A stretch of DNA of 64,000 bases from Candidatus Eiseniibacteriota bacterium (GTDB lineage Bacteria; Eisenbacteria; RBG-16-71-46; SZUA-252): NCBI GenBank assembly GCA_031370645.1, contig JANMQV010000071.1:1-64000 (forward strand), written 5' to 3'. The notes beneath the pieces were generated by a model. The model was not told the origin of the DNA. It saw only the letters and a program-made list of their open reading frames with translations, and did no database searches. Each line of letters begins with the position of its first letter. The first letter of the stretch is position 1. Below, piece by piece: positions 1-64,000 of the stretch. Position numbers and translations under genes: made by a program.

Positions 1-1400
1 ATCACCACGCCGTCCATGTTCGGGCTGCCGGCGAGGCTCCAGGGGAAGGTGGCCCAGCCGAGGAGATTCTGGCCCGGCTTGCAGGTATAGAAGTTGAGCG
101 AGCCGGTGGGGTTTGTGACGAGTGCGGTCTTCGCATTCCGCTCGGCGCTCCCGCCGGGCGTCATCGTGAACCAGCTCTTCTTGTTGCCGCTGACCAACGT
201 GCGCGACACGCTGTTGCGGAAGAAGGTGTAGCCGGTGTTTCGGGCCCCGAAGATCAAGGTGCCGTCGTAGTACTTCCCGGCGTAGTTGTTGTTGAGCACC
301 GCGATCTGAGCATCCAACGCCGCGTCGGTGAGATTTCCCTCGGAGCTGTTGTAGATGATGTGGAAGTTGACCGGGATCACGCCACCGGCCTGAATCCGGT
401 TCTCGGAGATCCATTTGTCGATCTGCGCCTGATCCGGCGCTTCCATCTTCCGGCCGCACTCGTCCGTCGCGCAGCGGTAGACGTCCCCGCCGCCGTCGAC
501 CTTGCGTGCGCCCATCTCGAAGATGTCAGCAGGTGCGTTGCCCTTGTTCGGATTGGCCGCGGTCGCATCAGCGAGCCGCGCGGAGCCGACGACGGGACGG
601 TAGGTGGACATCATGAAGTCGGCGCGAGCGTCCTGGCCGGTGGTGAACTGCGTGTAGCAAATGTCGGTCGAGTAATCCATGTAGTTGTGGATCGGATCGA
701 GGCCGGTGCCGGCGCAGGTGTCCTTGCCGGTCGGGCATCCCGACGTGGCGGTCGCTTCGGCCGGCGTGTCGCAGACCAAGTCGCCCGTCGTCGCGCAGTC
801 GGTGCCGCAGCCGCCCTGGAACGTGTGATAGAGACCGATCCAGTGACCGACTTCGTGCGAGGCCGTGCCGCCCAGGTTGTACGGAGCGAGCGTTCCGTTC
901 GGAAGCGACTGGTAGTGAATCACGACGCCGTCCATGTTCGGATTTCCGGCGAGGCTCCAGGGGAACGTGGCCCAGCCGAGGAGATTCTGTCCCGGCTTGC
1001 AGGTGTAGAAGTTGAGCGAGCCGGTCGGGTTCGTGACGAGGGCGGTCTTCGCATTCCGCTCGGCGCTCCCGCCGGGCGTCATCGTGAACCAGTTCTTCTT
1101 GTTGCCGGTGGCGTTCGTGCGATCGGTGGAGCCGCGGACGAACGTGTAGCCGGTGTTGGCGGCTCCGGCGACCGTGTTGCCGTTATAGTCCTTACCGGCG
1201 TAGTTCCGGTTCATCACCAGAATCTGGGCATCGAGATCGGCGTTACTGACGTTTCCAGCCGTGCCGCTGTAGATCACGTGGAAGTTGACCGTGATCACGC
1301 CGCCCGCGGCAACGCGGTTCTCCGAGATCCACTGGCGGATCTGATCTTCGTCGGGCGCCTGGAACTTGTTCCCGCGCTCATCCGTCGCGCAGCGGTAGAC
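1..1400 (-). repeat. Intragenic direct repeat, period 918 nt (306 aa)
   Basis: nt 1-185 nearly identical to 919-1103 (WFTMTPGGSAERNAKTALVTNPTGSLNFYTCKPGQNLLGWATFPWSLAG in both copies). Confidence 0.9.
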
Positions 1401-1544
1401 GACATCGCCGTTGTCGGAATTCCGGGCATTGTCGTTGTTCATCCATCGGTCGTCGAACGACATCGGTTGGCCCGCCAGCGCGACGCCTACGGATCCGAGG
1501 AACAGGACGAACAGCGCGATCAGAGAGGGAATCGACTTCTTCAT
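1..1544 (-). CDS. Secreted M43 (pappalysin/ulilysin-type) zinc metalloprotease with tandem duplicated protease module; runs off the window edge
   Basis: Not in the ORF track (no stop in window). Manual translation: MKKSIPSLIALFVLFLGSVGVALA signal peptide, GGAGG RBS, YRCATDE prodomain Cys, HEVGHWIGLYH zinc motif, NYMDY Met-turn; a second copy of the module follows in frame. Confidence 0.9.
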   Translation of the reverse strand, partial: MKKSIPSLIALFVLFLGSVGVALAGQPMSFDDRWMNNDNARNSDNGDVVYRCATDERGNKFQAPDEDQIRQWISENRVAAGGVITVNFHVIYSGTAGNVSNADLDAQILVMNRNYAGKDYNGNTVAGAANTGYTFVRGSTDRTNATGNKKNWFTMTPGGSAERNAKTALVTNPTGSLNFYTCKPGQNLLGWATFPWSLAGNPNMDGVVIHYQSLPNGTLAPYNLGGTASHEVGHWIGLYHTFQGGCGTDCATTGDLVCDTPAEATATSGCPTGKDTCAGTGLDPIHNYMDYSTDICYTQFTTGQDARADFMMSTYRPVVGSARLADATAANPNKGNAPADIFEMGARKVDGGGDVYRCATDECGRKMEAPDQAQIDKWISENRIQAGGVIPVNFHIIYNSSEGNLTDAALDAQIAVLNNNYAGKYYDGTLIFGARNTGYTFFRNSVSRTLVSGNKKSWFTMTPGGSAERNAKTALVTNPTGSLNFYTCKPGQNLLGWATFPWSLAGSPNMDGVV

Positions 1545-1866
1545 GAATGCCTCCGGTGGGTCGTTCGTTCGTGGACCGATCACTGCGCTGAACGATGGGG
1601 AGACGACTGCCGAGACCGACTGGGGGTGGAGGTTATGAAGGTGCCCGGCGGTGTCCGGGCTGGGGACGAATCGGGAAGGCATACGAATAGGAGAGGTCGC
1701 AGCCCGGAGAACGAAGGGCCGAGATCTTCGCGAGAGGGAGAACGCTCGTGGCCAGAAAGCTCAACGAGTTTCTACTCCTACGGTCGTGGGATTCCGTAGT
1801 GAGGAGTTCTCGTGCGATCCGTTCCTCCCCCGAGGAGACCGGATGGCACGAAGGGACTAATAAAGA

Positions 1867-1896
1867 AGTTTAACACATCCTAAGCCCATAGCTCAA
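1867..1896 (-). promoter_or_regulatory. Putative sigma70 promoter of the M43 gene
   Basis: TTGAGC-18nt-TAAACT with TG extension, in an AT-rich patch. Confidence 0.5.
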
Positions 1897-1935
1897 GCCC
1901 AATTGCGGGAATTCAGCGCCCGCACGGACACGCGA

Positions 1936-1967
1936 GAGGGCGGGCGCCCTGCTACTCGCCCGCCCTC
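1936..1967 (-). terminator. Hairpin downstream of ompA-like gene
   Basis: 11-bp stem GAGGGCGGGCG/CGCCCGCCCTC, weak U tract. Confidence 0.55.
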
Positions 1968-1989
1968 GTCGTTCGCCTTCAGGAATCGC

Positions 1990-3213
1990 CTACCGCTTCA
2001 GCGCCTCCGGATTCAGCACCCTGAACTCCACGCGGCGATTCTTTGCCATGCCGGCGGCCGTTTCGTTGGTCGCGACCGGCTTTGATTCGCCGTAGCCCTT
2101 CGCCGAGAAGCGGCTCCGGGAGAAATTGTGCTTCGACACGAGATAGTCGAGCACGGCCTTCGCGCGCGCATCGCTCAGCGCCTCGTTGTACGCCTCCGTG
2201 CCGCGATAATCGGTATGCCCGCCGATTTCGATCTTCAGGTCGTCGTACTTGTTCAGGATCCCCGCGACTTCGTCGAGCACCTCGTGCGACTCCCGCTTGA
2301 TCGTCGACTTGGCTGTGTCGAAGTAGACGTTGTCGAGGCGGATGACGCCGGTCTTCAGGAGCTCGTCCTCTCTCTTCGAAATGGGGCAGCCGCGCCTGTC
2401 GACGGGGGTGTTCGGCGGCGTGTTCGGGCATTCGTCGATGCCGTCCCAGACGCCGTCGCCATCGGAGTCCCTCGGGCAGCCGTGCGAATCGACGCGCGCG
2501 CCTTCAGGGGTCCTCGGGCATTCGTCGATGCCGTCCCAGACGCCGTCGCCGTCGCTGTCGTGCGGACATCCGTCCGCGTCCACCCTCGCGCCGCGCGGCG
2601 TATTCGGGCAGCGGTCGCGGCGGTCGATCACGCCGTCACCATCCTCGTCGGAGGGGCCACTCTTCACGGCACCCATGCCGAAGGAAATACCGGCGAAGAC
2701 CTCTTCGCTCTCGAGCCACTCCTGGCTCGCGAGGACCGGATGGCGGAACGTGATGTTCCGACCGTCCACGCGGAGCGAGACCTTTTCATTGAAGTGGTAG
2801 AGGAAGCCGAATCCGGCGTTCCAGACGAACTCCCGCCCGTCGAGCGGCCCGGTCGCGTCGACCACGCCGAGCCCTCCGGTGAAATAGGGGCTGAGCCGTA
2901 ACGTCGGGTCGATGAAGTAGGTCAGGTTCCCTTCGCCGCGCAGGAGTTTCGACTCGGCGCCCGTGCCGCTGCTCGGGTCGAACGTGGCGTAGTGGACACG
3001 GCCTTCGAGCCCCCAATTCGGGCTCAGTTTGATGCCGGCGATGAGGCCCGGTCCGAGCTTCCGTTCCTCTAACCCGAGGGCGTCCGCCGGCCAGGTGACC
3101 TGTCCGCCGGGGACGAGCCACCAGCGCGCCGTGTAGTCCGCCCGGGCCGGGGCGGCCCCTGCGATGAGCAGGGCCGCCGCCAGGCCGAGGGTGATGACCA
3201 GAATCCTTTTCAT
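1990..3213 (-). CDS. OmpA-family protein: beta-barrel, TSP3-like Ca-binding repeats, OmpA C-terminal peptidoglycan-binding domain
   Basis: Signal peptide; DxDGDGVxDxxDxCPxTP repeats; GHTD...N..LS..RA and NRRVEF motifs. Confidence 0.9.
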   Translation of the reverse strand: MKRILVITLGLAAALLIAGAAPARADYTARWWLVPGGQVTWPADALGLEERKLGPGLIAGIKLSPNWGLEGRVHYATFDPSSGTGAESKLLRGEGNLTYFIDPTLRLSPYFTGGLGVVDATGPLDGREFVWNAGFGFLYHFNEKVSLRVDGRNITFRHPVLASQEWLESEEVFAGISFGMGAVKSGPSDEDGDGVIDRRDRCPNTPRGARVDADGCPHDSDGDGVWDGIDECPRTPEGARVDSHGCPRDSDGDGVWDGIDECPNTPPNTPVDRRGCPISKREDELLKTGVIRLDNVYFDTAKSTIKRESHEVLDEVAGILNKYDDLKIEIGGHTDYRGTEAYNEALSDARAKAVLDYLVSKHNFSRSRFSAKGYGESKPVATNETAAGMAKNRRVEFRVLNPEALKR

Positions 3214-3250
3214 GGTGCGAATCCCCCGGTGTTTGGTTTCGGTGAACGAA

Positions 3251-4690
3251 CTACTGCTTCGGTGCGAACGAGCGCTTCTCCTTCTCGCGCTTCAGAACGT
3301 CCGTGTTCAACACCTTGAACTCCACGCGGCGATTCTTCGCCATGCCGAGTTGGGTCGTGTTCGTGGCGATCGGCTGCGACTCGCCGTAGCCCTTCGACGA
3401 GAACTGCTCGGCCTTCAGTTCCGGGAACTTGTTGATGATGTAGTCGAGCACCGACTTCGCTCGCGCGTCGCTGAGTCCCTTGTTGTATGCGTCCGAGCCG
3501 CGAGAGTCGGTGTGGCCGCCGATCTCGATCCGGAGTTCAGGCCACCGCGCGAGGATGTTCCCAACCTCGTCGAGGACCGCTTCGGACTCCGGCTTGATGG
3601 TCGCCTTGGCGGTGTCGAAGTTCACGTCCTGGAGCCGGATCATGCCGGTGTCGAGGAGCTCGGTTTCCTTCTGGCTCACTTCGATCGGGCAGCCGTTCTT
3701 GTCGACACGGACGTTCGCCGGCGTATCGGGGCACTTGTCGTTGCCGTCGCAGACGCCGTCCTGATCCTCGTCGGCGGGGCAGCCGTTCGCGTTCACCGTG
3801 CATCCGCTCGGCGTGTTCTCGCACTGGTCGAGGCCGTCGAGGATGCCGTCGTTGTCGGAATCCATCGGGCAGCCCTTCGAATCAACGCGCGCGCCGGCCG
3901 GAGTGGCCGCGCACTGATCGATGCCGTCAAAGACGCCGTCTCCGTCGGTATCGCTGGGGCAACCCTTGGCGTCCACCGTCGCGCCCTTCGGGGTGCCTTC
4001 GCACTGGTCGAGGCCGTCGAACACGCCGTCGCCGTCGCCATCCAACGGGCAGCCGTTCGCGTCGACGCGCGCGCCGAGCGGGGTATCGGCGCACTGGTCG
4101 AGCTTGTTCGGCACGCCGTCATGATCGTCGTCGCGCGGCTTGCCGCCGAATCCGAAGGCGAGCCCGCCGAAGGCCTCGGGCTGAAACTTGTACTTCTCCT
4201 CCGTGGGGGTGATGGGGACCTTGTAGCTCACGACCCGTCCCTCGAGGCGGAGCGCCACGCTGCCCGAGAGGCCGATGTGGAATCCGGCGCCGCCGTTCCA
4301 GGCGAACTTAGTCTTGTCGTTCGCGCCGCCGCTGGCGTTGATCGCGCCCGCGCCCGCCGTGAAGTAGGGCTTGAAGGCGCTCTTCGTGAGGAACCAAGTC
4401 AGGTTGCCTTCACCATGCAGGAGGTCGAGCGATCCCGGGGTCGGAGCGTCGAAGTCGGCCGACAGAAAATGACCTCGCGCTTCGAACGCCCAGGAATCGG
4501 AGAGCTTGAAGCCGAGGATCCCGCCGAAGGTCGGGACATTGTCCTTGATGCGGAGTTCCCAAGGGGTCCAGGCAACGCCGCCACCCGGAGCGAGCCACCA
4601 ACTCGGGAGCTCCTCTCCGCCGGCGGCGAAGGCGATCGAAGGAAGGAGCAGCAACGACAGCAGCGTCAGAATTCGTAGCATCGTTCGCAC
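3251..4690 (-). CDS. OmpA-family protein with TSP3-like repeats (paralog of the downstream gene)
   Basis: Same architecture with more repeats; start reassigned to GTG 4690 behind AGGAGG. Confidence 0.9.
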   Translation of the reverse strand: MRTMLRILTLLSLLLLPSIAFAAGGEELPSWWLAPGGGVAWTPWELRIKDNVPTFGGILGFKLSDSWAFEARGHFLSADFDAPTPGSLDLLHGEGNLTWFLTKSAFKPYFTAGAGAINASGGANDKTKFAWNGGAGFHIGLSGSVALRLEGRVVSYKVPITPTEEKYKFQPEAFGGLAFGFGGKPRDDDHDGVPNKLDQCADTPLGARVDANGCPLDGDGDGVFDGLDQCEGTPKGATVDAKGCPSDTDGDGVFDGIDQCAATPAGARVDSKGCPMDSDNDGILDGLDQCENTPSGCTVNANGCPADEDQDGVCDGNDKCPDTPANVRVDKNGCPIEVSQKETELLDTGMIRLQDVNFDTAKATIKPESEAVLDEVGNILARWPELRIEIGGHTDSRGSDAYNKGLSDARAKSVLDYIINKFPELKAEQFSSKGYGESQPIATNTTQLGMAKNRRVEFKVLNTDVLKREKEKRSFAPKQ

Positions 4691-4856
4691 GGGGATGCCT
4701 CCTATTAGAACGTCCCTGCCACTGAAGCGCGGGCTCCTGCCCAATCCCTGAGGTTGTCCCGGGAATCTAGCCCAGGCCCCCGAGGGGAGCAAGGGCTTCC
4801 CGCTCTCCGGATTCACCTAATTGACGTAACGATTGGGGGATGGCAGACTTCCGGCG

Positions 4857-6413
4857 ATGAGCGACTCGACCTTCGAAGCTACGATTCGGGAGGGATACGC
4901 CTTCTCCGGGGAGACACTTCTTCTCGGCGCGCCGCTTCTGGACGGCAAGGTCAAGGGCGACGCCCTCGTCCGCCTTCCGATCGCCATGATGAATCGCCAT
5001 GGCTTGATTGCGGGCGCGACCGGCACGGGAAAGACGCGAACGCTTCAACTGCTGGCGGGCCAGCTCTCCGCCGCCGGAGTCCCTGTCTTCCTGGCCGACA
5101 TCAAGGGGGACCTCTCCGGTCTTGCCGCTCCCGGCGTCTCGAACGCGAAGATCGAGGAGCGCTGCGCCTCCATCGGCGTCCCGTTCGTCCCGGCCGCCTG
5201 TCCCGTCGACTTCGTCAGCCTGACCGGAGAGGCGGGGACGCCGATTCGCGCCACCGTCTCCTCCTTCGGACCGCTCCTCCTCGCTCGCGCGCTCGATCTG
5301 AACGAGACGCAGCAGAGCGTCCTCGCGCTCGTCTTCAAGTTCTGCGACGACCGCGGTCTTCTCCTCCTCGATCTCTCCGATCTTCGCGCGGCGCTCCAAT
5401 ACCTCACGGGCGACGGCGCCAAGGAACTCGCCGAATTCGGCGGCATGTCGAAGGCAACCGTCGGGGTTCTTCTGCGAAAGATCGTGGAGATGGAGTCGCA
5501 AGGGGCGGACCGTTTCTTCGGCGAGCCGGAATTCGAGGTCGAGGATCTCATCCGGAAAGACGCCACGGGGAAGGGAGTCGTCACGGCGCTCGAGCTCTCC
5601 GATCTCCAAGACAGGCCGGCCCTTTTCAGCACGTTTATGATGTGGCTCCTGGCGTCCCTCTACCGCGAACTCCCCGAAGTGGGGGATCTCGACAAGCCGA
5701 AGCTCGTCTTCTTCTTCGACGAGGCGCACCTCCTCTTCGACGATGCGAGCAAACCGTTCTTGCAGCAGGTGGAGCAGGTGGTGAGGCTCGTTCGGTCGAA
5801 GGGAGTCGGCGTCTTCTTCGTGACGCAGACGCCGAAGGACGTCCCCGCCGATGTCCTCGCGCAGTTGGGAAACCGAATCCAGCACGCGCTCCGGGCCTTC
5901 ACGCCGGACGACGAGAAGGCGCTTCGGGCGACCGCGAACACCTTTCCGCGCTCCGACTTCTACGACATCCCGAAGACGCTGACCTCGCTCGGAATCGGGG
6001 AGGCGATCGTGACGGTGCTTTCGCCGCGAGGAACGCCGACGCCGGTCGTGGCGACACTCGTGGCGCCTCCCGCGAGCCTCATGACACCGATCGCGCCGGC
6101 GGATCTTCTGGCGCGCGTCGCGGCCTCCCCGCTTCACGCCGAGTACGCGAAGCCGATCGACCGAGAGAGCGCCCGCGAAGTACTGGAGGCAAGAGCCAAG
6201 GCGGCCGGAGCGGACGGGGGCAGTGCGGAGCCGGCGAGGCAGGCCAAACGAGGCGCGAAGGCCGCACCCGCCGACGGAGGCGACGTGGCCGCGCAGATCG
6301 GGAAGGCGCTCGGCTCGCCGATCGCCCGGACCGTTGGACGCGAACTCGTGCGCGGCCTCTTCGGCGTGCTCGGAGTCTCGACGACCGCCCGGCGGCGGCG
6401 GCGCCTCTGGTAG
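4857..6413 (+). CDS. HerA-like ATPase (DUF853/YjgR family)
   Basis: NRHGLIAGATGTGKT Walker A; FFFDEAHLLF Walker B; LGNRIQHALRAFTP signature. Confidence 0.9.
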   Translation: MSDSTFEATIREGYAFSGETLLLGAPLLDGKVKGDALVRLPIAMMNRHGLIAGATGTGKTRTLQLLAGQLSAAGVPVFLADIKGDLSGLAAPGVSNAKIEERCASIGVPFVPAACPVDFVSLTGEAGTPIRATVSSFGPLLLARALDLNETQQSVLALVFKFCDDRGLLLLDLSDLRAALQYLTGDGAKELAEFGGMSKATVGVLLRKIVEMESQGADRFFGEPEFEVEDLIRKDATGKGVVTALELSDLQDRPALFSTFMMWLLASLYRELPEVGDLDKPKLVFFFDEAHLLFDDASKPFLQQVEQVVRLVRSKGVGVFFVTQTPKDVPADVLAQLGNRIQHALRAFTPDDEKALRATANTFPRSDFYDIPKTLTSLGIGEAIVTVLSPRGTPTPVVATLVAPPASLMTPIAPADLLARVAASPLHAEYAKPIDRESAREVLEARAKAAGADGGSAEPARQAKRGAKAAPADGGDVAAQIGKALGSPIARTVGRELVRGLFGVLGVSTTARRRRRLW

Positions 6414-6478
6414 ATCACCCGAGCTGACGGGTATAGTCTCGTCGGGTCCCACACATCCGACCACGTTCCGGAGGAGCC

Positions 6479-6751
6479 ATGCCAAAATACGTTATCGAAC
6501 GCGAAATTCCAGGCGCCGGCAAACTGTCCCCGGCCGAGTTGAAGGCCATTGCCATGAAATCGTGCGGCGTACTGGCGAAATTGGGTCCCCAGATCCAGTG
6601 GGTCCACTCCTACGTCACCGGCGACAAGATCTACTGCGTCTACAACGCCCCGGACGAAGGGATGGTCATGGAGCACGCGAAGCAGGGAGGATTCCCCGCG
6701 AACAGCGTCGCCCGGGTCCTGACGATCATCGACCCGACCACCGCCGAGTAG
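6479..6751 (+). CDS. DUF4242 (SCO4226-like) small protein
   Basis: MPKYVIERE...WVHSYV..DKIYCVY.AP...HA..GGFPAN; GGAGG RBS. Confidence 0.85.
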   Translation: MPKYVIEREIPGAGKLSPAELKAIAMKSCGVLAKLGPQIQWVHSYVTGDKIYCVYNAPDEGMVMEHAKQGGFPANSVARVLTIIDPTTAE

Positions 6752-6854
6752 GCGTTTTCCCCGCACGTTACGCCGGAACGCCCGCTTTTCCTCGCCCCGG
6801 ACGTCGCCCATCTACCGGGTGCCCGCGTCCGGGGCGCCATGCTATTCTCAGCCC

Positions 6855-7307
6855 ATGAATTCCGCCCCCGGCTCCGTCGTGATCCGTCCCCTTTCCGAAC
6901 TCGATTTGGGTCGAATCACCGCGATCGACGAGCGCCTGACCGGCGTCTACAAACCCGAAATCTGGGAGCGCCGCGTCGTCTACTACCTGCGTCGCGATCC
7001 CGAGGCCTGTCCCGTGGCCGAAATCGGCGGGAAGGTCGTCGGATTCATGTTCACCGATCTTCGAAGCGGGGAGTTCGGCTTGGAGGAGACGAGCGGCTGG
7101 ATCGAGCGCTTCGGCGTCGATCCCGACTTCCAGGGTCGCTCGGTCGGCCGGCGGATGTTCGAGGCGGCGCAAGCCTATCTGCGCGCCCAGGGCGCCACGA
7201 CTCTCAGGACGCTGGTCGGCCCCGCCGACAGCGAACTCTCCGGATTCCTCCGCGCCGTCGGATTCCAGAATGCGCCGCTTCAGGCGCTGGAGATGCCCGT
7301 ATCGTGA
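6855..7307 (+). CDS. GNAT N-acetyltransferase
   Basis: VDPDFQGRSVGRRM acetyl-CoA motif A; start taken at MNSAPG. Confidence 0.85.
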   Translation: MNSAPGSVVIRPLSELDLGRITAIDERLTGVYKPEIWERRVVYYLRRDPEACPVAEIGGKVVGFMFTDLRSGEFGLEETSGWIERFGVDPDFQGRSVGRRMFEAAQAYLRAQGATTLRTLVGPADSELSGFLRAVGFQNAPLQALEMPVS

Positions 7308-8632
7308 ACGTCGAGCAAACCACGCTCCCCAAGAAATTCCACTCGGCCGTCCTCCACTGGCAGCGGCATCACTTCCCGGATTACGGGCTCCTGCCGGAGA
7401 TGTGGACGAAGTACTTCCCGAATGATCCCGAGTTCTGCCTCTGCGCCAAGATGGAAGTCGGCATGGGAGACACCATCGAGGTGGGGGACCAGAAGGGGCA
7501 GGCCCGCATGACGAAGCCCTCCGAAATGACGGAGGATCAAGGCCGCCATCTTCTCGCCATCATCCGCGCGCAGGCCTCCACCGAATTCGGCTCCATTCAG
7601 CAGCACGAGGTGACGCTCTCCCGGGCGCAGGAGGATGAAGACCGCTTCTGGGTCCTTCGCGTCATGGCGGAAGAGTTGCGCCACGGCTATCAGATGTTCC
7701 ATCTCCTCACGTCGCAGGACTGGAGCGGCGTCACCGACCAGAAGCCGGAAGACATGGTGGAGGAGATCCTCTCCATGCGAACCGGCTCCCACGTGCTCGA
7801 CGCCTTCAACATCGACTACGACTCCTTCGTCGACAACGTCGTCTTCGCGGCGGTGATCGACCGGGTCGGAAAGTATCAGCTGTCGATGCAAAAGGTTTGC
7901 GCCTACAAGCCCTTCGCGCAGTCGATGCCGCCGATGCTCCGCGAGGAGGCGTTCCACCTCGCCGCGGGTGTCGTCCCGCTTCGCCGCTGGGTCCAGCGAG
8001 CCGCGCAGGGGTACGAACTCGTGACGATGAACGCCATTCAGCGGTCGCTCCACAAGTGGGTGCCGCGCGGGCTCGAGATGTTCGGGCACGAGAAGGGCGG
8101 GGAGTCGAATATCAAATTCGGCTTCAAGACCATGAAGAACGAGGAAGCCCAGTCGCTCTACTTCGAGGAGTTGCAGAAGGTGGTGACCGATCTCAACACG
8201 CGGTACGTCCGCGCGCGGCTGCCCCAACTGTCGCCCGAAGAGGCCGAGGCGCTCGTCGTCCGCCTCCTCGCGGACCACACGAAGTTCGATTCCGTCTCGT
8301 GGGAGGATCTCTTGATCCTGCCCGACCGCCGCTTCTTCCGGCGGAAGGGTGTGCCCGCCTGGACGATGATCGGCACGCGGGGCGAGACATTCGAGACGGC
8401 GGATGCCTTCGTCCGGCATCTCGGAGCGTCGCTCCCCGATCCCTACCTCCACAGCCGCGACATGCGCCAATACGTTGAGACGCTGCGCGACGTGGCCGAG
8501 GGACGGACGACGCCGGAGCAGGCGAGCAAGAAGATGCCGAACTTGAAACGCGTCGGCGGCGTCTGCCCCTGCAGCAAGTCGGTCCGCTGGGTGGTCGAAG
8601 AACCGGAAACAGTACCGCTACCGGCAGCGTAG
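7304..8632 (+). CDS. Ferritin-like di-iron oxygenase, BoxB/PaaA-like
   Basis: QASTE, EELRH and EEAFH carboxylate/His ligand pattern resembling BoxB; GTG start overlaps the GNAT stop (GTGA). Confidence 0.75.
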   Translation: MNVEQTTLPKKFHSAVLHWQRHHFPDYGLLPEMWTKYFPNDPEFCLCAKMEVGMGDTIEVGDQKGQARMTKPSEMTEDQGRHLLAIIRAQASTEFGSIQQHEVTLSRAQEDEDRFWVLRVMAEELRHGYQMFHLLTSQDWSGVTDQKPEDMVEEILSMRTGSHVLDAFNIDYDSFVDNVVFAAVIDRVGKYQLSMQKVCAYKPFAQSMPPMLREEAFHLAAGVVPLRRWVQRAAQGYELVTMNAIQRSLHKWVPRGLEMFGHEKGGESNIKFGFKTMKNEEAQSLYFEELQKVVTDLNTRYVRARLPQLSPEEAEALVVRLLADHTKFDSVSWEDLLILPDRRFFRRKGVPAWTMIGTRGETFETADAFVRHLGASLPDPYLHSRDMRQYVETLRDVAEGRTTPEQASKKMPNLKRVGGVCPCSKSVRWVVEEPETVPLPAA

Positions 8633-8676
8633 TCGCGCTTCGCCTTTCACTTCCTTCACGACCGAGGAGTTTCGCC

Positions 8677-9213
8677 ATGCGCTTCTCCTTCCCCGGGCGG
8701 ACGTCCGCGTTTCCGTTCGCGTTCGTCGCGGCCTTCGTGTCGCTCTTCCTCGTATTCGCCGGCTCCTGCTCGAGGCCGCCCCAAGCGGATCCCGCGGCAG
8801 CCCGCGCGGCGATCGAGTCGATCGACCGCGATTTCATGGCGGCGTTCGAGGCGCGCGACGGGAAGGCGATCGGACTCCTGTACACGGATGATGCCAAACT
8901 GATGCCGCCGAACGAGCCTCCGGCGCTGGGGCGCGAGGCGATCGTGAAATCGTGGGAAGGAATATTCCAACTCCCGATACCCCATCTCCGTATCCAGGCG
9001 GACGAAATTCATGGATCGGGCGACGCCGTCACCGAAGAAGGGCGCTACGCGCTCATCGGGACCGAGGGGCAGACCGTGGAGGCGGGAAAATACCTCGTCG
9101 TGTGGAAGAAGACCGAAACGGGATGGCGCATCCACCGCGACATGTGGAGCAGCGACGCCCCAGCCAACGCGCCTGTCGCGGCCGACAGCACGGCCGCCTC
9201 CCCCAAGGAGTAA
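8677..9213 (+). CDS. NTF2/SnoaL-like (DUF4440/YybH) exported protein
   Basis: LYTDDA.LMPP...GREAI and GKYLVVWKK...WRIHRD pattern; N-terminal hydrophobic segment ending in Cys. Confidence 0.8.
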   Translation: MRFSFPGRTSAFPFAFVAAFVSLFLVFAGSCSRPPQADPAAARAAIESIDRDFMAAFEARDGKAIGLLYTDDAKLMPPNEPPALGREAIVKSWEGIFQLPIPHLRIQADEIHGSGDAVTEEGRYALIGTEGQTVEAGKYLVVWKKTETGWRIHRDMWSSDAPANAPVAADSTAASPKE

Positions 9214-9220
9214 TCTCCCC

Positions 9221-11248
9221 ATGAACCCGGAAGCCATGGCTGCCGCCGCCCGCTCCGCTTCACCCGCGCATCGCGCCTTTCTCCCCGTCGCGACGATCGA
9301 CGAGGTCATCGCGAAACTCGTCGCCACGCATGGCGCCGCTCGGGCCGACGCCATCGGCCGGGGCGTTCGCCAAGTGGCGGAGCGTTGGTGGGGCGAGGAC
9401 GGGAACGCGGCGGAGTTCGTCGCGTTCTGCGAGCGGCACTACCTGGCCGACGAAGCCGAGCGGACACACGCCTTCACGCGCGTCTCCGACATCCTGGAGC
9501 AAGTGGACGGACTCCTCCACGAGCTCCACCGCGAACTGCGACGGCCGATGGACACGGACACGGGGCCGCTCGGGCCGGTCGATCTCCTCTTCGCGAACGT
9601 CGATCTTTTCGCGCACGTGGAGCCCGACCTCTTCCGCACGAAGGTCGCGTTTCTAGCGCTTCTCAACTTCCCGGTTCATCGGCTCGAGGAGCGACTGCGC
9701 GACGGTGCCTCCTGGAGCCGCGAAGCGTGGGCGCGCTCCTGCCTGATGGACCGCTTCGCCATGCGCGTTCCGGCCGAGTTGGCGCAGGAGACGACGCGCG
9801 CGTTGAACGCGGCGGATGTCTATATCTCCGGTTACAACATCCTCATGGACCGCGTGACGACGCCCGACGGCAGGCGCCCGTTTCCCGACGGACTTCGCCT
9901 CATCTCCCACTGGGGACTTCGCGACGAGCTGAAGGGGAACTACACGGCCGGTACCACGGGGCTTGAAAAGCAGCGGATCATTCAGAAGATCATGGAGCGG
10001 ATCGTCCGCCAGGAAATTCCGGACGCCGTTCGCTCGAACCCTCATGTCACCTGGACGCCCGAGACGAATGAAGCGAAGGCTGTCGAGGGCGCGCCGGCGC
10101 GGAACGACCTCGGCGTGCGGGAGCCCGACACGCGCTACGCGCGGCTTCTCGAGGTGTTCCACGCGCTCCGCGCCGTCGATCCGTACGCGCCGACCGCTCC
10201 GACGTTCATCCAGCGGCGATTCAACCTCGACCGGCAGATGCCGGAGCGAGAGGTGGAGGCGCTCCTCGTCTCGTTCCTCGAAGCGCCGGAAGTGGGGCGC
10301 GTGGCGGCGCGGATCGCGAAGCGCCTGGGCCGTCCACTCGAGCCGTTCGATCTCTGGTATACGGGCTATCTCCCGCGCGCGGCCGTCCGCGCCGAGGAAC
10401 TCGACGCCGCGACACAGCGGCGCTTTCCGAATCTCGCGGCGTTTCAGGACGCGATCCCGGAGATTCTCAAGCAACTCGGCTTCACGCCGGAGCGCGCTAA
10501 CTGGCTCGCGGAGCGGATCGTCGTCGATCCGGCGCGCGGTGCCGGCCATGCTTCCGGGGCGCAACGACGCGAGGACAAAGCGCACCTTCGCACGCGCGTC
10601 CCCGCCGGAGGGATGGACTTCCAAGGCTACAACGTGGCGATGCACGAGTTGGGGCACAACGTGGAGCAGGTCTTCTCGCTCAACGCCATCGATCACTGGG
10701 CCCTGAACGGCGTTCCGAACACGGCGTTCACCGAGGCGTTCGCCTTCACCTTCCAGGGCTACGACATGGCCGTCCTTGGGATCGGCTCGCCCGGGGAAGA
10801 GGCGGAGCGTCACGAGGCAATTCACAGCCTCTGGACGACCATGGAGATCGCCGGCGTGAGTCTTCTCGACATGAAGATCTGGAACTGGCTCTACGCGCAT
10901 CCGCGCGCCACGCCGGCCGAAACGCGCGAAGCGGTGCTCGCCGCGGCGCGAGAAGTGTGGAATCGGTGGTTCGCGCCGCACTACGGAGTCCGCGACGTGG
11001 AACTTCTCGCGATCTACTCCCACATCGTGAACGCGGCCATGTATCTCCCCGACTACGCCATCGGTCACATCGTGGCGTTTCAGTTGGCGGAGCGGTTGCG
11101 GCAGGTTCCGTTCGCGGCGGAGGTGGAGCGGTTGACGCGACTTGGGCGCCTCACGCCCGATGCCTGGATGCGGGCGGCGGTAAGCGGCCCCGTCTCCGTC
11201 GAACCGCTCTTGGTAGCGGCTCGCGCGGCGCTCGACGTTCCGGAGTAA
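9221..11248 (+). CDS. Uncharacterised gluzincin (M3/M2-like) metallopeptidase
   Basis: HELGH followed by a downstream Glu (FTEAFA) and H...YL..Y near the C-terminus. Confidence 0.65.
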   Translation: MNPEAMAAAARSASPAHRAFLPVATIDEVIAKLVATHGAARADAIGRGVRQVAERWWGEDGNAAEFVAFCERHYLADEAERTHAFTRVSDILEQVDGLLHELHRELRRPMDTDTGPLGPVDLLFANVDLFAHVEPDLFRTKVAFLALLNFPVHRLEERLRDGASWSREAWARSCLMDRFAMRVPAELAQETTRALNAADVYISGYNILMDRVTTPDGRRPFPDGLRLISHWGLRDELKGNYTAGTTGLEKQRIIQKIMERIVRQEIPDAVRSNPHVTWTPETNEAKAVEGAPARNDLGVREPDTRYARLLEVFHALRAVDPYAPTAPTFIQRRFNLDRQMPEREVEALLVSFLEAPEVGRVAARIAKRLGRPLEPFDLWYTGYLPRAAVRAEELDAATQRRFPNLAAFQDAIPEILKQLGFTPERANWLAERIVVDPARGAGHASGAQRREDKAHLRTRVPAGGMDFQGYNVAMHELGHNVEQVFSLNAIDHWALNGVPNTAFTEAFAFTFQGYDMAVLGIGSPGEEAERHEAIHSLWTTMEIAGVSLLDMKIWNWLYAHPRATPAETREAVLAAAREVWNRWFAPHYGVRDVELLAIYSHIVNAAMYLPDYAIGHIVAFQLAERLRQVPFAAEVERLTRLGRLTPDAWMRAAVSGPVSVEPLLVAARAALDVPE

Positions 11249-11269
11249 CGGCGCGGGGGCTGGAAGAGG

Positions 11270-12499
11270 CTACGACTTCCGGCGAAGCCGGTAGATTTCG
11301 CCGTTCAAGAGCAGCAGGTAGAGTTCGCCTTTTCCGTCGAGCCCGAACGAGGAGAGTTGCGCCATCGGTCCGCCGGTGGCACGCCGAAGCACTCCCGTCC
11401 AATCGTGCGTCTCCAGCGCGCCGCCCGGCCCGAGGCGCGCGCTTCGGATGAGGCCGGTGCAGAAGTCCCCGTAGAAGTAGGTTCCGGCGAGCTCAGGGAG
11501 CGCCGCTCCGCGATAGACGTACCCGCCCGTCACCGAGCAGCCGGAGCCGTGGTCGTATTCGAGTCGCGGCCTAGTCAAACCGGTCGTGTCGCAGCCCGAT
11601 CCCGGCGGATAGCAGTGATTCCCCTCCATCCGGTTCCATCCGTAATTCCGTCCGCCCGTAGCCGCCGGCTCGACGTCGATCTCTTCCCACGCTCCCTGAC
11701 CCACGTCGCCGATCCACATGGCGCCCGTCGCGAAGTCGAACGAGAAGCGCCAGGGATTGCGAAGCCCATAGGACCAGATCTCTCCCCTCTTTCCGCCCTG
11801 CGACGTGAAGGGATTCGTTGCGGGGATGGCGTAGGGCGAAGCGCCATTCACATCGAGGCGAAGGATCTTTCCGAGGAGCGTCGCGAGCGACTGCCCGTTC
11901 CCCTGTGGATCGCCGCCGGAACCGCCGTCCCCGAGGGCCATGTAGAGATAGCCGTCGGGGCCGAACGCGATCTGCCCTCCGTTGTGATTCGCGAAGGGCT
12001 GGGTGACCGAGAGAATCGGCGTCGCCACAGGGTTCGCACTGTCCGGATCGCTCGAGACGTGATAACCGGCAAGCCGCGTGTTGCCTGAGACGTCCGTGTA
12101 GTGGACGAAGAAGCGGCCGTTCGTCGCGTACTGAGGGTGGAACGCCAGCCCGAGGAGCCCCTGTTCGCCGCCCTGGCTCACGAGCGCCGAGACGTCGAGG
12201 AAGGGGCGCGGGTCCAGTACTCCGTTCCTGGCGATCCGGATGCGGCCCGTCTGCTCGACGATGAAGATCCGGGCGGTGTCTCCCGGCGGCGCCTGGAGGT
12301 CTACCGGAGCGCTCAGTCCGGTGAGGATCTGCTCCGCCTCATAATCCGAATCGACGGGCGGGGGCGGAGAGACGCTCGAGCCCGAGGTCCCGTCGGCGCA
12401 CCCGAGCACCAGGAGGAGAAAGGGGATCGCGGTGGCGGCGCGGAGCCGGCGCGGGCCGAATGGGATCGACGGATGTCGGTGGTTCATCGTCTCGATCAT
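11270..12499 (-). CDS. PQQ-dependent glucose/sorbosone dehydrogenase family lipoprotein
   Basis: EQGLLGLAFHP, NHNGGQIAFGPDGYLY, GKILR, GLRNPWR; LVLGC lipobox; start uncertain (12499 or 12487). Confidence 0.88.
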   Translation of the reverse strand: MIETMNHRHPSIPFGPRRLRAATAIPFLLLVLGCADGTSGSSVSPPPPVDSDYEAEQILTGLSAPVDLQAPPGDTARIFIVEQTGRIRIARNGVLDPRPFLDVSALVSQGGEQGLLGLAFHPQYATNGRFFVHYTDVSGNTRLAGYHVSSDPDSANPVATPILSVTQPFANHNGGQIAFGPDGYLYMALGDGGSGGDPQGNGQSLATLLGKILRLDVNGASPYAIPATNPFTSQGGKRGEIWSYGLRNPWRFSFDFATGAMWIGDVGQGAWEEIDVEPAATGGRNYGWNRMEGNHCYPPGSGCDTTGLTRPRLEYDHGSGCSVTGGYVYRGAALPELAGTYFYGDFCTGLIRSARLGPGGALETHDWTGVLRRATGGPMAQLSSFGLDGKGELYLLLLNGEIYRLRRKS

Positions 12500-12515
12500 G
12501 ACGCGCTCGGGGCCT

Positions 12516-12674
12516 GAAAACAACCGGCCAGCGCGACATTGCATCGCGCTGGCCGACGGATGGAGGACGGCGGGCGTTCCATGGGTCCGGGGCACTTCAG
12601 TTTGGCCCCCGCGACCAAGCCCGACATCCTGGCCCCGACTTCCGGGGCAACACCGGCCGTCAAGAGCCGGCAAA
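12516..12674 (-). ncRNA. Candidate structured sRNA or attenuator leader ending in an intrinsic terminator
   Basis: Promoter TTGATT-16-TATCGT; two short hairpins, a long rod (12564-12630), then a 12-bp stem (12525-12555) followed by GUUGUUUUC. Confidence 0.5.
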
Positions 12675-12707
12675 AGTGAACGATAGTCAGAACTCCAAAA
12701 GAATCAA

Positions 12708-12734
12708 GGGGCGGTGGATCGATTCCACCGCCCC
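12708..12734 (-). terminator. Rho-independent terminator
   Basis: 11-bp stem GGGGCGGTGGA/TCCACCGCCCC followed by TTGATTCTTTT. Confidence 0.8.
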
Positions 12735-12774
12735 ATTCCTGTTCCTGCAACGCCCGCGCTTCGGGCGCGCTGGG

Positions 12775-13458
12775 CTAGTTATCGTACCGGTCGTCGCCGC
12801 CGCGGTCGTAGCCGTCGCCGCGGTCGTAGTCGCCGCCCCGATCGTAGCCGTCGCCGCCGTCGTACCCGCCTTGGCCGTAGCCGCCGTGGTCGTGGCCGTC
12901 CACGTCGCAGGCTCCGTTATTCCAATCATCGTTCCAGTCGCTCACGTCGAGACGGTAGCCGCTCGGCCGGTCGTCGCACCGAAGCACGTGCGATCGGTAG
13001 TCGTCATAGCCGCTGAAGCGAGCGTCGCAGAAATTGCACCCGTAGAGATACCGGTCGTTCTCGTGGAAGCGGGCATTGATCCGCAGGCCGCCGATGACAG
13101 CACTTGCCCCCACGAAGTAGCGCACCGGCCGAATCACGACGAGATGCTGACGCTGGATATAATAAGGACGCGCCCAAACTCGCCGAGCGCGATAGCTCCG
13201 ACCGCGATAGCCGTCGTGAAGCATCACGAAACTCCGCTGAAAACGCGGACGGCCCTGCTGATATCCGCGGGACTGCCCGCGATCTCCCTGATACGGGTGC
13301 GCCTGGCGTTCGACACGGCGTTCGCGAGAGGGAGCCGTACTCTTGGGAGTCCACCACTTGCCCTGATCGGCTCGGGCGGCGATCGGCGACCCCGCGAGCA
13401 CCGCGGCGCCCAGTAGGCCCGCGAACCACATCCGTTGATTTCGTAGCGTTCCGTTCAT
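12775..13458 (-). CDS. Exported hypothetical protein with C2HC zinc-finger motif and YDRG[GD] repeat tail
   Basis: Start MNGTLRN behind GGAGG; signal peptide ending ARA; YGCNFCDARFSGYDDYRSHVLRC. Confidence 0.75.
   Translation of the reverse strand: MNGTLRNQRMWFAGLLGAAVLAGSPIAARADQGKWWTPKSTAPSRERRVERQAHPYQGDRGQSRGYQQGRPRFQRSFVMLHDGYRGRSYRARRVWARPYYIQRQHLVVIRPVRYFVGASAVIGGLRINARFHENDRYLYGCNFCDARFSGYDDYRSHVLRCDDRPSGYRLDVSDWNDDWNNGACDVDGHDHGGYGQGGYDGGDGYDRGGDYDRGDGYDRGGDDRYDN
12781..12870 (-). repeat. Approximately 18-nt tandem coding repeat (YDRGGD/YDRGDG)
   Basis: Repeated gccgcggtcgtag units. Confidence 0.75.
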
Positions 13459-13520
13459 GTTCGTCCCTCCTCTTTGGCGCCCGGGGTGACCCCGGGTGGA
13501 AGCATCTGGCGCCTCACTAA

Positions 13521-13536
13521 AGCATCCGCCGTGCCA
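13521..13536 (-). promoter_or_regulatory. Putative sigma54 promoter
   Basis: TGGCACGGCGGATGCT, i.e. GG-N10-GC with TGGCACG, about 60 nt upstream of the start codon. Confidence 0.65.
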
Positions 13537-13744
13537 TGTCGGGTGTAACTTGGTAGATGCATTACTTTCATATACTTGCGTCGCGGCGCCGCGTCGCTGA
13601 TCGGCTCCAAAACCGTGACCGGGACTCTGCACCGAGACGGGGGTTCGTCACACTGCTCAACCCCGTGGCCCTCCGTGCCGATAGATGGAGACGGCGCCGC
13701 GGGGGCGGCTCCGCTTAGACGATCACCTACAAGGAGGTCCTTTC

Positions 13745-14326
13745 ATGGCTGGCTATGGCGACTGGGATCAGCTCGAGTACCGCGCGCTCATGAGCCGCGG
13801 CAGCGACGCCGAGCGGAATGCGATGGTCTGCTGGGTGGCGTCGGGTCTGACCGCCGCCGTCCTGCTTTCGTGGGGCGTGGCTGCAAAGAGTTCGGGCCTC
13901 ATGCTGCCGGTGGTGTTCGCGGTGGCGTTCGGCTTTTACGCGATGATTCACGGTCGGCAGCAGGTTCGTCTCATTGCCGGATACGTGAAGGAGTTCTTCG
14001 AAGGCGGCAAGGAAGGCCCTCAGTGGTTCACGCGGCTGAGCCACCTCGAAGTCGTGCCTGGATTCAACGTGGCGAGCGATTGGACGGCTGCGATGCTGGC
14101 CAACTGCGCGGTCGCCGCGGCGGTCGTTCTGGCGTGGGTGTTCGCGCCGGGCGTTCCGAAGGGCGAACTGATGGCCGGACTCACCACCGGTTGCGGCGTG
14201 GCCTTCTCGTTTCATAGCATTACCGAGACCGCTCGTCTGCGTCAGACCAACCCGGCCGCGTTCTGGCGCCAGGTCGGTCGCGTGACCCCCGAGGAGCGGC
14301 AGGGACCGCGCGCCGTCGCGCGATAA
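13745..14326 (+). CDS. Hypothetical integral membrane protein (about 4 TM)
   Basis: AGGAGG RBS; four hydrophobic segments. Confidence 0.7.
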   Translation: MAGYGDWDQLEYRALMSRGSDAERNAMVCWVASGLTAAVLLSWGVAAKSSGLMLPVVFAVAFGFYAMIHGRQQVRLIAGYVKEFFEGGKEGPQWFTRLSHLEVVPGFNVASDWTAAMLANCAVAAAVVLAWVFAPGVPKGELMAGLTTGCGVAFSFHSITETARLRQTNPAAFWRQVGRVTPEERQGPRAVAR

Positions 14327-14356
14327 TTAGGAATGGACCGATTGCGGGAGGATCCA

Positions 14357-15046
14357 ATGCGCCGTCTCGTTGCCGTCGGTGTGCTATCGCTGTCGCTTCT
14401 TGCCGCGGCGCCCGCCTTCGCGGGGCTCATCGGCGTTCACCCGGGGTTCAAGGTCGGGGTCGCGGTCGCGGACTTCAACGAGGACATCTCGAACGCCGCC
14501 GATCTCGAATCGAGGTCGGAGGTCACGTTCGGCGGTTCGCTCCGACTCGACATCGGGTCGTTCTTTTCGCTTCAGCCGGAGCTTCAGTACGTGCCGGGCG
14601 GCGGCAAGGGGAGTTTCGTCGTCGACAACGGCGGCCTCCCCACGGCCGTCGATGGAACGCTCAAGATGAACTATCTGGAATTGCCGCTTCTCGCGAAATT
14701 CCGGATTCCTGGGGCCGGGTCCCTCGTGCCGAACTTTTACCTGGCGCCGACGGCCGCGTTGAATCTGGCGAGCAAGCTCGACGCCGATCTCACGGCGCTC
14801 GGAATCACGCCGGAAGAGGGCGGGGTGGACATCAAGGACGAGGTTCAGAGCCTCCTCTTCGGCGGTGCCGTCGGGGGCGGATTCGACATGCGGGCGGGGA
14901 AGGGGATCATGACGCTCGACGCGCGCTACTCGCGGAGTCTCTCCGACATCTTCAAGGGAGCGACGACGGCCGGGTCGGCGGGGGTGTTCGGTGCGGCCGA
15001 TTCGAAGAACAGCTCGATGAGCGTGACGCTCGGCTACTCCTTCTAG
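14357..15046 (+). CDS. Outer-membrane beta-barrel (PorT/OMP_b-brl family)
   Basis: Signal peptide; SLQPELQY and NYLELPLLAK motifs; C-terminal GYSF. Confidence 0.8.
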   Translation: MRRLVAVGVLSLSLLAAAPAFAGLIGVHPGFKVGVAVADFNEDISNAADLESRSEVTFGGSLRLDIGSFFSLQPELQYVPGGGKGSFVVDNGGLPTAVDGTLKMNYLELPLLAKFRIPGAGSLVPNFYLAPTAALNLASKLDADLTALGITPEEGGVDIKDEVQSLLFGGAVGGGFDMRAGKGIMTLDARYSRSLSDIFKGATTAGSAGVFGAADSKNSSMSVTLGYSF

Positions 15047-15073
15047 AACTTCGAGCCTGATCGGCCCGCGGGG

Positions 15074-16585
15074 TTAGCGGGCGATCCCCAGCAACGATTT
15101 CGCGTCAGCGATCGAGAAGAATCGGGGCGGCGGCACTGCAAGCCGCCGCCCCGCGATGTCCTGCCCATCCAGGTACTCGGCCACGGCCTGCCGCACGTCG
15201 GGCGTGGGGAGCAATTCGTGCCACCCGCCCGCCACCACCATGTGGATCCCGTTCGGGAATCCCCACCGCACCTCTTCCGCCTGATAGGGCGGCGTGTTGC
15301 CGTCCAGCGATCCGCTGAGGAAGAGCGTCGGGACGGGACTGTAGACGCGCTCCCGGTAGTCGACGCCGAGGTCGGCGGCGCCGATCTGGCCGCAGACCGA
15401 CCGCCGCTGAAGAAGTCCGCGAGCGCCGCCGACCAGGCTCGACGACTCCTCCCGCTCGATGAGGCGAACGCGATCGCCGTCCGCTCCCGAGGCGCAGTCG
15501 AACGCGGCCAGCTCGACGTTTGCGATGCCGGCGAGCGCGTTGTAGAGCGCTCCCACCTTCGCGTCGAAGATGGCGGGGTCCCCCTCCGCGAGAGAGGCGA
15601 GAAGGGCGGGGGCGACCGCGAAACCGATCGGTTCGACGAGATCGCCTTGCAGAATCAGCTGGAGCGCGAATCCGCCGGCGGTGATCTCGACCGCCGACTT
15701 CGTTCGGCGATCGATCACGGAGACCTTTCGCGGGTGGGCGTCGAGCGACGCCACCGCGGCGCGGATGGCCGCTTCGAAATCGGGAATTCGCGAGGCGTAG
15801 AGGGAATCGCGCGCCACGATCCGCGCCAGGCGGCGAACGTGGAAATCGAACGCGCGGGGGAGCCGCCACGCCTCGTCGGGGGCGCGGGTTCCAACCAGGA
15901 CGGCGCGTTCGACTCGATCGCCGTGAAGGCGGAGAAAGTCCTGAGCCCACTCCGTTCCCGAGGAGTAGGCGAGGAGCCGGATGCGCGGAATGGCGAGAGC
16001 CTTGCAGAAGTCTTCAAGGTCTTCGGCGCTCGCCCGCTGGTGATACGCCTCGGGCCGAACGCCGTCGGCGCGAAGGCCGGCGGTGCAAGCGGCGAGCGCC
16101 CGTTCGAGCGCGGCGCCCGCGAGCGACTCGGAGGCGAAGACGTCGAGCGGAAGCGGTTCTTGAGGAGCGCAGACGAGGAGCGGCTGGGAGAGCCCGCAAC
16201 CGCGCTGATCGAGCAGGATGACGTCGCCGCTTTCGCGGAGCTTCTGAAAGAGGCGATCGTACGTCGGAATTCGCGCCATGAACGTCGCCGGCACGCCCGG
16301 CCCGCCGGCCAGAAAGACGAGTGGCGCGCCATGCGCGCTTCCGGTCGCGCGCAGGCGGATGAAACCGAGATGGATTCGGGTTCCCGTCGTTTTCGCGCGA
16401 TCCTCGAGGACGAGGAGCGATCCACGATCGACGCCGCGGGAAAGGCCTTCGAATGTCGTGAGGGTATCGCCCGCCCACTCGACCGCCGCCGAAGCGCGGA
16501 GCGGCGTCGCGGCGACGAACGCCGCGACGGCGAGGAGAAGCGCGCCGATCTCGAACCGCCGCCTTCCGGGGGCGCGCGCGCGCAT
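15074..16585 (-). CDS. Secreted alpha/beta hydrolase (TAP-like peptidase)
   Basis: LAGGPG, DQRGCGLS, AYSSG nucleophile elbow, LDGNTP, GGWH; ATG overlaps the pdxH stop (TAATG). Confidence 0.8.
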   Translation of the reverse strand: MRARAPGRRRFEIGALLLAVAAFVAATPLRASAAVEWAGDTLTTFEGLSRGVDRGSLLVLEDRAKTTGTRIHLGFIRLRATGSAHGAPLVFLAGGPGVPATFMARIPTYDRLFQKLRESGDVILLDQRGCGLSQPLLVCAPQEPLPLDVFASESLAGAALERALAACTAGLRADGVRPEAYHQRASAEDLEDFCKALAIPRIRLLAYSSGTEWAQDFLRLHGDRVERAVLVGTRAPDEAWRLPRAFDFHVRRLARIVARDSLYASRIPDFEAAIRAAVASLDAHPRKVSVIDRRTKSAVEITAGGFALQLILQGDLVEPIGFAVAPALLASLAEGDPAIFDAKVGALYNALAGIANVELAAFDCASGADGDRVRLIEREESSSLVGGARGLLQRRSVCGQIGAADLGVDYRERVYSPVPTLFLSGSLDGNTPPYQAEEVRWGFPNGIHMVVAGGWHELLPTPDVRQAVAEYLDGQDIAGRRLAVPPPRFFSIADAKSLLGIAR

Positions 16586-17181
16586 TACGGCGCCAGGATC
16601 GACGATATCCACACGCCCGATTCCCGACGATAGAGGATTCGCTCGTGGAGGCGATTCTCCCGTCCCTGCCAAAACTCGATCGTCTCGGGGACGAGACGGA
16701 AGCCCGACCAATAGGGGGGCCGCGGCACGTTCGATTTCGGGAGCTTCTTGTCCCATTCGGCGAAGCGCGTCTCGAGCTCCTTCCGGCCCCCCGCCACGAC
16801 GCGACTCTGCGGCGAGGCGTACGCCGCCACCTGATGTCCGCGGGGCCGCGTCGCCCAGTAGGCATCGGCTTCCTCGGACGGCACCGGGGCGGCGAGTCCT
16901 TCGATTCGGACCTGCCGAGCCACCGGCGCCCAGTAGAAGTTGAGACAAACCGGCGCCCCCTCGGGCCGGGCCAGGAGTTCCCGCCCCTTGCGGCTCTCGA
17001 AGTTCGTGAAGAAGGCGAAACCGCGTTCGTCGATGCCGCGGACGAGGACGGTTCGAATTGACGGACTTCCTTGGGGATCGACCGTGGCAAGTGCTGCGGC
17101 GGAGGGTTCGGGGACGCCGATGTGGTGGGCGGCCTCGAACCATTCATCGAAGAGCGTCATCGGATTTGCCGGGGGAATCAT
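16585..17181 (-). CDS. pdxH: Pyridoxamine 5'-phosphate oxidase
   Basis: FFTNFESRKG, RQVRIEG, SPQS, IEFWQGRENRLHER. Confidence 0.92.
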   Translation of the reverse strand: MIPPANPMTLFDEWFEAAHHIGVPEPSAAALATVDPQGSPSIRTVLVRGIDERGFAFFTNFESRKGRELLARPEGAPVCLNFYWAPVARQVRIEGLAAPVPSEEADAYWATRPRGHQVAAYASPQSRVVAGGRKELETRFAEWDKKLPKSNVPRPPYWSGFRLVPETIEFWQGRENRLHERILYRRESGVWISSILAP

Positions 17182-17264
17182 CACTTTCGACCCTACCACG
17201 GAGCCCCCTTCCGGGGAACCGTCTCCCCCGGACCAGCGGCCCCCGCCTGTGCTATCGTCAAAGG

Positions 17265-18791
17265 GTGAATCAGCTCCCGCTCTGGGGCGCCGAGCCGCGG
17301 GCTCGCGCCAGCATCAAATCGCTCTCCAAATCTCGAGTCGCCGCCGGCCTCCAATGCCATAAGCGCCTCTACTTCGAATGCTACAGCTATAACAGCAGAG
17401 ACCCGGTCGATGCCGCGCGGCAAGCCCTGATGGAATCGGGCACCGAAGTCGGTCGCGTGGCGCGCGGGCGCTATCCGGGCGGTGTCACGATCACCGAGGA
17501 CCGATTCAAGACCGCGGAGGCCATCGCCTCAACGAAAGCGGCCATGGGCAACCCTCGACTGTCGGCCATCTATGAGGCGACGTTCCTTCACGACGACATC
17601 AGTGTCCGCGTGGACGTCCTGGCTCGAAATGAACAGGGTGCCTGGGATCTCATCGAAGTGAAGTCGAGCGGGGGCGTGAAGGAGGAGCATCTTCCCGACC
17701 TGGCCGTTCAGTTCTTTGTCGTTGAGGGCGCGGGCGTCCCCATCTCACGCGCGGGCATCCTCCACATCAATAAACAATACGTCTGGCCCGGCGGGCCGTA
17801 CGACCTCAAGGAGCTCTTTCGGTTTCAGGATCTGACCGTGGAAGCGCGCCGGGCTCGCCCGGAGTTGCTCGACGACATCGCCGCCATGCGGGAGCCGCTC
17901 TGGGCCATGGAGCCGCCCGAGGTGCCGATCGGTTCGCAATGCGAGTCTCCCTACCGCTGCCCCTTCTACGGCACCTGTCACACCGAGCCGAAAACCGATC
18001 ACCCGATCGGCGCGCTGCCACGGCTGAGCGCCAAGCAACGCCGGTCTCTCGAGGTTTTGGGGATCGAAGATATTCGCAATATCCCGGAGGACTTCGCGGA
18101 CCTCTCCGCGCTCCAGCGCCGGGTCCGAGCCTGCGTCCTCGATCAAGCGCACTACGTCAGTCCCGAGCTGAGCGACGCGCTCGCCGTAGCGCGCTTTCCG
18201 ATTCACTTCCTCGATTTCGAGACCTGCAATCCGGCGCTCCCGCTCATCCCCGGCACGCGGCCCTTTCAGCAGACGCCGTTTCAATGGTCGAATCACGTGC
18301 TGGAGGCCGACGGAACACTGCGACATTTGGAATATCTGCACGTGGAGCGGACGGATCCGCGCGGGCCGCTCGTTCGTACGCTGCTCGAGGCGCTCGGAAG
18401 CGAGGGGACGATCGTCGTCTACTCCGATTTCGAAGAGCGCATGATCCGCGAACTGGCGGAGGCGATTCCCGCCGAGCGGGAGGCCCTGCTGCGTCTGCTC
18501 GATTCGCGCATCCTCGATCTGCACAAGGTGATCCACACTCACTATTACCATCCCGGCTTCCAGGGGTCGTTTTCCATCAAGCAGGTGCTTCCCGTCGTCG
18601 TTCCGGAACTCTCCTACCGGGAACTCGACATCCGGGAGGGAAGCCAGGCCGCACTCGCCTTCATCGACATGACCGATCCCGCGCAGCCGCGCGCCGTGCG
18701 CGAGCGGCTGCGTAACGGGCTCCTCGCCTACTGCAAACGCGACACCGAAGCGATGGTCCGCCTCTACCAAACCCTGAAGGAGATCTCATGA
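17265..18791 (+). CDS. DUF2779 protein (PD-(D/E)XK-like N-terminus, RNase H-like C-terminus)
   Basis: LSKS....QC.KRL, DVL...LIEVKSS, FLDFET, GSFSIKQVLP, YCKRDT; GTG start just after a TATCGT -10. Confidence 0.82.
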   Translation: MNQLPLWGAEPRARASIKSLSKSRVAAGLQCHKRLYFECYSYNSRDPVDAARQALMESGTEVGRVARGRYPGGVTITEDRFKTAEAIASTKAAMGNPRLSAIYEATFLHDDISVRVDVLARNEQGAWDLIEVKSSGGVKEEHLPDLAVQFFVVEGAGVPISRAGILHINKQYVWPGGPYDLKELFRFQDLTVEARRARPELLDDIAAMREPLWAMEPPEVPIGSQCESPYRCPFYGTCHTEPKTDHPIGALPRLSAKQRRSLEVLGIEDIRNIPEDFADLSALQRRVRACVLDQAHYVSPELSDALAVARFPIHFLDFETCNPALPLIPGTRPFQQTPFQWSNHVLEADGTLRHLEYLHVERTDPRGPLVRTLLEALGSEGTIVVYSDFEERMIRELAEAIPAEREALLRLLDSRILDLHKVIHTHYYHPGFQGSFSIKQVLPVVVPELSYRELDIREGSQAALAFIDMTDPAQPRAVRERLRNGLLAYCKRDTEAMVRLYQTLKEIS

Positions 18792-19495
18792 TCCGCCGCA
18801 TCCTCGCCGCCTCCTCGCTCGCCGCCGCCCTTCTTCTCCTGGCCGCTCCCTCGTGGGCGGGAAAGCGGGAGCCGCGGGGCCGCACTTGGGCGCACGATTT
18901 TCAGGCGGACACGCTCGGCATGGCGCCCTCCGGCGCCGTCGTGATGGGGGGCACGTGGGTCGTGCTGGAAGACTCCTCGGCCGCGCCGACCGATGCCGGC
19001 GCTCCCGCCTCCGATCCAGGTTTGGCTGACGCACGCCGGGCGCCGCGCCTTCTCCGGCAGACCTCGGGCGAGGAAGCGCGGGCGTTGAATTGGATCCGGC
19101 TCCAGAAGCCGACGCTCGACACGGGCGAATTCTCGGTCCGGTTCCGGATCCGGTCCGGCGACATCGATCCCTCGGTCGGGATTCTGTTCCAGATCGATCC
19201 GAAGGGGAGAAACGGGTATCTCGTGCGGGTGAGCGGCGCCGACGACGAGCTGATCGCCCACTACCTGCTCTCGGGAAAGCGCCGCGACATCAAGATGCAG
19301 AAGATGAAGGCCCCACCGTTGGACGAATGGCACTCGCTCGGCATTCGCCGCGAGCGGGAGCGAATCGTGGTTCTCTATGACGGGGCGGAGAAGATGATCC
19401 TGCGCGATGAACGATTCACGCGCGGCACGGTCGGGCTTTGGACGGAAGACGACACGGTAGCGGATTTCGCCGACTTGAAGATTACAGCGCGGTAA
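18788..19495 (+). CDS. Secreted ConA-like/DUF1080-like domain protein
   Basis: Signal peptide; WHSL and GTVGLW..D....FADL motifs; ATGA-coupled to the upstream gene. Confidence 0.6.
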   Translation: MIRRILAASSLAAALLLLAAPSWAGKREPRGRTWAHDFQADTLGMAPSGAVVMGGTWVVLEDSSAAPTDAGAPASDPGLADARRAPRLLRQTSGEEARALNWIRLQKPTLDTGEFSVRFRIRSGDIDPSVGILFQIDPKGRNGYLVRVSGADDELIAHYLLSGKRRDIKMQKMKAPPLDEWHSLGIRRERERIVVLYDGAEKMILRDERFTRGTVGLWTEDDTVADFADLKITAR

Positions 19496-19499
19496 GCGG

Positions 19500-19682
19500 T
19501 GAAGCGGTCCCCGGGGAAGTGAGGGGCGCGCCGATTCGGCACGTTTGGAGTCGGGTGCCGGTGAGTACCGCGAGCTCCGTGGCGTACCTCGCCATGCGCG
19601 CCCCGTCATCCGTGACAGGGGATCTGCGTCCCGGCCATCCTTGGCCGAGGCGCATCCGAACTAGATATTCGGATGCGCCTAT
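19500..19682 (-). ncRNA. Candidate sRNA with ANGGA hairpin loops (CsrB/RsmZ-like)
   Basis: Lies between convergent genes; -10 TATCGT at 19690-19695; hairpins CGGCC-AAGGAU-GGCCG and GUC-ACGGAU-GAC, plus ACGGAG. Confidence 0.5.
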
Positions 19683-19774
19683 CAATTGAACGATACCCCA
19701 AACCTTGGGGACGCGCTACCAGAACGACTTAGGGGCGTGAAATTTCCTTTGCCCGCTGGCCCAAGCCCCCCCCG

Positions 19775-21169
19775 CTAGGCCCCGGCCGGGGCCCCGATCC
19801 GGGCCGCCACTTCATAGAGATAGGCCGCAGCCGCCCGAGACCCATTCCGGAACGCCTCAAGTCGGAAGTGCTCGTTTGGGGCGTGGAGATTGTCTCCCGG
19901 TAGCCCGAAGCCCATCATGACGCAGCTCGCTTTCGTCGCCTCGACCAAGGGGGCCACGATCGGGATCGAGCCACCCATGTTGTAGATCACCGCCTTCTTC
20001 CCGTACCCCGCCTCCATCGCCTTCAGGCCCGCCTGCACGTAGGGATCGGTCATGTCGGCGCGGAACGGGCGGCCATCGCCGTAGCGGCCGAACTCGACCT
20101 TTCCCTTGTCCCCGACGAGCTCCGTCACGTACTTCACGAACGACGCGTGGATCTTGTCGCCCTTCTGATTGTGGACGAGGCGCATGCTCACCTTCGCCAT
20201 CGCCTTGTTGCCGATGACCGTCTTGAATCCGCTCCCCGTGTAACCGCCGAGAATTCCGTTCACCTGAAGCGTCGGCCGCACGGTTCCCGCCTCACGCACC
20301 GTGAAGCCCTCCTCGGAGAAGAGTCGCGCGACGCCAATATCCTTCGCCTTCTCCTCGTCTTTCCAGGGCCCCGAGGCGAGCGCGCGTCGCTCCTCGGCGC
20401 CCGGCACGACGACATCGTCGTAAAAGCCGGGAACGAGGACCTTCCCCGTCTTGAAGTCCTTCAGGTTTTGGAGCACCCACCGGAGCACGTCGATCGGCTC
20501 GTAGGTCATCCCACCCCATTCGCCCGAATGAAGATCTCCGGAGGCGCCGGTGATCGTGATGTCGGTCGTCACGATCCCGCGAAGCGTCGTGCAAATTGCG
20601 GGATGCTCGAGGCTCGGACTCGCACAATCCGCGACCACGAAGACATCGCACTTCAATTGGTCCATGTGCTTCGGGAATTCGAGAGTAATCGCCTCTCCGT
20701 CGAACTCCTCGTCCGATTCGATGATGAATTTGACGTTCACCGGGAGCCGGCCGGCGGTCTTCAGCACCGACTCAACGCCGGCGATCTGGGCGTAGTGCTG
20801 CCCCTTGTTGTCGTCCGCGCCGCGGGCCCAGATCGAGCCGTCCCGGATCTGGGGCTCGAACGGAGGGGTCGTCCAGAGGTCGAGCGGATCGACCGGCTGG
20901 ACGTCCACGTGGCCGTAGATGAGGACGGTCGGGAGCGAAGGATCCTCGATCCGCTCGGCGAAGAGGCCCTTATGGGAGCGGGTCGGCCAGACCTCCGTCT
21001 TGAAGCCGAGCGACTCGAGCTTTCGCTTGTCGAACTCCATGGCGGCGAGGACGTCGGCGTCCCGGTCGGGGTGCGCGCTGATGCTCGGAATGCGCAGGAA
21101 CTGCATCAGCTCATCGACGAAGCGGGACTGGTTGGCATCGAGATATTGAAATGCGGCCTCGCGGCTCAT
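19775..21169 (-). CDS. M20 family dipeptidase
   Basis: YGHVDVQP, ARGADDNKGQ, ESDEE, DLHSG, HAPNEH. Confidence 0.9.
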   Translation of the reverse strand: MSREAAFQYLDANQSRFVDELMQFLRIPSISAHPDRDADVLAAMEFDKRKLESLGFKTEVWPTRSHKGLFAERIEDPSLPTVLIYGHVDVQPVDPLDLWTTPPFEPQIRDGSIWARGADDNKGQHYAQIAGVESVLKTAGRLPVNVKFIIESDEEFDGEAITLEFPKHMDQLKCDVFVVADCASPSLEHPAICTTLRGIVTTDITITGASGDLHSGEWGGMTYEPIDVLRWVLQNLKDFKTGKVLVPGFYDDVVVPGAEERRALASGPWKDEEKAKDIGVARLFSEEGFTVREAGTVRPTLQVNGILGGYTGSGFKTVIGNKAMAKVSMRLVHNQKGDKIHASFVKYVTELVGDKGKVEFGRYGDGRPFRADMTDPYVQAGLKAMEAGYGKKAVIYNMGGSIPIVAPLVEATKASCVMMGFGLPGDNLHAPNEHFRLEAFRNGSRAAAAYLYEVAARIGAPAGA

Positions 21170-21383
21170 GAAGGCTCCAAGCGTGAAGGGTAGTGGGCGA
21201 AGGGTCGAAGCCCCTTGATCCTAGCGGGTCCTGCGATTGGGGGCAATTCCGACCGACGTTTGGGGAAACTCCCCCAGGTCCGCCTCGCGAATTGCAAGTC
21301 GCGGCCAAAAGCCGCGCGGCCGGTCCTAACCAACTCTGTGCTTCTCCACCGGTTACCTCCTCGGTCCGACCCCCTCCCAGACG

Positions 21384-21399
21384 CGGCCCGGAACTTGCC
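21384..21399 (+). promoter_or_regulatory. Putative sigma54 promoter of the flp/tad operon
   Basis: CGGCCCGGAACTTGCC, i.e. GG-N10-GC with TTGC. Confidence 0.5.
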
Positions 21400-21554
21400 A
21401 AACAGATTGAGCGCGTGCGCCAGAGGCGCCCCTTCCCGCGGCGGGGAGGAGAAGCCGAGGACGCATCAGTGAGACGCCTGGCTCGGTAGGGACCGAAGTG
21501 AGATCGGACCGTAGGACAGGCAAACGTCAACGCCTCAAAGCGGAGGAAAACCCC

Positions 21555-21740
21555 ATGTTGAATCTCAAGGGCTTCATTCAGGACGAGCGTGGTGAGGATC
21601 TTATCGAGTACGGCCTTCTGGCGGCGTTCGTGGCTGCCATCGCGCTGGCCGTGATCATCGCGGATCCGCTCGGCCTCAGCACGGCCGTCGAAGGTGCCTA
21701 CCAGTCGGCCGTCGACGCGCTTACCAGCGTCACCCCGTAA
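21555..21740 (+). CDS. flp: Flp/type IVb (Tad) major pilin
   Basis: FIQDERG^EDLIEYGLL Flp motif plus hydrophobic helix; GGAGG RBS. Confidence 0.9.
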   Translation: MLNLKGFIQDERGEDLIEYGLLAAFVAAIALAVIIADPLGLSTAVEGAYQSAVDALTSVTP

Positions 21741-21761
21741 GGCAAAAGGAACCACGGTCCC

Positions 21762-22295
21762 GTGCACACTTCTTACTGGATGACCGGCGGCGCGGTCCTA
21801 GTGTGCGGCGCGGCGACCTACTGGGACCTGCGTGAACGCAGGATCCCGAACGCAGTGACCCTTCCGGCCCTGGTGCTCGCGCTCTGCCTACATGGCGCGA
21901 CCCAGGCCGGACAGGGCCTTCTCCTTTCCGCTCTCGGCGCTGTCGTGGCGGGTGCCCTGCTTCTCCCGGGCTACCTCCTCAAGGCGACCGGAGCCGGAGA
22001 CGTGAAGCTCCTGATGGCGGTCGGTGCGTTTCTCGGATGGCCCACGGCTCTTCTGGCGGGCCTCCTCTCCCTGCTGGTGGGGGGCGTACTCGGCCTCGTG
22101 TTCGCGCTCTTGAAAGGGCGCCTCGGCACCGTCCTCAACCGCTCGTTCGGATTGGCCCGCTGGATGGCCCTCAAGGCCGCCGGCGCCCCCCTGGACCGTC
22201 CAGGGACCTCCGGACTAAAGCTTCCGTTCGGAGTGGCGATCGCACTCGCCACCGTTTGGGTCGCGTGGGGCCCCCCCTTGGGAGGTATCCGATGA
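21762..22295 (+). CDS. cpaA: A24 prepilin peptidase TadV/CpaA
   Basis: DLRERRIPN, GAGDVKL, LPFGVAI. Confidence 0.9.
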   Translation: MHTSYWMTGGAVLVCGAATYWDLRERRIPNAVTLPALVLALCLHGATQAGQGLLLSALGAVVAGALLLPGYLLKATGAGDVKLLMAVGAFLGWPTALLAGLLSLLVGGVLGLVFALLKGRLGTVLNRSFGLARWMALKAAGAPLDRPGTSGLKLPFGVAIALATVWVAWGPPLGGIR

Positions 22296-22738
22296 AGCTA
22301 TGGAACACCCCGGCCCCGGCCGATAAACCGGGAAACGGAAGAAACTGCCGTCGAAATCCGGAGTCGGGCGTCGCGCTCATCGAGTCGGCGTTCGTCTTGC
22401 CGCTTCTGCTCGTATTGACGATGGGCATGCTCGACTTCGGTCGGGCGTTTCATACGAAGAGCGTCCTCGATCAGGCGGCGAGGGAGGGAGCACGGATCGC
22501 CGTCGTGACCTCGCCCGATACCGATCTGGTTACGGACAAGGTAAACGCCGTGCTGGCGTCGAGCGGTGTTACGGCCTCGTCGGTTCTGATCACGGGCCCC
22601 GATGCCGCTCACATGGTCACCGTCACCGTGACCGCGACATTTACGTTCATTACCCCGGGCGTCTTCGCTCTGGTCAACGGCAATTACGGGAACACGATCC
22701 CAATGTCGGGCCAGACGGTGATGCGGTTCGAAGGCTGA
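22292..22738 (+). CDS. tadE: TadE-family pseudopilin
   Basis: G^VALIESAFVLPLLL...DFGR...AAREGAR. Confidence 0.88.
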   Translation: MKLWNTPAPADKPGNGRNCRRNPESGVALIESAFVLPLLLVLTMGMLDFGRAFHTKSVLDQAAREGARIAVVTSPDTDLVTDKVNAVLASSGVTASSVLITGPDAAHMVTVTVTATFTFITPGVFALVNGNYGNTIPMSGQTVMRFEG

Positions 22739-22759
22739 TTGAGAGGAGGAGTCCGAAAC

Positions 22760-23659
22760 ATGTCTCGATCGAAAACCACGCTCACGTTGGCTCTGGTGCT
22801 GGGCCTTTTGGCGGCACTCGCGGGTTACGCCGGCCTCAAGGCCACGGCTACCCAGGTGGCCGTCAACACGTCGAAGAATTTCGTCCCGGTCGTTGTGACG
22901 GCGACGGACCTCACCTTCGGCACCAAGCTCGACCGGGCGCAGCTGCGCGTGGTGCGCTATCCCAAGGAGAGCGTTCCGAACGGGGCCTACTCGAGCATCG
23001 ATTCGGTCGCCGGCCAGACGACGAAGATCTTCCTGGCCGCCCGTGAGCCGATCACCGAACTGAAACTCTCGTCGCGCGGCGGCGGGCTATCGATGTTGGT
23101 CCGTCCCGGCATGCGCGCCACGAGCCTTGAAGTAAATCAGGTCTCCGGCGTGAGCGGCTTCGTTCTTCCGGGTGACAAGATCGACGTGCTCTGCACGATC
23201 GACGGCCACGGCTCCGATGAAGATACCGTCACGAAGACCATTCTCCAGAACGCCGAAGTGCTCGCGTCGGGCCAGAAGACGGCCCAGCAGGACAACAAAC
23301 CGATCACCGTGCAGGCGGTCACCATCCTCGTGACTCCGGCCGGCGCCGAGAAGCTGGCGCTCGGTCTGAGCGAAGGACGGCTCCACCTCGTGCTCCGCAA
23401 CCCCGAAGACTCCGACACGGTTCAAGTGGCGTCGCTCAGCACGCCGCAAATGCTCGCCGGCGTTACGCCGAACAGCACGGAAGCGGTTCGCCGCGCGCCT
23501 CCCCGAGGCTCCAAGGTCTCGAAGGTCTCGAAGGCGCCCACGACGACCACGACCGAAACCCGCCCGGTTCGCATCGGACGGGAGCCCAAGCCGGTGGTCA
23601 GAATCATTCGGGAAGCCAAGGTGACCGAGCAGTCGGCGCCGAAGGATTCCGCGCAGTAA
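22760..23659 (+). CDS. cpaB: Flp pilus assembly protein CpaB/RcpC
   Basis: SAF domain; PGMRA, GVSGFVLPGDKIDV, LVLRN. Confidence 0.9.
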   Translation: MSRSKTTLTLALVLGLLAALAGYAGLKATATQVAVNTSKNFVPVVVTATDLTFGTKLDRAQLRVVRYPKESVPNGAYSSIDSVAGQTTKIFLAAREPITELKLSSRGGGLSMLVRPGMRATSLEVNQVSGVSGFVLPGDKIDVLCTIDGHGSDEDTVTKTILQNAEVLASGQKTAQQDNKPITVQAVTILVTPAGAEKLALGLSEGRLHLVLRNPEDSDTVQVASLSTPQMLAGVTPNSTEAVRRAPPRGSKVSKVSKAPTTTTTETRPVRIGREPKPVVRIIREAKVTEQSAPKDSAQ

Positions 23660-23687
23660 TTCACGTCTCTACGGAAGGAGATCTAGA

Positions 23688-24830
23688 ATGAATCGCCAGA
23701 ACCAGACCTCGATGGACCGCTGCGGGCGCCTCAAGGCCCTTGCCGCGATCCTCTCCCTCGGCCTCGCGTTCGCCGGGTTCGCATCCCCGGCAACCGCGGC
23801 GTCCGGCTCCGCGTTCCCGCTTGCGGTGAGCGTCGGTCAGTCGCTCGTCCTCGAGACGCCGAACGAAGTGAGCACCGTTTCAATCGCCGACCCCAAGGTG
23901 GCGGACGCGGCGGTCGGCTCGCAGCGAACGGTTGTCGTGAACGGCAAGGCCGCGGGCGTCACCTCCCTCGTGGTCTGGGAGGAAGGCGGGAAGTACACGC
24001 TCTATCAGGTGACCTGCACCGACCCGCGTCGCAAGCAGCAGGTCCTCTTGAAGGTCAAAGTCTCGGAAGTCCTCACCGATAAAATGAAGGAACTCGGGCT
24101 CGACTGGCAGGGTAGCGTCACGTCGGCCCAGCACCTCGACGGCACGCTCCGCGCGGGCCTCTTCACGACGAAGGTCGAGACGCCGAACGAGCCGCTTCTG
24201 CTCGGATCGAAGACCGACGCCTTCGCCGTCTGGAACAAGACCTCTGGCTCAGCGCGCTTCATGACCACGCTACGAGTTCTCGAGGAGAACGGCTCGGCCC
24301 GCACGCTCGCGAGCCCGAACCTGGTCGCTCTGAGCGGCGATTCGGCGTCCTTCCTGGCCGGCGGCGAGTTCCCGGTGCCGGTTCCGCGCTCGGTTTCGGG
24401 CGAGGCATCCTCCGTCACGATCGAGTGGAAGGAATACGGCGTGAAGCTCGGATTCCTGCCGACCGTGCTCGGTGACAATCGCATTCAGTTGGCCGTCTCC
24501 CCTGAAGTCAGCGCCCCCGACTACTCGCGCGGTCTTCAACTCGCGGGATACGTCGTGCCGGGCCTCGTCAGCCGGAAGATTTCGACGACCGTCGAATTGA
24601 ATTCGGGCGACGTGCTGGTCATCGGCGGCGTGAAGCAGGAAGAGACCTCGGTTCGGACGAAGAAGGTCCCGATCCTCGGCGACATCCCGATTCTCAACTT
24701 CTTCTTCAAGCACAAGTCGACGTCCAAGATCTCGCGCGACCTCCTGATCGTCGTCACGCCGGAGATCCTCGGGCAAATGGCCAAGACCGACCCCGCACTC
24801 CCGACGGACGCTCCGGAGAAGGTGAAATAA
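23688..24830 (+). CDS. cpaC: Tad secretin CpaC/RcpA
   Basis: QVLLKVKVSEV, LASPNLVALSG..ASFLAGGEFPVP, KVPILGDIPIL. Confidence 0.9.
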   Translation: MNRQNQTSMDRCGRLKALAAILSLGLAFAGFASPATAASGSAFPLAVSVGQSLVLETPNEVSTVSIADPKVADAAVGSQRTVVVNGKAAGVTSLVVWEEGGKYTLYQVTCTDPRRKQQVLLKVKVSEVLTDKMKELGLDWQGSVTSAQHLDGTLRAGLFTTKVETPNEPLLLGSKTDAFAVWNKTSGSARFMTTLRVLEENGSARTLASPNLVALSGDSASFLAGGEFPVPVPRSVSGEASSVTIEWKEYGVKLGFLPTVLGDNRIQLAVSPEVSAPDYSRGLQLAGYVVPGLVSRKISTTVELNSGDVLVIGGVKQEETSVRTKKVPILGDIPILNFFFKHKSTSKISRDLLIVVTPEILGQMAKTDPALPTDAPEKVK

Positions 24831-24835
24831 CGAGC

Positions 24836-25882
24836 ATGAATCTCGCTCCGAATCACGAGAGCCGGCAGCGCAGGCCTGACGAGGGGATCGCGGTCATCTG
24901 GGTCGCGGTCTTCCTCCTGGTCTCGCTCTGGTTCGTCTCGCTGGCCATCGACATGGGTAAGTTGATGGCGGCGAAGACCGAACTCCAGGCCGCGGCTGAT
25001 GCAGCCGCTCTGGCTGCCGCCTCCTCCGTCGATCTGAAGACGGGGAAGATCGTGCAGGACCAGGCTCGGATTCGGGCGGCGCTCGTGGCTTCGAAGAACC
25101 GTGCCTACGAAGGGGTCGAAACCCCGGTCGTCATCGACGCGGCGGGTGATGTCTCCTTCCCAGCGGCGAATCGAGTGCGGGTGATCGTCCGGCGCGAGTC
25201 CGCGACTGGAAATCCTGTGCTGACGCACTTCGCCCAGACACTGGGAATGCCGGCGTTAAGCGTCAATGCGGACGCCACGGCCGAAGTGCGAGTGATTGGC
25301 GAACCGTGCGAGCGTCTGGCACCGTTTGCCCCGGAGGACGTTCCACCGGCCGGATTCGTTTCGGATTGCGCCGTGGACTATGTGTTGAAGGACGGCTCCG
25401 GAGGTGGCTCCACCTCGGGAAACTTCCAGCTTCTCGACTATCCGCCTTGCCCCGAGAGCGACTTCAATGGTGGTGGCGCGGCGGCGATTTATCAGTACAC
25501 GCGATACGGCTACGACTGCTGCCTCAACATCGGGCAGGAGCTCGTCTGGACGCAGCCCGGAAACAAGGTCGGTCCGTTTCGGTCGGCGCTTCAGGATCGC
25601 TTCGACGAGGACACCGACCGCCGGAACGGCATCTGCTTTCAGGACTACACAGGCAACGCCAAGCGCATCTTCATCACGCCGATCATCGAGTCGTTCAACG
25701 TGAACGGAAGGAAGCAGGTTCGCATCGTGAAATTCGCGGCCTTCTTCCTGAAGGATCGCCCGGCGGGCAGCATGGTGAAGATCGGCGTGCGTGGGCAGTT
25801 CATCAACTACGTGGTTCCCGGAAACAGCGGCCCGAATCCTCCGGCCGACAGCAAGATCTTCGGCATTCACCTGGTCGAATAG
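24836..25882 (+). CDS. tadG: TadG-family pilus-associated protein
   Basis: G^IAVIWVA...AIDMG...ELQAAADAAALAAA. Confidence 0.85.
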   Translation: MNLAPNHESRQRRPDEGIAVIWVAVFLLVSLWFVSLAIDMGKLMAAKTELQAAADAAALAAASSVDLKTGKIVQDQARIRAALVASKNRAYEGVETPVVIDAAGDVSFPAANRVRVIVRRESATGNPVLTHFAQTLGMPALSVNADATAEVRVIGEPCERLAPFAPEDVPPAGFVSDCAVDYVLKDGSGGGSTSGNFQLLDYPPCPESDFNGGGAAAIYQYTRYGYDCCLNIGQELVWTQPGNKVGPFRSALQDRFDEDTDRRNGICFQDYTGNAKRIFITPIIESFNVNGRKQVRIVKFAAFFLKDRPAGSMVKIGVRGQFINYVVPGNSGPNPPADSKIFGIHLVE

Positions 25883-25894
25883 GGAGAGGTCGTC

Positions 25895-27214
25895 ATGGCG
25901 GACGGAGATCACAAGAACGGCACGTGGAACGGCGGCGCTCAGGGTCCAGGACCCGGCGTGCCCGCGAATGGGAACGGAACGGGATCGTCGGGCCAGCGCT
26001 CGCACTCCGGGCCGGAGCCGATCACGGTGCTCGTGATTCTAGAAGACGAATCGTCGCGGCGCTCGACGCTGGCGATGGTGCAGGGCATGCCCGGCGTCGA
26101 AGTGGTCGGCGAACGGCACGAGCTTCGTAGCGGACTCCTCCTGGCGCGCCAGAAGAAGCCGCGCATCGTCGTGCTCGACCTTCCCGCCGACTACGAGGAG
26201 TCGCTGAACGCGGCCGCTCAATTCAAACTCGACGCGCCGGATACGGCGCTCTTTCTGGTCGGTGGTTCGCTCGATCCGCAGTTCTTGCTCAAGGCGATTC
26301 GCGCGGGCGCCCAGGAAGTGTTGAAGAAGCCCCTCGACCGGGCCGTGATTCAGGAAGCGATCGAGCGTGTCTCACGGAGCGGCGCCGCCCGCTCCGCCGC
26401 GGCGGGATCCCGAGCGCGCTCGATCATCACCGTCTTCACGACCAAGGGCGGCGTCGGATCCACGACGCTCGCCGCGAACTTGGCCGTGAGTCTCAAGGCT
26501 CAGTACGGAGTGGAGACGGTGCTGGCCGACTTCGAAACGCAGGCGGGCGGCGGAGCCCACGTGCTCGGCCTGAAGGGGGACCGGTCGATCAACGACCTCC
26601 TCCGTGCGCCGCGACTCGACTCGGCCGCGCTCACGATGAACCTGCTCCGGCACCAGAGCGGCTTGGCCGTGCTGGCGCAGCCGGAGGAGCTGACGCACGC
26701 GGAGCCGCTCACGGCGGCCCAGGCCGGCGAAATCGTCGACGCCCTCTCCGCGACGTTCGACTGCGTCGTTGTCGACTCGCCCCACGCCTTCGAGGAGATC
26801 TCGCTCGAGCTGCTCGACCGCAGCACGATCATTCTCCTGGTCGTGGAACTCAGCATTCCGTCGATTCGCGCCACGCGCCGCGCCCTGGAGGTGCTGGAAC
26901 ATCTGCGCTTCACCGAGATTCCGAACCGCGTGCAGCTGGTCGTGAACCGCTACAGCGGCTCCCGCGGCTTCATCACGCTCGACCAGCTGCATGAGGCGGT
27001 CGGCATGAGGGCCGCGCACACCGTGCACAACGACTACCGCCGCGTCTTCGCGTCGGTGAACGCCGGCCGCGCGCTCTGTCTGGACGATCCGGACGCGCCG
27101 GCGGCGAAAGACATCACCGCGATGGCCGGTAGACTGATCGGCCGAGAAACCCCGGCGACGCCCGTCGAAGACAACCTTCGTCGGGGATTCTTCGGAAGGA
27201 AGGTGCTTCGATGA
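25895..27214 (+). CDS. cpaE: CpaE/TadZ (receiver-like domain plus MinD/ParA ATPase)
   Basis: AIRAGAQEVL; KGGVGSTTLAANLA deviant Walker A. Confidence 0.88.
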   Translation: MADGDHKNGTWNGGAQGPGPGVPANGNGTGSSGQRSHSGPEPITVLVILEDESSRRSTLAMVQGMPGVEVVGERHELRSGLLLARQKKPRIVVLDLPADYEESLNAAAQFKLDAPDTALFLVGGSLDPQFLLKAIRAGAQEVLKKPLDRAVIQEAIERVSRSGAARSAAAGSRARSIITVFTTKGGVGSTTLAANLAVSLKAQYGVETVLADFETQAGGGAHVLGLKGDRSINDLLRAPRLDSAALTMNLLRHQSGLAVLAQPEELTHAEPLTAAQAGEIVDALSATFDCVVVDSPHAFEEISLELLDRSTIILLVVELSIPSIRATRRALEVLEHLRFTEIPNRVQLVVNRYSGSRGFITLDQLHEAVGMRAAHTVHNDYRRVFASVNAGRALCLDDPDAPAAKDITAMAGRLIGRETPATPVEDNLRRGFFGRKVLR

Positions 27215-28608
27215 ACCTGCGAGATCGATTCCGGAAGCCGGGAATGAGCCAGGCCGTGTCGCCTACCAACGGTTCGACGGCGCCCACCTTTGAGTCGGAG
27301 ACCAATGGCGTCACCGCCGTCCGGACCGGGCGCGGCGACGAGTACATGGAGTTGAAGCGCCGGATTCATCGGGAGCTGATCGGCAAGCTCAGCATGACCA
27401 ACCTGGAAGGGATGGACGAAGCACGCCGTCGCGACCAGGTGGAGGCGCTCGCGCGCCGCATCCTGGGCGAATCGAACCTCGGACTATCGCGCCCCGACGA
27501 GGAGCGCCTGATCCAGGAATTGCTGCACGACGCCTTCGACCTCGGGCCGATCACGCCCTACCTCCTGGACGAAGAAATCTCGGACATCCTGGTCAACACG
27601 CACCGGCAGGTCTACGTGGAACGCCTCGGCAAGCTCGAGATGACCGACGTCCAGTTCCGGGACGAAGCGCACCTCCGCCTCATCATCGATCGCATCATCT
27701 CGCGCGTCGGCCGCCGCATCGACGAGTCGACGCCTCTCGTGGACGCCCGGTTGCCGGACGGCTCGCGCGTGAACGCCATCATTCCGCCCGCCGCCATCGA
27801 CGGACCGATTCTTTCCATTCGCCGTTTCCGCCGCCGCGCCCTCTCCATGGAGAATCTCATGGAGCTCGGCTCGATCTCGGATCCGATGGCGAAGTTCCTG
27901 AACGGCTGCATCCGCGCCCGCCTGAACATGCTCATTACGGGCGGCACGGGTTCCGGTAAGACGACCCTTCTCAACATTCTTTCGCGCTACATCCCGGAAA
28001 ACGAGCGCGTGGTCACGATCGAGGACTCGGCGGAACTCCAGCTCCAGCAGCCGCACGTCGTCCGCCTCGAGACGCGCCCGCCCAATATCGAAGGGAAGGG
28101 GACGATCGCGCAGCGCGACCTCGTCCGAAACGCGCTCCGTATGCGTCCCGACCGCATCGTGGTCGGCGAAGTCCGCGGCGCGGAAGTGATCGACATGCTC
28201 CAGGCCATGAACACGGGCCATGACGGTTCGCTCTCGACGATTCACGCCAACACGTCTCGCGACGCGCTTCACCGGCTCGAGAACTTGGTCCTCATGGCCG
28301 GACTCGCGCTTCCGGATCGCGCCATCCGCGAGCAGGTGGCGTCGGCGCTCCAGCTCATCATCCACGTGTCGCGCGTCTCCGACGGTACCCGCAAGGTGCT
28401 GAGCATCCAGGAGATCGTGGGCATGGAGGGGCCGGTCGTCACCATGCAGGAAATCTTCCGCTTCCGCCGGACCGGTCTCGGTAAGGACGGCGCGGTCGAA
28501 GGCGTCTACGAAGCCACGGGTGTGGTTCCTCACCTCGTCGAGCGGATCGAGCTCGCCGGTGTGGACATGGGCGGTCTGTTCGAGCGTAGCGGAGGAGGGC
28601 GCCGATGA
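27211..28608 (+). CDS. cpaF: Tad secretion ATPase CpaF/TadA
   Basis: [32 protein letters not shown]. Confidence 0.95.
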
Positions 28609-29564
28609 TCTTCGCCCTCGTATCGCTTCTCATCTTCGCCGCCGTCGCCACGCTGGCGGCTGGGATGCTGCTCCGGCGGAAGGAGAAGGACACCGATGCC
28701 GTAAAGACCCGTGTCGGCGGCCGAAAGGCGAAGGCGACCTCTGGCGGCGCCATCGTCGTGGAGCGCGACACGCGGCTCAGTTCGCTTCCGTTCCTCGACG
28801 GCGTGCTCCGGAAGATGTCGTTCTCGCGCCGGATCGAGCTCCTGCTCTACCAGGCCGGAAGCAACATGCGCGTCGCGACCTTCCTGTTGGTCGTCGCCGT
28901 CGCGGCGCTCGCCGGCTACCTGGGCGGATACATCGTCTTCACGCGGCTACTTCATGCGTTCGTCTTCGCGGGGTTGGGCGGTTTCGCCCCCGTTTTCTTC
29001 CTCTTGCAGAAGAAGTCTTCGCGCATGCGCGCCTTCGCCGAGGAGTTCCCCGACGCGCTCGACCTCCTCGTGAGCGCGCTCCGGGCCGGCATCTCGTTCT
29101 CGGCGGCGCTTCAGATCGTTGCCGACGAATCGCCCGAGCCGGTGCGCTCGGAGTTCGCCATCGTGGTGGAGGAACAGGCGCTCGGTCTCGACCTCCGCGA
29201 GGCGCTGACGAACATGGCGAATCGCGTCGATTCGCTCGACCTCAAGTTCTTCGTGACGGCGGTCGTCCTCCAGCGGGACACCGGTGGTAACTTGACCGAA
29301 GTGCTGGAGAACACGAGCAACCTGATCCGCGACCGGTTCCGCATTCTGGGCGACATCATGACGTTCACGGCCCAAGGGCGTCTGACCGGACTGATTCTCA
29401 CGTGCCTGCCGCTTGGACTCGGCATCTTCATGGCGATGGTCGCTCCCGACTATTTCCACAAGATGTGGGACCACCATAGCGGCAAAGCGATCCTAGGGTT
29501 CGCCGTGGTGATGCAGATCCTCGGCGGGCTCGCCATCCGTAAGATCGTCGACATCAAGGTGTGA
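28605..29564 (+). CDS. tadB: TadB (T2SS F family)
   Basis: FPDALDLLVSALRAG, QRDTGGNL. Confidence 0.9.
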   Translation: MIFALVSLLIFAAVATLAAGMLLRRKEKDTDAVKTRVGGRKAKATSGGAIVVERDTRLSSLPFLDGVLRKMSFSRRIELLLYQAGSNMRVATFLLVVAVAALAGYLGGYIVFTRLLHAFVFAGLGGFAPVFFLLQKKSSRMRAFAEEFPDALDLLVSALRAGISFSAALQIVADESPEPVRSEFAIVVEEQALGLDLREALTNMANRVDSLDLKFFVTAVVLQRDTGGNLTEVLENTSNLIRDRFRILGDIMTFTAQGRLTGLILTCLPLGLGIFMAMVAPDYFHKMWDHHSGKAILGFAVVMQILGGLAIRKIVDIKV

Positions 29565-29568
29565 CGCC

Positions 29569-30495
29569 ATGTTCCTGATCTCCACCTTCCTGCTTGCTGT
29601 CGCTCTTGCGGTTGGCGTCTACGGGGTCTATTCCTCGATGGTGCGCGACCGTGACCCCGTGGCCATACGGCTCCGCGACCTGCGAACTCGCGCGCTGGCC
29701 GCCCGTCCCGTTCACGACGATGAACGTCCGTCGTTCCTCCTTCAATTCCTCGCCATGCTCGGCGGGTTCCTCCCGGCGGAGGACAGCAAAGAATCGCTCC
29801 AGTCAGGGCTCGTCCGGGCCGGCATTCGGGACGCTACGGCGCCGATGGTGTTCATCGGCGCGAAGATCGTCTGCGCGGTCCTTGCCGCGAGCGGCTGGCT
29901 CACGGTCAATTTCGCCATGGCGCGTCCTCTCGGATCGACGCTCTTCAGCGGATTCGTGGCGGGCGTCGTCGGCTTCTACCTTCCGACGCTTTGGCTCTAC
30001 ATGAAGGGGGAAACGCGCCGCGGAAACATCCAGCGGTCGCTCCCCGACGCACTCGACCTCCTGGTCGTCTGCGTGGAGTCGGGGCTCGGCTTGAACGCCG
30101 CCGTGGAGCGGGTAGGGCGTGAAATCGCGCTCGCCAGCCCGGCCTTGAGCGACGAACTCCTCATGGTGAATCAGGAAATTCGCACCGGCTTGGCCCGCGG
30201 CGAGGCGCTCCGGCGCTTGGCGCGGCGCACGGGCGTCGAGGACGTCTACGCCTTGACCGCCATGATGATCCAGGCGGACCGCCTCGGAACCAGCATCGCG
30301 CAGTCGCTCCGGGCGCACGCCGAGTCGATGCGGACGAAGCGCCGTCAACGGGCGGAGCAGATGGCGCGGAAGGCTGGCATCAAGCTCGCGTTCCCGCTCG
30401 TCTTCCTGATTTTTCCCGCGCTTCTCGTAGTGATCCTGGGCCCCGCCGCGATCCAGCTGATGGAAGCGATCGCGGCCCAGAACTCGACGCGCTGA
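29569..30495 (+). CDS. tadC: TadC (T2SS F family)
   Basis: LPDALDLLVVCVESGLG, KLAFPLVFLIFPA. Confidence 0.9.
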   Translation: MFLISTFLLAVALAVGVYGVYSSMVRDRDPVAIRLRDLRTRALAARPVHDDERPSFLLQFLAMLGGFLPAEDSKESLQSGLVRAGIRDATAPMVFIGAKIVCAVLAASGWLTVNFAMARPLGSTLFSGFVAGVVGFYLPTLWLYMKGETRRGNIQRSLPDALDLLVVCVESGLGLNAAVERVGREIALASPALSDELLMVNQEIRTGLARGEALRRLARRTGVEDVYALTAMMIQADRLGTSIAQSLRAHAESMRTKRRQRAEQMARKAGIKLAFPLVFLIFPALLVVILGPAAIQLMEAIAAQNSTR

Positions 30496-30520
30496 GCGTC
30501 GCTCTAAGGAGGATATTCTC

Positions 30521-30613
30521 ATGGTGATGAAGATCGTGTTGTGGGGACTCGTAGTCGCCTTCGGACTCATGTGGCTCTCGCGCCGCGCCGGAAACAAGCG
30601 TAGCGCCCGCTAA
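30521..30613 (+). CDS. 30-aa single-TM small protein MVMKIVLWGLVVAFGLMWLSRRAGNKRSAR
   Basis: Below the ORF-track cutoff; TAAGGAGG RBS, hydrophobic helix and basic tail. Confidence 0.7.
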   Translation: MVMKIVLWGLVVAFGLMWLSRRAGNKRSAR

Positions 30614-30714
30614 TCCACGCCGAGGCCACCCTCCGACGGGGTCGCGCGATACCGCGCGGCCCCGTTTCGTTTGGAATAGTAGGCCCCGCCCCGGCGTAGT
30701 AGAGTCGGCCCCCG

Positions 30715-31323
30715 ATGACGGCCGCGCGATCCGATCGAACGCAACTCGCGGACGACGAGCTCATCCGGCTTGTTCGCGCTGGGGAGACCGACGCCTTCGC
30801 GGAGCTCGTCCGCCGCACCCGGCGAGACGGCTACCGCCTGGCGCGCCGAATTCTCCGCCGGCACGAGGACGCCGACGACGCATTGCAAGATTCCTACGTG
30901 AAGGCCTTCCGCGCCCTCGACCGTTTCGAGGAAGGCAGGGCGTTCGGCCCCTGGTTCGCCACCATCGTGGCGCGAACCGCCCTCTCGGCCCTGCGGCAGG
31001 AGAAGCGGCGGGCCACGGCCTCCCTCGACGACCCGGCGCCGGAGGGGAACGTGCCGCTCGCGGAGCGCGTCGCCGATCCGGAGCAGGATCCGGCCCTGCT
31101 CGAGCAGTGGCTCCTGGCGGAGCGGGCGTTCGAGGCGCTCTCCGATGAGCACCGCGCCATTCTCGCTCTCCGCGTGGACGCCGATCTTTCCTACGCCGAC
31201 ATCGCCGCGACGCTCGGAGTTCCGCTCGGCACGGTCATGTCGCGGCTCGCCCGGGCGCGCGAAGCGCTCCTCGAGGAGATGCGCGAACTCGCTCCGAAGC
31301 GAAGAATGGTGGACCCCCGATGA
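30715..31323 (+). CDS. ECF sigma factor
   Basis: DADDALQD, F.PW..IV, LSYADIAATLGVPLGTVMSRLARAR. Confidence 0.92.
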   Translation: MTAARSDRTQLADDELIRLVRAGETDAFAELVRRTRRDGYRLARRILRRHEDADDALQDSYVKAFRALDRFEEGRAFGPWFATIVARTALSALRQEKRRATASLDDPAPEGNVPLAERVADPEQDPALLEQWLLAERAFEALSDEHRAILALRVDADLSYADIAATLGVPLGTVMSRLARAREALLEEMRELAPKRRMVDPR

Positions 31324-32570
31324 TGACGAACCATCCCTCCCCCGAAGATCTCTTTGCCTATCGGGACGGCGAGCTCGAACCGGAGAAGCGTAGCCTGATC
31401 GAGGCGCACGTCCTCTCGTGCAGCGCCTGCCTCACGCGGCTGGACGATATGTCCGACGCCGAAGGGATGCTGCGTCAGGGGCTGCAGGATCCGAACGAAG
31501 CCTATTTCGAGCGGATGACCGAATCGGTCATGGGCCGGGTGACGGGAACGGCGCCGGCGGGAGCCGCGGCGGGTGCTCCCGCCCGCGCCGGATCGGCGGA
31601 GCGCCAGAAGAGCGCGGGGGACGAGCCGAAACGGGCACGGGAAGCGGAGTCGCGGGACGAGCGGGCCGGCCGTCGCTCCAAGTTCGACGATGGGCCGCGT
31701 AGCCGCGCCCCTGGGCTCCCCTGGCCGGCGATCCTTTCGGCCGCATCGGCCGCCGCCGCGGTGGTGGTCGTCGTCGTGATGCTGGTGCAGCGGCAGGATG
31801 CCTGGCGGCATGCGCCCGCTCCCGGAGTGGTCGGGCTCGAGGAGAAGAAGAAGGCGGAGCCCTTGGACGTGGTCGCGCCGGAGGACCAGGCGGTGCCGGC
31901 GCCGGCGCCCACCGATGCGAACCGTGAGCAGCCTGCCGAGGGTGGCACCGTCGCCGGTGCGGCGAAAGACGAGCTCTTGGCGAAGTCGGCGGAGCCGCCG
32001 ACCGCGGCGGAGCAGCCGAGCGCGGCGGCGCCGTCGCTGCCGTCGGCCGACCTCGCGCCCGTCCTGAGCGCGAAAGAAGATGCCGCGGGCTCCAAACGCG
32101 AAGGTGAGATCCGAACGCAAAGCGCGGCGGGGGCGCTCCCCGAAGCGGCGGAGCAGAAACAGGGGATCGACCTCGGAGACCGTGTGGACGCGCTACGAGC
32201 CAGAGCCGATGCGGCGGCGCGTTTCGCTCCCACACGGGCCGGCCCCGGTTTCGCCGAGGTGACGGGACGCTACGGACTCCCGCTCGTCTACGACCCGGCG
32301 CGGGTTCCCGGAAGCACCTTGTTGCGAGCGGAGGGTGACCTTCGTCTCCTCTATCAAACCGGTCGCGCCGGCGACGACTCGGCGCGCGTGCGGCTCTACC
32401 TGGCCGAGGCGGCAAGGGAGCGAGGCGCCGGCTCGTTCGACGCGGAGACGTTCGATGCGATCGTGCACCACTACCGCCGTGCCGTGGAACTCGCGCGCGA
32501 CCCGGAGACGGCTCGCATGGCGCGGAAGCGGCTGGAGGATTTCGTGTCGCGGAACGCGCCTCAGGAGTGA
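31320..32570 (+). CDS. Zinc-binding (zf-HC2) anti-sigma factor with TM helix and Ala/Pro-rich extracytoplasmic part
   Basis: HVLSCSAC (HxxxCxxC); coupled to the sigma gene. Confidence 0.85.
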   Translation: MMTNHPSPEDLFAYRDGELEPEKRSLIEAHVLSCSACLTRLDDMSDAEGMLRQGLQDPNEAYFERMTESVMGRVTGTAPAGAAAGAPARAGSAERQKSAGDEPKRAREAESRDERAGRRSKFDDGPRSRAPGLPWPAILSAASAAAAVVVVVVMLVQRQDAWRHAPAPGVVGLEEKKKAEPLDVVAPEDQAVPAPAPTDANREQPAEGGTVAGAAKDELLAKSAEPPTAAEQPSAAAPSLPSADLAPVLSAKEDAAGSKREGEIRTQSAAGALPEAAEQKQGIDLGDRVDALRARADAAARFAPTRAGPGFAEVTGRYGLPLVYDPARVPGSTLLRAEGDLRLLYQTGRAGDDSARVRLYLAEAARERGAGSFDAETFDAIVHHYRRAVELARDPETARMARKRLEDFVSRNAPQE

Positions 32571-32577
32571 CGAGGGG

Positions 32578-33369
32578 TTAGGGCCGACCGCGTCGCGAGC
32601 TTTTCTTCTTCGCTCCGCCCTTCTTCTCGCCACCGCTCTTCTTCACCGCCGCCCTCTTCCGCGATGCCGCTTTCTTCCCTCCGGCGCGGCCCGACTCCTG
32701 CCGAAGCCGCTGCTCGAGGCCGCGCAAGATCGTCTCCTCGGTCGGTGCCAACGAGCCGCCCGACTCGCCGAAGTCGACGATCACCGGCCCGATGCGTCGC
32801 GCCGCGGCGATCGCTTGTTCGGTAAGCGAGGCGCGGCCGATCCCGATCGCAATGAGCGCCATGTTCATGGCATCCCGGACCCGATTCTTGGCGCGGTGGA
32901 TCTCCCGCTCGATCGTCCCGATCGATGGGGCGAAGGCTTCGTCCGGAAGTTCGGGGCGATCGATCGCGAGGAGCGCATGAAGCATCCACCCCGCGCGCGC
33001 GGTCCACTCGCCGCGGGCCGCGATCCACTCCTCCGAGAGCGCCGGCGCCGCCTTGGCGGTCGCCGCCCAGCGGGCGAGCAGATCGGCGATCACATAATTG
33101 TCGAGCGTCCCCGCCCAGGCTCGAAGCCGCGCCGCGGTCGCGCCGCGCTCTCCGGCCACGAGCGTCGCGAGAATGCGCGCATCGTGATTCCGAGTCGCCC
33201 AGAGCGTCTCGGCCATGGTCGGGGAAGTACCGATCTGTTTCGCCAGCGCGCGAAGATGCCGAAACGCCGCTCCGTAGGTCGGCGGCGGGATGCCGTGCCG
33301 CGCGTAGAGCGCTCGGTTCTCGGGGAGTCCCATTGCCTCGAGCGCGGCGAAAATTTGCGGGAGGGTCAC
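32578..33369 (-). CDS. DNA alkylation repair (AlkD-like) protein with Lys/Arg-rich tail
   Basis: LRALAKQIG...LW...HDARILA; NRVRDAMNMALIAIG; GTG overlaps the permease stop. Confidence 0.78.
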   Translation of the reverse strand: MTLPQIFAALEAMGLPENRALYARHGIPPPTYGAAFRHLRALAKQIGTSPTMAETLWATRNHDARILATLVAGERGATAARLRAWAGTLDNYVIADLLARWAATAKAAPALSEEWIAARGEWTARAGWMLHALLAIDRPELPDEAFAPSIGTIEREIHRAKNRVRDAMNMALIAIGIGRASLTEQAIAAARRIGPVIVDFGESGGSLAPTEETILRGLEQRLRQESGRAGGKKAASRKRAAVKKSGGEKKGGAKKKSSRRGRP

Positions 33370-34163
33370 GGGACCAGCCGGCGTTTCATCCGGTGAAGCG
33401 CGAGGATCCCGAAGACGACGGCGCCGATTGCAAGATAGGCGATGCTGTAGGGGATCATCGGGTGCGGCATGCCAAGCGTGGCCGAGCGCACGAGAAGCGA
33501 CACGTGCGTCAGGGGAAGGCACCAGGCGATCGGCTGCGCCCACGTCGGGAGGACGTCGAGCGGGAAGAAGGTCCCTCCGAAGGTGAACATCGGCAGCACG
33601 AAGAGCGACATCGGCACGGTGAAATGGGAGATGTTCGTGACCATCGACGTGATGGTGAGCCCGACCCCCGCGAAGAAAAAGCCGCCAAGAACCGCGATGG
33701 GGAGGACGAGGAGTCCGGTCGGCCAGGAAACGAGCCCGAACGCCGAGATGACCCCGAGCATCACGGTCGCGGCGAGCAGCGACTTCGTGGCGGCGAAGAG
33801 CATCTCGCCCAGGATCACGTCCTCCACGAGGAGCGGCGTGGCCAGGATGGCGTCGAAGGTCTTCTGGTAGTACATGCGGATGTACGACGCGTACGTCATC
33901 TCGAGGTACGACCAGAAGAGAATCGACACGGCGACGGTGCCGGGCGCGAGGAAGTGGAGGTAGTCGACGACGCGCCCCTGATAGTGGAGCGTCCCGATCA
34001 GACTCCCAAGCCCCATGCCGAAGGCGAGCAGATAAAGAATCGGTTCCAGGATGGTCGGGAGCCCCTCGATCGGAAGGGTGACGAGGAAGACATCGATGTT
34101 CCGCCGCCAGACCCGCGTCGCCCGCCACGAGATGTTCCGAAGGAGGTCCACGATCGTTCTCAA
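33366..34163 (-). CDS. ABC-2 permease (NodJ-like)
   Basis: VWRRN, EPILYLLAFGMGLG, QKTFDAILATPL, GTFFPL. Confidence 0.88.
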   Translation of the reverse strand: MRTIVDLLRNISWRATRVWRRNIDVFLVTLPIEGLPTILEPILYLLAFGMGLGSLIGTLHYQGRVVDYLHFLAPGTVAVSILFWSYLEMTYASYIRMYYQKTFDAILATPLLVEDVILGEMLFAATKSLLAATVMLGVISAFGLVSWPTGLLVLPIAVLGGFFFAGVGLTITSMVTNISHFTVPMSLFVLPMFTFGGTFFPLDVLPTWAQPIAWCLPLTHVSLLVRSATLGMPHPMIPYSIAYLAIGAVVFGILALHRMKRRLVP

Positions 34164-35095
34164 TTGCGGAGCGCCCGGCCGGTCCGCTTGAGGAAGACAT
34201 CCTCCAGCGTGGCCCGGCGAATCTGCCGCTCCTGGTCGGGGAAGCGCTCGTCGAAAAAACGCTCCGCCCCCTCGCCGTCCTCCGGATAGAAGAAAAGCCG
34301 GTCGCCGATTTCCTCCAGGCGTCCCGGGAGCGCACGCGCGGCGGCTGTGAACTCCGGCGTGTGGTTCCACGCTTCGATCACGGTGTGCCCGATCTCCTGC
34401 GCGATCAACTCTGTCGGCGCTCCGTCGAGGAGAATCTTCCCGTGATCGACGAGGATGACCCGGTCGCAGAGCTGGGTCGCCTCCTCCATGTAGTGCGTCG
34501 TCAGGAGGACCGTCACGCCGGTGTCGCGAAGGGCGCGGATGCGCGTCCAGATGGAGTGGCGCGCCTGAGGATCGAGCCCCGTGGTCGGCTCGTCGAGGAT
34601 GAGCACGCGCGGCTCATTCACGAGGGCGCGCGCGAGGATGAGCCGGCGCTTCATCCCGCCCGAGAGCGCGTCGACCTTCGACTTGAGGCGATCGCCGAGC
34701 GAGACCGCGTCGAGCAATTCGAGCGCGCGCTTCTTCGCCACGTCGGGGGGGATGTCGAAGTAGCGCGCGTAGACGAGGAGGTTCTTCAAAACGTCGAAGT
34801 CGGGGTCGAGGTTGTCCTCCTGCGGGCAGATACCGAGCATCGCCTTCACCTCGCGCGGCCGGGTGCGGACGTCGATTCCGAACACTTCCGCGCTGCCCGA
34901 GGAGGGGGGAAGGAAGCAGGAGACCATCCGGACGGTCGTCGTCTTGCCCGCGCCGTTCGGCCCGAGGAAGCCGACGACTTCGCCCGCGCCGACCTGAAAC
35001 GAAACGCCGCGCACCGCCTCGGTCTCGCCGTAGGACTTCACGAGATCGCGCGCGACGATCGCTACTTCATTCGACCTCGATTCACGAGACATCAT
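34160..35095 (-). CDS. ABC ATPase (NodI/DrrA-like)
   Basis: GPNGAGKTT, PQEDNLDP, LSGGMKRR, DEPTTGLDPQARH. Confidence 0.92.
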   Translation of the reverse strand: MMSRESRSNEVAIVARDLVKSYGETEAVRGVSFQVGAGEVVGFLGPNGAGKTTTVRMVSCFLPPSSGSAEVFGIDVRTRPREVKAMLGICPQEDNLDPDFDVLKNLLVYARYFDIPPDVAKKRALELLDAVSLGDRLKSKVDALSGGMKRRLILARALVNEPRVLILDEPTTGLDPQARHSIWTRIRALRDTGVTVLLTTHYMEEATQLCDRVILVDHGKILLDGAPTELIAQEIGHTVIEAWNHTPEFTAAARALPGRLEEIGDRLFFYPEDGEGAERFFDERFPDQERQIRRATLEDVFLKRTGRALRN

Positions 35096-35173
35096 GGGTT
35101 CGACTTTAGCACGGTAGGACCGGAGTCTGGATCGGTGCCCCGTGGCGACAGCGGGCGACCGTGCGAAGCGGCG

Positions 35174-36337
35174 CTAGCCCGCGACGAGTAGGCTCGTCAC
35201 GTACATGAGGAGAAATCCCGTCACGAACCCCGCGGCTGCGCGACCCCGTCCCAGCGCCTCCAGGGCCGAGCCGCCCTTGGCCTGTGCCTGCGCCAGAATC
35301 CGAACGACCTGGAAGATGGCGCCGGCGCCGATTCCGAGGAAGAGGAGCGAAAGCGGATCCGAGTAGGTGAAGGCCCCGGCCCACGTGCCGAGAATCGTCG
35401 GCCCGCCTCCGATCAGCCCGAGCATTACGAGATTTCGAGTTGAGGCGTTCCCTTCGACCAGAGGAGAGAGGATCGCCAGTCCCTCGGTCGTGTTGTGGAG
35501 CGTGAAGCCGATGATGAGGAACGAGCCGAGCGCCACCTCGCCGAGCGTGTAGGCCGCCCCGATGGCGAGCCCCTCGCCGAGATTGTGGAGCCCGATACCC
35601 ACGGCGATCAGGATGGCGAGGCTCAACCCGCTCGGCTTCCCCTCGCCCCTCGCCAAGGCGCGGCCGGCGGCGGTGATGCCGAGGAACGCGGCCACGGCGC
35701 CGAGCGCCGTCAGGAGCACCCCGTTCACGAACGACGGTACGCGCCCCGCGATCTCGAGCGCCTCCTTCAGGGTGTCGATGCCGAGGAAGACGAGGAGTCC
35801 CATCGTGAGGGCGAGCCAGAAATCGAGCCAGGCGCGCGGCGCGGCGCGAAGGGCCGGGAGCCAGAGGAGCCCCAGAAATACCGGCGCCACGCCGACGTAG
35901 ACGCCGAGCAGCGCGAAGACCAAGAGGAGCCGCGGGGTCGGGGCGGGAGTCCGCGTGGCAATATCGATCGTCTTGACGTGTCGGATGCCGTTCCCGCTCA
36001 GCACCGTCACGGTGTACGGCTCTCCCTCGATCCAGTCGTACGGGATCGAGATCGTGGCCCCGCCGAGTTTGCCGAGGGTGCGGTCGGGCGTGATCGAGAA
36101 GTCCCAGAGCGCGTCGTTCACGAGGAGCTGTCCCACCTGGAACGGCTCCGGTCCTTCGTTGCGGACGTGGAGGACGATCTCCTGCTGCTTGAACTCCACC
36201 CGCTCGAAGGCGAGCCGCTCGATCGGCGCGGGGGTCAGCGTGAGGAGACGGCTTCCGCCGTTCGCGAACCAGACCACCATCGCCGCCACCAGGACGATCG
36301 GGAGGACCGCCGCGGCGGCCGCCTTCCAGCGGTTCAT
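35174..36337 (-). CDS. ZIP-family metal transporter with N-terminal extracytoplasmic domain
   Basis: GIGLHNLGEGLAIG and LHNTTEG metal-site helices. Confidence 0.88.
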   Translation of the reverse strand: MNRWKAAAAAVLPIVLVAAMVVWFANGGSRLLTLTPAPIERLAFERVEFKQQEIVLHVRNEGPEPFQVGQLLVNDALWDFSITPDRTLGKLGGATISIPYDWIEGEPYTVTVLSGNGIRHVKTIDIATRTPAPTPRLLLVFALLGVYVGVAPVFLGLLWLPALRAAPRAWLDFWLALTMGLLVFLGIDTLKEALEIAGRVPSFVNGVLLTALGAVAAFLGITAAGRALARGEGKPSGLSLAILIAVGIGLHNLGEGLAIGAAYTLGEVALGSFLIIGFTLHNTTEGLAILSPLVEGNASTRNLVMLGLIGGGPTILGTWAGAFTYSDPLSLLFLGIGAGAIFQVVRILAQAQAKGGSALEALGRGRAAAGFVTGFLLMYVTSLLVAG

Positions 36338-36347
36338 CGAGCCGACC

Positions 36348-37334
36348 TCACGGCTTCACCTCGAATTGCCCCAGCCATCCCAGTTCCGCGAACTCGTTCT
36401 GATGCGCGTGGAAGAGATAGCGCCCCGGGAAGGGATACTTGAATTCCAGGATGGCGCGTTCCGCCTGGCCGAGCGTCACGACATCGGTGAAGGTGCTCGG
36501 CGTCATGCTCGTGCCGGTGGGGTAGACGTGGAAAAAGGTGGCGTGCGTGTGCATGGAATTCACGAGATCCAACTCGGTGATGTTCACGAGGTAGACGCGC
36601 TGGAGCTCGTTCACCTTCACCGGAATCGGATAGTCGCGGAAGTAGACGTTCGCGAAGCCGTTGACGGTGTAGATCTCGTTGTCTTCGCCGTTCAGGTCGG
36701 TGTCGAAGCCGTTCATCATCATCACCATTTCGCGCGCCGGAGGGCGCGGCGTCTTCGGATCGATGATGAACACTCCGTAGAGCCCGCGCGCGATGTGCAT
36801 CTTCGCCGGCATGGTGTGACAGTGGTAGAGTTGAAGCCCGTAGGGCTCGGCATTGAAGGCGTAGGTGAACGTGCCGCCGGGCGGCACCTGCTCGAACACG
36901 CCGTCCATCCCCGCGGGGTGGTAGCCGTGGAAGTGCATCGAATGGGGCATCGTCCCGCGATTACTAAAATAGACGCGGATCGAATCGCCCTCGGTGCAGC
37001 GGAGCGTCGGGCCCGGGATGGCGCCGTTGTAGGTCCAGGCGGGAAAGCGGATGCCGGGCGCCACCTCCACTACCTTCTCCTCGGCCCAGACGGTGTATTC
37101 GCGGAGTTTCCTGCCGCCGGGCAGAACGGTGACCTTGCCGGGATCGAATTCGGTGAGAGTGCGAATGGCGTGATCTCGAGCCTGGGCGGAGAGCGAATCA
37201 GCCGAGCCGAGGGGCGCTTTCGCGGGGCCGGCGCCGGTGCCGCAACCCGCCGCGGTCAGGAGCGACGCCGCGACGAACGCTGCCATCGCCGCATGGAGGC
37301 CGCCGCTCCGCGCGTGCCGCGGCGCCGCGGTCAC
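36348..37334 (-). CDS. Two-domain multicopper oxidase lipoprotein
   Basis: HSMHFH, YHCH....HIARGL, SMHTH, FHAH; LTAAGC lipobox; GTG overlaps the upstream stop. Confidence 0.88.
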   Translation of the reverse strand: MTAAPRHARSGGLHAAMAAFVAASLLTAAGCGTGAGPAKAPLGSADSLSAQARDHAIRTLTEFDPGKVTVLPGGRKLREYTVWAEEKVVEVAPGIRFPAWTYNGAIPGPTLRCTEGDSIRVYFSNRGTMPHSMHFHGYHPAGMDGVFEQVPPGGTFTYAFNAEPYGLQLYHCHTMPAKMHIARGLYGVFIIDPKTPRPPAREMVMMMNGFDTDLNGEDNEIYTVNGFANVYFRDYPIPVKVNELQRVYLVNITELDLVNSMHTHATFFHVYPTGTSMTPSTFTDVVTLGQAERAILEFKYPFPGRYLFHAHQNEFAELGWLGQFEVKP

Positions 37335-37717
37335 TTCTTCTCGACCTTCATCTTGCCGCCCATGCCGGGATGCGTGCAGCAGGTGTAGGCGAACTCCCCC
37401 GACTTCGGCATCGTGACGGTCACCTCGCGGCGCTCGCCCGGCTTCAAGGGAGGACCGCACTCTACGTTCATGCCGACGACGCGGAAGTTGTGGAGCACGT
37501 TCGTCGACTCGTCGTTCGTCACGATGAAATGGATCCGCTCCCCGGGCCGGAATTGCAGCGTTGGATTCGATCCGTTGAAGGTGTACTCCCTCATGCTGAG
37601 CGCCACGGTCCGCTCGGGGCCCGCGCCGGACGCGCTGAGGCGCGCCACGAGCGACGGGGCCGCCACGGCGGCGACCGCGAGGAGGAGCAGGATGGGGAAG
37701 AGAACACGTTTCGGCAT
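37331..37717 (-). CDS. Exported cupredoxin-domain protein
   Basis: Signal peptide; HNF...YTCCTHPGM type-1 Cu ligands. Confidence 0.85.
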   Translation of the reverse strand: MPKRVLFPILLLLAVAAVAAPSLVARLSASGAGPERTVALSMREYTFNGSNPTLQFRPGERIHFIVTNDESTNVLHNFRVVGMNVECGPPLKPGERREVTVTMPKSGEFAYTCCTHPGMGGKMKVEKK

Positions 37718-37764
37718 CGGATGGCTCCTCGGGAGTTCGATGATCGGGTCGCCAATCAGTCTGC

Positions 37765-37786
37765 TTTAGGGTAGCCTAAATGTCAA
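37765..37786 (-). promoter_or_regulatory. DtxR/MntR-type operator inside the spacer of the cupredoxin-MCO-ZIP promoter
   Basis: Palindrome TTTAGG-GTAG-CCTAAA (37765-37780) immediately after a perfect TTGACA (37781-37786, minus strand); CAGACT -10 at 17-nt spacing. Confidence 0.8.
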
Positions 37787-37848
37787 GGTACCCCCTAGGC
37801 TAGGGAGTCGCGCCGGGATCCCCCCGCGCCGCAGTCCGAACGGAGCCC

Positions 37849-38556
37849 ATGGCCGCCGTCACGCACGCCGTCGAAGACTACTTGAAGGTGATCTGGAAAC
37901 TGAGCCACCGCGGCCGGGAGGACGAGCGGGTGCCGGTCGGTGATATCGCCGCCCATCTCCGCGTCTCGGCTCCCTCGGTCACGGGAATGGTGCAGAAACT
38001 CCAGGGGATGGGGCTCGTCCAGTACGCGCGCTACGACGGTGTGAGGCTGAGCGCCAAGGGGCGGAAGATCGCGCTCGAGATCGTTCGCCACCACCGCCTC
38101 TGGGAGCTCTACCTCCACACGCGGCTCGGTGTCCCGCTCGACCGCGTCGACCTGGAGGCGGAGCGGCTGGAGCACGTGCTGAGCGACGACATGGAAGAGC
38201 TCCTGTCGCGCGCGCTCGGCGATCCGACGCACGATCCGCACGGCGATCCGATTCCGACGAAGGCGGGCGCCATGGGGACGGTGCGCGGCGATCCGCTCCC
38301 GTCGCTCGCGCTCGACACCTCCGCGGTCGTGACGCACGTGAGCGACCGGCAGGCGGATAAACTCCGCTACTTGGTGACGCTCGGATTGGTGCCGGGCGCT
38401 CGCGTGGTGCTCCTCCATCGCGCGCCGTTCGGGGGTCCGCTCACGCTTCGGGTGGGGCGGAAACGCTGCGCCATCGATCCCGATCTGGCGGCGTTGGTGC
38501 GCGTGAGCGAGGAAGCCCCCGCGAAGCCGCGCCGCACTCCCCCTCGCTCCCGCTGA
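37849..38556 (+). CDS. DtxR/MntR-family metal-dependent repressor with FeoA domain
   Basis: EDYLKVI, RHHRLWELYL, EAERLEH, DPHGDPIP. Confidence 0.92.
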   Translation: MAAVTHAVEDYLKVIWKLSHRGREDERVPVGDIAAHLRVSAPSVTGMVQKLQGMGLVQYARYDGVRLSAKGRKIALEIVRHHRLWELYLHTRLGVPLDRVDLEAERLEHVLSDDMEELLSRALGDPTHDPHGDPIPTKAGAMGTVRGDPLPSLALDTSAVVTHVSDRQADKLRYLVTLGLVPGARVVLLHRAPFGGPLTLRVGRKRCAIDPDLAALVRVSEEAPAKPRRTPPRSR

Positions 38557-38557
38557 T

Positions 38558-39385
38558 TCAACCGAATAGAAGCGACGAAACATCCTCGAACGCCGTGACG
38601 CAGGGCGGGCCGCCGGCATGCTCGTATCGCGCGGCTCCGGGTATCCCAAGCGCGAGGAGCGTGCTCGAAACGGTGGGGAATCGCTCCCGGTGGAGGCAGA
38701 CGGCGGGTTGACTCGAATCGCCATGATGCCGGAGCAATCCCGAAAGGAGTTCGAACCCCTCCCGGGCGTCGCGCGGCCGCTCTCCCCGAAGTCTCGCGAG
38801 GAGCGCGCGGGTGCGCGGTTCCTCGGCGTCATCCAGCTCCGCATGCGTGATCACATGCCAGCCCGGCGTGAGGTTCGAAGGCCGCGGTTCATCGTCGGGC
38901 CGAAGCGCGATCACCCACGACGGCCCGCCCGCCTCCAGTCCCACGAGCGAGCAGGGCGCGTACCGATCGCGGCCGATGATTCGGAGCGCGGCGTCGAGCC
39001 GGGCGGGATAGGGGTCGCCGGTCGCCGGGTCGATCGCGAAAGGTGCGTCGAATCCGGGGCCTGAGGCGGCGGCGTCAATGCAGAGCAGGCCGCGGGAGCG
39101 AAGCGGCGACGCCGGCGCGAGGGGCGGTTCGGAATCGCCGGTCGACGCGCCCGCCCGCGAACCCGACACGGCGGGCCGTCGATTCAAGAGCGCCGAGACG
39201 AAGCGCGCCTCGCGCACCGCGAGCCACGTCCCCCCGGCGAGAAGATCTCGCCCGCCGACCACCGGAGGCCGTTCACGCAAACGGGCCGGCCCCGAGGAGG
39301 GGCGGCCCGGCGACTCATCTCGATTCGCGCCGACGAGGATCGTTCCGGGGCCCAGGATCTCGAGGCCCACGATCAGCGTGCACAC
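38558..39385 (-). CDS. NRDE/TANGO2-family protein
   Basis: Start (M)CTL, ANRDE, GGRDLLAGGTWL, SRGLL, TVSS. Confidence 0.85.
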   Translation of the reverse strand: MCTLIVGLEILGPGTILVGANRDESPGRPSSGPARLRERPPVVGGRDLLAGGTWLAVREARFVSALLNRRPAVSGSRAGASTGDSEPPLAPASPLRSRGLLCIDAAASGPGFDAPFAIDPATGDPYPARLDAALRIIGRDRYAPCSLVGLEAGGPSWVIALRPDDEPRPSNLTPGWHVITHAELDDAEEPRTRALLARLRGERPRDAREGFELLSGLLRHHGDSSQPAVCLHRERFPTVSSTLLALGIPGAARYEHAGGPPCVTAFEDVSSLLFG

Positions 39386-39398
39386 GGGGGAGGGGGCG

Positions 39399-40577
39399 CT
39401 AGACCCGCTCCTCCATCGGAATGTACGGAACATCGTGCCCGCCCGTGTAGATCTGGTCGGGGCGGAAAATGCGATTGTCCTTCAATTGCTCGAGCCAGTG
39501 CGAGAGCCACCCCGACACGCGCGCGATGGCGAAGATCGGCGTGAAGAGCGCGGTCGGAATGCCCATCGCCTGGTAGAGAACGCCGGAGTAGAAGTCGACG
39601 TTCGGCGCGATTCGCTTGGGTGCCAGATGCTCGGCCACGATCTGCTCCACTTCCTGCGCGATGCCGAGAAGCGGATCGCCGCCCCGCTTGGCGATCGCGA
39701 GCTTCGCCAATTCTTGGAGTACCAGCGCCCGCGGATCCTTCACCCGGTAGATGCGGTGCCCGATCCCCATGATCTTCTGCTTCCGCGCGATCAGATCCTC
39801 GATGAAGGGGCGCACCTTCTCGACCTCGCCGATGTTCTTCAGCATGTGGATCACCTGCTCGTTGGCGCCGCCGTGGAGCGGCCCCGTGAGCGCGCCGATC
39901 GCGGAGGAAACCACCGTGTAGGGGTCGGCCAGTGTCGAACCGGTGACGCGTCCGCCGAAGGTCGAGGCGTTCATCGAGTGCTCGGCGTGGAGGATGAAGC
40001 AGACGTCCATGATGCGCGTCATTTCCTCGTCCGGCTCCTCGCCGGTCAGCATGTAGAGAAAATTCCCCGCGTGCGTGAGTTCCGGCTTCGGCGCGATGTA
40101 CTCCTTGCCGTGGCTCAGCCGGTGGAACGCCGCCACGAGGGTCGGCGCCTTCGCGATGATCCGGACCACCGAGTTGTAGCGGTCCTCCGCGTTCAGCGGA
40201 TCGCGATCCGGATAGAACATGCCGAGTGCCGCGATCGACGCCTGCAGCGCTTCCATCGGGTGTCCCGTGTCGGGGAGGCACTTGAGGAGGTCGATCAGGC
40301 GGAAGCGGATATCGCGGTTCGTGGAGAGATCGCGGGAGAACTTCTCGAGTTCCGTGCGGTTGGGAAGCTTGTCCCAGAGGAGGAGATAGGACGTCTCCTC
40401 GAACGTGCTTCGCTCGGCTAGCACCTCGATCGGCATGCCGCGATACTCGAGCACGCCCTGGTCGCCGTCGATCCAGCAAATGCTCGACTTCGCGGCGGGA
40501 ACGCCGTCGAGACCGGGGACGTAGGGATACGGGGTCGGCGCCGCGGGCGGCGCCGGGGGAGCGGTACGCTCCGGCAT
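39399..40577 (-). CDS. gltA: Citrate synthase
   Basis: LHAEHSMNAST, GPLHGGANE, MGIGHRIYRVKDPRA, PNVDFYSG. Confidence 0.92.
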   Translation of the reverse strand: MPERTAPPAPPAAPTPYPYVPGLDGVPAAKSSICWIDGDQGVLEYRGMPIEVLAERSTFEETSYLLLWDKLPNRTELEKFSRDLSTNRDIRFRLIDLLKCLPDTGHPMEALQASIAALGMFYPDRDPLNAEDRYNSVVRIIAKAPTLVAAFHRLSHGKEYIAPKPELTHAGNFLYMLTGEEPDEEMTRIMDVCFILHAEHSMNASTFGGRVTGSTLADPYTVVSSAIGALTGPLHGGANEQVIHMLKNIGEVEKVRPFIEDLIARKQKIMGIGHRIYRVKDPRALVLQELAKLAIAKRGGDPLLGIAQEVEQIVAEHLAPKRIAPNVDFYSGVLYQAMGIPTALFTPIFAIARVSGWLSHWLEQLKDNRIFRPDQIYTGGHDVPYIPMEERV

Positions 40578-40759
40578 GATTCAACCTCCGATGCCGCGGC
40601 AGCGCCGCGGCGGATGTCTGGGGGATCTTCGGACGAGACGAAACGTTTCTTCGTGCCTATTTTGCGCGTACCACGCACCGGAATCAACGCCGGAGGGGCG
40701 GGAATGGTCGCATTCCCGCCCCTCCCGAGGGTTCCACGCTCCATTCGGCGCGAAGTGGG

Positions 40760-41770
40760 TCAGCGCTTTCCGCGTTTTCCCCTCTCGGGCGAGGCGAATC
40801 CCTGGATCCGCTTGATCGCCGCCGCGTTGTCGTCCAGGAGACCGGCCGGCACGAGGCGTGGGACCAGGTCGACCCACTTCCGCTCCTTGGCGAAGACCTT
40901 GCGGAAGAGGGGCCCGGCTTCCTTCTCGCGGCCCAATTTCCAGAGCGCGGCCGCCTGCCAGAAGAGGATCTCCATGTTCGTCGGGGCAAGGCGCGCGGCT
41001 TCCTTGTAGGACGTCATCGCCTCCTCGACCTTCCCTTCCGTGACCAAGGCGTCTCCGTCGTCCACGTGCTTGTAGGCGCGCCAGAGCGTCACGAGGCGGC
41101 GGAGTTCTTCGATCGGGCGGGGATTGTCGTCCACGCGAAGGTCGAGGACGCGGTCGGCCCAAGGTCGGGACGAGCGCTTGCCGCGAACGATGACGATGGC
41201 CGCCGATTGCTGGCCGCGAATATCGCCTCCCGCTCGCTGTCCCGCTTCCAGTGCGGCGAGGAGGCGTGCGGCCAGATCCCCCCTTGCCGATTCGTACGCG
41301 CGCGCCATGGAGGGCCAAATCGACTTGTTCGACATCAGATTGGCCTGCACGGAAAACTGGGCGCCCGCGCGGTCGCCGGCGTCGGGAATGCACTTGTCGC
41401 CGGTGTGGACCGCCACGCCGCCGTCGGCATCGATCATCGCGACCTGCCGGACGTCGCGGTACTGGTCCTGCGCCAGGAGCTCTTGGAGAGCCTGCTTGGC
41501 GGAACGGCCGTCGCGCATCATTTGAAGTCCCTTCGGGCCGTAGCTCACTTCGACCAGCGACTGCGTGGCGACGGCGCCGACTCCCGGCTCCGCCCAGGGA
41601 ACGATCGGGCCGACGGCGAAATAGTGCGATTGAACGGCGACGCCGATGTCGCCGGTCACGGAGTCGCGGGCCACGATCGAAAATGTGGCTCGAGCCGGGG
41701 ACGCCAGGACGAGAACCGCGAAGACGAGGAGTGCGGTGATCAGTCGTTCGGTGCTGTTTGGGATGGGCAC
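40760..41770 (-). CDS. DUF1028 (Ntn-hydrolase-like) exported protein with TPR
   Basis: ARA^TFSIVARD, GAVATQS, GGDIRGQQSAA, DLRVDD; GGAGG RBS. Confidence 0.88.
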   Translation of the reverse strand: MPIPNSTERLITALLVFAVLVLASPARATFSIVARDSVTGDIGVAVQSHYFAVGPIVPWAEPGVGAVATQSLVEVSYGPKGLQMMRDGRSAKQALQELLAQDQYRDVRQVAMIDADGGVAVHTGDKCIPDAGDRAGAQFSVQANLMSNKSIWPSMARAYESARGDLAARLLAALEAGQRAGGDIRGQQSAAIVIVRGKRSSRPWADRVLDLRVDDNPRPIEELRRLVTLWRAYKHVDDGDALVTEGKVEEAMTSYKEAARLAPTNMEILFWQAAALWKLGREKEAGPLFRKVFAKERKWVDLVPRLVPAGLLDDNAAAIKRIQGFASPERGKRGKR

Positions 41771-41910
41771 GAGGTCCTCCCTGGACCGGGTAGTGGCGTG
41801 AGGCAAAATTCGAATGCGGGGCGCTGGGGGATAAGCCGCAGCCCTTCGCGGGAGTCTCCCCAGGTTGGGAGGGCCCCGTCCGCGGGCGGCCGTGGCCCGT
41901 TCCAGCCAGC

Positions 41911-41941
41911 CTGTAAATAATTGATTTATTATAACTTACAG
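41911..41941. promoter_or_regulatory. AT-rich inverted repeat containing an IHF-consensus site in a divergent intergenic region
   Basis: CTGTAA...TTACAG; TAAATAATTGATT matches YAANNNNTTGATW. Confidence 0.5.
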
Positions 41942-42050
41942 CGTCCGAGAGCCACTCTTTTCATTGTCTTGAAGGCTCGATTCCTGCATACTATCCGCCG
42001 CGTCCGTGAGGTGCAACGTCGCTCGTCAACCAAAGGTGGATCAATCACGC

Positions 42051-43754
42051 ATGGCGCACCCCCGCTTCGCTCCCATCGCCCCATCGCTATTTCTAGCACT
42101 GGCCCTGGTCTGCTTCCCTTTGTCCGTCCCGGTGGCGCACGCCACGTGGGCCACCAACGGCAGCCCCGCTTCGCTTGCCGACTCGAACCAAGTGTTGGCG
42201 CGTTCGCTCGCCGACGGCTCGGGCGGCGTCTTCATGGTTTGGGAAGACTATCGGTCGGGTGACGCCGACATCTACGCGCAGCATCTCGACGGCGCCGGCA
42301 CTCCGCTCTGGGGTTCGAACGGCACGCTCGTCGTATCCCAGACGGCCGGCCAGGAATCGCCTGTTCTCGCGACGGATGGTTCGGGCGGCATCATCGTGGC
42401 CTGGCAGGATGGCCGAAGCGGCGGCTACGACATCTACGCCCAAGCGCTGAACGCCGCGGGCGCGACGCGCTGGACGGCGAGCGGAGTTCCGATCTGCCTC
42501 GCCTCCGGCACTCAAGTTCTTCAGGTCGCCACCGACGACGGCGCGGGTGGCGCCATCGTGGCGTGGCGCGATCAGCGCGGGGCCGACACCGACATCTACG
42601 TGCAGCGCGTCGACAACGGCGGCACGACGCTCTGGACGTTGAACGGCGCGGCCGTCTGCGACACGATCGGAACGCAGAGCGACATTCGCATCTTGAGGGA
42701 TCAGCAGGGTGGGGCGTTCATGCTCTGGCGCGACCGGCGGAGCGGCACCAATTCCGACCTCTATGCGCAGCGCGTGAACCCGAGCGGCGCCATGCTCTGG
42801 ACTAAGAATGGCGTCGTCGTCACCGCCGCCGTGAACGATCAATTGGGCCCCGCGGTCGTGAGCGACGGGCGCTTCGGCTTCATCGCCGCCTGGCATGACG
42901 CGCGGAACGGCCTCGACTACGACATCTTCGCGCAGCGCATTCGCCCGAACGGTGCGGCGGCCTGGACCGCGAACGGTGTCGGAGTCTCCGTCACCGCGGC
43001 GAATCAGCAGTTGCCGGTGATCACCTCCGACGGCGCCGCTGGCGCAATCGTGGCCTGGTTCGATCCGCGTACGAACTCGCGGGGCGACGTCTATGCCCAG
43101 CGCGTGGATAGTCTCGGCGTTCAGAAGTGGACCGCGAACGGAGTGGCGGTCTGCGCCGCGGACAGCACCCAGTTCGTGCGCACGATCGTTTCCGACCAAT
43201 CGGGCGGCGCCATCATCGGCTGGGACGACGACCGCGCCGGATTCCGCGAGGTGTGGGCGCAACACGTGAATGCGAGCGGTTCGCTCCTCTGGGCTCCGTT
43301 GGGACTTCAGATCGCGACGGCGGCAGGGCAGCGGAATCTCAATTCGTCCGTGGGCGACGGCCAAGGCGGCGCGATCTTCGCCTGGGAAGACTTCCGAAAC
43401 GGGATCAAGTCGGACATCTACGCCTACCGTGTCACGTCGATCGGTACGGGCGTGGAAGCATCGGCGGCTCCGGCGGCTCCGGTCCGTCTCTATCCGGCGC
43501 GTCCGAATCCCTTCAATCCGCACACCGTTCTTTCGTATCGGATCGACCAGCCGGGTGCCGTACGGCTCGCGCTCTACGATGTGCAGGGGCGCTTGATTCG
43601 GGTCCTGGTCCGTGGCGACCGGCCCGCGGGGACACACGATGTCTCCTGGGACGGCACCGACTCGCGGGGGACACCCTGCGCCTCGGGCGTCTACTTCGCC
43701 CTCCTCCAAGCGGGCTCCGCGAGGCGGCAGACTTCGCTCACGCTCCTCCGGTAA
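42051..43754 (+). CDS. Secreted 8-repeat (probable beta-propeller) protein with C-terminal FlgD-Ig-like domain
   Basis: Eight approximately 56-aa DGxGGxxxxWxDxR..DIYAQ repeats; PNPFNP...YDVQGRLIR...WDG...SGVYF. Confidence 0.85.
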   Translation: MAHPRFAPIAPSLFLALALVCFPLSVPVAHATWATNGSPASLADSNQVLARSLADGSGGVFMVWEDYRSGDADIYAQHLDGAGTPLWGSNGTLVVSQTAGQESPVLATDGSGGIIVAWQDGRSGGYDIYAQALNAAGATRWTASGVPICLASGTQVLQVATDDGAGGAIVAWRDQRGADTDIYVQRVDNGGTTLWTLNGAAVCDTIGTQSDIRILRDQQGGAFMLWRDRRSGTNSDLYAQRVNPSGAMLWTKNGVVVTAAVNDQLGPAVVSDGRFGFIAAWHDARNGLDYDIFAQRIRPNGAAAWTANGVGVSVTAANQQLPVITSDGAAGAIVAWFDPRTNSRGDVYAQRVDSLGVQKWTANGVAVCAADSTQFVRTIVSDQSGGAIIGWDDDRAGFREVWAQHVNASGSLLWAPLGLQIATAAGQRNLNSSVGDGQGGAIFAWEDFRNGIKSDIYAYRVTSIGTGVEASAAPAAPVRLYPARPNPFNPHTVLSYRIDQPGAVRLALYDVQGRLIRVLVRGDRPAGTHDVSWDGTDSRGTPCASGVYFALLQAGSARRQTSLTLLR

Positions 43755-43806
43755 ACGGCGTTCCCGCAACGACCTCGGTTTCCTCGCCGGGCTCCGGGCA
43801 ACCGGA

Positions 43807-43835
43807 TTGACTCCCGGCGGGGAAACCGATACTGT
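43807..43835 (+). promoter_or_regulatory. Putative sigma70 promoter of the spt operon
   Basis: TTGACT-17nt-TACTGT. Confidence 0.55.
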
Positions 43836-43902
43836 TTCCGCAGTTCTGACGCAGCAACCTCTCTCGGGCAACCCCCACTCCGAACACCACATTCGAGGAA
43901 GC

Positions 43903-45105
43903 GTGGATCTTTTCGAGAAGTGTAACAACTTTACCGAGCATCGTTTGGCCCAGCGTGCGGGGATTTACCCGTACTTCCTCCCGATCGCCGAAAATCATGG
44001 TACCGAGGTCACGATCAACGGCCGCCGCCTCATCATGGCGGGGTCGAATAACTACCTCGGCCTCACGAAGCACCCCAAGGTGATCGCGGCGGCGGAAGAA
44101 GCGCTTCGCCGCTTCGGGACGTCCAACAACGGCTCGCGATTCCTGAACGGGACCCTGGAACTCCACGTGGAGCTCGAGGCTCGCCTGGCGAAGTTCATGC
44201 GCAAGGAATCGGCTCTCGTCTTCTCGACCGGCTACCTCACGAATCTCGGCAGCATTTCGGCCCTGAGCGACAAGGGCGATGTGGTCATCCTCGACAAGGA
44301 AGCCCACGCCTGCATCGTGGACGGCGCCAGGCTCGGCTACGGCGACGTGAAGCGTTTCCGCCACAACGACGTGAACGATCTCGAACGGGTTCTTTCATCG
44401 GTTCCGCCGAAGGCAGGGAAACTGGTCGTGGTGGACGGGCTTTACTCCATGGAGGGCGACATCGCGCCGCTCCCGGAGATCGTCCGCCTCTGCAAGGAAT
44501 TCGACGCGAGACTTCTGGTGGACGACGCCCACGGCATCGGTGTGTTGGGTGATCGAGGCGCCGGCGCCTGCGACGCCGCCGGCGTGGAAGACGATGTCGA
44601 CTTGGTGATGGGCACATTCAGCAAATCATTCGCGTCGCTCGGCGGCTTCATCGCCGGTCCGACCCGCGTCCTCGACTATCTCCGCCACCACGCGCGCGCC
44701 ATGATCTTCTCGGCGAGCGTCACCCCGGCCAGCGTGGCCGCCGCCCTCGCGTCGCTCGAAATCATCGAGACCGAGCCGGCGCTCCGCGACCGCCTCCGCG
44801 CCATCGCCCTCAAGATGCGGACCGGCTTCCGGGCGCAGGGCCTCGAAGTCGGAAGCGGCGTCGGGACTCCGATCGTGCCGATCTTCATCGGCGACCGAAT
44901 GAAAACGATGCAGGTCTGGCGAAAGGTGCTCGATCGTGGCGTCTTTGTGAACGCCATCGTCGTTCCGGCCGTTCAGCCGGGGCGGGACCTCCTTCGCACC
45001 TCCTACATGGCGACCCACAAGGACGAGCAGCTCGATACGATTCTCCGGGTCGTGGACGAGGTGCGGCAGGAAGTCGGTCTCGAATTGGTCCCCAAGGCCA
45101 ACTAG
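43903..45105 (+). CDS. spt: Serine palmitoyltransferase-like alpha-oxoamine synthase (PLP)
   Basis: GIYPYF, GSNNYLGL, GSRFLNGT, DDAHG, GTFSKSF (PLP Lys); context with CerS- and CerR-like genes. Confidence 0.78.
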   Translation: MDLFEKCNNFTEHRLAQRAGIYPYFLPIAENHGTEVTINGRRLIMAGSNNYLGLTKHPKVIAAAEEALRRFGTSNNGSRFLNGTLELHVELEARLAKFMRKESALVFSTGYLTNLGSISALSDKGDVVILDKEAHACIVDGARLGYGDVKRFRHNDVNDLERVLSSVPPKAGKLVVVDGLYSMEGDIAPLPEIVRLCKEFDARLLVDDAHGIGVLGDRGAGACDAAGVEDDVDLVMGTFSKSFASLGGFIAGPTRVLDYLRHHARAMIFSASVTPASVAAALASLEIIETEPALRDRLRAIALKMRTGFRAQGLEVGSGVGTPIVPIFIGDRMKTMQVWRKVLDRGVFVNAIVVPAVQPGRDLLRTSYMATHKDEQLDTILRVVDEVRQEVGLELVPKAN

Positions 45106-45120
45106 GCGTTCGCGAACACC

Positions 45121-46233
45121 GTGGACGTCGTCCCGGTCGAGGGCTCGCGCGATCTAGCCCGCTTCATTCGATTTCCGCTCGAGCTCTACCGCGACCATCC
45201 GCATTGGGTGGCGCCTCTCTCCTCGGACGAGCAGGTCCGCCTCACCCCCGGAAAGAACCCCTTCTTCGAGCATGGCAAGGCCTCGACCTTCCTCGCGCTC
45301 GAGGGGGGGCGAATCGTCGGCCGCGTCGCCGCCTCCACCGACAAGAACCACGACTCGATCCATAGAGAGCGCCAGGGCGCGTTCGGATTCTTCGAAGCGC
45401 GTTCGGCCGCCGCCTCTTCGGCGCTTCTCGCCGCGGCGGAAGCATGGGCGCGCCAAGAGGGCGCGACGATCATGCGCGGGCCGCTCTCGTTCACCACGAA
45501 CGACGAATGCGGACTTCTGGTCGAGGGCTTCGACCGGTCGCAGCCTCTTCTGATGCCCTACAACCCACCCGAGTACGGCGGCTGGATCGAATCCGCCGGC
45601 TACGCGAAGGCGAAGGACCTCTACTCCTTCTCGATCCCCGGCCCTTATAAAGCCAATCCTACCTTTCAGCGCATCGCGGAAATGGCGCGCCGCCGCTCGG
45701 GCGTCGTGACTCGCCCGATCGACATGAAGCGCTTCGACCAGGAGCTGGCGCGCGTGAAGGATATCTACAACAGCGCGTGGGAGAAGAATTGGGGCTTCGT
45801 CCCGATGACCGACGCCGAGATCGATCACATGGCGAAGCAGCTGAAGCCGGCTGTGGTCGCCGATTTTATCCGCTTCGCCGAAGTGGATGGAAAGACGGTG
45901 GCGTTTCTTCTCTACGTGCCCGACGTCAATCTGGCATTGAAGCCGGCGCGGGGAAGTCTCTTTCCGTTCGGCATCTTTCATCTCCTCCTGGGGCTTCCGC
46001 GAATTCGCGAGGGACGGCTCATGGCGCTCGGGGTCGTGCCGGAGCATCGGCGCACCGGGCTCGCGCCCTCGCTCGTCACGGATCTGGGTGAGGCGCTCAC
46101 GAAGAAGGGCTACGGCCTCTCCACGATCGGCTGGACGCTCGAGGACAACGAGGCGGTGAACAATCTCGCGCTCGGCTATGGCTGCACTCGAAGCGCCGTG
46201 CACCGGATCTACGCCAAGCCGCTGAGCGCGTGA
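45121..46233 (+). CDS. cerS: GNAT-fold acyltransferase resembling bacterial ceramide synthase
   Basis: WVAPL, NPFF, VGRVAA, FGFFE, GLLVEGF...MPYNP, NWGFVPMT, WTLEDN; directly after spt. Confidence 0.7.
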   Translation: MDVVPVEGSRDLARFIRFPLELYRDHPHWVAPLSSDEQVRLTPGKNPFFEHGKASTFLALEGGRIVGRVAASTDKNHDSIHRERQGAFGFFEARSAAASSALLAAAEAWARQEGATIMRGPLSFTTNDECGLLVEGFDRSQPLLMPYNPPEYGGWIESAGYAKAKDLYSFSIPGPYKANPTFQRIAEMARRRSGVVTRPIDMKRFDQELARVKDIYNSAWEKNWGFVPMTDAEIDHMAKQLKPAVVADFIRFAEVDGKTVAFLLYVPDVNLALKPARGSLFPFGIFHLLLGLPRIREGRLMALGVVPEHRRTGLAPSLVTDLGEALTKKGYGLSTIGWTLEDNEAVNNLALGYGCTRSAVHRIYAKPLSA

Positions 46234-47267
46234 GCGGACCCGCCCCTTCGCCGGCAAGCGAGCCGCCGCGCTCGCCCGCGCCCGACGCCCCGCTCGCCGT
46301 CGTGACGGGGGCATCGGGGTTCGTCGGAAGCCACATCGTCGATCAACTCCTCGGCCGCGGCGCGCGAGTCCGCTGCATCCTTCGCCGCACTTCCTCACGG
46401 CGCTGGCTGGAAGGGAAGCCGGTCGAGATCGCCGTGACTCCGCTGGAGGACTCGGCGGCGCTCGCCGCCGCCGTCGCGGGGGCCACCTGGATCGTCCACG
46501 CCGCCGGGCTCACGAGCGCCCGGAACGCCGCCGAATTCCACGAAGCGAATGTCGGCGGCACCGAGCAGATGCTTCGCGCCGCCTTATCGGTAGGCTCGCC
46601 GCTCCGCCGCTTCCTCCTGATCTCGAGCCTGGCCGCCGCCGGACCGAGCCGTGACGGAATGCCGGTCACCGAGGCGCACCCGCCGCGCCCCGTTTCCGCA
46701 TACGGCGAGAGCAAACTTCGCGCGGAGGAACTCGTCCTCCAAATCCGCCATCGCCTTTCGGTCTGCTCCATTCGCCCGCCGGCAGTCTATGGACCCCGCG
46801 ACGAAGCGACGTTCAAGATCTTCGCGGCGGTGAAGCGGCACGTGCAGCCCGTGCTCCACCGCGGAGGGAAATTCTCGATCGTCCATGCGGAGGATCTGGC
46901 GCGCGCCTGCTGCCTCGCGCTCGAAGACGATCGTGCCTCGGGCGAAGTCTTCTTCGTCTCGGAGCCCGAGGTCACCGACTACGACCGGATGGGAAACGCC
47001 GCGAAACTGGCGCTTGGGACCTGGGCCGTTCGCTTCGAGCCGCCGGCGTGGCTCCTCGCGCTCGGCGCGCTCGGGGGGGAGGCGATCGGCGCGATGACGA
47101 ATCGGCCACCGCTTCTCTCGCGGCAGAAGCTGCGGGAAATTCAGGCCGGCGACTGGATCTGCAGCTCGGCGAAGATCCGGTCGCATCTCGGCTGGGCGCC
47201 GGAGATGCAGCTCGCCGCCGGGTTTCGACAGACGGCGGCCTGGTACCGCGAGGCTGGCTGGCTGTAG
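46230..47267 (+). CDS. NAD-dependent extended SDR, candidate ceramide reductase
   Basis: TGASGFVG, ISSLAAAGP, YGESK, RPPAVYGPRD; GTGA-coupled to the cerS-like gene. Confidence 0.7.
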   Translation: MSGPAPSPASEPPRSPAPDAPLAVVTGASGFVGSHIVDQLLGRGARVRCILRRTSSRRWLEGKPVEIAVTPLEDSAALAAAVAGATWIVHAAGLTSARNAAEFHEANVGGTEQMLRAALSVGSPLRRFLLISSLAAAGPSRDGMPVTEAHPPRPVSAYGESKLRAEELVLQIRHRLSVCSIRPPAVYGPRDEATFKIFAAVKRHVQPVLHRGGKFSIVHAEDLARACCLALEDDRASGEVFFVSEPEVTDYDRMGNAAKLALGTWAVRFEPPAWLLALGALGGEAIGAMTNRPPLLSRQKLREIQAGDWICSSAKIRSHLGWAPEMQLAAGFRQTAAWYREAGWL

Positions 47268-47329
47268 TAGACTCGCTCCACGGGGGGCACGGATCAGGCC
47301 GGAGCCGGCACCCCGCGGAAGGACCCCTG

Positions 47330-49867
47330 GTGCGCCGCACTCTCCTCGTCCCGATCCTCGCCTTCTCGATCCTGACGGGTGCGGCAACTGTCGCCGGCAG
47401 GGAGGCCCTCGCCGCGCCGCCGATCTCCCGGAACGTCACCCTCCACGCGCATCTCACCGATTACCCCATCACTTCCGCCTGCACGGCATACGTTCACCCC
47501 GACGGGCGCGAATACGCCGTGGTCGGCACCGGCGAGGGGACCTCCATCGTCAACGTGACGAACCCCGACGCCTGCTACGAAGTCGGATTCATTCCCGGGC
47601 TGAGCAGTCAGTGGCGCGAGATGAAGTCGTACCGCCAGTGGATCTACATCACGACGGAGGCGCCCGGCGGCGGCATTCAGATCGTGCGCATGACCGACCC
47701 CGAGCATCCGGTTCTGGCGAAGATTTGGGCGGGTTCCTTCAATCGCGCCCACACGCTCGCGGTCGACACGACGCGCGCGCTCCTCATCGCAAACGGCACG
47801 CGCTTCGGCAACATCCAGATGGGGATGCGCATCCTCTCGATCGAGGATCCGGAGAATCCGGTGGAGATCAGCGCCTACGGAGACGACTACGTCCACGATT
47901 CGTGGGTGAGGAACGACACCCTCTACGCCCACTGCATCCAGAGCGGCATCGCGCGCGTTTTCGATCTGAGCGAGCCCTACCTTCCGCGCGAGATCACGGC
48001 CTGGGGTTATCCGAACGCCGCCACGCACAGCGGGGAGACATCCCGCGACGGGCGGTGGCTCTACATCTGCGACGAGCGGAATTACAGCACGCTGAAAGTC
48101 TTCGACATGGTGAGCCCCTACTTCCACGAATTGACCGAGGAGCGGACGGTGAATCCGCTCGCCATCGTCCACAACATCCACGTGAAGGCCGACACCGCAT
48201 TTGTCGCCTGGTACACGGAAGGGGTGCGCCTCTTCGACCTTGCGGAGCCTTCGTTGCCAACCGAGTGGGGGTGGTACGACACCTACGGCGGCTTCTCGGG
48301 TGGGTTCCACGGTGTGTGGGAGGTGGCCACGTTCCCATCGGGCACGTTCATCGCGAGCGACATCGGGGGGGGACTCTTCGTCTTTCGAGCCGACCCCGAC
48401 TACGGCACCGTGAAGCTCGCCGTCCACGACGGCGCGTTTCAGCCGATCGCCGGCGCCGATGTCGTCCGCGCGGGCGCCACGGTTGAGCCGGGCGGCTCGG
48501 GCGGCGGCGATTCCACCCGAACGCAGGCGCGCGGCTACGCCCGGATCGCGCTCGCGCCCGGAAACCACGAACTCGTCGTCTCCAAGTTCGGATTCACGAC
48601 GGCGCGTGTCGCCGTGAGCGTCTCGCGCGGCTCGCGCGGCTCGATCGATGTGACGCTCCTTCCGGCTCCGTCGTCGCCCGCCGGGGGGAGCGTCGAGCGC
48701 CTCGGGGACGGAACGCCACTCCCCGGCGCGACCCTCACCGCGGTGGGCACTCCGCTTCAGGCGCTCTCGGACGCGAACGGCGCTTACACGCTCGGCGCCG
48801 TTCCCGTGGGAAGTTATCGCTTCCAATGCCGGCACCCCGGCCATGCGCCGCTCGACCGGGATGGCGATGTGAGCGCGGGCGCCGACCGGGACGATCGGTG
48901 GGAACTCCTGCCGGCCGCGTGGTACGACTCGAGCGACACCGACCGCGGCTGGTCCTTCTTCACGACGGGCGACCACGCGGGGACCGGAATCTGGGAGCGC
49001 GGCCTTCCGAGAGGGACGTCGAATCCCAACTTGAGCGCTGTCGTGCCGCATGCGGCGCGCGAACCGCGGCTTGCGCCGAATCACGAAGGGGAAGCGGAGG
49101 GCGTCGACGCGCTCGCCGTCGGTCCCGTAGCACCTGGTTACGACGCGTCGCCCGAGGGGAGCGGCGCCTGCTTCGTCACCGGAAACGGCGCTACCGAGAA
49201 CGATGTTTCGGGCGACGACGTGGACGGCGGCCGGACGACGCTGACCTCGCCCTCGTTCGATCTCACCGCGATGGACGACCCCATGATCGGATTCGACCGT
49301 TGGTACTACATGAGCACCCCGGGCGAGCCCGATTCGTTTCTCGTCGAGGTGAGCGGGGATGGCGTCGGCTGGGTGACGGCTCGGACGATTCGGGAGAGCG
49401 ATCCCGCGTGGCGCTTCGACGTGATCCGCGTGAAGGATTTCGTGGCGCCGACGGTCGCCACCCGAATCCGGTTCGTCGCGCAGGACGAACTCCCCGGCGG
49501 TGTTGTCGAAGCGGCGATCGACAACGTCGCGATCTGGGACGGCTCGCTCGTCCCGTCGCCGATTCCGCCGTCGCCTCCGGTGCCGGCCGCTCCGGCGATG
49601 CTCGACGCCCCGCGGCCGAATCCGACGCGGGGCGGCTCCGCGGTGACGCTCCGCCTCTCCCGTCCGGCGCACGCGCGCGTGGTGGTCTACGACGTGGCCG
49701 GGCGGCTCGTGGCGACGCTCTGGAACGGACCGGCGCCGGCGGGCGCGCTTGGATTGACCTGGGACGGGCGCGACGCGCGGGGTGTGCGCTCGCGGAGCGG
49801 TGTTTATTGGGTGCGCGCCGAGGCGGCGGGAGCGAGGCTCCTTCGCCGTGTCGTCCAGGTACGGTAG
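47330..49867 (+). CDS. Choice-of-anchor-B/LVIVD-type secreted protein with carboxypeptidase-regulatory-like and FlgD-Ig-like domains
   Basis: GREYAVVG, WREMK.Y, HD/HN repeats, PNPT...YDVAGRLV...WDG...SGVYW. Confidence 0.78.
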   Translation: MRRTLLVPILAFSILTGAATVAGREALAAPPISRNVTLHAHLTDYPITSACTAYVHPDGREYAVVGTGEGTSIVNVTNPDACYEVGFIPGLSSQWREMKSYRQWIYITTEAPGGGIQIVRMTDPEHPVLAKIWAGSFNRAHTLAVDTTRALLIANGTRFGNIQMGMRILSIEDPENPVEISAYGDDYVHDSWVRNDTLYAHCIQSGIARVFDLSEPYLPREITAWGYPNAATHSGETSRDGRWLYICDERNYSTLKVFDMVSPYFHELTEERTVNPLAIVHNIHVKADTAFVAWYTEGVRLFDLAEPSLPTEWGWYDTYGGFSGGFHGVWEVATFPSGTFIASDIGGGLFVFRADPDYGTVKLAVHDGAFQPIAGADVVRAGATVEPGGSGGGDSTRTQARGYARIALAPGNHELVVSKFGFTTARVAVSVSRGSRGSIDVTLLPAPSSPAGGSVERLGDGTPLPGATLTAVGTPLQALSDANGAYTLGAVPVGSYRFQCRHPGHAPLDRDGDVSAGADRDDRWELLPAAWYDSSDTDRGWSFFTTGDHAGTGIWERGLPRGTSNPNLSAVVPHAAREPRLAPNHEGEAEGVDALAVGPVAPGYDASPEGSGACFVTGNGATENDVSGDDVDGGRTTLTSPSFDLTAMDDPMIGFDRWYYMSTPGEPDSFLVEVSGDGVGWVTARTIRESDPAWRFDVIRVKDFVAPTVATRIRFVAQDELPGGVVEAAIDNVAIWDGSLVPSPIPPSPPVPAAPAMLDAPRPNPTRGGSAVTLRLSRPAHARVVVYDVAGRLVATLWNGPAPAGALGLTWDGRDARGVRSRSGVYWVRAEAAGARLLRRVVQVR

Positions 49868-49885
49868 GCGGACGCTCGCGGGCGG

Positions 49886-50812
49886 CTAGAAGATCGAGAA
49901 CTTGAGATACTTCTTCGGGTTCTTCTCGATCTCGCCCATGAGCCGCTTCATCGACGCGACGAGGGCGGCGGTGTCGTCGTAGAGCGTCGAGTCCGCCATC
50001 AGCCGCCCCACGTTTCCGCGCCCCGACTCGATCACCGTCAGAACGGAATCGAGCCGCGTGCTCATCGACACGAGGCGGGCGTGGAGGTCGCCGTTCGTGA
50101 TCAACTGCGCGGCGGTTCCTTCTCCGTGTTGTAGCCGGTACGTCAGGCTGTCGAGCGATCCCGCCACCGAGAGCATCCGATCCGAGACCTTTGACTGTGT
50201 CTCCGTGAGCCGGAGCGTCAGCGTGTTCGCGTTCTTCGTCATCTCCACGATTGACTCGTAGAGCCGGTCGTCCTCGCTCAACCTTCCGAGCGTCCCGTTC
50301 CCGGCCGCGAGCCGGCGTCCCGCCCTGTTGAGCGAACCGAGCAGCATGGAAAGGCTGTCGGCCACCCCTTCGGCGCGCCCCATCAGCTGTTGCGGATCAC
50401 CGGCAATGTGCGTCGAGATCTCGTCGTCGCTCACGATCCGCGACTTCGACTCGTCGCCCGACTCGAGCGCCAGATAGAGATCGGCAAGGAAGCCGACGGT
50501 CGTCACGCGGGCCGTGGCGCCCTGGTGGAGCCGCGCGCGCGTACCCTTCTTCACGCCGAGCACGACCACCACCTCGTTCGTCTCCTTCTGGAGTTGAATC
50601 GTTCGCACCGTTCCGACCGGGACGCCGTTCAAGCGCACCGTGCTCCCGACTTCGAGCCCCGCGGAACTCTTGAAGCGGAGCGAGATGTTTTCCTCCGGAC
50701 CGAGCCGGAAGGCGCCCGATTGAAACGTGGCCCAGAGGAGGAGCGCCATGGCGACGAGGGCCGCCAGGCCGATCTGCAGCTTCATGAACGGGACGCGCCC
50801 CGTACGCTTCAC
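49886..50812 (-). CDS. mlaD: MlaD/MCE-domain protein with long helical extension
   Basis: N-terminal TM, GLEVGSTVRLNGVPVGTV, repeated GxGTLGRL, NPKKY. Confidence 0.85.
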   Translation of the reverse strand: MKRTGRVPFMKLQIGLAALVAMALLLWATFQSGAFRLGPEENISLRFKSSAGLEVGSTVRLNGVPVGTVRTIQLQKETNEVVVVLGVKKGTRARLHQGATARVTTVGFLADLYLALESGDESKSRIVSDDEISTHIAGDPQQLMGRAEGVADSLSMLLGSLNRAGRRLAAGNGTLGRLSEDDRLYESIVEMTKNANTLTLRLTETQSKVSDRMLSVAGSLDSLTYRLQHGEGTAAQLITNGDLHARLVSMSTRLDSVLTVIESGRGNVGRLMADSTLYDDTAALVASMKRLMGEIEKNPKKYLKFSIF

Positions 50813-51630
50813 GCCCTACCTCCTTCAGGGGGAGATGCCGGAGGCGCTCCCGGAAGGCCCGGGACCGCCTGAAACTGTCGCTGCGCCGCTCCGATCGCCT
50901 TCCGGAAGGGCGCCAAGAAATCGTTGATGAAGGGCGTTCGGGCGTGCGCCATCTCGGCCGAGGTGCCGTCGAAGACGACGCGGCCCCGCTCGAGGAGGGT
51001 CACGCTGTCCGCGACCTTGAACGCGTCGGCGATGTCGTGCGTCACCATGATGGCCGTCTTCCCCAGAGTATCCCGCAGGTGGACGATCAGGTCCGAAATT
51101 CGTTCGGCGCTCTGCGGGTCGAGCCCTGTGGTCGGTTCGTCGTAGAGAAGGACGATGGGATCCCGCGCCGCCAGCGCGCGCGCGATCGCCACGCGTCGCT
51201 GCATTCCTCCCGAGAGCTGGTCGGGCATCCGGTCGATCAGGTTCGGATCGAGTCCCACGAGATCCAGGAAGTTCCGCACCGTCGCCTCCACGTCTCGCTC
51301 CTCGTCGCCGTTCGCCTCGAGAAGCGCATAGCCGACATTCTCGCCCACCGTCATCGAATCGAACAGGGCCCCTTGCTGAAACACCATCCCCATGCGGGCC
51401 CGAATTTCACGGAGCCGCTCCGGGGTGACCTGCGTGAGATCTTCGCCATCGAAGAAGATCGAGCCGCGGTCGGGCTGATAGAGCCCCAGGAGGAGCCGGA
51501 GGATCGTGCTCTTTCCGGAGCCGGAGGGACCGAGGATCACGGTCGTCTTCCCGCGCGGCACCCGGAAGGAGACGCCGTAGAGTATCGGATTCCCTTCGAT
51601 GGAGAAGTCGACGTCGCGGAATTCGATCAT
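50809..51630 (-). CDS. mlaF: MlaF-type ABC ATPase
   Basis: GPSGSGKS, MVFQQGALFDSMTVGENV, LSGGMQRR, YDEPTTGLDP. Confidence 0.9.
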   Translation of the reverse strand: MIEFRDVDFSIEGNPILYGVSFRVPRGKTTVILGPSGSGKSTILRLLLGLYQPDRGSIFFDGEDLTQVTPERLREIRARMGMVFQQGALFDSMTVGENVGYALLEANGDEERDVEATVRNFLDLVGLDPNLIDRMPDQLSGGMQRRVAIARALAARDPIVLLYDEPTTGLDPQSAERISDLIVHLRDTLGKTAIMVTHDIADAFKVADSVTLLERGRVVFDGTSAEMAHARTPFINDFLAPFRKAIGAAQRQFQAVPGLPGAPPASPPEGGRA

Positions 51631-51634
51631 CGGC

Positions 51635-52414
51635 TCACCATCCCAAAATCCGGAAGAGCACTCGGGTGCAGACGACATCGGTCACGAGGATGCCGACCGA
51701 TGCGATGACGACCGATTCGGTGGTGGCCACCCCGACACCTTTCGCGCCACCCTCGGAACGGAACCCCTTCCAGCACGACGTCGTGACAATGAGGACGGCG
51801 AAGATGAAGGGTTTCAGCATCCCGACCAGCACGTTTTTCGGCGTCAGGTACTGCATGGCGCCGATCCAGTAGGACTCCCACGAGAGATGATACTGGAGGC
51901 CCACGAAGGCGCCGCCGATCACCGCGAGCGCGTCGCTCAAGACGGTCAGGATGGGAAGCGCGATCAGGAGCGCGATCGTCCGCGGCACGACGAGACGGCG
52001 GATCGGGTCGGTGCCGAAGGCGACGAGCGCGTCGATCTGGTCGCTCGAGCGCATGGCGCCCAGTTCGGCCGTGATGCCGGCCGACATGCGGGACGCGACG
52101 ACCATCCCCGTCAGCACGGGGCCGAGCGCGCGGACCACCGAGATCACCATGAAATGTCCCAGCTGACTCTTGGCGCCGGAATTCGAGAGCTCGCGCGCCA
52201 ACTGAATGGCCAAGGCCTGTCCCGCGACGATGGCGGAGATGAGGACGATCGTAAGGGAGCCGATCAACGCGAAGTGGAGTTGGTGCATCGTCTCCCGGGC
52301 GTAAAAGGGCCGTCCCAGGCAACTGCGAAGGGTCTCGATGGTGAAGAGCGTGTAGTCCTGAACGGTCTCGACGATGCGGCGAAACCACTCGAGGGGCGCA
52401 AACGTCACCGGCAC
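51635..52414 (-). CDS. mlaE: MlaE-type permease
   Basis: LGPVLT, AELGAM..DQIDAL..G.DP...LVVPR, GGAKGVG.ATT. Confidence 0.9.
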   Translation of the reverse strand: MPVTFAPLEWFRRIVETVQDYTLFTIETLRSCLGRPFYARETMHQLHFALIGSLTIVLISAIVAGQALAIQLARELSNSGAKSQLGHFMVISVVRALGPVLTGMVVASRMSAGITAELGAMRSSDQIDALVAFGTDPIRRLVVPRTIALLIALPILTVLSDALAVIGGAFVGLQYHLSWESYWIGAMQYLTPKNVLVGMLKPFIFAVLIVTTSCWKGFRSEGGAKGVGVATTESVVIASVGILVTDVVCTRVLFRILGW

Positions 52415-52457
52415 GGCACCATCCTTCGATCTGGAGGCGCCGCGCGGCGCGGCGGCC

Positions 52458-53123
52458 TCAGCCCCGTCTTGTGTCCTTGGGGAGGGTCCCGAAGATGACG
52501 TCCCAGAGCGGGGAGCTCACGCCGAAGCGATCGTCCGGGGTTTTGAAATGATGGAGCAGATGATACCGCTTGAGGTACTTGAGCGCCCCCTGATTCATGG
52601 GGAGGTGGTGCTCAGCGTAATGGAGCATGTCATAGAGGAGATAGCCGGTGACGAACCCCGCGTAGAGCGGTGCCACCCAGTGGGGCCGGGCGAGTGCCAT
52701 GCCGACCGCGAAAGTGAAGAAGGCGTAGAAGCCGAGCGCGAGCGGAATGCTCAGGATTGGGGGCATGACGAGTCGCGTCTTGCACTGCGGCTGCTCGTGG
52801 TGGACGCCGTGGATCAAGAACCAGACTCGCTGCAGGAATTTCCCTCTCGGCTCGTAGTGGAAGACGTAGCGATGCATCACGTACTCGGTCAGCGTCCAGA
52901 CGACGATGCCGGTCCCGAAAACGAGCGTGAGCGCCCCGAGTCCGCCCCACGCGCCGAGGTTTTCGAACCCCCGGTCGAGGAAGAAGAGGACGACCGGCAC
53001 GAACAGCACGAGCACCGTCACCGGGTGAATGTGCGTAAAGAACTCGAGGAAGTCGGACTTGAAGAGGCGAATCGGTTCTTCGTCATGGCGTACCGTGGGC
53101 GGCGCGAGATGGGCGCGAGACAT
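52458..53123 (-). CDS. Fatty acid hydroxylase (FA2H/Scs7-like, sterol desaturase superfamily)
   Basis: His boxes HRYVFH, HGVHH, HYAEHH, HLLHH; RLVMPP; FGVSSPLWD.IFGT. Confidence 0.88.
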   Translation of the reverse strand: MSRAHLAPPTVRHDEEPIRLFKSDFLEFFTHIHPVTVLVLFVPVVLFFLDRGFENLGAWGGLGALTLVFGTGIVVWTLTEYVMHRYVFHYEPRGKFLQRVWFLIHGVHHEQPQCKTRLVMPPILSIPLALGFYAFFTFAVGMALARPHWVAPLYAGFVTGYLLYDMLHYAEHHLPMNQGALKYLKRYHLLHHFKTPDDRFGVSSPLWDVIFGTLPKDTRRG

Positions 53124-53189
53124 GGGGAACGATTCCTCCTAGTGACGGCTCTTTGAACCCCTCCCTGGTGCGGTAGAGCCTGGGTCGGA

Positions 53190-53218
53190 ATGATAGGGGC
53201 CGACCCCCGCGCGGTCAA
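53190..53218 (-). promoter_or_regulatory. sigma70 promoter of the hydroxylase-mlaEFD operon
   Basis: TTGACC-17nt-TATCAT. Confidence 0.65.
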
Positions 53219-53279
53219 CCGGCGCGGACCCCCGGAACGGCCCCTGACGCCGCGCGCCTGAAACGGCTATCATCTAGCC

Positions 53280-53966
53280 ATGCCATCGCTTCCGTCGTTT
53301 CGAGTGAATGAGGTCTTTCTCTCCGTTCAGGGGGAGGGGCTTCACGTCGGGGAACGGACCGCGTTTCTACGATTCTACGGCTGCCCGCTCCGCTGCCGCT
53401 GGTGCGATCAGCCGGAGGCGCTGGCGCACACCGGGGTCGGCCGATTCGAGACGCTCTCCGCGGAGGACGTCCGCGACAGGCTCGCTGAATTCCCGGACGT
53501 TCGGAGGCTCTGCCTCACCGGTGGGGAGCCGGTCATCGCCCCGAAGGCGTCGCTCCTCTGGCTCCTCGAGGATCGCCGGCGCGCGGGATGGTGGTCTTCC
53601 ATCGAGACGAGCGGCTCGCGCGTGGTGGAGGAGCTCTTTGACGCGATCGATTTTTGGACTGTCGCTCCGAAAGGGCGCTCCGCCGCGACATTCGACGGCG
53701 ACCCCGTCGAGGCGCAGCTTCCGAGCCTCCGGCGATATGCCTCCCTTCCGGAAGCACGGCGTCAGTTCAAGTTCGTGATTCAAGGCGAGGAGGACGTGGA
53801 GGACGCGGTGCGCCTTCTCGACGGACTCGCCTATCGAGGCACGGTGATCCTCCAGCCGGAGCATGGCTCCGGCGACGGGCGGCAGGTCTTCGCGTGGTGG
53901 CCGTGGGATCGCTACCCCGAGGCGCGCCTCATTCCCCAGACACACAAACAGGTGGGGCTCCATTGA
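53280..53966 (+). CDS. queE: 7-carboxy-7-deazaguanine synthase (radical SAM)
   Basis: EVFLSVQGEG, CPLRCRWCD, TGGEP, QTHK. Confidence 0.88.
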   Translation: MPSLPSFRVNEVFLSVQGEGLHVGERTAFLRFYGCPLRCRWCDQPEALAHTGVGRFETLSAEDVRDRLAEFPDVRRLCLTGGEPVIAPKASLLWLLEDRRRAGWWSSIETSGSRVVEELFDAIDFWTVAPKGRSAATFDGDPVEAQLPSLRRYASLPEARRQFKFVIQGEEDVEDAVRLLDGLAYRGTVILQPEHGSGDGRQVFAWWPWDRYPEARLIPQTHKQVGLH

Positions 53967-54000
53967 CGCCGCGCGGCGCCGGCACCCCGAGCGAGGAGCA

Positions 54001-54363
54001 ATGAAGGTTCGGCTGACACGCGAATTCGGATTCGAGGCAGCGCACCATCTTCCGCGGGCGCCGGAGGGGCACAAGTGCCGTCGCCTCCATGGCCACTCCT
54101 TCCGCGTGGAAATCGCCGTGGAGGGAGAGGTCGATCCGAAGACGGGGTGGTTCCTCGACTACGGGGTCATTCGCGAGGCGCTGGAGCCGATCCGCCTTCA
54201 ACTCGACCACTACTGCCTGAATGATGTCGCGGGGTTGGAGAATCCCACGTCCGAGCATGTGGCGCGCTGGATCTGGGAACGGTTGAAGCCTGGACTCCCC
54301 TCGCTGTCCCGCATCACCGTCCACGAGACATGCGAGAGCCGGTGCGAGTACGAGGGAGCTTGA
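54001..54363 (+). CDS. queD: 6-carboxytetrahydropterin synthase
   Basis: FEAAH, KCRRLHGHSF, LENPTSE, VHET. Confidence 0.92.
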   Translation: MKVRLTREFGFEAAHHLPRAPEGHKCRRLHGHSFRVEIAVEGEVDPKTGWFLDYGVIREALEPIRLQLDHYCLNDVAGLENPTSEHVARWIWERLKPGLPSLSRITVHETCESRCEYEGA

Positions 54364-54373
54364 GGAGGGGGAC

Positions 54374-54715
54374 ATGAGAGCCACCGTTGCCGAGGCACTG
54401 GAGCGAATCCCGACCGCCGACGGGAAGCGCTTCGCGAACATCTTCTCACACGGAACGCTGCAGGTGGAATTCTACGCGCCGCGCGGCGACGATCCCCAGA
54501 AGCCGCACACGCGTGACGAGGTCTATGTTGTGATCTCGGGGAGCGGCAAGTTCATGAACGGCGGCTCTCGCCGCCCGTTCGGTCCCGGAGATTTTCTCTT
54601 CGCCCCCGCGGGGGTCGAACATCGCTTCGAGGAATTCACCGACGACCTGGCGGTCTGGGTGATCTTTTACGGACCCGAAGGGGGCGAGGCCCGCTTGTCT
54701 GGCCCCACCCCCTGA
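54374..54715 (+). CDS. Cupin domain protein
   Basis: PHTRDEVYVVISG...PAGVEHRF. Confidence 0.85.
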   Translation: MRATVAEALERIPTADGKRFANIFSHGTLQVEFYAPRGDDPQKPHTRDEVYVVISGSGKFMNGGSRRPFGPGDFLFAPAGVEHRFEEFTDDLAVWVIFYGPEGGEARLSGPTP

Positions 54716-54750
54716 TCGGGTTTCTTTCGCGGAGAGTCCCGCTACCGACG

Positions 54751-55338
54751 TTACGGAGTCTTCGGCAAATTCTGCGCGTCCCACGCCGGCGCCGGCGGGA
54801 AGGTGACCCGCGACGCGTTGACCGTCGTGCCCGGCGGGATCCGATCGGGCGCCTTGTGGACGATCGGCGGCAGGCTCTTGAGGAACGCCGCGAGCGCGTG
54901 GGCGTCGTCATCGCTCAGGTGCGAGTACATCGGCCACGGCATCGGCGGCATGATGGGAGTGTGGTCGGGCCGGATTCCCGTCCGGATCGCCGTCACGATA
55001 TCGTCCTCGCTCCACGATCCGATGCCGGTCTCCATGTCGGGCGTGAGGTTTCGCGGGAAGCTGACGCCCCACGGACCTTCCCAGCCGAGTTCGCTCCCGG
55101 AGAGCATGCGGGTCGTGTCGGGAGCGCCGTAGAGGCCGCCGGGGGAGTGGCAGTCGTGGCACGCGGACGTGTAGGAGATTACCCTTCCGCGGGCGATCTT
55201 CTCCTCCGGCGTCACCTCCGCCTTCATCGTCGCCGGGTCCTTCGCGCACCCGATCGCCATCACCGCCGCGAGCGCCGATGCGATGGCGATGAACCACCGC
55301 GTCGCTCCGCCGCTAACATCCTGCCGTTTTCCCGCCAT
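54751..55338 (-). CDS. c-type cytochrome lipoprotein
   Basis: CHDCH heme motif, NLTPD..TGIG.WS, PPMPW; AIGC lipobox; AGGAG RBS. Confidence 0.85.
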   Translation of the reverse strand: MAGKRQDVSGGATRWFIAIASALAAVMAIGCAKDPATMKAEVTPEEKIARGRVISYTSACHDCHSPGGLYGAPDTTRMLSGSELGWEGPWGVSFPRNLTPDMETGIGSWSEDDIVTAIRTGIRPDHTPIMPPMPWPMYSHLSDDDAHALAAFLKSLPPIVHKAPDRIPPGTTVNASRVTFPPAPAWDAQNLPKTP

Positions 55339-55493
55339 TTGGTGTCTCCTGTTCCGATTCAGTTCGAACCGCCTACCGTCGAATGTAGTACCGCGCCACC
55401 GGTTCGGCGCCCGTGTCACGATCAGGGAGGGAATCTAGCCGACGGAGCCGATTTCATCCAGCGCCGACGTGGGGAGAGGGGATTCGAGGGGGA

Positions 55494-56900
55494 TTAGCTG
55501 CTTCGGAGAATGCGCTCAGCCGTCTTTTCGGCGTCTTCGAGGAGATTGCCGACCGAGACACCCCGAAATCCGTTCCCGGTGAGGTGAAGTCCGGGGGCGG
55601 TGTCGAGCCGCTTCGCGATCCGGCCGATGAGCGCGCGGTGTCCCACCTGATATTGCGGAATGGCGTCCTCCTGCCGAATGATCCACGTTCGCTCCGGCCC
55701 GCGATGCAATCCCACCATGCGATCGAGCGCCTTCATGGCGAGCGCCACGAGCTCGTCGTCGCGCCGTGTCACGAGGTCGGGGCGCTCGGCGCCTCCCATC
55801 ATCACGCGCACGAGGACGTGCCCCTCCGGGGCGCGATCGGGGAAGAGGTTCGACTCGAAGAGCGCGCCGAGGATGTTCAAGTCGTCACCCGGCCCGGGCG
55901 AGGCGAGGAAGCCGTAGCCGTCAGGGGTACCGCGAAAGGCGTCCCGCTGGAAACCGAGGCCGATGACGTTCAGCCCCGCCGACGGAATCGACTCGAGATC
56001 GCGCGCCGACTCTGCGTCGATGGATCGAAGGAGCGAGGCGCTCGTGCGGGGCGCGGTGCTCAAGACGACGGCGTCGGCCTCAAGCGATTCACCGCTCGCG
56101 AGCCGAAGCGTGAATCCGCCCCCTTCGCGCCGCGCGAGCGAGAGCGCGGGGGAGCGGAGTCGAAGCGACGCGCCGAGCGGTTTCGCGAGCGCATCGACGA
56201 ACGACTCCATCCCTTCCCGAAGCGTCCAGAGGCTTCGCCGTCCCGGCCCGGAGGCGGCCCCCATTCCAGGGGCCATCTTCCCGCGGGAACGCGCCTCTCT
56301 TCCCGCCGCGACCATCGCGAATACGAGCGAGCGATGCTTCCGCTCCATCTCGCGCATGATCGGGAAAGCCGAATCGAGCGAAAGCCGCCGCGCGTCGCCC
56401 GCGAAGACGCCGCGAACGACGCTCCCGATCAGGGCAACCGCCGCCTCCTCGCCGATGTGCCGCACCGCGTAGTCGTGGACCGTCTCGTCGCGCGAAACGC
56501 GGCGGGCGTAGAACGGTTCCAGGAGCACGCGGAGGCGCCCGCCGGGGGAGAGGCCGCCGAACCGGAGAAAAGAGATCGGATCGAGCGGGACCAGGTGGAG
56601 CCGTCCATGTCGCGCGATGTAGCGGCGCGCCGCGTCGGGCTTAGCGAGCAGCCGCTCTTTCGCGAGGCCTACTTCCTCGGCCATGCGCCACGCGGCGCCA
56701 TCGGCTCCTTGAATCGCGTTCGCGGCCCACTCGATCGTCCACCCGCCTTCGCGCGTCGTCCGGATTCGCCCGCCCGCGCGAGGACCGGCTTCGAGGAGTT
56801 GGAGATCGAGTGGGATCGACTGGCGGGCGGCGTCCCGCCGGAGAGCGTGCGCGGTCGCGAGGCCGGCAATGCCGGCGCCCACGATCACCACGCGGCGCAT
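55494..56900 (-). CDS. hemY: Protoporphyrinogen/coproporphyrinogen oxidase, HemY type
   Basis: VIVGAGIAGL FAD motif, GGRIRT, GVFAGD, AIPQYQVGH; true start overlaps the hemH stop. Confidence 0.9.
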   Translation of the reverse strand: MRRVVIVGAGIAGLATAHALRRDAARQSIPLDLQLLEAGPRAGGRIRTTREGGWTIEWAANAIQGADGAAWRMAEEVGLAKERLLAKPDAARRYIARHGRLHLVPLDPISFLRFGGLSPGGRLRVLLEPFYARRVSRDETVHDYAVRHIGEEAAVALIGSVVRGVFAGDARRLSLDSAFPIMREMERKHRSLVFAMVAAGREARSRGKMAPGMGAASGPGRRSLWTLREGMESFVDALAKPLGASLRLRSPALSLARREGGGFTLRLASGESLEADAVVLSTAPRTSASLLRSIDAESARDLESIPSAGLNVIGLGFQRDAFRGTPDGYGFLASPGPGDDLNILGALFESNLFPDRAPEGHVLVRVMMGGAERPDLVTRRDDELVALAMKALDRMVGLHRGPERTWIIRQEDAIPQYQVGHRALIGRIAKRLDTAPGLHLTGNGFRGVSVGNLLEDAEKTAERILRSS

Positions 56901-57922
56901 CAGCGGGAAGCGAGGAGCGGCGCGCCGGTCGCCGTCGCGGCCGCGGAGGGTGCCGGGAGCCGCGGTTCGACGATCGCTGCGAGCGCGTCGAGGAATCGCG
57001 GGTCGGCGTTCAGAGCCGCCGCGCGCACGAAGGTAGTGATGCCGCGCGCCCGGGCCTGGTCGCCGTACTGCTGGTCGATCTCGTAGAGCGTTTCGATGTG
57101 GTCGGAGACGAAGGAGATCGAGACGACCACAATCTCCTTCACCCCTTCGGCGCCGAGGCGGTCGATCGTCTCCTCGGTGCTCGGTCCGATCCAAGGAACG
57201 GGGCCGACCCGACTCTGATAGGCGAGGATCGTCGGCAGCCCGGCCGTTTCCGGCACGCGCTTGAGAAGTCCGGCCATCGTGGACTTGATGTGGTCGCAGT
57301 AGGGATCGCCCGCGTCGATGAAGTGCTGCGGGAGGCCGTGGGCGCTGATGAGTATCGTCGGTTTCGCTCCGGACGGCACCGTCGCCATCACCTCGCGGAG
57401 CGGCGCCGCCAGGGCGTCGAGATAGGCCGGGTGGTCGTACCACGCCTCGATCGTCTCGAGCGGTAACGAAGAGCCGCGGCGTTTCAACGCGCGGCGAAGT
57501 TCCGCCACGCTCGATCCGGTCGTGGCGATCGAATAGTGCGGGTACATGGTGAGCGCCAGGAGGCGATCGCAACCGGCTCGCTCCAGCTGATCGAGCGCCT
57601 CGTCGGTCGTAGGATTCCAGTAGCGCATGGCCATGGCGAACTCCACGTCGTGCCCCAATGCGCGGAGCCGTTCCACCAAACCGCGCCCCTGGAGCGTGCT
57701 CCAGCAGACGATCGGCGAGCTGCCGCCGATGCGCGCGTAATTCTCCTGCACTTCCTTCGTCCGGCTGTAGGCGATCATTCGGCCGATGAAGAACTGCCCG
57801 ACCGGACCGCCGGGGAGTTTGATGATCTCGCGGTCGCTGAAAAGACGAGTGAGGAACGGCCGGACGGCGTCGAGGCTGTCGGGGCCGCCGAGATTGAGAA
57901 GAAGGATTCCGGTCTTCGCCAT
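56900..57922 (-). CDS. hemH: Ferrochelatase
   Basis: LLNLGGP, SAHGLP, YQSRVGP..W, FVSDHIETLYEID. Confidence 0.95.
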   Translation of the reverse strand: MAKTGILLLNLGGPDSLDAVRPFLTRLFSDREIIKLPGGPVGQFFIGRMIAYSRTKEVQENYARIGGSSPIVCWSTLQGRGLVERLRALGHDVEFAMAMRYWNPTTDEALDQLERAGCDRLLALTMYPHYSIATTGSSVAELRRALKRRGSSLPLETIEAWYDHPAYLDALAAPLREVMATVPSGAKPTILISAHGLPQHFIDAGDPYCDHIKSTMAGLLKRVPETAGLPTILAYQSRVGPVPWIGPSTEETIDRLGAEGVKEIVVVSISFVSDHIETLYEIDQQYGDQARARGITTFVRAAALNADPRFLDALAAIVEPRLPAPSAAATATGAPLLASR

Positions 57923-57925
57923 CGG

Positions 57926-59317
57926 TTAGACGGTCCGCGAGAAGACGGGCTTCTCGCCGCCTTCCTGTTTCTTGAGGTAGGCGTCGAACGCCATGCAGGC
58001 GTTTCGAACGAAGAGTCGCCCCGGCTCGGTGACTTCGATCGAACGAGGCGTGCGCGTCACGAAACCGTGTCCCACGAGCCCCTCGTCCAATTCCTTCAGC
58101 GATTCCGCGAAGTACGCGGCGAAGTCGATGCCGTAGGCGCGCTCGATCGAGGGAATATCGAGGTGAAAATTGCACATGAGGCTCTGGATGACGTCGCGGC
58201 GGATCTCGTCGTCCTTGCTCCGCTCGAACCCTCGCTCGATGGGCGGCTCGCCGCGGTCGAGGGCGTCCTTGTAGCGATTCAACTTCTTCGTGTTCTGGGC
58301 GAAGGCGCCGCCGATGTCGCCGATGGAGGAGACGCCGACGCCGATGTAGTCCTTTGCGGGGTGCGTCGTGTAGCCCATGAAATTGCGGAAGAGGGTGTGC
58401 TCGCGCGCGGCCACGGCGAGCGAGTCCTCCTTCACGGCGAAGTGGTCCATCCCGATCTGCTGGTATCCCGCTTCGGTGAAGAGCTCGTAGGCGATGCCGA
58501 AGAGCTGGAGTTTCACCTCGCGCGGCGGGAGGTCCTCCAGCCGAATGGCCTTTTGGTGCGCCTTGATCCAGGGGACGAAGGCGTAGGAATAGACCGCCAC
58601 GCGATCGGGGCGCAATTCGAGCGCCAGTTCGATCGTCTTCCGAAACGTCTTCGGAGTCTGGTGCGGGAGGCCGTAGATGAAGTCGAAGTTGATCGATTCG
58701 AAGCCGAGATCGCGCATGTAGAGATGGAGGTCCTTCGTGATCGGGAACGACTGATAGCGATTCACGGCGTCCTGGACGTCCTCGTCGAAATCCTGGACGC
58801 CCATCGAGATCCGATTGAACCCGAGTTCTCGAAGGAGTTCGGCCTGGCGGCGCGTCGTCACGCGCGGGTCGACCTCGATCGCGATCTCCGCTCCCGGAGC
58901 GAACGTGAACTGCTTCGCGAGCGCGTTCCAGACGCGCTTCATCTCGTCGAGCGTGAGATAGGTCGGCGTGCCGCCTCCCCAATGGTACTGAACCAGTTCC
59001 CGCCGCTTTCCGAGGTGCTTCCCGACGATTTCGATCTCCCGCTCCAGGTCGTCGATGTAGGCGGAGGCGACCCCGTGCTTCTGCGTCACGATCACGTTGC
59101 ATCCGCAAAACGTGCAGCGCTCCCGGCAGAAGGGGAGATGAACATAGAGGGAGAGCGGCTCGCCCGGCTTCTGCGAGGCCTCTTCCAGCTTTTCGAGGTA
59201 GCGCTTCGGTCCGAACTCCTCGTGGAACTCGATGGCGGTCGGATAGGACGTGTAGCGGGGGCCCGGCCGGTCGTATTTGGCCAGCATCTCGGCGGTGAGT
59301 GCGGCGACGTTGCTCAT
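57926..59317 (-). CDS. hemN: Oxygen-independent coproporphyrinogen III oxidase
   Basis: GPRYTSYPTA, CRERCTFCGC, GGGTPT, RNFMGY. Confidence 0.95.
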   Translation of the reverse strand: MSNVAALTAEMLAKYDRPGPRYTSYPTAIEFHEEFGPKRYLEKLEEASQKPGEPLSLYVHLPFCRERCTFCGCNVIVTQKHGVASAYIDDLEREIEIVGKHLGKRRELVQYHWGGGTPTYLTLDEMKRVWNALAKQFTFAPGAEIAIEVDPRVTTRRQAELLRELGFNRISMGVQDFDEDVQDAVNRYQSFPITKDLHLYMRDLGFESINFDFIYGLPHQTPKTFRKTIELALELRPDRVAVYSYAFVPWIKAHQKAIRLEDLPPREVKLQLFGIAYELFTEAGYQQIGMDHFAVKEDSLAVAAREHTLFRNFMGYTTHPAKDYIGVGVSSIGDIGGAFAQNTKKLNRYKDALDRGEPPIERGFERSKDDEIRRDVIQSLMCNFHLDIPSIERAYGIDFAAYFAESLKELDEGLVGHGFVTRTPRSIEVTEPGRLFVRNACMAFDAYLKKQEGGEKPVFSRTV

Positions 59318-60378
59318 GATGCGGCTCCCGTGTGGTTCGCGCGAAAACGCTTCACGGTGTCGACCAGGAGCGCCACGTTTTCGAGCGGCGTGTCCGGGAA
59401 GATGCCGTGCCCCAGGTTGAAGATGTGTCCCGGCCGGCCCGCGTTCTCGCGGAGCACGGCCTCCGCCTGCGTCACGATCGCCTTCGGCGATCCGAGGAGG
59501 ACGGCCGGATCGAGATTTCCCTGCACGCCGCGGTCGTTTCCCAAGACGGCGCGCGCGTGGCGGATCGAGACGCGGTAGTCGATGCCGAAAACGTCGGCCC
59601 GCACGTGGCGGAGCGCTTCCAGATGTCCGGTGGAGGGGGCGAGCGCGAAGTAGATCGTCGGCGTCCCCTTCGGGAGCGCGGCCAAGACCCGTTCGGTCCA
59701 GGTGGCGGCGATGCCTGCGAAGAGATGCGGCGGGAGCCAGCCGGCCTGCGTATCGAAGAGCATCACGGCGTCGGCGCCCGCGGCGATTTGAACCTTCAAG
59801 TAATCGACCGTCGCATCGGCGAGGAACTCGAGGAGCGCGAGGAACGCTTCCGGCTCGCGGGCCAGGAACGCGCGCGTCTTCGAGATGTCGCGCGAGCCGC
59901 CCGCCTCGATGAGATAGGCGGCGACGGTGAAGGGCGCGCCGGCGAAGCCGATGAGCGGCACGCGGCCCGCCAGGCGTTCCTTGACGGCGCGAATGACCGG
60001 GCGGATGTGGGGGAGCCCCGCGTCGGCGCCGGCCCAACGAAGGGCCATCACGTCTTCGCGCGATTCGATCAGTTTCCCGAGTTTCGGGCCGGGGTCGAAG
60101 GTGAGCGGGATGCCCATCGCGAGGAGCGGAATCAGAATATCCGAGAAGAGAATGGCGGCGTCGAAGCCGAAGCGGTCGATCGGCTGCGCCGTGACCTCCG
60201 CCGCCACCTCCGGCACGCGGCAGCAGTCGAGGAACGACTGCTTCTCGCGAAGCGCGCGGTATTCGGGAAGATAGCGGCCGGCCTGGCGCATGATCCAGAT
60301 CGGCGTCTGCTCGATCGGTTCGCCGCGGCAGGCGCGGAGGAACGAATAGGCAGGGGCCAGAGAAGGAATTTGCGTCAC
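59314..60378 (-). CDS. hemE: Uroporphyrinogen decarboxylase
   Basis: WIMRQAGRYLPEY, AILFSDIL, FNLGHG. Confidence 0.95.
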   Translation of the reverse strand: MTQIPSLAPAYSFLRACRGEPIEQTPIWIMRQAGRYLPEYRALREKQSFLDCCRVPEVAAEVTAQPIDRFGFDAAILFSDILIPLLAMGIPLTFDPGPKLGKLIESREDVMALRWAGADAGLPHIRPVIRAVKERLAGRVPLIGFAGAPFTVAAYLIEAGGSRDISKTRAFLAREPEAFLALLEFLADATVDYLKVQIAAGADAVMLFDTQAGWLPPHLFAGIAATWTERVLAALPKGTPTIYFALAPSTGHLEALRHVRADVFGIDYRVSIRHARAVLGNDRGVQGNLDPAVLLGSPKAIVTQAEAVLRENAGRPGHIFNLGHGIFPDTPLENVALLVDTVKRFRANHTGAAS

Positions 60379-61685
60379 GCCACACCTCCCAAGACTTCAT
60401 CGGCCGCCTCGAGCGTCCGGTCGATCTCTTCTTCCCCGTGCGCGTCGGAAAGAAACGCGCTCTCGAAGGCCGACGGCGGCAGATAGACGCCGCGCTCCAG
60501 CATGCCGCGGAAGAAACGCGCGAACAGTTCACGATCGGCGGAGCGGACGTCGGCCATCGAGGCGACGCGTGCGGGGCCGAAGAAGAGAGTGAACATCGAT
60601 CCTATTTGATTCACGGCGCCGGCGATCTTCCGCCGGGTCAGGATTTCACGCAGCCCGGCCGCCAGGAGCACGGCACGAGCCTCGACGCGCGGGAAGAGCG
60701 CGGGATCCGATTCGAGGATCTCCATCGTCGCGAGCCCCGCCGCCATGGCGACCGGATTCCCGGAGTAGGTGCCGGCTTGATAGACGGGACCTTCCGGCGC
60801 GACATGCGCCAGAAGATCGGTGCGGCCGCCGAAGGCCGCCACAGGCAAACCGCCTCCGATCACTTTTCCGAGCGTCACGAGATCGGGCTTCACGCCGTAG
60901 CGCTCGGCGGCGCCGCCGCGGGAGACCCGGAAGCCGGTCATGACTTCGTCGAAAATGAGAACCGCGCCGTGGCGATCGCAGAGGGCTCTGAGCCCCGGGA
61001 GGAAATCGGGGGACGGAGGAAGGCAGCCGTAGTTCCCGACCACCGGCTCCACGATCACCGCCGCGATCTCCGATGCCTCCTTGGCGAAGATCGATTCCAC
61101 CGACGCGAGGTCGTTGAACGTCGCGATCCGAGCGTCCCTCGCCACCGACTCGGGTACGCCCGGCGAATCGGGAATCCCGAGCGTGGCGAGCCCGGAGCCC
61201 GCCTTCATGAGAAAGGCGTCGGCGTGGCCGTGATAGCAACCGTCCAACTTCACGTAGCCGGAGCGCTTCGTCGCGGCGCGCGCCACGCGAAGCGCGCTCA
61301 TCGTCGCCTCGGTGCCGGTCGTGACGAAGCGGAGCCGTTCGGCCGCGGGGTAGAAGCGGCGGACCCGCTCCGCCAATTCCACCTCGAGCGCCGTGCTCGT
61401 TCCGAAGATGAAGCCGGCGCGCGCTTGCCGCTCCACCGCCTCCACCACCTTCGGGTGCGCGTGCCCCAAGAGCATCGGTCCCCACCCGAGCACATAGTCG
61501 AGGAGCCGGTTCCCGTCGGCATCGGTCAGATAGGCGCCCTTGGCCGAGGCGATGAAGCGCGGCACGCCGCCCACCGCGCGGAAGGCGCGAACGGGCGAAT
61601 TGACGCCGCCGGGGAAGAGCCCCTGCGCGCGATGGAAGAGAGCCTCGCTCTGGGTCGTCGTCGGAAGGGCGCGCGTCTCGCTCAT
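60375..61685 (-). CDS. hemL: Glutamate-1-semialdehyde 2,1-aminomutase
   Basis: [34 protein letters not shown]. Confidence 0.95.
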
Positions 61686-62665
61686 GCGAATTTCTTTCCC
61701 AAAATCGGCGCGATCTCTTTGGCGTGGTAGGTGACGATCACGTCCGCGCCGGCGCGCCGAATGGACGTGAGCGCTTCGAGCGCCGCACGCTCGCCGTCGA
61801 TCCAGCCGCGCTCGGCGGCGGCCTTGATCATGGAGTACTCGCCCGAGACGTTGTACGCCGCGACCGGCACGCCGAAGCGGTCCTTCACGCGGCGAACGAT
61901 GTCGAGATAGGGGAGTGCCGGCTTCACCATCACCATGTCGGCCCCTTCCTCGAGATCGAGCGCCACTTCGCGAAGCGCTTCATCTCCGTTCGAGGGGTCC
62001 ATCTGGTAGGCGCGGCGGTCCCCGAACTGCGGCGCCGATTCGGCCGCTTCGCGGAAGGGACCGTAGAAGGCGCTCGCGTATTTCGCGGCATAGGAGACGA
62101 TCGGAGTCTCGAGGAGCCCTCCGGCGTCGAGAGCACGGCGGATGGCGCCGACGCGGCCGTCCATCATGTCGCTCGGCGCCACGATGTCGGCCCCCGCCTC
62201 CGCGTACGCCACCGCGGCCTTGGCGAGGAGCGGAAGCGACTTGTCGTTGTCGACGCGATCGCCCGCCAGAACGCCGCAGTGCCCGTGGTCGGTGTATTCG
62301 CAGAGGCAGACGTCGGCCCATAGAAGGAGACCCGGCGCGGAGGCTTTGAGGGCGCGAAGCGCGCGGGGAACGATGCCGTCCTTCGCATACCCTTCGCTCC
62401 CGACCGCATCTTTCTTCTCCGGAATGCCGAAGAGGATGACGCCACCGACGCCGAGGCGCGCCAATTCGGCGGCTTCACGCACCGCCTCGTCCACGGAAAG
62501 TTGAGAGTGTCCCGGCATCGACGAGATGGGGCGGCGCACCTTCTCGCCGTGGCAGACGAAGAGCGGCGCGACCAAGTCGCCCGGTTCGAGCGTCGTCTCA
62601 CGAACGAGGGAGCGAAGCGCCGGCGTGGCGCGGAAGCGGCGGAGGCGTGTCGTCGGGAAGGTCAT
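61682..62665 (-). CDS. hemB: Porphobilinogen synthase
   Basis: [28 protein letters not shown]. Confidence 0.95.
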
Positions 62666-63531
62666 CGTCTGGTCTCTTCCATCAAGTGTAGCGCAAGGAA
62701 GGCGAGCGGGTGGCTCGGCCGTGGAGTCACGGTGCGAAGTCCAGCGTCGACGCCCCGAAATCCGCGCGCCCGAAGCGCCGCCGCGGTGGTGGGTCCCTTG
62801 GCGGCGACCGGCACCGCGTGGAGCGCTTTCAGCGCGTCGGGCAAGAGAAGCGCTTCCAGCGCCTCCGCGCCCGAGGGGCTGAAAAAGATCGCGCAGGCGA
62901 GGCGCCGCTCCCCGAGCGCGACGAGGAGTTCATCGACGTCGGGGCGCAGGTAGCGGGTCTCGTAGACCTCGAGTCGCTCCATCGCGACGCCGCGAGCCGC
63001 GAGGCCTTCCGGAAAGTCGGGCAGGGAACGGTTCCCTGCGAGGAAGAGAACGCGGCGAATGCCGTCCACGGCCACGCGCGTCGCGATCAAATCGGCCAGG
63101 GCCCGCGCGCCGTGCGGCCCGAATCCCTGCGGCGTGGCGACCGTGATCCCGGCCTCCGCCACCGGCGCCGCGCTCGAGTCGCCCAACGCGAAGAGCGGCG
63201 TTCCCTCGAGCGCCGGACGGAGGAGGGGAAGTGCGGCACGCGCGAGCACTTCTCCGGCGCGCCCGCTCGTCCAGGCGAGCGCCGTTCCTTCGGGAAGTGA
63301 GGCGAGAATCCCGGGAAGCCGCTCCGCGTCACGGCCCACGACGGTTTGGAGTAAGGGGAGCCGGAGCACGGCATAGCCGTTTCGCTCGAGGCCTGCGGCC
63401 AGACGATCGTCCTCGGAATCGTCGCGCGCCACGAGATAGACGAACGGCTTGTCGCGCGGCGCGGTCCAGCCGTAGGCCTCAGCCGCTTGCAAAAGGAGTT
63501 CCTCTTCGGTTCTTCCGTCGACCGTCATCAC
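62662..63531 (-). CDS. hemD: Uroporphyrinogen-III synthase
   Basis: WTS, VYET, FFSPS, GPTTA; lies between hemC and hemB. Confidence 0.8.
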
Positions 63532-64000
63532 GGGAAGACCTCGTCGCTTCGAACCTCCGCCAGGATTTCGCGCGCACCCTGCGTCAGCATGCTCGCAGCC
63601 AGCGCCGCTCCGAGTCCCAGCGCATCGGAGATCGGCCCTTCGACCGTTCTCCTCAGCGTGGGGCGTCCCGAAGGGTGGCCGACGAAGCCGGCCAGGTGGA
63701 GCCGGTCGCCGCGCGCATGCGCCCGCGCGCCGACCGGCACCAGGCAGCCGCCCCCGAGTCCCGCGAGAAACGCACGTTCCGCCGTTGCCTCCGCCGCGGC
63801 GACCGGATCGTGGAGCGGGCGCACCGCCGTCAAGGTGGCCTCGTCTCCAGCGCGCGTCTGAATCGCGAGCACGCCCTGGCCCGGCGCGGGGAGCATGATC
63901 TCCTCGTCGATCGATTCGGTGATGCGGTCGGCGAGGCCGAGACGACGAAGCCCCGCCGCCGCGACCACCACCGCGTCGAAGCGCCCTTCTTCGACGCGTT
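63528..64000 (-). CDS. hemC: Hydroxymethylbilane synthase (5' part outside the window)
   Basis: AAAGLRRLG, MLPAPGQG, ERAFL..LGGGC.VP. Confidence 0.92.
   Translation of the reverse strand, partial: RVEEGRFDAVVVAAAGLRRLGLADRITESIDEEIMLPAPGQGVLAIQTRAGDEATLTAVRPLHDPVAAAEATAERAFLAGLGGGCLVPVGARAHARGDRLHLAGFVGHPSGRPTLRRTVEGPISDALGLGAALAASMLTQGAREILAEVRSDEVFP

Follow-up and report, generated by a model that had tools for sequence, protein, structure and literature searches.

The window, a stretch of 64,000 nucleotides from Candidatus Eiseniibacteriota bacterium, carries three consecutive genes on the plus strand behind a candidate promoter (Table 1). The spt frame is open from 43612, and its conserved start is a GTG with AGGAAG just before it. 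The start was placed at this GTG, at 43903, because the start region is unchanged in seven of seven related intergenic regions. The gap between spt and the GNAT gene is 15 nt, and the GNAT gene overlaps the SDR gene by 4 nt (GTGA), spacings that point to one transcription unit. This layout agrees with the original prediction, which had described an enzyme with SPT-like motifs (GIYPYF from residue 20, nt 43960; GSRFLNGT from residue 77, nt 44131), a 370-aa GNAT-fold protein 15 nt later, and an overlapping extended SDR. The neighbors of the trio are unrelated genes, no hopanoid genes flank it, positions 43000 to 48000 gave no match to Rfam, and no terminator-like site was found on the plus strand after cerR.

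Table 1. Genes and regulatory feature of the putative ceramide operon, in positions of the window
Feature	Coordinates	Strand	Description
Candidate promoter	43807..43835	+	-35 TTGACT 43807-43812, 17-nt spacer, -10 TACTGT 43830-43835
spt	43903..45105	+	Serine palmitoyltransferase-like PLP alpha-oxoamine synthase, 400 aa
bcerS-like gene	45121..46233	+	Tandem-GNAT N-acyltransferase, YghO family, 370 aa
cerR-like gene	46230..47267	+	NAD(P)-dependent extended SDR, 345 aa

A sigma-70 consensus scan of positions 43500 to 47700 returned no promoter-like site. The promoter that had been proposed ahead of spt was thus missed by the scan, yet its boxes proved invariant: ATTGAC at 43806-43811 and the T, A, and T at 43830, 43831, and 43835 are the same in all seven aligned upstream regions from related genomes, in which the average column identity elsewhere is 58%. 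The pattern kept in the relatives is TTGAC-17 nt-TAnnnT. The support for this site, a likely sigma-70-type promoter upstream of spt, comes from the conservation of the boxes among relatives and not from a consensus score. Position 43807, at which the originally predicted range began, belongs to the TTGACT box rather than to the beginning of a coding sequence.

The first enzyme belongs to the alpha-oxoamine synthases (AOS; PF00155, 1.4e-56), and its top NCBIfam models are those of SPT. It scores below every SPT equivalog cutoff (NF047600, the best, 496.7 bits versus 640; NF047599, 414.4 versus 500; NF047603, 337.3 versus 670), these models being lineage specific, with the Caulobacter control genome likewise below the NF047603 cutoff. 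Among solved structures, the highest scores were obtained with the SPTs 3a2b and 8guh (388.4 bits), followed by Sphingomonas-type SPTs (296 to 304 bits), versus 249.7 bits for a BioF/Kbl fusion, 248 for cysteate acyltransferase, 234 for Kbl, 227 for ALAS, and 220 for BioF. The two best structures are of the Sphingobacterium multivorum SPT (SmSPT), a soluble homodimer of the acyl-CoA-using type.

To compare the active sites, we used the 14 SmSPT residues named in the available text of PMC10196870 and an ungapped HMMER alignment, in which SmSPT numbering runs three ahead of that of the window enzyme. Thirteen of the 14 are identical (SmSPT N52, G80, S81, F83, H138, S185, D210, A212, H213, T241, S243, K244, and F272), and the sole mismatch is Met271, a main-chain contact, which is Ile268 in the window Spt. 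The catalytic lysine position is Lys241 within GTFSKS, aligned with SmSPT Lys244. Asn49, Gly77, and Ser78, in window numbering, correspond to residues that frame the side chain and carboxylate of serine in the solved SmSPT complex, as the same text describes it.

The phylogenetic check against BioF and Kbl that the original prediction had proposed was run on a 65-row AOS tree (quick search, SH-aLRT support without bootstrap, ALAS and CqsA rows left out). The window Spt fell inside a 57-row clade (SH-aLRT 97) together with the Spt of the E. coli cluster and that of Sphingomonas, while E. coli BioF and Kbl, four Verrucomicrobia AOS, and the genome's own second AOS stood outside. This second AOS is Kbl-like, is encoded on another contig, and groups with E. 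coli Kbl. Within the clade, the window Spt lies in a 20-row subclade (SH-aLRT 97) that also holds sequences from Bacteroidota, Ignavibacteriota, and Zixibacteria. SPTEc, a homologue of the E. coli cluster Spt in the tree, formed 3-oxo-sphinganine (PMC9386255). The assignment of the window enzyme to the bacterial serine palmitoyltransferase type is supported by these comparisons of sequence and active site.

The second gene, present in one copy in the genome, encodes a protein with a Pfam GNAT domain at residues 211 to 350 (PF00583) and RRTGLA at residue 310, which we take to be the acyl-CoA binding motif of GNAT proteins. A PDB sequence search gave nothing under an E value of 0.04. The AF2 model (pLDDT 93.9) displays a tandem-GNAT fold, and its best PDB matches are tandem GNATs (TM 0.57 to 0.62). 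The protein is 35% identical to E. coli YghO (E value 8e-73, with 368 of 370 residues covered) and 37 to 42% identical to the cluster GNATs of Sphingomonas (37%), Streptomyces, and Rubrobacter, all four organisms carrying their homologues in sphingolipid loci. Further evidence of the partnership with Spt is a 780-aa predicted protein (P0216), in which an Spt 52% identical to that of the window is fused to a bcerS-type GNAT. Apparent Spt-GNAT fusions in five relatives, visible as open frames of about 771 aa, were discarded, the listing of open reading frames giving two overlapping genes in different frames. The gene called aca is equated with CC_1154, yghO ECD_02850, and Swit_3908 in PMC9386255. 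A bCerS-type N-acyltransferase is thus the supported assignment for this predicted protein, the link to Caulobacter bCerS running through the E. coli and Sphingomonas homologues.

The third protein matches PF01370 (1.1e-35) and retains the GxxGxxG and YxxxK motifs of SDRs, in the forms GASGFVG (residue 27) and YGESK (residue 158). It shares 29 to 32% identity, at E values of about 1e-34, with the cluster SDRs of E. coli (29%, 2e-34) and Streptomyces, and it also matches the Sphingomonas SDR that adjoins acp-spt. In two whole E. coli chromosomes, its sole match at an E value of 1e-12 or below was the reductase of the sphingolipid cluster, located 2 to 3 kb from yghO. The top NCBIfam model is HpnA, at 132.5 bits under a cutoff of 367.65; in tblastn, cluster SDRs scored 119 to 173 bits versus 79 to 88 for annotated HpnA. 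In the SDR tree, the window protein joins the SDRs of the E. coli and Sphingomonas clusters (SH-aLRT 90), and annotated HpnA falls outside this set but inside the wider radiation of cluster-linked SDRs. The separation of the window SDR from HpnA-like SDRs is at most moderate by these scores and the tree. The predicted function as a CerR-like reductase is supported, again with the link to Caulobacter CerR made via the E. coli and Sphingomonas homologues. The 21 N-terminal residues are proline rich and are matched in no homologue. Caulobacter CerR is reported to be periplasmic in the available text of PMC11087976.

To assess the linkage of the three genes, we surveyed 80 genomic loci with homologues of the GNAT. 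An Spt-like AOS gene lies within 6 kb in 57 of them, both an AOS and an SDR are nearby in 46, and the colinear order spt-GNAT-SDR is found in 23. A further 23 loci (11 loci having an incomplete flank) show neither AOS nor SDR in their flanks, so membership of the GNAT family alone is no proof of ceramide synthesis. Among the relatives of the window genome, the trio stays together and the flanks vary. The GNAT was detected in 69 of 121 genomes of the sampled phylum and in 24 of 25 from the window's own family. Separately, several relatives have an Mla-type transporter in convergent orientation to the operon. Linkage to an Mla operon across phyla was considered and rejected, MlaD/E/F homologues being found beside the trio only in close relatives (one of the 80 loci).

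The original prediction had noted that no dedicated ACP gene is visible here, and this was borne out at genome scale. None was found on the window's contig, and a six-frame search of the whole 3.0-Mb assembly with PF00550 gave two matches, both on other contigs (C131 and C68). A dedicated ACP and acyl-ACP synthetase adjoining spt, as in the Rhodobacteria-type arrangement of AcpR, AasR, and Spt, was likewise not found. By its predicted gene content, the window operon is an ACP-less version and not the five-gene Caulobacter type with dedicated ACP and acyl-ACP synthetase. Since a dedicated ACP is lacking and the Spt most resembles the Sphingobacterium type, which uses acyl-CoA, the thioester used by the window Spt is probably acyl-CoA as well.

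The ceramide genes of Caulobacter crescentus encode Spt (CCNA_01220/CC_1162), bCerS (CCNA_01212/CC_1154), and CerR (CCNA_01222/CC_1164), and all three enzyme families recur in the window, whose Spt is of the AOS type, whose acyltransferase is a GNAT of the YghO family, and whose reductase is an extended SDR. In PMC9386255, CC_1154 and CC_1164 are equated with proteins of E. coli and Sphingomonas, to which the GNAT and the SDR of the window show homology. Caulobacter, E. coli, and Sphingomonas, however, also require or encode a dedicated ACP and acyl-ACP synthetase, and their loci include LptF/G paralogues. The window lacks all of these, and in it, unlike in Caulobacter, spt and its two partners make up a single compact operon. 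For Bacteroidota, the available text of PMC11334938 describes the trio as nonadjacent, again in contrast with the one operon found here. The same layout is found in Actinomycetota, on a plasmid of Streptomyces sp. NBC_01001 and on plasmid 1 of Rubrobacter radiotolerans, where the order AOS-GNAT-SDR is identical, the genes overlap or abut, and ACP is absent. The GNATs of these clusters are 40 to 42% identical and their SDRs 32 to 34% identical to those of the window. Their fourth genes differ (a condensation-domain protein and an LTA-synthase-family protein), and their Spts, from another phylum, belong to another subclade than that of the window.

Each of the three genes is supported, by sequence, fold, phylogeny, and linkage, as the counterpart of its published bacterial ceramide-pathway enzyme. 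The original reading of the locus as a compact spt-cerS-cerR ceramide operon held up, with homology, fold, active-site conservation, linkage, and upstream conservation in agreement, and the three genes very probably form an operon that makes a ceramide-type lipid de novo. By analogy with the homologues, Spt would produce 3-ketosphinganine by condensation of L-serine and a long-chain acyl thioester, the YghO/bCerS-family tandem GNAT would attach a second acyl chain by an amide link, and the CerR-like SDR would use NAD(P)H to reduce the 3-keto group, yielding dihydroceramide. The order of acylation and reduction in bacterial ceramide synthesis is disputed in the literature: the Klein laboratory reportedly favors acylation followed by reduction, and the Geiger laboratory is said to hold that reduction precedes acylation.

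The product could instead be a noncanonical sphingolipid-like molecule, for example a long-chain base that is 1-deoxy or derived from glycine, or else some other N-acyl amino-ketone or alcohol, with the Spt-like enzyme using another amino acid in vivo. SPTs, SmSPT included, also take alanine and glycine at low efficiency (available text of PMC10196870), and a wider “Spt-like” clade with linked bCerS and CerR, of uncertain amino acid specificity, is tied to unusual ceramides (available text of PMC11334938); the scores below the NCBIfam SPT cutoffs would fit as well. This is, however, quite unlikely given the conserved SmSPT active site, with the serine-framing residues included, and the wide margin by which serine-using SPTs lead among the solved structures. 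The same pathway logic of AOS, reductase, and N-acylation also serves sulfonolipids of the capnine type, in which the AOS is a cysteate fatty acyltransferase, and the solved cysteate-C-fatty acyltransferase does match the window Spt at 248 bits. Yet its match to SPTs is stronger (388 and about 300 bits), and in the tree it lies nearest to Spts that have linked bCerS-type GNATs. The cysteate enzymes are described in the available text of PMC13692747 as a separate clade with a remodeled substrate pocket, whereas in the window Spt the pocket residues of SmSPT are retained, and a sulfonolipid pathway is very unlikely here.

Public labels of the homologues are as generic as the original prediction had expected (“GNAT family N-acetyltransferase,” “NAD-dependent epimerase”), and this, together with HpnA being the top NCBIfam model of the SDR, would suit a chance neighborhood of housekeeping enzymes made up of a BioF or Kbl, an unrelated acetyltransferase, and a sugar or hopanoid-associated epimerase. 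Such a coincidence is extremely unlikely when the genome holds its Kbl-like AOS elsewhere, the gene spacing suits one transcription unit, the same three genes are found together in many phyla (46 of the 80 loci), and hopanoid genes are missing beside it.

Synthesis of a ceramide-type lipid is thus the preferred reading, and it concerns a known pathway: Spt, bCerS, and CerR are often clustered according to the available texts of PMC11334938 and PMC11087976, the former reporting such clusters from about 40 phyla. The unrecognized biology implied by the original prediction was therefore too generous. The window operon is a further example of a pathway already reported in many bacterial phyla, and it opens no new kind of biology. 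“Eisenbacteria” does not occur in the main text of PMC11334938 as available (supplements aside), and a literature search combining Eisenbacteria and sphingolipid found nothing relevant. A more far-reaching view, in which ceramide-type lipids would belong to the core of the envelope, with vertical inheritance, throughout a whole family within the phylum Eisenbacteria, made via a minimal ACP-independent operon and with a noncanonical product or trafficking (e.g., an unusual long-chain base or Mla-type export), is unlikely. If the prediction of a ceramide operon is true, an uncultured phylum of soil and sediment would join the sphingolipid-making bacteria, and its gene set, with three genes, a promoter backed by its conservation, and no dedicated ACP, would be the smallest known. 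An operon this compact would also be a handy cassette for experiments on the disputed question of whether acylation or reduction comes first.

The three genes of the candidate ceramide operon, encoding an α-oxoamine synthase (AOS; Spt), a GNAT protein and an extended SDR, form a same-strand trio with a short gap and then an overlap, as claimed for 43807..47267, and the motifs quoted for them were found in the sequence. The window has a GC content of ~65%. The spt reading frame is open already from 43612, and the GTG start at 43903, together with AGGAAG and the next few codons, is invariant in 7/7 related loci. The promoter claimed ahead of spt was not called by a consensus scan (0 sites). However, ATTGAC and TAnnnT, with a 17-nt spacer between them, are invariant in 7/7 related upstream regions whose remaining columns average 58% identity, and a promoter is therefore considered likely at 43807-43835, although the relatives compared are kin, which somewhat weakens the argument from conservation. 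The TTGACT box at 43807 marks the start of the interval originally predicted. A search of 43000-48000 against Rfam matched no family, and no terminator-like site was found 3' of the SDR gene on the plus strand.

Features of the trio, its flanks and other contigs of the same genome (C31, C156)
Feature	Position	Strand	Remarks
582-aa protein	42006-43754	+	C-terminal FlgD_ig; between DUF1028 gene and spt
spt (AOS)	43903-45105	+	400 aa
GNAT protein	45121-46233	+	370 aa; 15-nt gap after spt
Extended SDR (cerR-like)	46230-47267	+	345 aa; GTGA overlap with GNAT gene
Secreted protein	47331-49867	+	signal-peptide-like N-terminus, CarboxypepD_reg domains, C-terminal FlgD_ig; begins 63 nt past cerR
mlaD	49886-50812	-	convergent mla genes, 49886-52414
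mlaF-like ABC ATPase	50809-51678	-	
Probable mlaE	51635-52414	-	
Second AOS (L002)	C156:57753-58829	+	260.6 bits to SPT-AlphaP model
PAP2_3 (PF14378) match	C31:3249-3776	-	71.7 bits

Spt matches PF00155 and scored 496.7 bits with the NCBIfam model SPT-CFB, 414.4 with SPT-BetaP, 375.4 with bioF and 337.3 with SPT-AlphaP, every score being below the curated cut-off. Among PDB sequences, the ten best distinct matches are all SPTs (Sphingobacterium multivorum SPT [SmSPT], 388.4 bits; Sphingomonas types, 296-304), followed by a BioF/Kbl fusion (249.7), cysteate acyltransferase (248), Kbl (234), ALAS (227) and BioF (220 bits). Thirteen of 14 SmSPT active-site residues taken, with their roles, from PMC10196870 are identical in the window enzyme at the +3 offset of an ungapped HMMER alignment; the sole difference is Met271, a main-chain contact, which corresponds to Ile268. 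The proposed phylogeny against Spt, BioF and Kbl comprised 65 rows (56 loci and 9 named sequences; L041, a 130-residue partial match, was dropped; ALAS and CqsA rows were not included) and was a quick search with no bootstraps. It places the window Spt in a 57-row clade (SH-aLRT 97) with the E. coli cluster and Sphingomonas Spt; E. coli BioF and Kbl, four Verrucomicrobia AOS and the second AOS of the same genome fall outside. The latter clusters with E. coli Kbl in this tree and is presumably a housekeeping Kbl/BioF-type enzyme. The SPTs of E. coli, Caulobacter and S. wittichii are each reported to have yielded 3-oxo-sphinganine in vivo (PMC9386255).

The GNAT family is large: of its 7636 cluster representatives matched at E ≤ 1e-3, 1269 reach E ≤ 1e-30. 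The closest homologues are labeled Candidatus Eisenbacteria. Against annotated plasmid and chromid records, tblastn gave full-length matches in Rubrobacter (42% identity), Streptomyces (40%), Sphingomonas parapaucimobilis (37%) and E. coli YghO (35%; BLASTP E 8e-73), the last being equated with Caulobacter CC_1154 and Swit_3908 under the name aca (ECD_02850; PMC9386255). The AF2 model (pLDDT 93.9) shows a tandem GNAT fold, and its best PDB neighbors are tandem GNATs, including glucosamine N-acetyltransferase, MAB_4324 and MshD (TM ~0.6), with no solved bCerS among them. Among protein-database representatives, one predicted protein (P0216, 780 aa) fuses an Spt 52% identical to that of the window with a bCerS-type GNAT. 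Another (P0124, 784 aa) carries the bCerS-like module twice, in tandem.

The SDR has the GxxGxxG and YxxxK motifs and matches PF01370. Its whole-length identity is 29% to the E. coli cluster SDR (E 2e-34) and 32% to that of Streptomyces (E 7e-35), with similarity extending into a common C-terminal stretch. The plasmid records include two whole E. coli chromosomes, and in these the SDR has no match at E ≤ 1e-12 other than the one situated 2-3 kb from yghO; the epi gene is equated as CC_1164, ECD_02852 and Swit_3897 (PMC9386255). Cluster-linked and Bacteroidota SDRs scored 119-173 bits by tblastn, proteobacterial cluster SDRs 91-98 and annotated HpnA 79-88. A 55-row tree unites the window SDR with the E. 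coli and Sphingomonas references in a 33-row set (SH-aLRT 90); HpnA falls outside this set, yet within the wider radiation of cluster-linked SDRs. Given this nesting, CerR-like and HpnA-like reductases may form a single, ill-delimited family, and assignment of the window SDR as CerR draws on genomic context and a moderately supported phylogeny. The nested HpnA is that of Mycetohabitans, annotated as hopanoid associated, beside hpnH and shc.

PF00550 matches in this genome are confined to contigs C131 and C68, in agreement with the remark that no dedicated ACP gene is visible at the operon. Together with the Bacteroidota-like character of Spt, this points to acyl-CoA as its probable substrate. 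The PAP2_3 protein on C31 could be a ceramide head-group transferase, but the family also matches in E. coli and other controls, so that this match lacks specificity.

In nine related loci (a further row, L095, is from an unpublished genome and was left out), the trio is kept whole and the flanks differ, with a divergent DUF1028 gene upstream and a secreted CarboxypepD_reg protein or convergent mlaD/F downstream. The 582-aa FlgD_ig gene occurs in the window and L008 only; in other relatives DUF1028 abuts the spt upstream region. The secreted-protein gene follows cerR with no terminator-like site between and may be co-transcribed with the trio. It is present in L009, L010 and L093, absent from L011, L092 and L094, and is outside the conserved unit. 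In L011, L092 and L094 the mla genes directly adjoin cerR; this linkage was not seen beyond the window's family. Identity to L008-L011 and L092-L094 is far higher for Spt (81-89%) than for GNAT (57-74%) or SDR (60-76%).

At least 598 loci encode GNAT relatives. Within the fetched flanks of the 80 best, an AOS lies within ≤6 kb of the GNAT in 57 (≥300 bits in 48), an SDR is present in 46, and both are present in 46. Twenty-three have neither, and 11 have one flank truncated. The colinear spt-GNAT-SDR order (23 of these 80) is seen in Eisenbacteria, Gemmatimonadota, Myxococcota and Acidobacteriota. The GNAT, single copy in this genome, is found at E ≤ 1e-20 in 69/121 sampled genomes of the phylum and 24/25 of the window's own family; the second large family has it in 3/45, all weak. 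Organism labels derive from the titles given by submitters: L008, which is nearest, is labeled Acidobacteriota, and those ranked after it Eisenbacteria.

Streptomyces and Rubrobacter share the AOS-GNAT-SDR order of the window, whereas the order is SDR-ACP-AOS ... lptF-lptG-desaturase-GNAT in Sphingomonas and lptF-lptG / AOS-ACP-SDR-fatty acyl-AMP ligase / yghO in E. coli. The Caulobacter locus ccna_01212-01226 and homologous loci of E. coli UTI89 and S. wittichii are described in a 2026 preprint. The ceramide genes are followed by differing fourth genes, whose products are candidates for head-group or tailoring functions: an LTA-synthase-family protein on the Rubrobacter plasmid (L006), a condensation-domain protein on the Streptomyces plasmid (L004) and, in Bacteroides finegoldii (L099), a PAP2 phosphatase whose gene overlaps that of the CerR-like SDR.

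The original ceramide-operon call was thus correct. Since the bacterial pathway is established (PMC11087976; PMC9386255), and PMC11334938 reports that spt, bcerS and cerR are often clustered and raises the number of phyla with potential producers from 9 to 40, the trio adds to a known kind: it is a further predicted example of an established pathway, not new biology.
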